From the NCBI GenBank assembly GCA_030167865.1, contig JALAGF010005392.1, forward strand, positions 51,051 through 71,050: a DNA stretch of 20,000 nt, in the 5' to 3' direction. Made by a program: the position numbers and the translations under genes. This document shows, in pieces, positions 1 to 20,000 of this stretch. Position 1 is the stretch's first letter. Every line of letters starts with the position of its first letter. Origin of the DNA: Craspedostauros australis. Taxonomy: Eukaryota. The notes beneath the pieces were generated by a model. That model saw nothing but the letters and a program-made list of their open reading frames with translations. It was not told the DNA's origin and made no database searches.

Positions 1-306
1 CATGTCGTGTACATATAGTAATGGGAGAGCACACAAATATTGGTCATGGTCGTATATGGTGTGAATAACGCACGAGTATGCCGGACGCCATGGCAAAAGT
101 ACCGTAGTGTCATCGAAGATGCATGACGGATGAGCATGGAGAGGGCGGAAGAGGACGAGAGAAAGAACAAATGGGGGAGGGCATCGTTGTCAGCACCGCA
201 TTCCTCGCATGGTTCACTGAGCAACCCACCAACATGTGCAAGTGGGCCATTGTTTCTAACCCAAGGCATGGCATCATTCTTTCATTGCATGTTCGAAGGC
301 ACTCAC

Positions 307-440
307 CATGTCGCAATGTTGACATCCCAATTTCTCGACAGATCCTTCAGCGGTTGCAACGTCGCCAGGGCCGATTCAATTGCTCTCGCAGTGCCGCCGC
401 CATCGTCCAAGGAGTCGTTCAACCGTTTATTTCGCGTCAT
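307..440 (-). CDS. NCAPH2: Condensin II kleisin subunit (CAP-H2), first coding exon; gene continues beyond the left window edge
   Basis: Translation MTRNKRLNDSLDDGGGTARAIESALATLQPLKDLSRNWDVNIAT matches the CAP-H2 N-terminal motif (LQPI(R/K)DL.xNW.VD.A). The frame ends at a canonical donor TG|GTGAGT (GT at 306-305), and I found no downstream exon in 1-306. Start taken as the ATG at 440 (ACAATG context); an upstream in-frame ATG at 689 is possible. Confidence 0.75.
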
Positions 441-1269
441 TGTGGAAGGGTTGTCTGTTGCGTTCAAGCACCTTTCGCCGTGGGTATATTTGTGCTCAGC
501 AGAGCGAAGGCAGCAGCGACGACGATGCTGAGGATGAGGTTTTACTTGTGGTGCCGTTGATGATGCCCTTGGTGATAATGCTCTTGATGATGATGCTCGG
601 GATAGTGCTGTTCGTTCTTGACGGTGCTCCCTCTCATCCTCTCGACTTGCACCACGCCGTCGCTGCACCGTCGCTGTGGGGCTTGACATGGAATTTGCAA
701 CCGGCTTCGTGGGAGAAATGAACGAAGAAATGTGGTTTTGTTTTCTTCCGCCACAAATTCGAAATTGTCGCAGCGACATGTGTGACACACATGATACGTT
801 TGAAACAATCGAGTCCTGTTTGGCGTCATCCTTGAAACAATCCCGAACTGTTCCCATTTGTGTCAGAATAGTGTTCGCTTCCTTTCACGGCGATGTTCGG
901 TTTTGTCGTTGATGTTGCTTGAGCACAAAAATCAAGACGAGAACGTGGACGAAACCAGACCTGTCCGAAGTGAGACAGAGCGGAAGGGGAGGTGATGTCG
1001 GAAATGATGCCCCTGCGCCGGCGGAGATGATTACCACACTGCACGCCTGCCATCTTCGTAGGTATGAGTAGATTGTGCGATATCCACAGCATGGTCAGGA
1101 CCTGTTCAGTTGAGAGCGCTCACAAACACAGATAGAGAACAATTGAAAGGCCTGCTGCAACATCGGGCGTTCTATTGGTGCAGGCACATCAGGATCAATT
1201 CAATCATCGCCGTGTTCCATCATTCTCAGCAAAGCCATCAGCATCGCCATTGTGGCTGCGATTGTCACC

Positions 1270-3426
1270 ATGAAAGGCAACAACGACAGCAGTGGCCGAA
1301 GTCCAGCACCATCACCATCGTCGTGGATTGGTGTGGCACAAGGTTCAGATTTCCCCCTCTCGAACCTTCCATTCGGCGTATGTTCCCTCACAACGAACAA
1401 GGGACAGCGTGATGACGTGACATCCACCGCGAAGAGTCGGTGCGTCACCATTGTGGGAAGTACGATCGTCGATCTGCAAGTGCTACAGGAGGCTGGCTTG
1501 TTCGATGATATCGACCAGCTGGCAGCGCACTCCTTCTCCGAGCCATCGTTGGATGACTTCGTTTCGCATCCGCATCACGTTTGGTCACAGGTGCGTCAGC
1601 GATTGACATCCTTGCTCTCCGCGGATGGGGATGATGCATTGCACACAAACGAAGGGCTCAAGAGCATCGCCTTGCTCTCTGAAACGGACGTCGTCATGGG
1701 CCTTCCTCTCAAAATCTCAAGCTTGGCGGGATACTATTCGTCCCGTTCTCAGTTCGCCCAACTCGCAAGTGGCTCTGACACGGCAGATGGCAAAGGGCAG
1801 AGCGGGGGTACAGAAATGCCAAATGCACCATCCCTCCCCATCGGATACAACGCCAAGGCATCATCTGTGTTCGCGACTGGAACGTCAATAAATCGCCCCA
1901 ACCTGTCCTCTGGCGGTCAAGCTTCGAATGTTGGTGCGCCAACAGACTTGAAAGTGGAGGCATCCAAAGCACTGGATTTTGAAGCGAAGCTGGCGTTCGT
2001 CGTTGGCGGCCCGCCCAACGCTGCGGGCAAATCGGAGGCAGCAGCAGAGGCGCAGCAGCGCGTGTTTGGATACTGCCTCGTCAATGACTGGACGGCGCGC
2101 GATGTGCAAGCATCTGAAGCCATTCCTTTCGAATCCAAGAATTTCGCCACCACCATGTCACCATGGATTGTGACGTCGGAAGCGCTGCAGCCACTCGCAC
2201 CATCTCCACCGTCTGAATCTGCGGATACATCACCTGCGACGGTGGATTTTCACAACATCCAGGGCGCATCACCAGCGATCACCATCGATGTTCGAATTCA
2301 ACCAAAGGTGCCCTCAAGCAACAAGCAGCCGCTCTCTGTGGAACCCGTCTGCACGCCGGTATTCGGCCCTGATTGCTGGAGTGCCGCGCAACTACTCACC
2401 CATCATTTTTGGGCAGGCTCCGTGGTGAAGCCTGGCGACATCTTTATGATGTCCGCGCAATCCCAAAGTGATCCAAAGCTCTCCAGTAGTCTTTGGGAAC
2501 TAACCGACGGTGGCAAACATGAAGTGGATATCGGAAGCGATCAAACGAGAAAGTTCCTTCAAGATCGCGACACTGTTGTCATGAAAGGCTGGTGCTCGCA
2601 CAGTGCCAATCCATCTGTGGGGAGGATCGGCTTTGGACCCTGCACCTCGACGGTCCTTCCTCCTGATCCTCCTGAACCAACCAAGTCGCCATCGAGCGGC
2701 GACAATCCGCCGATGGCCACACCGTCATCTGGATTCCATTCCTTCAAGCTGTACGGGTACGCAACATCTTCCTCCACATGGCGTGTTCGTGTCGTGCTCG
2801 AAGCCAAGAGGATCACCTTTGAGAACATCCCATTGAACCTTCAGGCCGGCGAGCACAAGACGCCTGAGTTTCTCGCCAAGAATCCTCATGGACAGGTTCC
2901 CGTATTGGAATATACGCACACCGACGGAGACTCGAGCCAGACAAGGTACATCTCGCAGTCTGTCGCAATCATCGAGTTCTTGGATTCAATCTTCCCCAAC
3001 AAAAGGTCCTTGATTCCTCGCGATCCAATCGATTACATCGCAGCGCGGGAGATGGTGGAAATCGTGAACGCTGGAATCCAACCTCTGCAAAACAAGATGG
3101 TCGTTGCCAACCTGGAAAAGCTGTCTGAGGGCAAGATCGTTGGCAAGGAGTATGGGAACATGGTCATCGCCAAAGGGCTCAGAAGTTTTGAGACGCTGGT
3201 GAAGGCCCGCCAAGCCACGAACCCCGGTCCCTTCAGCCTTGGCACTTTCGCGCCGACAATCGCTGATGCCTACCTCATCCCACAGCTGTTCAACGCCGCG
3301 AACGTGTACGGCATCGATGTCATCTCCGATTTTCCGGTGCTGGCACAGGTGGAGGAGGCATGTTCCAAACACCCTTGGTTCATTGCGGCACATCCATCGC
3401 AGCAACCAGACGCACCCAGAACATGA
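1270..3426 (+). CDS. Fumarylacetoacetase-like domain fused to GST-zeta/maleylacetoacetate isomerase (718 aa from ATG 1270)
   Basis: FAH motifs: SDFPLSNLPFGV, LPIGYNAKASSV, LDFE, LVNDWTARDVQ, KNFATTMSPWIVT, RKFLQDRDTVVMKGWC, RIGFGPC. A Pro/Ser linker (~2650-2740) is followed by GST-zeta motifs: LYGYATSSSTWRVR, NPHGQVPVL, SQSVAIIEFLD, NAGIQPLQN, TIADAYLIPQLFNA, AAHPSQQPDAP. Uninterrupted ORF; the track start at 1252 is a GTG and the first ATG is at 1270. Confidence 0.92.
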   Translation: MKGNNDSSGRSPAPSPSSWIGVAQGSDFPLSNLPFGVCSLTTNKGQRDDVTSTAKSRCVTIVGSTIVDLQVLQEAGLFDDIDQLAAHSFSEPSLDDFVSHPHHVWSQVRQRLTSLLSADGDDALHTNEGLKSIALLSETDVVMGLPLKISSLAGYYSSRSQFAQLASGSDTADGKGQSGGTEMPNAPSLPIGYNAKASSVFATGTSINRPNLSSGGQASNVGAPTDLKVEASKALDFEAKLAFVVGGPPNAAGKSEAAAEAQQRVFGYCLVNDWTARDVQASEAIPFESKNFATTMSPWIVTSEALQPLAPSPPSESADTSPATVDFHNIQGASPAITIDVRIQPKVPSSNKQPLSVEPVCTPVFGPDCWSAAQLLTHHFWAGSVVKPGDIFMMSAQSQSDPKLSSSLWELTDGGKHEVDIGSDQTRKFLQDRDTVVMKGWCSHSANPSVGRIGFGPCTSTVLPPDPPEPTKSPSSGDNPPMATPSSGFHSFKLYGYATSSSTWRVRVVLEAKRITFENIPLNLQAGEHKTPEFLAKNPHGQVPVLEYTHTDGDSSQTRYISQSVAIIEFLDSIFPNKRSLIPRDPIDYIAAREMVEIVNAGIQPLQNKMVVANLEKLSEGKIVGKEYGNMVIAKGLRSFETLVKARQATNPGPFSLGTFAPTIADAYLIPQLFNAANVYGIDVISDFPVLAQVEEACSKHPWFIAAHPSQQPDAPRT

Positions 3427-4278
3427 ACGAGGTCGTGTCGAGCCGAGTAAAATAGAGCAGAGCAGAGCGAAGCGGAGTAGTTTGCTAGCACTCCCGGCCG
3501 CGGCATCAGCGAGGTGCCTGGACGCAGCATGAATGAGAACTCGGAGATCTACTAGTACGATTGTCTCCAGGGATCCAGCACTATTGCCATACTACCATAC
3601 CGTTATTGGACACAAGAACAAGTAGATAACAAAGCAGGACAGCTCAAACTGGGAGAGTCCTATTGACATGAAGCTGAGAATGCATGTCAACATCAACTTG
3701 GTTTGTGTATTGGTTTTGGTTCTGATTGCTTCGGATGAGAATTATAGTAGACTGCGGGTGTAGGATTGGGCAATCCTGTTGTTTGTCCGCAGGTGGTCAC
3801 AAGATGCTTGGACAAGATTCCAAGGCTCCATACAGGTTCTACATACGAATATGGTTGCGATGGTACCTTGACTCCACCAGCACCGGATGGAGATAGCGCA
3901 GAGCACCCTGGCTTTTTGCATATTGATTCGTTTGAGAGTGCCGTCGCTGGATCCGCCATCGTGGAGCCGCTTTCATTCTTTGAACTCGATTGGATTGGTT
4001 GCAGTCATGGCGAATGATCTCCCCATGCATTCCACCGTACGATCTAAGAGTGGAGAATCGTATTATATCTTGGAAGAGCAGAATATCTTGTCTCAAATGG
4101 AGCATTGATGATCAATCCGACAGGCAACCATGAAGCAGAGCTGACATTGCAGTTTCCCATAGTTTCTTCGTTGGCGTGACATTCTCTCGCGCGGCTCCAA
4201 ACTGGCCGCTAGATCCATGGTTGTGACGGCATGTCGTGGGTGCAACACGCCATTTCACTGTTCCACCAGTTGACATGC

Positions 4279-6038
4279 TTAGTTCAAACCGAACGACTGC
4301 TTGTAGAACGCCGTGATGGATTCGATGGAAAGGAGGATGATCATGGCGTGCGGTGCGCATCGTCCATAGTACGCAGAGAAACCGCCGAAGAAGCCGAGAG
4401 GTCCCTCGGTTCTTGCGATCTTCACGACACAATCCGCGATGCCCTTGTACGGCATCTCTCCTGTGACTGGGTCTGGCTTCATTGCCATCAAACGCGACTT
4501 GACCAAGTCGAATGGGAGGGAGAAGAGGGCCGCTGTGAATCCTGCTGTGGCGGAGGCTCCCAGACGAGTTGGAAGACTTGGTCCATCCACCATTGGATCA
4601 TTCAAGAGCCCTGCCACGATCTCCTTGGCTTGGTCGTAGCAGGCCATCATACCGACGTTCATGGACATACCACGCAGGATGTTTGGTGCCAAACCTTTGT
4701 ACAATGCGCCGACGCCCTCTTCTCTGCTCGTTCGGAGGAGAGCCTGTTGTGCATATGTACCATATGCCATGCGAAGGGAGTGGGAAATGTAGAGTAGATT
4801 GGAAGTAGTCAGCGCACGGCGTTGTTGAAATTTCTCACAATGGCAAATTCAACCAAATCGATGCGAAACAACGCAACGCAATGAAGAAAGTAAACATGGA
4901 AGTGTACGTGCATTCACAAAATCACCAACGCCTCCAACGCCTCCAATCCAGTCCGGTGACGCAAGCGACAGGATGCCAGCGACTTACATCAAAGACGTTC
5001 TTGTAATTCCTTCGGTCTTCCGGCTTGGCCATGCCATCGGCCTGTAATCGCACCAATGCAATGTCGAATGGTGTTCCTATGCACACGGCGATACTTCCGC
5101 TGGCCATGCCCGACAGGGCCTTCTGGACGAAGCTGATTGGCTTTCCGTCGTTAATCTCCACCAGCTTGTCCGAAAAGGTTCGGTGCAGTCCAATACGCGC
5201 TGTTCCGTACACCATCTGACGGCCGATGGCGGCATCAACTCCCTTGTAGACACTGGTGATACCATCTGCTTTGACCATCTGGGAAATGAGGGTCGGGAAG
5301 GACGGGATCGGCTTTCCTGGGTTCAATTGTCCATAAATTTGCATTCGGACCTGTTGTGATGCATCGCATTGTGTGGCATTGCGTTGCATGGCAGCGGATG
5401 AGATTGAGCATGGATTTGGGTTGCGAGTTTGCCGATGAAGTTATTGAATCGAATTGAGCCGAATCGCATCAGATACAATGCCATGCCAAGTCAACGGCGG
5501 TTGATGCAATGCAGATGAGCGGAAATCCGCGCGTGTTTGAATTGAAATTGATTGCGCCACAAAACACGGTGTTGCCAATGGCAGAGATGCGTTTTATTGA
5601 GTTCCATTGCATCAAGCCCATGAACGGCCACCGATTCCGGGACGACGATGATGGCAATTGGAATGATTGGGAATTGATCACAGCGCGGGTGAGTTGAAGG
5701 CAGATTGGGAGAGCGAATTGACGCGCACACGCTTCGCCTTCGGTGGCATTTTCCTCCTTCACGTTCTTGGCCAACAGGACAGCCAAAGTCATTGCAAGGA
5801 GCCTTTCGAGCAAGATGATTGGCATTTGGCTCCGTCTCAGCTTGGCTGAGCTTGGCTGAGCTTTGTATTGCCACCGCAGGCTGTGATGCATGCATTGCAA
5901 TGCACTCCAATGCACTTCAACGCAATGACCCACCTTGGCAAGATCGATCGGGTGAATGACGATGCTGGCAAACGTTGCCGCGGTTCCACCGCAGACGAAC
6001 GGCTGCAGCGTCTTGGCGATCGATGATTGTTCAGGCAT
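4279..6038 (-). CDS. Mitochondrial carrier family protein, 2-oxoglutarate/malate (dicarboxylate/tricarboxylate) carrier-like; 3 exons, 310 aa
   Basis: Exons 6038-5934, 5350-4988 and 4743-4279 join in phase 0 across GT..AG introns (5933-5351, 583 nt; 4987-4744, 244 nt). Three Px[DE]xx[KR]x[RK] signatures: PIDLAK|VRMQ, PFDIALVRLQ, PFDLVKSRLM. Subfamily motifs RQMVYGTARIG, RRNYKNVFDAL and YYGRCAPH are typical of OGC/DTC (SLC25A11-like) carriers. Confidence 0.93.
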
Positions 6039-6081
6039 GATTCAAGTTCCTTCTGGTTGCTTGATTGCTTCGTCCGTTCCA

Positions 6082-6111
6082 GTTGATGTTGATGTTGATG
6101 TTGATGTTGAT
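6082..6111. repeat. (GTTGAT)5 hexanucleotide microsatellite just upstream of the carrier start codon (probable 5' UTR)
   Basis: Five perfect GTTGAT units followed by degenerate GCTGAT AATGAT GAT; 44 nt upstream of the ATG at 6038. Confidence 0.9.
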
Positions 6112-6919
6112 GCTGATAATGATGATACCGATGGCAAGTTGTCGATGGGAAGGTTGCAGAAGTGATGGCAAGGCACGGTCCTCCGCGTGTGCTGTTGTGT
6201 CGTTGTGTTCTAGATTCACCGCGGCCGCTCGCCGTATCCGTGATGTCTGCGGTTTGTTGTTCTCTTCGACGAACGGAGAAGAGAAAGTGCTGGCACAAAT
6301 CCAAAACCAATGCCATTCGCCATTCATCAAATTTCACCCTTGATTCAGGTGGAAAGATGCGTTCAACATCTACGTTCCAAATAGTGATCTGAATGGACAA
6401 AATCTAAACAGCGATTTTTACTGAGAGCTTGGACCTAGTGGCAGCAGAGTTCTGCGCAAATGGGTGTGCTGTTCCCAAAACGTATCTTCGCGTGGTTGGC
6501 GCCAAAGGCACCGAAGTTTGTCCATCGTACGAAGGCGAAGGAACATCACGCGGGACAAAATGTAGATTCGTGACTGAATCAGACCTCGTTCGTTCACATT
6601 TTTTCTTGCTTGCTCAACGATCTCATTCACACACATTTCTGTGTTCCCTTGCGCTCGGAACAATGCGATGGTGAAGGATCCTGCAGAAACACAGAGAGAC
6701 ATGGGGACGGCGAGGGCAACCAAGAAGCGAGAAGCACGGTGGTTCATCGGCGATCTCATACATCGTGAATTGCACGTACACTCATCACACCAGCAGAGAG
6801 ATTCGAAGACATCCATCCGCATTTGTCCATCGACACTACCGTCGCCGTCGCCGTCTGCGTCTCATTTGCACAGAGCATAGAGCGAAGGAGGGAGAGAGAG
6901 AGAGCTGCAAGGAAGCGCA

Positions 6920-7861
6920 ATGGAGCTGCCAACAAACGACCAAGAAGAAGACTTCCATCCAACAATGGAAGACCAAGACACAACAGCGATGCGTGATCGC
7001 TCGGAAGACAACTACTATCATGATGACGCCGACGGCGGTAACGACGCCGTTGACGACGGTGCTGCCAGCGGAGGGGAAGAGATGGGATTGAACCCGCGAG
7101 CTCCATTCCATACGGATGACGCCGAACAGCAGCTCCATCATCAAGATGAGTACCACGATCCGACGACTGGTGTGCAGGACACCACGGTGGATGGCAGCAG
7201 TGCGCAGCAGGAGACGGAGCAGATGATGGGGCAAGAAGACGCAGACGGCTTTGCTGCTGCAACCGATGATCCAGGCGATGATGCTAATGATGTTTACGCG
7301 CGTGCCCATAGCCAAGATGACCAAGACGCGATCGCGCTCGTGCAAGAGGAATCTCAGAACGTAAGTCATCATCACCAATCATGCTCGTGCCAGCGTTCGC
7401 CGTTTGGTGGGGATTGAGGCACGAACTTCTTGTCCATTTCCTTCAGTTGCAGAGCCGTTGCTATTGTGCCATCGGTTTCAATGAAGGCGCTGTCTCCTAT
7501 GCGTCAACCTCAAATATGCATCTCACAAAAGTGTACCACCTTCTCACGTTCTACCGAACTCCGTTTTATTCGTCTATCTCGAATTGCCCGCTCCACCGTC
7601 ATGTTCACATCTGCAAGACAGATCGTCGTGTGGGGCGAGAAGCTCATCGAAGCCATGGTGACGTACCAGAAGGACATGCAGGAGAAACGAGCCTCCTACG
7701 CTCACATTCTACAGCATGAAGAGGAAGAAGCGCGTCGGCTGGATGAGATGGAACCCGATATCCAGGATGTGACGCAGAGCGTGCTTGGCCAAGCCACTGC
7801 TCCTGTCAGCTTTGCGTCTCGCGATGCCGCCACCTCTTCTTCGCAGGATAGATATGAGTGA
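6920..7861 (+). CDS. Hypothetical 226-aa protein, very acidic disordered N-terminus with C-terminal predicted coiled coil; 2 exons
   Basis: Exon 6920-7360 ends at AAC|GTAAGT. Intron 7361-7621 ends in ACAG. Exon 7622-7861 continues in phase 0 (…QEESQN/IVVWGEKLIEAMVTYQKDMQEKRASYAHILQHEEEEARRLDEME…). D/E/Q-rich composition; no family recognised. Confidence 0.72.
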
Positions 7862-8136
7862 GCGTGCCTTTCGCATTCGGAGATGTACCATTCAAGAATT
7901 GGATCGAACCTTGTGGTGTTTGGGCGTCGAGACAACCATCCGCTTTGAATTCCACCGTCAAAAGGTGTGGCCTGTGGCGAGGCATGTATGATAGATCCAG
8001 ATCCGGACAGATCCCTGAAGTGCCTGTGGATGGCTGAAATCCAGAGCCAATCATTGTAGCAAACTATGATGGCAGATATTTCATCGTGTGACCCAGAGTG
8101 CTCTACTCTCTGCAACTCTGCTCACGTTGCACGCTT

Positions 8137-9276
8137 TCATCCTGTCGAAATGAAGTGTTCGGAGCGGTTGATGTTTAAATCATAGTGGAATTCCCAATGA
8201 TTCCAAACGAAACCCAGCTCGTTCAATCTGGCAATGCGAGCCGCGGTCAGGTGTGTGGATGAGCGCACATGCCCGTTGCGATTGCCATCGCGAGGGAATT
8301 GCTTGGCGTACAGCTTGCGTTGCGAGCTCACCCAGTTGGCGAGTTGCTGGTTGGCATGGGAGATGGGAACCAGGCAGTTGCCGTGTTCCTCTTTGTATGC
8401 CTTGAGCTGCTCGAAGCGCGTCTCCCATTGCCGTTCTCGATTGGACATCCACCAGTTGCGATCGATATCTTCCAAAGCACGGATCTGATCCTCCTGCAAC
8501 GCGCAGGGTTCTCCACGCCGACGATTCATAAATTCCCTGCGCTGCCGGTACACCCACTGTCCCAGCGACGATTGGCTTGATAACTTCGCGAGTGGCGATG
8601 TTTGCGTGAACTGCTCCAGCTCGCCAAACCGTCGCCACCAGATGGAATGCGTGCGTTGCTGCTGAAGAGGCGAGTCGATGGCAACGTGCGCTGCCGGGAC
8701 GCTCGAGGCAACGCCCTTCTGCTTGGTGCTTAATGCCGATGCATCCCAGCAGAATCCAATGCTACTCAATTGTTGAATCCGCTGCTGCGTCAGAGACGAG
8801 CTGATTCCATTCTTGTGCTTGCGGTAGTGCTGCCGTTGCTTGTTTACGAAGTTTCCCAATGACGGGTTAGGTGGATACCGCTTGGGAACGAGCATGTGGC
8901 CATGCTCTTCCTTGAACTCCATCAGCTGATTGATCCGATCATTCCAAGTTGAAGGTGCACAGATTGGTGTTGCAGTGGCTGTGGCTGTGTCTGTCGTTGC
9001 GATTGACTGCCCATCATCTATCGTAGTGCATTGTAAGGCGATGAATGAAGCCTCCCTTCGATGATGCTCCCAAGCAAAGCGAACGTCATTCCTTCTCTCG
9101 TTTCTGCTTGGCTTGGCGTTTGTTCGTGGATGCCAATGCCTCGCACATAGCTGCGGTTGTTGTTGTCGCAGTCGTCGCCTCAATCGTCCTCCTGCCGATG
9201 AAAGAGCCTCTGTTGACAATGTGAAGCACCAAAGCAACAGCAATCTCTGAACATGCTGAAACGGTGCCATGGCCAT
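8137..9276 (-). CDS. Helicase-associated (HA, PF03457-type) repeat protein with N-terminal signal/transit-like leader
   Basis: Repeats: WNDRINQLMEFKEEHGHMLVPKRYPPNPSLGNFVNKQRQHY…LTQQRIQQLSSIGFCW; degenerate WWRRFGELEQF…LGQWVYRQR…QIRALEDI; WETRFEQLKAYKEEHGNCLVP…LANWVSSQRKLY…LTAARIARLNELGFVW. No helicase core. Start at 9276 or 9270 (MAMAPFQ…) preferred over 9420. Confidence 0.85.
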   Translation of the reverse strand: MAMAPFQHVQRLLLLWCFTLSTEALSSAGGRLRRRLRQQQPQLCARHWHPRTNAKPSRNERRNDVRFAWEHHRREASFIALQCTTIDDGQSIATTDTATATATPICAPSTWNDRINQLMEFKEEHGHMLVPKRYPPNPSLGNFVNKQRQHYRKHKNGISSSLTQQRIQQLSSIGFCWDASALSTKQKGVASSVPAAHVAIDSPLQQQRTHSIWWRRFGELEQFTQTSPLAKLSSQSSLGQWVYRQRREFMNRRRGEPCALQEDQIRALEDIDRNWWMSNRERQWETRFEQLKAYKEEHGNCLVPISHANQQLANWVSSQRKLYAKQFPRDGNRNGHVRSSTHLTAARIARLNELGFVWNHWEFHYDLNINRSEHFISTG

Positions 9277-10319
9277 GGAATTTGGCTTTTCGCCTCCCTC
9301 GAAAGGTTCTCCTGTGTCACGATCCTTAGTGTTGTTGTTGGTATCGACTTCGGTGTTGTGGGTGACGCACAGCATGAAGGTCCGTGAGAGTTCGGCTTCG
9401 CTCCTGGCTCGCACGACCACGCATCTTCAGAGAGGTAGGTACCCTGTCGTGGATGGTCTGGAGTGGATGTGGGGTGTTGTGGTGTGGTGTGATGTGATGT
9501 GATGGACATCATCGCACAAACGTTGGCGGCGCCTCATGTTGTTCTCTGATGGCCAATTCGTCTGGACGTCGTACGGCAAGAAAAACGTCAGGTGGCACCC
9601 GGAGGTTAAACTATCTCATCTCCGTTTGTTCTTTGGCATTCTCAAGTCGCAGATGACGTCACAGAATACGATGGTGTGGTGATTGGACGTACTCACGGTC
9701 AGACTTTCGCGCCACGAGTGAACCGAAACATCAATCGTGTTTGGGCATTTCCACCAAGTTGTGATCGTGTCTCGGATCGTCGTTTTTGTCGCAATCCCCA
9801 CCATGTCACATCATCATCGTCATCATCTCTGACCCCTTGCTGTCTTCGACCCGCCTGTCGCAACGCACAACCCATCATCTCTCTTGGGTCCACGATCGAG
9901 GGAACTTCGCTCCGAGGCGATGTCCACACCAAAGTCGAGATTGTATGAGGAATCAATGAGAGGATGAACACGAACCAAACATGAACTAAACACCATGCTA
10001 ACATCAACCAAACAACACAAGATCCTTGATGATACTCTCCCCTTGTGTGATGCGTGTACTCCGTTCACATCCAAACCAAGTCGGACTCGTACCCCCACTC
10101 TGCCCTTTGGCCAAACAGCCACCTTCGCCCTCAGAAAAGCACCACAGCTTCCATCCTCATCACCACCGCTGAAGCAACACGCAACATCGCCACAACCTTA
10201 GCTGCTCACGCTTCAGCAGAAGTAGCAACACCAACAACCCCTTGCTCCTTCCTCCCATTCTTGCTCTCGCCCTCGTTCGTTGACCACCGTCGTTCGCACA
10301 CAAAACGAGTACAGCGATA

Positions 10320-10973
10320 ATGGTTGGCCTCAAGCCAAAAAGGCAAAAGGTGGAAGCGCCTCCGTCACCACCACTACTGCAGCCTACAAATGCGAAAGTG
10401 ATTGGGAGCTATATTGCACATCATTGCGAGCAATCTGAAGATCCCGACGCCAACACCAAAGAAGGGGGTTCCAAGGAAGCTTCCTTGGAGGAGAGAATAT
10501 TTCAGAGGAGGATCATCAACAACGAGACGGAATTCTCTGCTCTTGGCTCCATGAGCGACTTCCTGACCTCGTCGGTGGAGGATTTTGGCAACACTCTGGT
10601 CCACAGATGGCTCATGGCACATGTGGAACAATCCAAGAATGTCCCAACCTGCATCGCCAATAGCGTCACAAAGAACAGGGAAGGGAAGGAACTCCAAGGC
10701 TCCGAGAAGGCCATCGAAGGGGTGCACAAGGAACTCCTTGGTGTCACAGACGAGCGCCGCACAAAATACAACCGTGACAACGATGGCAAAATAAGGTTTG
10801 AGAGGCTCAATTGCCGCTCCGCGGATGGCGACGGTCTGGCCTATTACATGGGGGGCGCTATGTTCCGCCACGAAGGAATCTCGAACGTAAAAATGAACAA
10901 CACCTTCATTCAGAAGCCCAAGCTTGACAGCAATATTATGACCAAGGTTGTTGGCAAGTTCCGCTCACAGTAA
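10320..10973 (+). CDS. Hypothetical 217-aa protein with N-terminal basic NLS-like motif
   Basis: ATG-initiated ORF with protein-like composition and KPKRQK near the N-terminus, preceded by a C/A-rich UTR-like leader. No recognised domain. Confidence 0.5.
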   Translation: MVGLKPKRQKVEAPPSPPLLQPTNAKVIGSYIAHHCEQSEDPDANTKEGGSKEASLEERIFQRRIINNETEFSALGSMSDFLTSSVEDFGNTLVHRWLMAHVEQSKNVPTCIANSVTKNREGKELQGSEKAIEGVHKELLGVTDERRTKYNRDNDGKIRFERLNCRSADGDGLAYYMGGAMFRHEGISNVKMNNTFIQKPKLDSNIMTKVVGKFRSQ

Positions 10974-11160
10974 CCTACGATCGTGGAAGATGGTGTTGGT
11001 TGATAGTTGTCTGTTTGCTATTTCATTACTTGGTTACTCCGATCCTCTCGGTGTACACCAGTTGTCTTACCCGATGCTCTTGGTGCTTCAATCTGTTTTG
11101 TAGATTCGGTCTCCGACTATGAGTCGGTACGCGAGATCCTCTCTCGCTCCTCTCTGTATT

Positions 11161-11180
11161 CTCTCTCTCTCTCTCTCTCT
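11161..11180. repeat. (CT)10 microsatellite
   Basis: Ten perfect CT units within a pyrimidine-rich tract (~11138-11181). Confidence 0.95.
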
Positions 11181-11333
11181 CAACATCATGTGCTCATGCT
11201 ACACGATACTCCGTGTTCGATACGTATTCCGCATTCGACACTCCGTTCGTTCAGTACTGGTTCCTACTCCATGAGTACTTACCATTTGAAGTTCACCTTC
11301 AGTATCCATCATCTTCATGGGTCATCGGATCTT

Positions 11334-11431
11334 NNNNNNNNNNNNNNNNNNNNNNNNNNNNNNNNNNNNNNNNNNNNNNNNNNNNNNNNNNNNNNNNNNN
11401 NNNNNNNNNNNNNNNNNNNNNNNNNNNNNNN
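11334..11431. other. Assembly gap (98 N)
   Basis: Run of N; the true distance and linkage between the two halves of the window are unverified. Confidence 0.99.
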
Positions 11432-11646
11432 GAAGTACCTCGAGATTCTCTTGGTACCATTGGTGGATGGACGGACGATCTTCCAATTCTCTCAGAAATC
11501 GTTATTTGCAAATTTTCTCCAGAAATCTTGCCCCTTTTCATGTGTTCCATTTCCGCTGTAATTCTGACGAATCCCATCATACTATTGACATGAATATAGT
11601 TATACCGTTCAAGTGCATATGAGAGAATAGCGGGTGAACGATGCAC

Positions 11647-11662
11647 ATAAATAAATAAATAA
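11647..11662 (-). repeat. (TTAT)4 3' terminal tail of the retrotransposon
   Basis: + strand ATAA x4 at 11647-11662, directly after the 3' UTR; the sequence beyond it is AT-richer. Confidence 0.8.
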
Positions 11663-11805
11663 CTCAAGGATTAGTCGGTCTTATGCTGCGACTGCGTCGG
11701 CGACGCTTTTCTCCGCCTCCTTTCAACTCCATGTGGAACACATGGAGGGGGTACGGAATCTGAGGTATGTGTATTGGACTCTGTCGGTGTTCTTGCGTGG
11801 TATTC

Positions 11806-14800
11806 TCACTTGGGTGCTTCTGTCGGACGTCGAATTTGGAAACCTGTGCGCGAGTGGACTTGCATCCACTTGGCTAGTGGTCCGGCGGCCATGCGGGTAT
11901 GGAGTAGCCTTGCGGCCTGCTCCATCCACAGGGCTACGCTTGCTGCGTCGGCGTCCCTTCCTGGGTAAGACTTGCGGATGCGCTTGTGCGCAATATTGTT
12001 GTCTTGGAGCTTGCCGGCCAGATCTTCCGACCTGGCTCGCATGGCCTCCATCATATCTTGCTCAGCTGACTCGGCTTCGTGAAACATGTCATGATTTCGA
12101 AGCCGCCATTGCTCCCACGCTACTTTCCATACGCGTCGGGCCAGCTCTGCCCCCCACGTTAGGGGCGATCGTCGCGATCCCTGACTCACCAGGAAGTCTG
12201 TCTGTATGCTCACCCACTTGGACCCGATCATTCCTCGCGAGAGGGAGATTTGGCCTATCTGTCGTTGCTGCTCCACTGCTTCCGCCGTTGAGCCTCGCAC
12301 GCTAGTCGATTGCAGGTAGGCCGCTCCGGCGAACTGGCTTTTCAACATCGCTGTCATTGCCGCCGTGACTTGTGGACTCGTCGGGTACTTCGCCATCCAC
12401 ATCCGGATTCCGAGTAGGTGCTTCTTCGTCGCCTCCTTCCGGTGCTCCGCGGGGCATTCCCAGATGTGCTTCGAAGTCTCTTCCGCACCACAACTGGGGC
12501 ATTGGCTGGATTCTCGGAGCCCCCACTGCTTCATGCGTCGTCCCACGGCTGCTTCCCCTGCGACCAGCTTGAACGTCAGCGCCGCGCTGGCGTGATCCAG
12601 ACCCTTGATTGCCCTGCTTACCACCGGCCAACTGACTTCCGCTGCCTGGTGTACCACTTTCCGTTTGCGTAGGATCTCGAAGGTTGATGCGGCCAGACCT
12701 TCCTCGGCTATATGTGCGTAGCGCACCGAGGTTATCTTCATATGCCTGAAGAGGCATACTTCCTCCCCTTCGATGATCCCATCATAAGGCGTGGCTCCCT
12801 GGTTGGATCGTCGTTGCGCCCCGGCCAGTCTGTCAGCTTCCACGTTCATTCTCGCCCAGTCGTCCAGTTCGTGCCATGGCTTGCCGTCGTCTTGGTGTCC
12901 CTTCACGTGTCTTCCGACGATCTCTATCGGTAGTCGTCGCATTTTGTGCCTGGTGGCCCTCATGAGATCTGCGTCGGTCGCTTTGGCGGTCATGTACCAC
13001 TCGGTGTCCAGAGCCTTGAGGGCTCCCACGTTGTCGCATCCTACGGTGGCTTTTCCGGCGAGGATTCGCTGGGAGGTGCATATGCTTTGTAGCATTACCA
13101 TGAGACTGTACAGCCCGGACAGCTCCGCCCGGTGCGACTGCATGGTGTCGCTGCTGCGAGGTGTCCCGCACGTCACCCAGATCTTGGTTGTCTGGCCTCG
13201 AGACTTCCCGGTGACGACCGCGCCTGCTGCGCCTTGCCCGTCGGCGACGGACCCGTCACTGCAAGCGGTGAGCGTGCCGTCGCGGATGGCTTCTCCCAAT
13301 ATTGCTTCCTCTCCTTCCATCTCCCATGCCGCTATCGCCCACGCCGAGGATTCTGGCAGTTGCCTGATGGTCTCTTGTAGGTTAAGCGCTGCCGGCTGGG
13401 GCATGCCTGGTATGCCTGGCGCCGATGCCGTGATCGTGATGTTGGGTCCGCTGTGGTATCCGTCCACCAGTCCCGTGCCGTGCGTCGTCCTGCCTCTGGT
13501 TTCGGTGTATTCTTTCTTGCGTCCACGTCGAGGGATGCGCCTGTAATATATTGCGTCTTGGCCTGCCGCCGTCACTCTGTCTGCTCCGGGGTCATACCGG
13601 AATTGGGGCACCTGGGAGCTGTAGCTGCGCCATTGACCCAGGGACTTCGCCAGCGTTCTTGTCTGCCCTCGTGTGGGCGGGTAACACCGGTCGATCGCCT
13701 TCTTCCATTCCTTCCACTGTGTGGGCGTGGGCTCTCCTACCGGGGGCCATTGCAGCCGGCTCCGGCGCAGTGGTATTGGCCCAGGAGAAGTAGACTCGGC
13801 TAGGACCTCGTCTCCGCGTACATTCGTTATATCGGAAACCCATAGCACTTTCTTCGCAATGCGGCATTGGTTGACTGCTTGGAGCGAAGCCTTGGGTAGG
13901 TCGAGCGCAAGCACCCGTTCCATGATGAACGAGTCGCCTTCTCTGGGCTTCGGTATTGACTCCGTCTCGAACTGGAGCTTGACGCTCACGTGATTTAGCT
14001 CTGTCCATACTGATTGCATCCAGGATGGAGACAGTACCCCTTTCCATTGGCAATGCTTCCGTGTGAACACCTGGTCCACTCCCGCTTGCAACTCCAGAAT
14101 GCTCAGCGCATTGCGCATTAGCTTTCCGGTGATCGTAGGTTGTCCCCAGTGCTTGACGATTTCCTCGATATGGCGAGTGATCTGAGTGTAATACAGGTGC
14201 GGGATCCCGAGGCCGATGGTCTTCCGTGGCCCGAACACCAGGGCTCGCGACACGTTTCGTTGTATCCCCATTGCAGGCAACGCTGATTGAAGCATTGGCC
14301 TCATTACGCCTTCGGATTCCTCCTTGGAGAACGTGGCGCTTGCGAGCGGATATTCCAGAGTCTTCATAATGGTGGAGTGTAGGGCTACTTTCGCCTGTCC
14401 TCGGAGAAGACCTCCCCGTCGAACTGCGTCCGCCCACTTGCGGGCTTTTTGGGTGTACATCCGCACGTTGTCTTGCTGATCTCCGTCGTGACGGACCATG
14501 ACTCCAAGCGCTTTCCTTGACTGGCTGGCTGACAGGCGAAGTAAAGTCGACCTTTCGTTGCTGTCCGGCTGCCTGATGCTGATGCTCCCTGGGATTTCTT
14601 CCTCATCGCAGTACGCCCATTCCTTGCCGTCCCATTTGAATGCTAGCAGGTACCAGTAGCTCTTTTTTGGCTCGAGGGCACCGCCTGTGGCTCTGAGCAT
14701 ACCTTCCCACGTGTCGACCACCCGTTGTATCTCCTTTATGCATTCCTCGTTGTTGGTCGGGTCCGTCTGTATGGTGTGGATAATGTCTGTGTCGTCGACG

Positions 14801-17490
14801 AAGGAGAAGCACACTAGCTGGACCGTCTCGTTGGTCACGGGGTGTCGTGTGGTGAATCCGTAGCCTCTTTCGGCCATGGTCTTCATCAATGGTGAGCTCA
14901 TGGCGACCCATCCGGCTGGCGATATTCCCAGTCCTTGCAGTAGTCCTTGAAGTTTGGGCTCTCTTTTCGGATAGGTGGTTCGTGACAATCCGTAACCTGT
15001 TAGCACGTGATGCTTCATCGCCTCCACTGCTGCTACCACGCTCGTGCTTACGACTGGTGGCACTCCGATGCTACGCATGCTGAGTTGCAATGGTACGTGT
15101 GCCATTCGGTCGTAGCAACTTTTCGCGTCATTCGAGCACACGAAGCTTGTGCACCCTGTGCTCCGGATTATGTCGCTTGTGAGCCGGTTGTTCAGGCTTA
15201 CTTCCGCCGCGCTGCGCTGCTTCCGACTTCCGTATTGCTCTTCGGGTAGTAGGCCGTGGGCTTCTGCGTGGCTCATCATTTCCCGCCCTATCTTTTTGAG
15301 GTTGGCATTGAAGTCTCCTTCTACTAAGCTGATGGTACGGAACCTTTCAACTCTGTAGTTGCCTTCTTCTTTCAGCAGCGTGATGTCTGAGCAGCGGAGC
15401 CACCTTTGCAGGTTGTACCCTGACCTTAGCGAGACCTCGCGCATGGCTGCATCAGCCGTTGCGACCTCGGGGATTTTGGCGTTGGCCTTCCACATGCCGA
15501 AGTGCAGACCTGATGGCCCTGATGCCGTGCGCTCTCGAGCTTTCGCCCAAGCTTGCTGGTGCTCCTTGGTGGTAATCTCAAACCGGATATCGCTCCACAA
15601 TGGTGACTGGCTGGTTGCGTGCAGCTGCTCCAGCAATGCCATGGAGTACTGGTCCATGGAGTTTCCGTGCCGACGTGCTGCGAATCTGATGCCTCCTTGC
15701 TCCAAGCTGCGCTTGAACCCGTCGGATTGCATCGGCGTGACATATGCTTGCCTATACTTCTGTTCGTTGGCTTTCATGCACTGGGCGATGACTTCCTGCT
15801 CTTTGCTGAATGTGCGTTCTTCCCCATTTCCATCCTTGGCGATGACTGCCGTGACCTTGCTTCCGCTAGAGTCTCCTTGTATTGCGCGTTTGATGGACCT
15901 GAAGGTCTCCGCTGTCTCCTCTCTTGTGATGAGGATGGCGAGTGCGGTGCTGGCGGGTGTGTTGCCTGCCTCCGCCATTTCGTCCGCTCGTTGTTCGAGG
16001 AATGTCCGTCTGTGTGTGAGAGCTTCGCGTTTGATTCGTTTCCAGTGCTCATGGGCTTCTTTTCTTTTCCGTTGGATGTCGTCCAGAGTGAGGTGTGCCG
16101 TTGGTTGGCGTACGCCTGCTGCTTTTTTGGCACGGTCATACCATCTGGCACTGACCCTTGATCCCTGCCGTCGCTTCCACGCTATCTCCCAGAACTTTTT
16201 CTCCATCGCCGCCTTTTTCGCTTTCGGGGAGTATGGCACTCTGCCCGCGAACACTCGTCTGGATCCCCGTTCGGCCTGCGTCACGATTCTCGAGCGCTCC
16301 GTGTCGATGTCCTCGATCTCCGCGATAATAGCGTCCGTCATTGCTTCACTCCTTCGCACTGCTGCCAACACTGCCGCCGACCGCTGTGTGAGCTTGGCGT
16401 CTTCATAGCCGGCTGTCACTGCTTTCTGATATCTTTTCAGCGTGGCTGGCTTGTTGGTCTGCAATCGTCTGCCTTCGAACTTCTGTGTCGGTCGGCTGCG
16501 TGTGCCGAAGATGGATTCACTGGATATTTCTATCCAGGCTGTGCGGTGGTCCCAGCTTCCGAATTGACTGTAACCCGCTCGTTGTACCATCACTGATTCG
16601 GACACCCAGATGCTGTCTATCACTCTTTCCGATTCCGATCGTATTTGGGTGGACACCGGTGCTTGGCTCGGATGTTTGCTGAGTATTGTTTCCTTCAGCC
16701 CTTGTCGTTGTAGCATCGTTGCCATCTGCGAGTTTGTGACTTGCATGTTGATGTCGCCACCAATGATGATTGTTTCTCCCGCTTCGTGCCATTTGTGTAT
16801 CTCCTCTTCTAGGTCTTGTATGAGCATTGCAATGGGCGCCGTTGTGATCCCTTCAGACTCCAACCAGGTTGCGTGCTGATTTGCTACCGTGCGCGGCCCT
16901 TTTCCGGATGACGTTGGGATGTAGACGCTGACCACTCTCACGGCTTTGTCGTCTTTTCCTCGAAGTGTCATGCTGGCCCATCTGCCTAATTTCCTTGGGT
17001 CCTCGTGGGAGAGTATGTGCCTTCCCGCTATGTTGTTGATGAGCAAGCATCCTGTCCCTCCCCATTGCCTTACCGGGCCCATTTTTTCCTGTTGGTTGTG
17101 TGCCATGTTTTGGCGCCACGAGCTGAACTGGCCTTTGATGCGCGAGTGCCACGAGTGGCGTTTCGCGACCTTGGACCAGTTCAAGCCAATCTCGGAGAGC
17201 AGAACCACGTCGAGCTTCAGTTGTTTAGTCCACTCCCATGCGTCTCTGTTCTTCCAATGGCCGGTCTCTTCGGGTAGACAGCCCACGTTGAGAGCACCTA
17301 TGCGTAATGTGTGGTGCCCTTTGTCGCGAGGGTTGTCTCCCCAGTAGGAGACCTGGGGGTCGCGCTCATTCCGACGCGCGTCCTCCCCTGATGCATCCGT
17401 TAGGCTTGCGGAGGTGGGTGTTGATGCTTCCCGTTCCTCCAGCCCAACGTTAATCAGTGGATTGGCCCCCTGCCGTGCTTGAGCCGGGGG
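11806..17490 (-). CDS. Retrotransposon ORF2 (pol): APE endonuclease, reverse transcriptase, RNase H, CCHC zinc motif; stop-to-stop frame of 1894 codons with no AUG before the endonuclease
   Basis: APE: LRIGALNV, DVVLLSE, VVSVYIP, IIIGGDIN, IDSIWVS, WDHR. RT: RTISLVEGDFN, EQYGSRK, SNDAKSCYDR, LQG..ISP, FSFVDDTD (~14790), LEPKKS, LGV. RNase H: CSDGS, RAELSG, GCDN, HVKGH, NVEADRLA (~13260-12830). CPSC…H…C at ~12454-12502. I extended the frame by hand upstream of the track's GTG (17286) to the TGA at 17493-17491. Confidence 0.93.
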   Translation of the reverse strand, partial: PPAQARQGANPLINVGLEEREASTPTSASLTDASGEDARRNERDPQVSYWGDNPRDKGHHTLRIGALNVGCLPEETGHWKNRDAWEWTKQLKLDVVLLSEIGLNWSKVAKRHSWHSRIKGQFSSWRQNMAHNQQEKMGPVRQWGGTGCLLINNIAGRHILSHEDPRKLGRWASMTLRGKDDKAVRVVSVYIPTSSGKGPRTVANQHATWLESEGITTAPIAMLIQDLEEEIHKWHEAGETIIIGGDINMQVTNSQMATMLQRQGLKETILSKHPSQAPVSTQIRSESERVIDSIWVSESVMVQRAGYSQFGSWDHRTAWIEISSESIFGTRSRPTQKFEGRRLQTNKPATLKRYQKAVTAGYEDAKLTQRSAAVLAAVRRSEAMTDAIIAEIEDIDTERSRIVTQAERGSRRVFAGRVPYSPKAKKAAMEKKFWEIAWKRRQGSRVSARWYDRAKKAAGVRQPTAHLTLDDIQRKRKEAHEHWKRIKREALTHRRTFLEQRADEMAEAGNTPASTALAILITREETAETFRSIKRAIQGDSSGSKVTAVIAKDGNGEERTFSKEQEVIAQCMKANEQKYRQAYVTPMQSDGFKRSLEQGGIRFAARRHGNSMDQYSMALLEQLHATSQSPLWSDIRFEITTKEHQQAWAKARERTASGPSGLHFGMWKANAKIPEVATADAAMREVSLRSGYNLQRWLRCSDITLLKEEGNYRVERFRTISLVEGDFNANLKKIGREMMSHAEAHGLLPEEQYGSRKQRSAAEVSLNNRLTSDIIRSTGCTSFVCSNDAKSCYDRMAHVPLQLSMRSIGVPPVVSTSVVAAVEAMKHHVLTGYGLSRTTYPKREPKLQGLLQGLGISPAGWVAMSSPLMKTMAERGYGFTTRHPVTNETVQLVCFSFVDDTDIIHTIQTDPTNNEECIKEIQRVVDTWEGMLRATGGALEPKKSYWYLLAFKWDGKEWAYCDEEEIPGSISIRQPDSNERSTLLRLSASQSRKALGVMVRHDGDQQDNVRMYTQKARKWADAVRRGGLLRGQAKVALHSTIMKTLEYPLASATFSKEESEGVMRPMLQSALPAMGIQRNVSRALVFGPRKTIGLGIPHLYYTQITRHIEEIVKHWGQPTITGKLMRNALSILELQAGVDQVFTRKHCQWKGVLSPSWMQSVWTELNHVSVKLQFETESIPKPREGDSFIMERVLALDLPKASLQAVNQCRIAKKVLWVSDITNVRGDEVLAESTSPGPIPLRRSRLQWPPVGEPTPTQWKEWKKAIDRCYPPTRGQTRTLAKSLGQWRSYSSQVPQFRYDPGADRVTAAGQDAIYYRRIPRRGRKKEYTETRGRTTHGTGLVDGYHSGPNITITASAPGIPGMPQPAALNLQETIRQLPESSAWAIAAWEMEGEEAILGEAIRDGTLTACSDGSVADGQGAAGAVVTGKSRGQTTKIWVTCGTPRSSDTMQSHRAELSGLYSLMVMLQSICTSQRILAGKATVGCDNVGALKALDTEWYMTAKATDADLMRATRHKMRRLPIEIVGRHVKGHQDDGKPWHELDDWARMNVEADRLAGAQRRSNQGATPYDGIIEGEEVCLFRHMKITSVRYAHIAEEGLAASTFEILRKRKVVHQAAEVSWPVVSRAIKGLDHASAALTFKLVAGEAAVGRRMKQWGLRESSQCPSCGAEETSKHIWECPAEHRKEATKKHLLGIRMWMAKYPTSPQVTAAMTAMLKSQFAGAAYLQSTSVRGSTAEAVEQQRQIGQISLSRGMIGSKWVSIQTDFLVSQGSRRSPLTWGAELARRVWKVAWEQWRLRNHDMFHEAESAEQDMMEAMRARSEDLAGKLQDNNIAHKRIRKSYPGRDADAASVALWMEQAARLLHTRMAAGPLAKWMQVHSRTGFQIRRPTEAPK

Positions 17491-19870
17491 TCAAGGAGTG
17501 GTTGGGCTCTACCTCTGCATGTTTGGCCCGTAACTCCTCGATGATGCGGTTTTTCTCGATGAGTTCTTGTCGTTGTTCCTCCAGTTTTTGTCTGTTGGTC
17601 TCCGCTTGCTGCGCTTCTCGTGCTTGTCTCATGACTGTTGCTAGCTCGTCCTTCCTCATTTCCTCACTTTCATCGGTGGACTCTGGTATGCTGTAGATGG
17701 TGGACGCGCGGGATTTTCCGCATTCGGATCTGAACGTTTGGAATGACTCGTCTTCCAGTCTTGGTTTTTTCGCCACGGGGGATCCTGGGAGGGAATCGTC
17801 TTCTATTTCTTCCATCCCTTCGATCTCCACTGGTCCCATCTCCTCATCCATTATGAAGTCCAGCTCTCCTTCGAACTCCACGTCCTCGTACCCTTTGCCC
17901 GTTGCGTCTCTGGCGTATCCAGCACTCATCTCCAGAATGTTGTCGTCGAACCAATCGTCGGTGGATGAATTGATTTCCGTTCTGCACCGGATGGCGATGG
18001 AATTGAGGATGTTCTTTGCCTGGTCGTAGCGGTCGTCGAACGCTACTATGCTGAGCGCGTCTTCGTCTCCGTCCACCATATGGGTGGTGCTGACGTCGTG
18101 GATGAATGGATTCCCTTCCGGTGTGCGCTGATTGCTCAGGAATTCGCGAAGGGTGGTGGTTTTCGTGTCCCCGTCGGGGGTGTCGAGAGCGACGTCACCG
18201 TCGAGCCGAAAGCGCTTGAGCTGCCGAACGTAGCGTTGGTGCTTGCGAGTCATCTTTCTGAGCTTTGCGGCTGTGTCGGCGCCGATGGTGGCAGTGCCCG
18301 GATTTGGGACAAACCTATAGTTCAGCCCTCCTCGGTCCGCGCCCTTCATGTTGAACACTTTGCCCAGCGCCTTTGCCACTTTCCGTGCATGAGTGGTGTT
18401 TGCGTGAAGGTGTAGGGCGACCCACGGCGTGTTGATCCACGTGCCTCCTTTCTTTTTGTGCTCATCTCTTGTTTCGTCCGACACCTGCCCCAGGAATTTG
18501 GTCCTGCCTCCTACTTTCAGTTTGGGCTGAATCTTTTCCAGCAGGCCGTTGATAACTCCGATTGTCTGTTTTGCGTTGGTGAAGTTTCCTGAGTAGGCTA
18601 GGAATCCGACATCCGTGATGTTCTCCGCGTCCTTTAGGTCTCTGATGTACGCGTACTCTCCCGTGGCATATCCTCCTTCCATTTCTGCTCGGCGACTTGT
18701 CAGTGCGTTGAGGTTCTGGCTACCACCCAGCTTTAGCTGCATGTATACGTCCGTCTCCTTGGCTGTAGGTTTGGCCCTGCACACGAACTTCTTGAGCTCG
18801 TCCCAGTTCGTTGGGATTGGCTCGCTCTCGGAAATGGTGCCTGCCGACTTGTGCCGCTTGTACCAGGGGTATATGACGAGCTTGGGCTCTATCGTTAGCG
18901 CGTGGTCAAACCACAATTCGAATCTGGATTGGAAGTCTCGGATTGGCGTCGATGAATTTTTTGGGATGGCCAGTCGGAGGTCGAAGCGTTCGTTGAATTT
19001 TCGTTTGGGGGTTGCCATCATTTGGGTTGAGGATGCCTGTACTCTGATCCATGGTGCGTCGTCGCCTGGTTTCTGGGCTTCCGGAGTTTCCTCAACGGAT
19101 CCATCTGGTGCCACTACTCTGACTTTGGTTTTTGGAGGCTTTTTGACCACGTGTTGTGTTAACGATGTCTGTCGGGTGCGTTTGACGAGGATTGATTCCA
19201 ACTGGATTCCATCCATGTCATCGTCGCTGTCAGAGGATGCGTCTGCTGCCATGATTACATCGGAGTATTGGCATCCCATGTACCGTACGGCTGCTGCCCA
19301 TGCCAACGTCATTTGGTTCCTTGCCATGGATTTGTTGTCCACGTGCATTTCCATCTTAAAGCACTCAGCTGGGTCCGTCTTGGATAGGTCTGCCACCAGT
19401 TGCTTGATTTTCACACGTTGGGGAGCATCTTGTGCCACTCGGTGGGTTCCGAATTTGTTGGTTCGCCCGTCCATCACCTTCTGGAAAAACTCCGAGAGCT
19501 CCTGTGTGCTGGGCATGTGGGACGATGCTGTAGATGTGTCCTTGCCTTCCCACTCCGCTTTCTGGATGTACATTCGTTTGGCTCTGTCATGGAGTGAGGA
19601 TGGTCCTTCGTCATAGACGTCTGTAGCCCTGATGGCTTTGGCGTTTTCCGCCACCTGCTTTGGAAGTTTTTTCCATCGTGTTGTTTCCGGTTCGTACCAC
19701 TGGATGGCGATTCTGTTCTGTTTCTCCATCATTTCGGCTGCCACAACCTTCGGATCTGGCTCCGGAGGTGGCTTGGGTCCTCCTGTTTCTCCTGATGGTG
19801 TGCCTTGGTTCATTGGGCGCTCCGTATCGTTGGAAGTTTGCTTCAAACTTGTGCCGTTTGTTGACGTCAT
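17450..19870 (-). CDS. Retrotransposon ORF1 (806 aa; putative RNA-binding/chaperone protein with acidic tract and C-terminal coiled coil)
   Basis: Long ATG ORF (ACCATG context) directly upstream of ORF2 on the same strand. Disordered N-terminus, globular-looking middle, D/E-rich segment and heptad-like MRQAREAQQAETNRQKLEEQRQELIEKNRIIEELRAK. Role assigned by position. Confidence 0.85.
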   Translation of the reverse strand: MTSTNGTSLKQTSNDTERPMNQGTPSGETGGPKPPPEPDPKVVAAEMMEKQNRIAIQWYEPETTRWKKLPKQVAENAKAIRATDVYDEGPSSLHDRAKRMYIQKAEWEGKDTSTASSHMPSTQELSEFFQKVMDGRTNKFGTHRVAQDAPQRVKIKQLVADLSKTDPAECFKMEMHVDNKSMARNQMTLAWAAAVRYMGCQYSDVIMAADASSDSDDDMDGIQLESILVKRTRQTSLTQHVVKKPPKTKVRVVAPDGSVEETPEAQKPGDDAPWIRVQASSTQMMATPKRKFNERFDLRLAIPKNSSTPIRDFQSRFELWFDHALTIEPKLVIYPWYKRHKSAGTISESEPIPTNWDELKKFVCRAKPTAKETDVYMQLKLGGSQNLNALTSRRAEMEGGYATGEYAYIRDLKDAENITDVGFLAYSGNFTNAKQTIGVINGLLEKIQPKLKVGGRTKFLGQVSDETRDEHKKKGGTWINTPWVALHLHANTTHARKVAKALGKVFNMKGADRGGLNYRFVPNPGTATIGADTAAKLRKMTRKHQRYVRQLKRFRLDGDVALDTPDGDTKTTTLREFLSNQRTPEGNPFIHDVSTTHMVDGDEDALSIVAFDDRYDQAKNILNSIAIRCRTEINSSTDDWFDDNILEMSAGYARDATGKGYEDVEFEGELDFIMDEEMGPVEIEGMEEIEDDSLPGSPVAKKPRLEDESFQTFRSECGKSRASTIYSIPESTDESEEMRKDELATVMRQAREAQQAETNRQKLEEQRQELIEKNRIIEELRAKHAEVEPNHSLTPGSSTAGGQSTD

Positions 19871-20000
19871 GGTCGATCTTTCGCGGCTGTTGCCTACTTG
19901 CGGATTCCGTAGAAGTTGTACTGGTGTCAGAATTTTTGTTTGGATTTTTTGCTTTACTAGTGTTATCGTTTGTTTGTGTTTTGGGTGTTCTCGTCATTAT

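Follow-up and report, generated by a model that had tools for sequence, protein, structure and literature searches.

The forward-strand gene at positions 1270 to 3426 of the window (the whole 20,000-nucleotide stretch that was analysed) encodes a fusion of fumarylacetoacetase (FAH) and maleylacetoacetate isomerase (MAAI), the enzymes that catalyse the final two steps of tyrosine degradation. Most plausibly, its FAH module lost catalytic activity long ago and has since been kept under a constraint that is weaker but not absent, and the MAAI that follows it still works. The gene would represent the bifunctional fusion of the diatom type, of which only the MAAI half, a zeta-class GST, appears still to be an enzyme. 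The label "fumarylacetoacetase" is probably wrong for this gene.

The open reading frame occupies 1252-3426 of the plus strand and contains 724 codons counted from a GTG. The first ATG lies at 1270 and the TGA stop at 3424-3426, giving a single exon of 718 codons, the product of which is referred to here as the window protein. The initial annotation had pointed to an intact frame over 700 codons, and these counts bear it out. The open frame is no evidence that the FAH domain functions, since the downstream MAAI shares that frame. The polypeptide begins with the FAH N-terminal domain (residues 38-152, 1363-1707), which matches FAA_hydrolase_N (PF09298) with 73.8 bits and shows a normal level of conservation. 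The FAH catalytic (C-terminal) domain follows (residues 153-470, 1708-2661); its active site is degenerate, and residues 186-468 match FAA_hydrolase (PF01557) with 85.3 bits. A Pro/Ser-rich linker (residues 471-495, 2662-2736), with Met487 just ahead of the GST domain, leads to the zeta-class GST/MAAI domain (residues 496-722, 2737-3417). In the latter, GST_N was matched at residues 497-578 (52.2 bits) and GST_C_2 at residues 646-699 with 23.7 bits, slightly below the Pfam cut-off. The two parts of the fold of fumarylacetoacetase (EC 3.7.1.2), an N-terminal domain and a beta-sandwich-roll catalytic domain, were both found in the window protein by Pfam, PDB and Foldseek comparison. A tblastn search with three FAH queries found no second FAH in the 20,000 nucleotides. 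In run X1, whose status as RNA is a guess, two contigs were identical to 2839-3696 and 3702-3800; they are uninformative on transcription or on the FAH part.

The window protein combines FAH N-domain, FAH catalytic domain, linker and zeta GST, in this order, in one polypeptide and groups with diatom members; canonical FAH-MAAI fusions occur widely among diatoms. Such fusions are annotated "fumarylacetoacetase" in Fistulifera solaris, Mayamaea pseudoterrestris, Seminavis robusta, Amphora coffeiformis, Thalassiosira profunda and Cylindrotheca fusiformis. The available text of one study of Phaeodactylum tricornutum gives a gene of the fusion type as the FAH of that species, and this gene, Phatr3_EG02215, bears both annotations (Pan et al., 2020; PMC7780933). 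The window protein has the domain order of the canonical diatom fusions and a similar length, and it was placed inside the diatom fusion family as sister to a clade that contains Cylindrotheca. The canonical members checked retain the motifs GDYTDFYSSREH, LDFELE, EYVPLGPF and GDLLxSGTISG, whereas the window protein lacks them.

The losses lie in the catalytic domain. Residue equivalences were taken from the HMMER alignment of the window protein to mouse FAH (1qco and 1hyo; E about 4e-58), and roles were assigned to D126, E199, E201, D233, T350, R237, Q240, K253, H133 and E364 as described in the accessible portion of PMC3631164. In the motif ISSLAGYYSSRSQ (1729-1752), the metal ligand D126 is replaced by G160 (1729-1731) and the general base H133 by Q167 (1750-1752). 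In the motif DFEAK (1978-1989), E199 is retained as E244 and the metal ligand E201 is replaced by K246 (1987-1989). The lid loop is shortened to SEAIP (about 2113-2127): W242 is serine, Y244 is A290, and P246-L247-G248 are deleted. In the motif PGDIFMMSAQSQ (2434-2469), the G349-T350 loop, which in FAH binds water, is replaced by S401 and A402, so that S348-G349-T350 reads M-S-A, with A402 at 2455-2457. R142 is lost as arginine (lysine or aspartate, depending on the alignment) next to an insertion of six residues. These substitutions set the window protein apart from mouse FAH (1qco, 1hyo, 1qcn), with which it shares the two-domain architecture and, in the predicted fold, a TMt of 0.85; further differences are additional Gly/Ser-rich loop insertions and the GST domain fused at the C-terminus. 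The retained residues are E199 (E244), D233 (D279), R237 (R283), Q240 (Q286), K253 (K296) and E364 (E416). The metal-ligand set D126/E199/E201/D233 is reduced to two of four (G160, E244, K246, D279) and the His133/Glu364 dyad is incomplete (Q167 in place of His, E416 present), and the oxyanion hole R237/Q240/K253 is complete (R283, Q286, K296). The region flagged at the outset, 1711-2510, encodes residues 154-420, which is where the catalytic domain is affected. All of its substitutions that had been noted by eye (D126G, H133Q, E201K, the loss of the T350 loop and the shortening of EYVPLGPF), together with the six residues that had been listed as remaining, were reproduced by the alignment to mouse FAH.

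The lost positions are nearly invariant elsewhere, and losses of this extent greatly exceed what chance would produce. Among 120 homologues, H133 is histidine in all, and D126 is aspartate, E201 glutamate and T350 threonine in 119; the sole exception at these last three positions is P0012, discussed below. Sixty-three columns of the catalytic domain were defined as invariant (each at least 99% invariant in 118 canonical FAHs), and the window protein retains 42 and has lost 21 of them. Eight canonical fusions put to the same test retained 62-63 of the 63. Over the whole FAH, 12 controls retained 69-70 of 70 invariant columns and the window protein lost 21. The losses are confined to one domain: 7/7 invariant columns were retained in the FAH N-domain, and 29/29 in the GST domain (invariant among 13 fusions). 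Catalytic residues were not clearly enriched among the losses, with four of the ten residues listed in the accessible text of PMC3631164 replaced, compared with 21 of the 70 invariant columns.

A fumarylacetoacetase that still works with shifted or substitute catalytic residues would be in keeping with the retained fold, with seven listed residues counted as kept for this reading, and with a Pfam score for the catalytic domain well above threshold. It is hardly credible given that H133 is histidine in 120/120 homologues and that D126 and E201 are acidic in 119/120, and given 21 lost invariant columns where controls lost 0-1. Two independent alignment methods, HMMER and MAFFT, put the substitutions at identical positions. 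The domain has thus lost essential residues in an otherwise recognisable homologue, which makes it a candidate pseudoenzyme. The T350 loop and the Y244 lid are gone, as are the general-base histidine and half of the four metal ligands. The sequence thereby gives good support to the prediction, made at the outset, that the FAH domain is catalytically dead, and the domain would no longer be able to hydrolyse fumarylacetoacetate.

The MAAI half, judged by its sequence, is intact. The GST domain contains SSS-TWRVR, QVPVL, QSVAIIEFL and GIQPLQN, corresponding to the defining motifs of the zeta class (SSxWRVR, QVP, QSxAIxEYL-like and QPLQN). It matched the MAAI/zeta structures 4igj, 2cz2 and 1fw1 in PDB with E values from 5e-38 (4igj) to 2.5e-23, and the predicted model matched the fold of MAAI/GST zeta with a TMt of 0.86-0.90 (Foldseek). 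Free MAAI has about 215 residues, whereas here MAAI forms the C-terminal portion of a 718-residue protein.

The rate of change differs sharply between the domains. Compared with 15 other fusions, the window protein averaged 45% identity over the FAH N-domain, 37.8% over the catalytic domain and 46% over the GST domain; within that set of 15, it is the catalytic domain that is conserved best (50-68%). The end branch of the window protein measured 0.65 for the N-domain (median 0.39), 1.39 for the catalytic domain (median 0.265) and 0.52 for the GST domain (median 0.39), and the catalytic domain has evolved at about five times the rate seen in canonical fusions. Relaxed selection on a duplicate had been offered as the alternative to a module kept for a purpose, and this acceleration speaks for part of it. 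Taken to its end, that alternative becomes plain decay: the FAH module would have no function, the frame would stay open only for the needed MAAI downstream, and the conservation still visible would be decay that is unfinished. Relative to canonical fusions, retention of the consensus was about 0.67, 0.62, 0.52, 0.59 and 0.63 across site classes ordered by decreasing conservation, and such even loss is the pattern expected of unselective drift. The catalytic domain also has the lowest GC3, at 0.566, compared with 0.636 for the N-domain and 0.672 for the GST domain. In-frame insertions and deletions specific to the window protein are located in loops of low confidence in the AF2 model (residues 173-193, 221-232, 288-295 and 320-337). 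The model has a pLDDT of 79.4, with values below 50 for linker residues 476-492, and a TMt of 0.85 to 1qco (Foldseek); it is weak evidence that the domain folds, since it leans on the alignment of live homologues, and it was employed for loop placement only.

Plain decay can be weighed against an orthologue from Stauroneis constricta. An exhaustive HMMER search found P0122/P0270 as the best match to the window protein; P0270 is the full-length product of an MMETSP/EukProt transcript of this species and P0122 is its JGI twin. The window protein and P0270 form a clade with 100/100 support (N-domain plus GST columns), in which they share 67% identity in the GST domain and 51% in the FAH N-domain. 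E201K and R162K are common to both, as is H133Q in the pairwise alignment. P0270 retains 7/7 invariants in the N-domain and 28/29 in the GST domain. Erosion of its catalytic domain has gone further than in the window protein, with 17/63 left, large deletions of core segments that make this domain about 100 residues shorter, and a Pfam score down to 34 bits. The catalytic domains of the two proteins are only 33% identical (74/227 aligned positions, plus 96 gapped columns), which is less than the window protein has with live enzymes (about 39%); each dead orthologue being nearer to live enzymes, no conserved new state is visible. Both the deletions in P0270 and this low mutual identity fit plain decay. 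What speaks against it is the nesting of the losses: P0270 lacks each of the 21 columns that the window protein has lost, and none of the 17 invariants left in P0270 is lost in the window protein (hypergeometric p 2.5e-4). In N-domain plus GST, 0.71 changes per column separate the two proteins, and at such a distance an unconstrained domain would be expected to be far more scrambled than one that keeps 67% of its invariants. The shared losses suggest that inactivation is old, preceding the split from the S. constricta lineage, and that the catalytic domain has eroded faster since then.

Further members of this clade were sought. No dead form beyond P0122/P0270 was found in the exhaustive HMMER search or among the 83 matches to P0270. 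A canonical FAH named as S. constricta was found neither among the best 120 of 7999 matches to the canonical fusion P0002 nor among the 83 matches to P0270 and the cluster look-ups, most of which carry no species name, such that absence is not implied. One metagenome scan with weakly specific patterns found no DNA of close relatives; its 80 loci, with 26-37% identity, were ordinary stand-alone FAH-like matches.

A second lineage provides the other test of constraint. P0012 is an unrelated fusion in which 14 of the 21 columns lost in the window protein are also lost, compared with 6.3 expected (p 2.8e-5). A clade of the window protein and P0012 was rejected by the AU test (p 0.00028), which supports an independent origin of the losses in P0012. 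On this sequence comparison, at least two independent events lie behind the three dead-FAH forms, and the invariants lost overlap. What survives overlaps as well: 16 of the 63 catalytic-domain invariants remain in all three dead forms, compared with 7.6 expected if the losses were independent. The argument is a thin one, drawn from three dead sequences whose alignment is uncertain in the eroded loops. Every invariant column of the FAH N-domain (7/7) persists in each of the three dead forms, and the Pfam scores of this domain (73.8-81.9 bits) come near those of live fusions (85.6-85.9 bits). These observations also run against plain decay, which we regard as rather unlikely. The relaxed-selection alternative is only partly right, as it captures the roughly fivefold acceleration of the catalytic domain and the low likeness of the dead orthologues. 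The opposing idea of a module that is kept holds in a weaker sense only, drawn from the likewise inactive orthologue, the complete set of N-domain invariants, the excess of surviving catalytic-domain invariants and the second lineage.

The stronger uses that had been proposed for the module fare less well. Six retained residues (E199, D233, R237, Q240, K253 and E364), five of which are also kept in P0012 (where E364 is aspartate), might form a repurposed pocket, with K246 replacing the metal ion in a metal-independent enzyme or a ligand sensor. A lysine does take the place of the metal ligand in both the window protein and P0270. In P0270, however, Q, A and M stand at the oxyanion-hole positions R237, Q240 and K253, a deletion has removed the region of E364, and position 201 of P0012 is Q and not K. 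The derived states conserved between the dead orthologues are limited to two or three residues, and nowhere is the model less confident or more altered than in the substrate-binding loops. A repurposed pocket is very improbable on these grounds, and the suggestion of a metabolite sensor is left unsupported by the states in P0270.

Pairing with a live FAH has also been considered. After a duplication, the window copy could have kept MAAI and a sister copy FAH, with the dead module pairing with live FAH and passing fumarylacetoacetate on in complementary subfunctionalisation. Forms that are reciprocal to the window protein, with FAH motifs intact and GST motifs destroyed, were found in P0015, P0016, P0358, P0301 and P0401 and in P0377/P0394 of Nitzschia inconspicua. 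Seminavis robusta has two different proteins of the fusion type (P0335 and P0395), and FAH acts as a dimer according to the available text of PMC6721957. On the other side, no single organism was found with both a dead-FAH and a dead-GST form. The segment PNWLHLPVGYHGRASS, which falls within the dimer-interface stretch as given in the accessible part of PMC3631164, is PNAPSLPIGYNAKASS in the window protein (6/16 changed) and is mostly deleted in P0270. Complementary subfunctionalisation of this kind is decidedly unlikely, and the degenerate interface leaves the proposed dimerisation handle without support. A broader form of the idea is that diatom FAH-MAAI fusions repeatedly divide their functions after duplication by killing one domain and not by splitting the gene. 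Dead-FAH copies (the window protein, S. constricta and P0012) would then have dead-GST partners like those of N. inconspicua, and the dead FAH would stay folded by pairing with live FAH, coupling both steps. We offer this as a speculative and quite doubtful extension.

The preferred reading, a dead FAH module under weakened constraint ahead of a working MAAI, would combine loss of activity with drift that is not free. The frame would be held open by the translation of MAAI downstream, and purifying selection appears still to act on the FAH N-domain as well as on a core of beta-strands in the catalytic domain. The likeliest reason for retention may be that an N-terminal module which misfolds or aggregates would harm the attached MAAI. 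According to the accessible text of PMC6721957, FAH aggregates when it is monomeric or destabilised, and its kinetic stability is reduced by N-terminal mutations, which makes misfolding a plausible cost. A positive structural role of the FAH module is possible. FAH activity, if the organism has any, would be encoded elsewhere. A literature search that included diatom FAH/MAAI found no report of an inactive FAH domain. A comparable arrangement is known from yeast Ura2, in which a dead dihydroorotase-like domain persists in a fusion of enzymes of one pathway while its neighbours are active. The likeness to Ura2 is one of analogy only, as the pathway and the fold are different and the dead domain is internal in Ura2 and N-terminal in the window protein.

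Genes with this architecture are annotated "fumarylacetoacetase", and metabolic reconstructions of diatoms use them for the FAH step. Should the FAH half be dead, the window gene would supply MAAI only, and the organism would either have another FAH or its tyrosine catabolism would stop before fumarate and acetoacetate. In animals, the accumulation of fumarylacetoacetate is toxic. The gene would offer a clean natural case of fused pathway enzymes in which one activity has been lost, and the reverse form, a live FAH with a dead GST, is seen in other diatoms. The overlap of lost invariants between dead forms may also provide a route, from sequences alone, to tell the residues needed for catalysis from those needed for the fold.

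The FAH-MAAI open reading frame (ORF) lies at 1252-3426 on the plus strand of the window, which is eukaryotic and diatom-like in character. It spans 724 codons beginning with GTG, with the first ATG at 1270 and a TGA stop at 3424-3426; the initial annotation had reported an intact frame of over 700 codons. Pfam domains were found at residues 38-152 (FAA_hydrolase_N), 186-468 (FAA_hydrolase) and 497-578 (GST_N) of the product, with GST_C_2 near threshold. Among solved structures, the first 470 residues match fumarylacetoacetate hydrolases best (mouse 1qco/1hyo, E about 4e-58), and the last 230 match maleylacetoacetate isomerases best (4igj, E 5e-38). Zeta-class motifs are present in the GST half. 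The predicted model of the protein (pLDDT 79.4, pTM 0.78) superposes on 1qco with a TMt of 0.85 and on MAAI/GST zeta with a TMt of 0.86-0.90; its input was an alignment of live homologues, which leaves folding of the FAH part unproven. Its low-confidence stretches in the catalytic domain (173-193, 221-232, 288-295 and 320-337) fall on the altered loops and the insertions specific to the window protein. An in-frame ATG in the linker, Met487 (2710-2712), stands immediately ahead of the GST domain. This start could in principle yield free MAAI; no equivalent Met is conserved among the other fusions aligned.

The gene itself has no introns and adjoins a mitochondrial carrier gene (PF00153; 4279-6038, minus strand). 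The carrier gene falls into two or more ORF pieces, so that introns are implied. Further along the minus strand, an ORF at 8137-9420 encodes three helicase-associated domains (HA, PF03457; E 1.2e-50), a family that is expanded in diatoms. Two long minus-strand ORFs, at 11806-17286 (1826 aa) and 17450-19870 (806 aa), have no Pfam match at E 0.001 and lie where AT skew is strong (-0.25 to -0.44). The start of the 1826-aa ORF looks, by eye, like the endonuclease-type N-terminus of a retroelement.

Fusions of FAH and MAAI, annotated as 'fumarylacetoacetase', are common in diatoms among the matches listed, named members including Fistulifera solaris, Mayamaea pseudoterrestris, Seminavis robusta, Amphora coffeiformis, Thalassiosira profunda and Cylindrotheca fusiformis. 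The FAH motifs are kept in all eight full-length two-domain fusions of a 20-sequence motif table. Pan et al. (2020; PMC7780933) list Phatr3_EG02215 as the FAH of P. tricornutum and show its expression; they observed that it carries both annotations and suggested that it might represent two genes.

The window protein departs from these motifs. In a HMMER alignment to mouse FAH, D126 is replaced by G160, H133 by Q167, E201 by K246 and Y244 by A290; P246-G248 are deleted, S348-G349-T350 has become M-S-A, and R142 is a non-Arg residue adjoining an insertion. Every substitution listed in the initial annotation was reproduced, and the residues it had described as retained (E199, D233, R237, Q240, K253 and E364) are all present. 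The roles assigned to these residues include metal ligands, the water-binding T350, the oxyanion hole and the His/Glu dyad (PMC3631164). D126, E201 and T350 are each conserved in 119 of the 120 homologues returned by the search, the sole exception each time being P0012, a second dead-FAH fusion; H133 is conserved in 120 of 120. Seventy FAH columns reach 99% invariance or more across 118 canonical sequences; the window protein keeps 49 of them, and 12 control sequences keep 69-70.

The damage is limited to the catalytic domain. The FAH N-domain of the window protein keeps 7/7 invariants and its GST 29/29, whereas its catalytic domain keeps 42/63; in eight canonical fusions, 62-63 of the 63 catalytic-domain invariants are present. 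Against 15 other fusions, the window protein averages 45% identity in the N-domain, 37.8% in the catalytic domain and 46% in the GST; in those other fusions, conservation is highest in the catalytic domain (50-68% identity). In quick per-domain trees of 16 fusions (LG+G4), its end branch measures 0.65, 1.39 and 0.52, respectively, against medians of 0.39, 0.265 and 0.39.

When 1.84 billion representatives were searched exhaustively with HMMER, one closer relative, P0122, was found. Its cluster contains P0270, which is 620 residues long, full-length and derived from a Stauroneis constricta transcript. On N-domain plus GST columns (26 rows, careful search), the window protein and P0270 form a 100/100 clade that is sister (99/98) to a Cylindrotheca-containing clade. 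The two are identical at 149/223 GST and 62/122 N-domain positions, but at only 74/227 catalytic-domain positions, with 96 further columns gapped; canonical pairs at similar GST distance show 65-73% catalytic-domain identity. E201K and R162K are common to both. H133Q is shared in the pairwise alignment, and is alignment-dependent because the large alignment has a gap here. P0270 keeps 7/7 N-domain and 28/29 GST invariants, but only 17/63 in the catalytic domain, and also lacks R237, Q240, K253 and the E364 region. Inactivation therefore took place before the two lineages parted, and erosion went on afterwards.

The dead state has also arisen in a second, independent fusion, P0012/P0271 (ENA proteins), with D126N, E201Q, T350R, E364D and an altered Y244-PLG loop. 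P0012 is sister, at 100/100, to Amphora coffeiformis (P0340) plus P0010, both canonical. An AU test of 14 fusions, with P0015-P0017 and stand-alone FAHs left out, sets it apart from the window protein (p 0.00028).

The window protein is probably an MAAI with an attached FAH module that is old and catalytically dead, and on which constraint is weakened but real. Plain decay of the module is the main rival and seems rather unlikely, although several observations speak for it. Relative to canonical fusions, the window protein keeps about 0.5-0.7 of consensus residues, near-evenly over all conservation classes; it has almost no derived states in common with P0270, and each of the two is closer to live enzymes than to the other. 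P0270 has core-segment deletions and scores 34 bits in Pfam, and GC3 in the window's catalytic domain (0.566) is below that of the N-domain (0.636) and GST (0.672). Nor is the open frame an argument for FAH function, because MAAI is encoded further downstream without a change of frame; selection on MAAI would purge any stop or frameshift from the FAH part. Other observations speak for retention. None of the three dead forms shows damage in the N-domain. Each of the 21 columns lost in the window protein is also gone from P0270 (p 2.5e-4), so that none of the 17 invariants surviving in P0270 is lost in the window protein. Fourteen of the 21 are lost in P0012 as well (6.3 expected; p 2.8e-5), and all three retain 16 invariants, E199 and D233 among them (7.6 expected). 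The simplest reading is that formerly invariant sites fall into two classes, those needed for catalysis only, now free, and those relevant to the fold, still held. FAH aggregates when it is monomeric or destabilised by mutation (PMC6721957), which suggests a plausible cost of unfolding the module while it is joined to a needed MAAI. The proposal that the module serves as a scaffold or heterodimerisation handle found no support: the interface segment is degenerate in the window protein and largely deleted in P0270, and the oxyanion-hole residues retained in the former are not conserved in the latter.

Many of the matches listed are short proteins, 484-545 residues long, that carry the label 'maleylacetoacetate isomerase' (P0302, P0315, P0124, P0395 and about ten similar clusters). 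They begin within the FAH catalytic domain, without the N-domain and the D126/H133 stretch, and continue with an otherwise canonical FAH and then the GST. They could represent second-exon ORFs produced by gene calling in prokaryote style, or else a genuine short paralogue. Seminavis robusta has at least two fusion-type proteins among the matches listed, the full form P0335 and the short form P0395. The reverse state, with FAH motifs intact and the GST degenerate, is seen among these matches in P0015, P0016, P0358, P0301, P0401 and the Nitzschia inconspicua proteins P0377/P0394. Across the whole set, the motif table and cluster look-up show the SSxWR, QS and QPLQN motifs to be lost in the reverse forms. 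P0015 and P0016 keep only 13-14 of 29 GST invariants, have GST end branches of 1.7-1.9 and give no significant Pfam GST match. No organism with both the dead-FAH and the dead-GST kind was found among the matches listed. Together, these forms raise the testable hypothesis that the gene was duplicated and that complementary domains then died in the two copies.

Follow-up and report, generated by a model that had tools for sequence, protein, structure and literature searches.

An ORF2 lacking a start ATG behind a conserved hairpin at the ORF1 stop of an apparently intact APE-type non-LTR retrotransposon from Craspedostauros australis

The window analysed, a stretch of 20,000 nucleotides from Craspedostauros australis, carries two long open reading frames on the minus strand. 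ORF1 (17450..19870) encodes 806 amino acids from its first ATG at 19870 to the TAA stop codon at 17452-17450; its frame is open already from 19993, upstream of this ATG, and the 5' end of the element lies at the window edge. The ORF2 open frame (11806..17490) comprises 1894 codons, ends with the TGA at 11808-11806, and contains regions of endonuclease, reverse transcriptase, RNase H-like and zinc-knuckle type. Relative to ORF1 it is read in the +1 frame, with an overlap of 41 nt, and the coordinates, frame and overlap given in the initial annotation are all confirmed on the minus strand. Taken together the two ORFs are open over about 2,690 codons. On its upstream side the ORF2 frame is closed by a TGA at 17493-17491, which is located within the 5' arm of the hairpin described below. 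Downstream of ORF2 follow the 3' UTR and tail (11648..11805, minus strand), with a UTR of about 145 nt and a short (ATTT)n repeat at approximately 11662-11648. Two short palindromic stems are found in the 3' UTR, at around 11745-11729 and 11707-11695.

A set of 80 related metagenome loci (designated by L numbers) was used for comparison. The ORF2 of the window aligns over 65-96% of its length to nine relatives of 1804-1976 amino acids, with 21-34% identity. The closest of these protein relatives reaches 34%, and the search revealed no further copy of the window's own family. Among the nine aligned ORF2 members Pfam identifies RVT_1 in eight (best E-value 1.5e-11), Exo_endo_phos in five, zf-RVT in four and RNase_H in one. 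The window's own ORF2 gives matches to the endonuclease and zf-RVT families only, both below the curated cut-offs, and a PDB sequence search using the ORF2 family profile gave no matches at E<=0.01. Through the aligned relatives, ORF2 can be seen to contain an N-terminal endonuclease followed by a reverse transcriptase, as in APE-type LINEs. ORF1 lies upstream as an ORF of its own, and the 3' end has a tail of the simple-repeat or poly(A) kind. The tail is poly(A) in L002, while the contig of L012, whose 3' UTR resembles the second palindromic stem and its flank, ends in (TGTAAT)n. Judged by its sequence, the element is apparently a full-length, intact APE-type non-LTR retrotransposon. It belongs to a deep, mostly uncharacterised clade represented by protist and marine metagenome contigs, for which a literature search gave no usable name. 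A quick IQ-TREE search placed the window in a clade of five rows together with L001, L002, L003 and L012, with an SH-aLRT support of 100.

No Pfam family matches ORF1 at E<=0.01. Despite this, an exhaustive HMMER search retrieved 62 homologous proteins at E<=0.001, 27 of these at <=1e-10 and six at <=1e-30, which points to a real conserved protein family; a word-based protein search using ORF1, unlike the exhaustive one, gave no matches. Similarities between ORF1 and Rad4/BHD clusters in a protein atlas had scores below 0.9, where recognition is under the useful level, and were discarded as noise.

The endonuclease begins with a conserved stretch (17281..17343, minus strand) consisting of WGD at 17343-17335 followed by LRIGALNVG at 17307-17281, and these W/F-G-D/N and R-I-x-x-x-N motifs align across the relatives. 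Codon 129 (17104..17106) is the first ATG of the ORF2 frame, and as the initial annotation had observed it is located 3' of the endonuclease motifs, that is, of RIGALNVG (codons 63-70) and of Glu100 in LLSE. Since the catalytic Glu100 is invariant in all nine aligned family members and is encoded upstream of this ATG, initiation there would come too late for a working endonuclease. Translation of ORF2 must begin upstream of the WGD/LRIGALNVG stretch. Further upstream, an ATG in the ORF2 frame at 17520 is followed by two codons and a stop, while in L010 and L013 an ATG is followed by 12 codons and a stop; the peptide MTTPRR of L013 resembles the N-termini of other relatives. A likeness between STPTSASLTD in the window and EPPTSASLPS in L029 is weak and of low complexity, and no use was made of it as evidence.

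In 44 of the related loci the endonuclease motif could be aligned and an ORF lies upstream of it, making the junction usable. ORF2 is in the -1 frame relative to ORF1 in 24 of these junctions, in the +1 frame in 18 and in frame 0 in two. An ATG is found no more than 11 nt from the ORF1 stop in 21 of the 44, mostly as AUGA (13) or UAAUG (two, L003 and L071); one is at +5, and the +1-frame junctions contribute three at -5, one at -8 and one at -11. The clade-mates of the window are among these, L002 having AUGA, L003 UAAUG and L012 the ATG at +5. As far as can be read from these junctions, stop-start coupling is the norm in the family. The ATG is absent, as in the window, from eight of the 44 junctions, representing six families, one of which (L072-L074) consists of three contigs from three assemblies with an identical junction. 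Six of the eight, corresponding to five of the six families, are in the +1 frame, while L024 lacks the ATG in the -1 frame. Loss of the ATG is accordingly seen repeatedly in elements that otherwise look intact.

The imperfect stem proposed in the initial annotation at 17494-17462 proved to be real. On the minus strand the hairpin (17462..17494) has a 5' arm at 17494-17482, a 7-nt loop, CAAGCAC, at 17481-17475, and a 3' arm at 17474-17462. It contains 11 pairs and two places where single bases facing each other are unpaired, and its 3' edge lies 9 nt before the ORF1 stop. The stem is the minimum-free-energy fold of this stretch (-15.1 kcal/mol). Taken alone it is weak and no better than chance (z = -0.61; 49 of 200 shuffled sequences were as stable or more), so its significance has to be drawn from the comparative data only. 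When 70 nt of the window are folded another pairing is favoured, and among ORF1 windows the junction fold only reaches the 8% tail.

In the comparison of the window with L001, L002 and L003, 97.4% of the cells for ten pairs are paired, and four of the ten pairs show compensatory changes. The loop CAAGCAC is invariant in the window's subclade, despite an ORF2 protein identity of no more than 33-34%. In 20 of 29 loci a stem of 8 bp or more ends 6-10 nt before the ORF1 stop, compared to 342 of 6898 internal ORF1 positions (5%), where it should be kept in mind that this criterion was set after the spacer data had been seen and that the 29 loci are not independent. The spacer between hairpin and stop is most commonly 9 nt (nine of 26 hairpins), and it is 6-10 nt in 20 of the 26. 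In 15 of the 29 loci no background ORF1 window folds as stably as the one at the junction. The hairpin is present both with and without an AUG, and in both frames. GGGG occurs within the last 40 nt of ORF1 in 11 of the 29 loci, where 0.9 would be expected, and G-rich 4-mers are enriched; the hairpin arms may be the source of this enrichment. In its presence, position and covariation the hairpin agrees with a putative upstream cis element acting at a fixed distance from the stop, and the most plausible view is that it belongs with the ORF1 stop rather than stimulating a frameshift from the 3' side. With 9 nt between stem and stop, part of the stem would lie within the terminating ribosome, which is a difficulty for such a role.

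The headline option of the initial annotation was a programmed +1 ribosomal frameshift. Such a shift would occur in the 41-nt overlap, for instance at the stop (GAU UAA C) or at the C run, and would link ORF1 and ORF2 into one product of about 2,690 amino acids, with the hairpin as a 5' stimulator. ORF2 is indeed in the +1 frame, lacks an ATG and is open across the ORF1 stop, and the predominance of the +1 frame among the AUG-less junctions is what such a mechanism would lead one to expect. However, the offset varies among the 44 junctions, the AUG-less L024 having its ORF2 in the -1 frame, and neither a heptamer nor any other shifty motif is common to the +1 overlaps. The homopolymer runs are confirmed, C5 at 17490-17486 and G5 at 17470-17466, but their role as a slip site is unsupported, as they belong to the paired arms of the hairpin and covary, the arms having other sequences in L002 and L003. 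The same hairpin with the same spacing also precedes AUGA and UAAUG junctions where no shift is needed, and it spans the shift window rather than being placed 3' of it. Finally, none of the 80 loci contains a fused ORF1-ORF2, the longest ORF being no more than 2,090 codons. Of the features for which the initial annotation had pointed to related elements, stem covariation and absence of the AUG (8/44) were recovered, while a conserved +1 offset, like a conserved shift site, was not found. Frameshifting is considered an unlikely explanation for the junction.

Two codons in the ORF2 frame close to the ORF1 stop are candidates for a restart. The proposed restart codon is the CUG at 17455..17457 (minus strand), which begins 5 nt upstream of the first nucleotide of the stop and from which ORF2 would be 1883 amino acids long. 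The same -5 offset is occupied in +1-frame relatives by AUG (L032, L035 and L047), GUG (L070) and ACG (L054); near-cognate codons are found at the expected offset in three of six cases, representing few lineages. The alternative is the AUU at 17452..17454, at offset -2, which overlaps the UAA stop by one base. In a MAFFT alignment this AUU stands beneath the ATG of L001, L002 and L003, while a second alignment differs, so that the homologous start position is fixed only to within about 3 nt and the alignments do not choose between CUG and AUU. The stop-start proximity displayed with an ATG by 21 of the 44 relatives is found in the window with near-cognates only.

As its closest relatives carry an ATG at the homologous place, the element in the window might instead represent a defective copy or an error, where a family ATG at 17457 has been changed from A to C or obscured by a homopolymer assembly error, and ORF2 is not made. 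The window does contain two extra nucleotides in the G5-CC stretch compared to L001-L003, and the sequence is from a draft assembly with an N gap at 11334-11431. Deleting the two extra nucleotides nevertheless leaves a CUG, which then overlaps UGA in the way AUGA does in the relatives, and an indel error would therefore restore no ATG. With all codons of both ORFs open, it is also unlikely a priori that a lone lesion should have hit the three nucleotides of the start codon, and intact AUG-less elements exist in six families, with near-cognates at the same offset. A copy-specific defect is for these reasons regarded as quite unlikely.

Splicing of a 160-nt GT...AG intron could also join the reading frames. 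The initial annotation was right in that 17512-17353 is 160 nt, and its removal would give a +1 shift and fuse ORF1 and ORF2 in frame just 5' of WGD; AG|GTRA-like strings are moreover found near the opening of the ORF2 frame in L010 and L013. The intron was rejected because its excision would take out both the conserved, covarying hairpin and the ORF1 stop with which it is position-locked. Five AUG-less lineages have an ORF2 frame that is open from the ORF1 stop to WGD, roughly 208 codons summed, which is not expected of an intron, and intron-less fused copies are absent from the 80 loci. The GT strings of L010 and L013 fall in the hairpin loop or 3' arm, and AG|GTRA as a conserved 5' splice site in these loci and the window was dropped, the strings being parts of the hairpin. 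Splicing is an extremely improbable explanation. An ancestral ORF2 start upstream of the closing stop, used through readthrough, was also considered and appears doubtful; the window would need two readthroughs, and the ATG of L010 and L013 falls within conserved Asp-Asp codons of ORF1.

Ribosomes might also reach ORF2 without terminating ORF1, either through an IRES, an idea raised for non-LTR elements in a review (PMC3894237), or on a processed sub-genomic RNA, with the hairpin as the entry or processing signal. A conserved structure directly upstream of the point of ORF2 entry would fit this. The hairpin follows the ORF1 stop and not the first ATG of ORF2, though, as its distance from the stop stays within 6-10 nt also in loci whose first usable ATG is 20-112 nt upstream or downstream of the stop. 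Internal entry is thus deemed very unlikely.

The junction of the window has two ORFs, no ATG for the second, a conserved hairpin and a CUG matching the start offset of relatives. The explanation favoured by the comparative evidence, which was also among the options of the initial annotation, is termination-coupled reinitiation at a non-AUG codon yielding a separate ORF2 protein, and it is given a somewhat better than even probability (about 0.55). Ribosomes would end ORF1 at the UAA at 17452-17450 and be held by, or positioned against, the hairpin 9 nt upstream, and some of them would restart within a few nucleotides of the stop. In most relatives the restart would take place at an AUG overlapping or abutting the ORF1 stop, and in the window at a near-cognate in the same place, the CUG at 17457-17455 or possibly the AUU at 17454-17452. 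The 1883-amino-acid ORF2 protein would be made at a low level. Precedents have been published. In TURBS-dependent reinitiation near-cognates such as CUG are reported to work at about 45% of the wild type level or less, still using Met-tRNAi and independently of Kozak context (PMC10275272). In the case of BM2 of influenza B, how far the upstream element is from the terminating ribosome is described as outweighing the stop-start spacing, and motif 1 has been proposed to be in an apical loop (PMC3035654). Translation of human L1 ORF2 is AUG-independent and requires that the upstream ORF is completed, according to PMC4091050, and UAAUG coupling is described for SART1 (PMC3894237).

In two of the AUG-less lineages in the +1 frame, L010 and L013, near-cognate codons are absent from -11 to +6 around the stop, which counts against this explanation and would be compatible with frameshifting; these lineages either restart independently of the codon or use another mechanism. 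A combined explanation would be that the hairpin is a cellular counterpart of TURBS throughout the clade and has been co-opted in the AUG-less +1 lineages for a +1 shift at the stop leading to a fusion, reinitiation and frameshifting being interchangeable outputs. This is considered rather improbable.

How LINE ORF2 is translated is described as still an open question (PMC3894237), and few of the mechanisms have so far been dissected. The clade constitutes a natural comparative series where one position-locked hairpin is combined with varied start codons and both frame offsets, including AUGA, UAAUG, AUG at -5, CUG, GUG or ACG at -5, and junctions without a candidate codon. Should the hairpin turn out to signal reinitiation, the clade would possess a structured analogue of viral TURBS that is encoded by the cell, and the series would be a ready mutational series for start-codon tolerance. 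When it comes to annotation, the lack of an ATG is no reason to count ORF2 of these elements as a pseudogene.

The +1 frameshift sites of Ty1, Ty3, antizyme and prfB likewise precede a +1-frame ORF that lacks a start codon. The present junctions differ from these sites in having neither a conserved shifty codon followed by a slow A-site codon, nor a conserved offset, nor a 3' stimulator. Human LINE-1 resembles the reading proposed here in that ORF2 translation is AUG-independent, needs translation of the upstream ORF and has a low output (PMC4091050, citing Alisch et al. 2006). L1 is, however, described as having a 63-nt inter-ORF spacer and an ORF1 with a dispensable 3' end (PMC4091050), while the ORFs here overlap and the 3' end of ORF1 bears a conserved, position-locked hairpin. 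SART1 of Bombyx also has a bicistronic non-LTR RNA with an overlap between the ORF1 stop and the ORF2 start, and its UAAUG is the one found in L003 and L071. In the accounts cited, the RNA structure needed for coupling in SART1 is located downstream of the stop (PMC3894237, PMC10275272), whereas the conserved hairpin here is upstream and ends about 9 nt before it. SART1 furthermore has an AUG where the window element has none, and the two clades are unrelated at the sequence level. The TURBS of caliciviruses and influenza B resemble the present junctions in having an upstream cis element whose distance from the terminating ribosome is fixed (PMC3035654, PMC10275272), and further in their AUGA/UAAUG overlaps, tolerance of CUG-type starts at reduced efficiency and proposed apical-loop motif. 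By definition TURBS carry a motif built on a UGGGA core and complementary to helix 26 of 18S rRNA (PMC3035654, PMC10275272), whereas the hairpin here is known from its position and base pairing. The viral elements are, in the same sources, largely single-stranded or metastable, whereas most of the hairpins here are stable, with 10-17 bp. TURBS are found in RNA viruses, while the present element is a cellular retroelement.

Both genes of the retrotransposon are found on the minus strand and run without interruption, which points to a young copy. For ORF1, the frame is open from 19993; 806 aa are encoded between the first ATG, at 19870, and the TAA stop at 17452-17450. A TGA at 17493-17491 closes the ORF2 frame upstream; from 17490 this frame stays open for 1894 codons to a TGA at 11808-11806. 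It is in the +1 frame relative to ORF1, and the two overlap by 41 nt, as the initial annotation described; the C5 (17490-17486) and G5 (17470-17466) runs and the stem at 17494-17462 reported there are also present. The first ATG of the ORF2 frame is codon 129 (17106), while the endonuclease motif RIGALNVG occupies codons 63-70 and Glu100 is invariant in all nine aligned family members. The earlier claim that this ATG cannot start a working endonuclease thus holds.

When it comes to protein families, ORF1 contains no Pfam domain; an exhaustive search gave 62 homologues, six of them at E<=1e-30. All Pfam matches of ORF2 (Exo_endo_phos_2, zf-RVT, and Exo_endo_phos) are below threshold. Nine database proteins of 1804-1976 aa align with most of ORF2 at 21-34% identity, and among these RVT_1 is found in eight, Exo_endo_phos in five, zf-RVT in four, and RNase_H in one. 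A sequence search of the PDB using the ORF2 family profile gave no match, which suggests a clade far from the studied LINEs. The 3' UTR contains two short perfect palindromic stems within 11695-11745 (minus strand), at about 11745-11729 and 11707-11695. The second stem and its AAAAGCGUC flank are shared with the 3' UTR of a distant relative, L012; the reverse transcriptase may recognise this stem at the 3' end. Members of the clade have unlike 3' tails: that of the window's element is a short (ATTT)n (11648-11662), that of L012 a long (TGTAAT)n, and that of L002 poly(A). About 215 nt past the tail of the window's element there is an assembly gap of 98 N (11334-11431) that makes the flanking target site unreadable, and a (GA)n repeat occupies about 11160-11180. 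Elsewhere in the window, an uninterrupted 759-codon ORF (1147-3426, plus strand) fuses the N- and C-terminal domains of fumarylacetoacetate hydrolase with an N-terminal GST domain, the C-terminal GST match being weak and sub-threshold; the single polypeptide seems to combine two successive steps of tyrosine degradation. A 429-codon ORF (8137-9426, minus strand) encodes three helicase-associated (HA) domain repeats (E 1.3e-50).

When the ORF2 alignment was used to scan metagenome contigs, it hit 528 stretches. A relative is encoded by 450 of them, and loci L001-L080 are the best 80 of these. No ORF longer than 2,090 codons is found in these best 80 of 450, and therefore no fused ORF1-ORF2 form was seen. 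An N-terminal ORF2 alignment was made from 58 rows (57 loci and the window) having an ORF2 of at least 1000 codons and a frame closed upstream within the contig. Fourteen rows with no upstream ORF captured or with the endonuclease motif unaligned were dropped (L001, L006, L011, L022, L025, L041, L051, L052, L055, L056, L067, L069, L075, and L078), leaving 44 junctions, which were sorted by hand from the table. ORF2 is in the -1 frame in 24 of these, in the +1 frame in 18, and in frame 0 in two; the +1 offset that had been expected to be conserved is therefore not. An ATG lies within 11 nt of the ORF1 stop at 21 junctions. Thirteen of these are AUGA, two are UAAUG, one is at +5 (counted from the first base of the stop), and five are in the +1 frame, at -5 (L032, L035, L047), -8 (L045), and -11 (L079). 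At 15 junctions the first usable ATG is 20-112 nt 3' of the stop or farther away, or the junction is degenerate.

The absence of an AUG first noted for the window recurs: eight of the 44 junctions have no ATG ahead of the catalytic Asn (the window, L010, L013, L024, L070, and L072-L074). The last three are a single family, found on contigs of three assemblies with no difference at the junction. In L043 the sole Met is one residue ahead of the catalytic Asn. In a quick IQ-TREE phylogeny the AUG-less lineages are scattered, as the window, L010 with L013, L024, and L070 with L072-L074. L024 has a sister, L031, whose ATG is at +56. A five-row clade (SH-aLRT 100) unites the window with L001, L002 (AUGA), L003 (UAAUG), and L012 (ATG at +5). 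This distribution indicates that the ATG has been lost several times in otherwise intact elements. A defect specific to the window copy is accordingly unlikely, since the AUG-less state recurs in six families and the element is otherwise open over about 2,690 codons, which makes such a defect improbable a priori.

The stem at 17494-17462 is the minimum-free-energy fold of the window junction (-15.1 kcal/mol). Taken alone it is not above shuffled sequence (z = -0.61; the fold was equalled or bettered by 49 of 200 shuffles). A panel of 29 loci with an ORF1 tail was picked by hand, one per near-identical group, and the last 60 nt of each ORF1 were folded, with windows tiled along that ORF1 as background. 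In 15 of the 29 loci no background window was as stable as the junction, and in 17 the junction ranked at the 5% tail or lower; for the window itself the value is 8%. When 70 nt are folded, the largest helix is a hairpin of 6 bp or more in 26 of the 29 loci, and the spacer from its 3' end to the stop is 6-10 nt in 20 of these 26 and exactly 9 nt in nine. The window pairs otherwise in the 70-nt fold; folds of 60 and 54 nt recover the conserved hairpin, spaced 9 nt from the stop. Using a criterion set after the 70-nt results were known (8 bp or more, with 6-10 nt between its end and the codon), such a hairpin is found at the ORF1 stop in 20/29 loci versus 342/6898 (5.0%) internal ORF1 positions, giving a binomial P of about 5e-20 for loci that are not independent. 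GC content reaches 62% in the final 40 nt of ORF1 (48% for the whole ORF1), where CCGG (18/29 loci, 2.7 expected) and GCCGG (10/29, 0.6 expected) are enriched; these motifs form the base of many stems.

Within the subclade of the window, L001, L002, and L003, the stem has 10 aligned pairs with 97.4% of cells paired, compared to 12-51% in slid controls, and four of the pairs show compensatory double changes, the covariation that had been looked for. The one unpaired window cell in this helix has a G facing an A. All four share an invariant 7-nt loop, though their ORF2 proteins are just 33-34% identical. Where the window has C5 and G5, L002 and L003 carry different yet complementary sequences. 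Since the stem covaries around an invariant loop, the two runs are best regarded as the arms of a selected stem, and their proposed role as slippery runs was not borne out. A programmed +1 frameshift, giving an ORF1-ORF2 fusion, is possible though unlikely: a conserved site and a conserved offset are both absent, and it would need a 5' stimulator placed over the shift window. It would apply especially to L010 and L013.

The hairpin tracks the ORF1 stop and not the ORF2 ATG; its spacing is kept where the first ATG is tens of nucleotides off on either side. An IRES-like or processing signal is quite improbable for a hairpin locked to the stop in this way. Many stems end in GGC followed by CA (L037, L039, L045, L050, L072, and the window at 17466-17462), with exactly three more ORF1 codons after the GGC in the five relatives and four in the window, and many begin with GCCGG. 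These recurrent features suggest that the hairpin has a common origin across deep lineages. Splicing of the proposed 160-nt intron (17512-17353), joining the two ORFs in frame, would take out the ORF1 stop together with the conserved hairpin. In L010 and L013 the GT strings belong to the hairpin, and the ORF2 frame is open from the ORF1 stop to the WGD motif at the start of the endonuclease region (window 17343-17335) in five AUG-less lineages (roughly 208 codons, counted by hand), making a splice extremely improbable.

The most economical reading is termination-coupled reinitiation, which in the whole clade would be positioned by the hairpin, with the window restarting at CUG 17457 (or AUU 17454). 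What is observed is the anatomy, its conservation, and the match in position; the restart, the part played by the hairpin, and the choice of start codon are inferred. In the +1 frame, -5 is the nearest position possible for an ATG, and three +1 lineages have it exactly there (L035 reads AUGAUUAG; L047 and L032 read AUGGUUAG). Junctions lacking it read CUGAUUAA in the window, GUGAUUGA in L070, and ACGAUUAG in L054, with CUG, GUG, and ACG at -5, respectively, while L072 has an ACG at -8, the same offset as the AUG of L045. In MAFFT alignments the ATG of L001-L003 falls on the AUU of the window or on a neighbouring position, depending on the alignment, so that start-codon homology is resolved to about 3 nt. 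The G5-CC stretch of the window has two extra nt relative to L001-L003. With these removed, ORF1 would end at a UGA overlapping the CUG, which exactly parallels the AUGA arrangement. Whether genuine or an artefact, an indel thus shifts the offset without restoring an ATG.

The main misfit to a simple near-cognate model is L010 and L013, which have no near-cognate codon between -11 and +6. In both of these AUG-less +1 relatives, an ORF2-frame ATG at the start of a short stretch (about 2874-2912 in L010 and about 2883-2921 in L013) is followed by exactly 12 codons and then by the closing stop of the frame, which sits in the hairpin. The upstream peptide of L013 begins MTTPRR, resembling the ORF2 N-termini of L033, L029, and L039. 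This ATG falls on conserved Asp-Asp codons of ORF1, and is either a coincidence or a relic of an older start.

Published precedents make reinitiation at a near-cognate codon feasible. TURBS-dependent reinitiation works at near-cognates, CUG among them, at no more than about 45% of the wild-type level, still using Met-tRNAi and needing no Kozak context (PMC10275272). In influenza B BM2, how far the terminating ribosome is from the upstream element counts for more than the stop-start spacing, and motif 1 has been proposed to sit in an apical loop (PMC3035654). Translation of human L1 ORF2 is described as AUG-independent and as requiring completion of the upstream ORF (PMC4091050), while the SART1 ORFs are coupled through UAAUG and an RNA structure (PMC3894237; PMC10275272). 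A literature search, with most subscription journals outside it, gave no account of an upstream, position-locked, covarying hairpin at a LINE ORF1 stop. L1 already provides the principle of non-AUG, termination-dependent ORF2 translation, and SART1 that of stop-start coupling; the RNA structure of SART1 lies downstream, whereas the hairpin of the window's clade lies upstream of the ORF1 stop.
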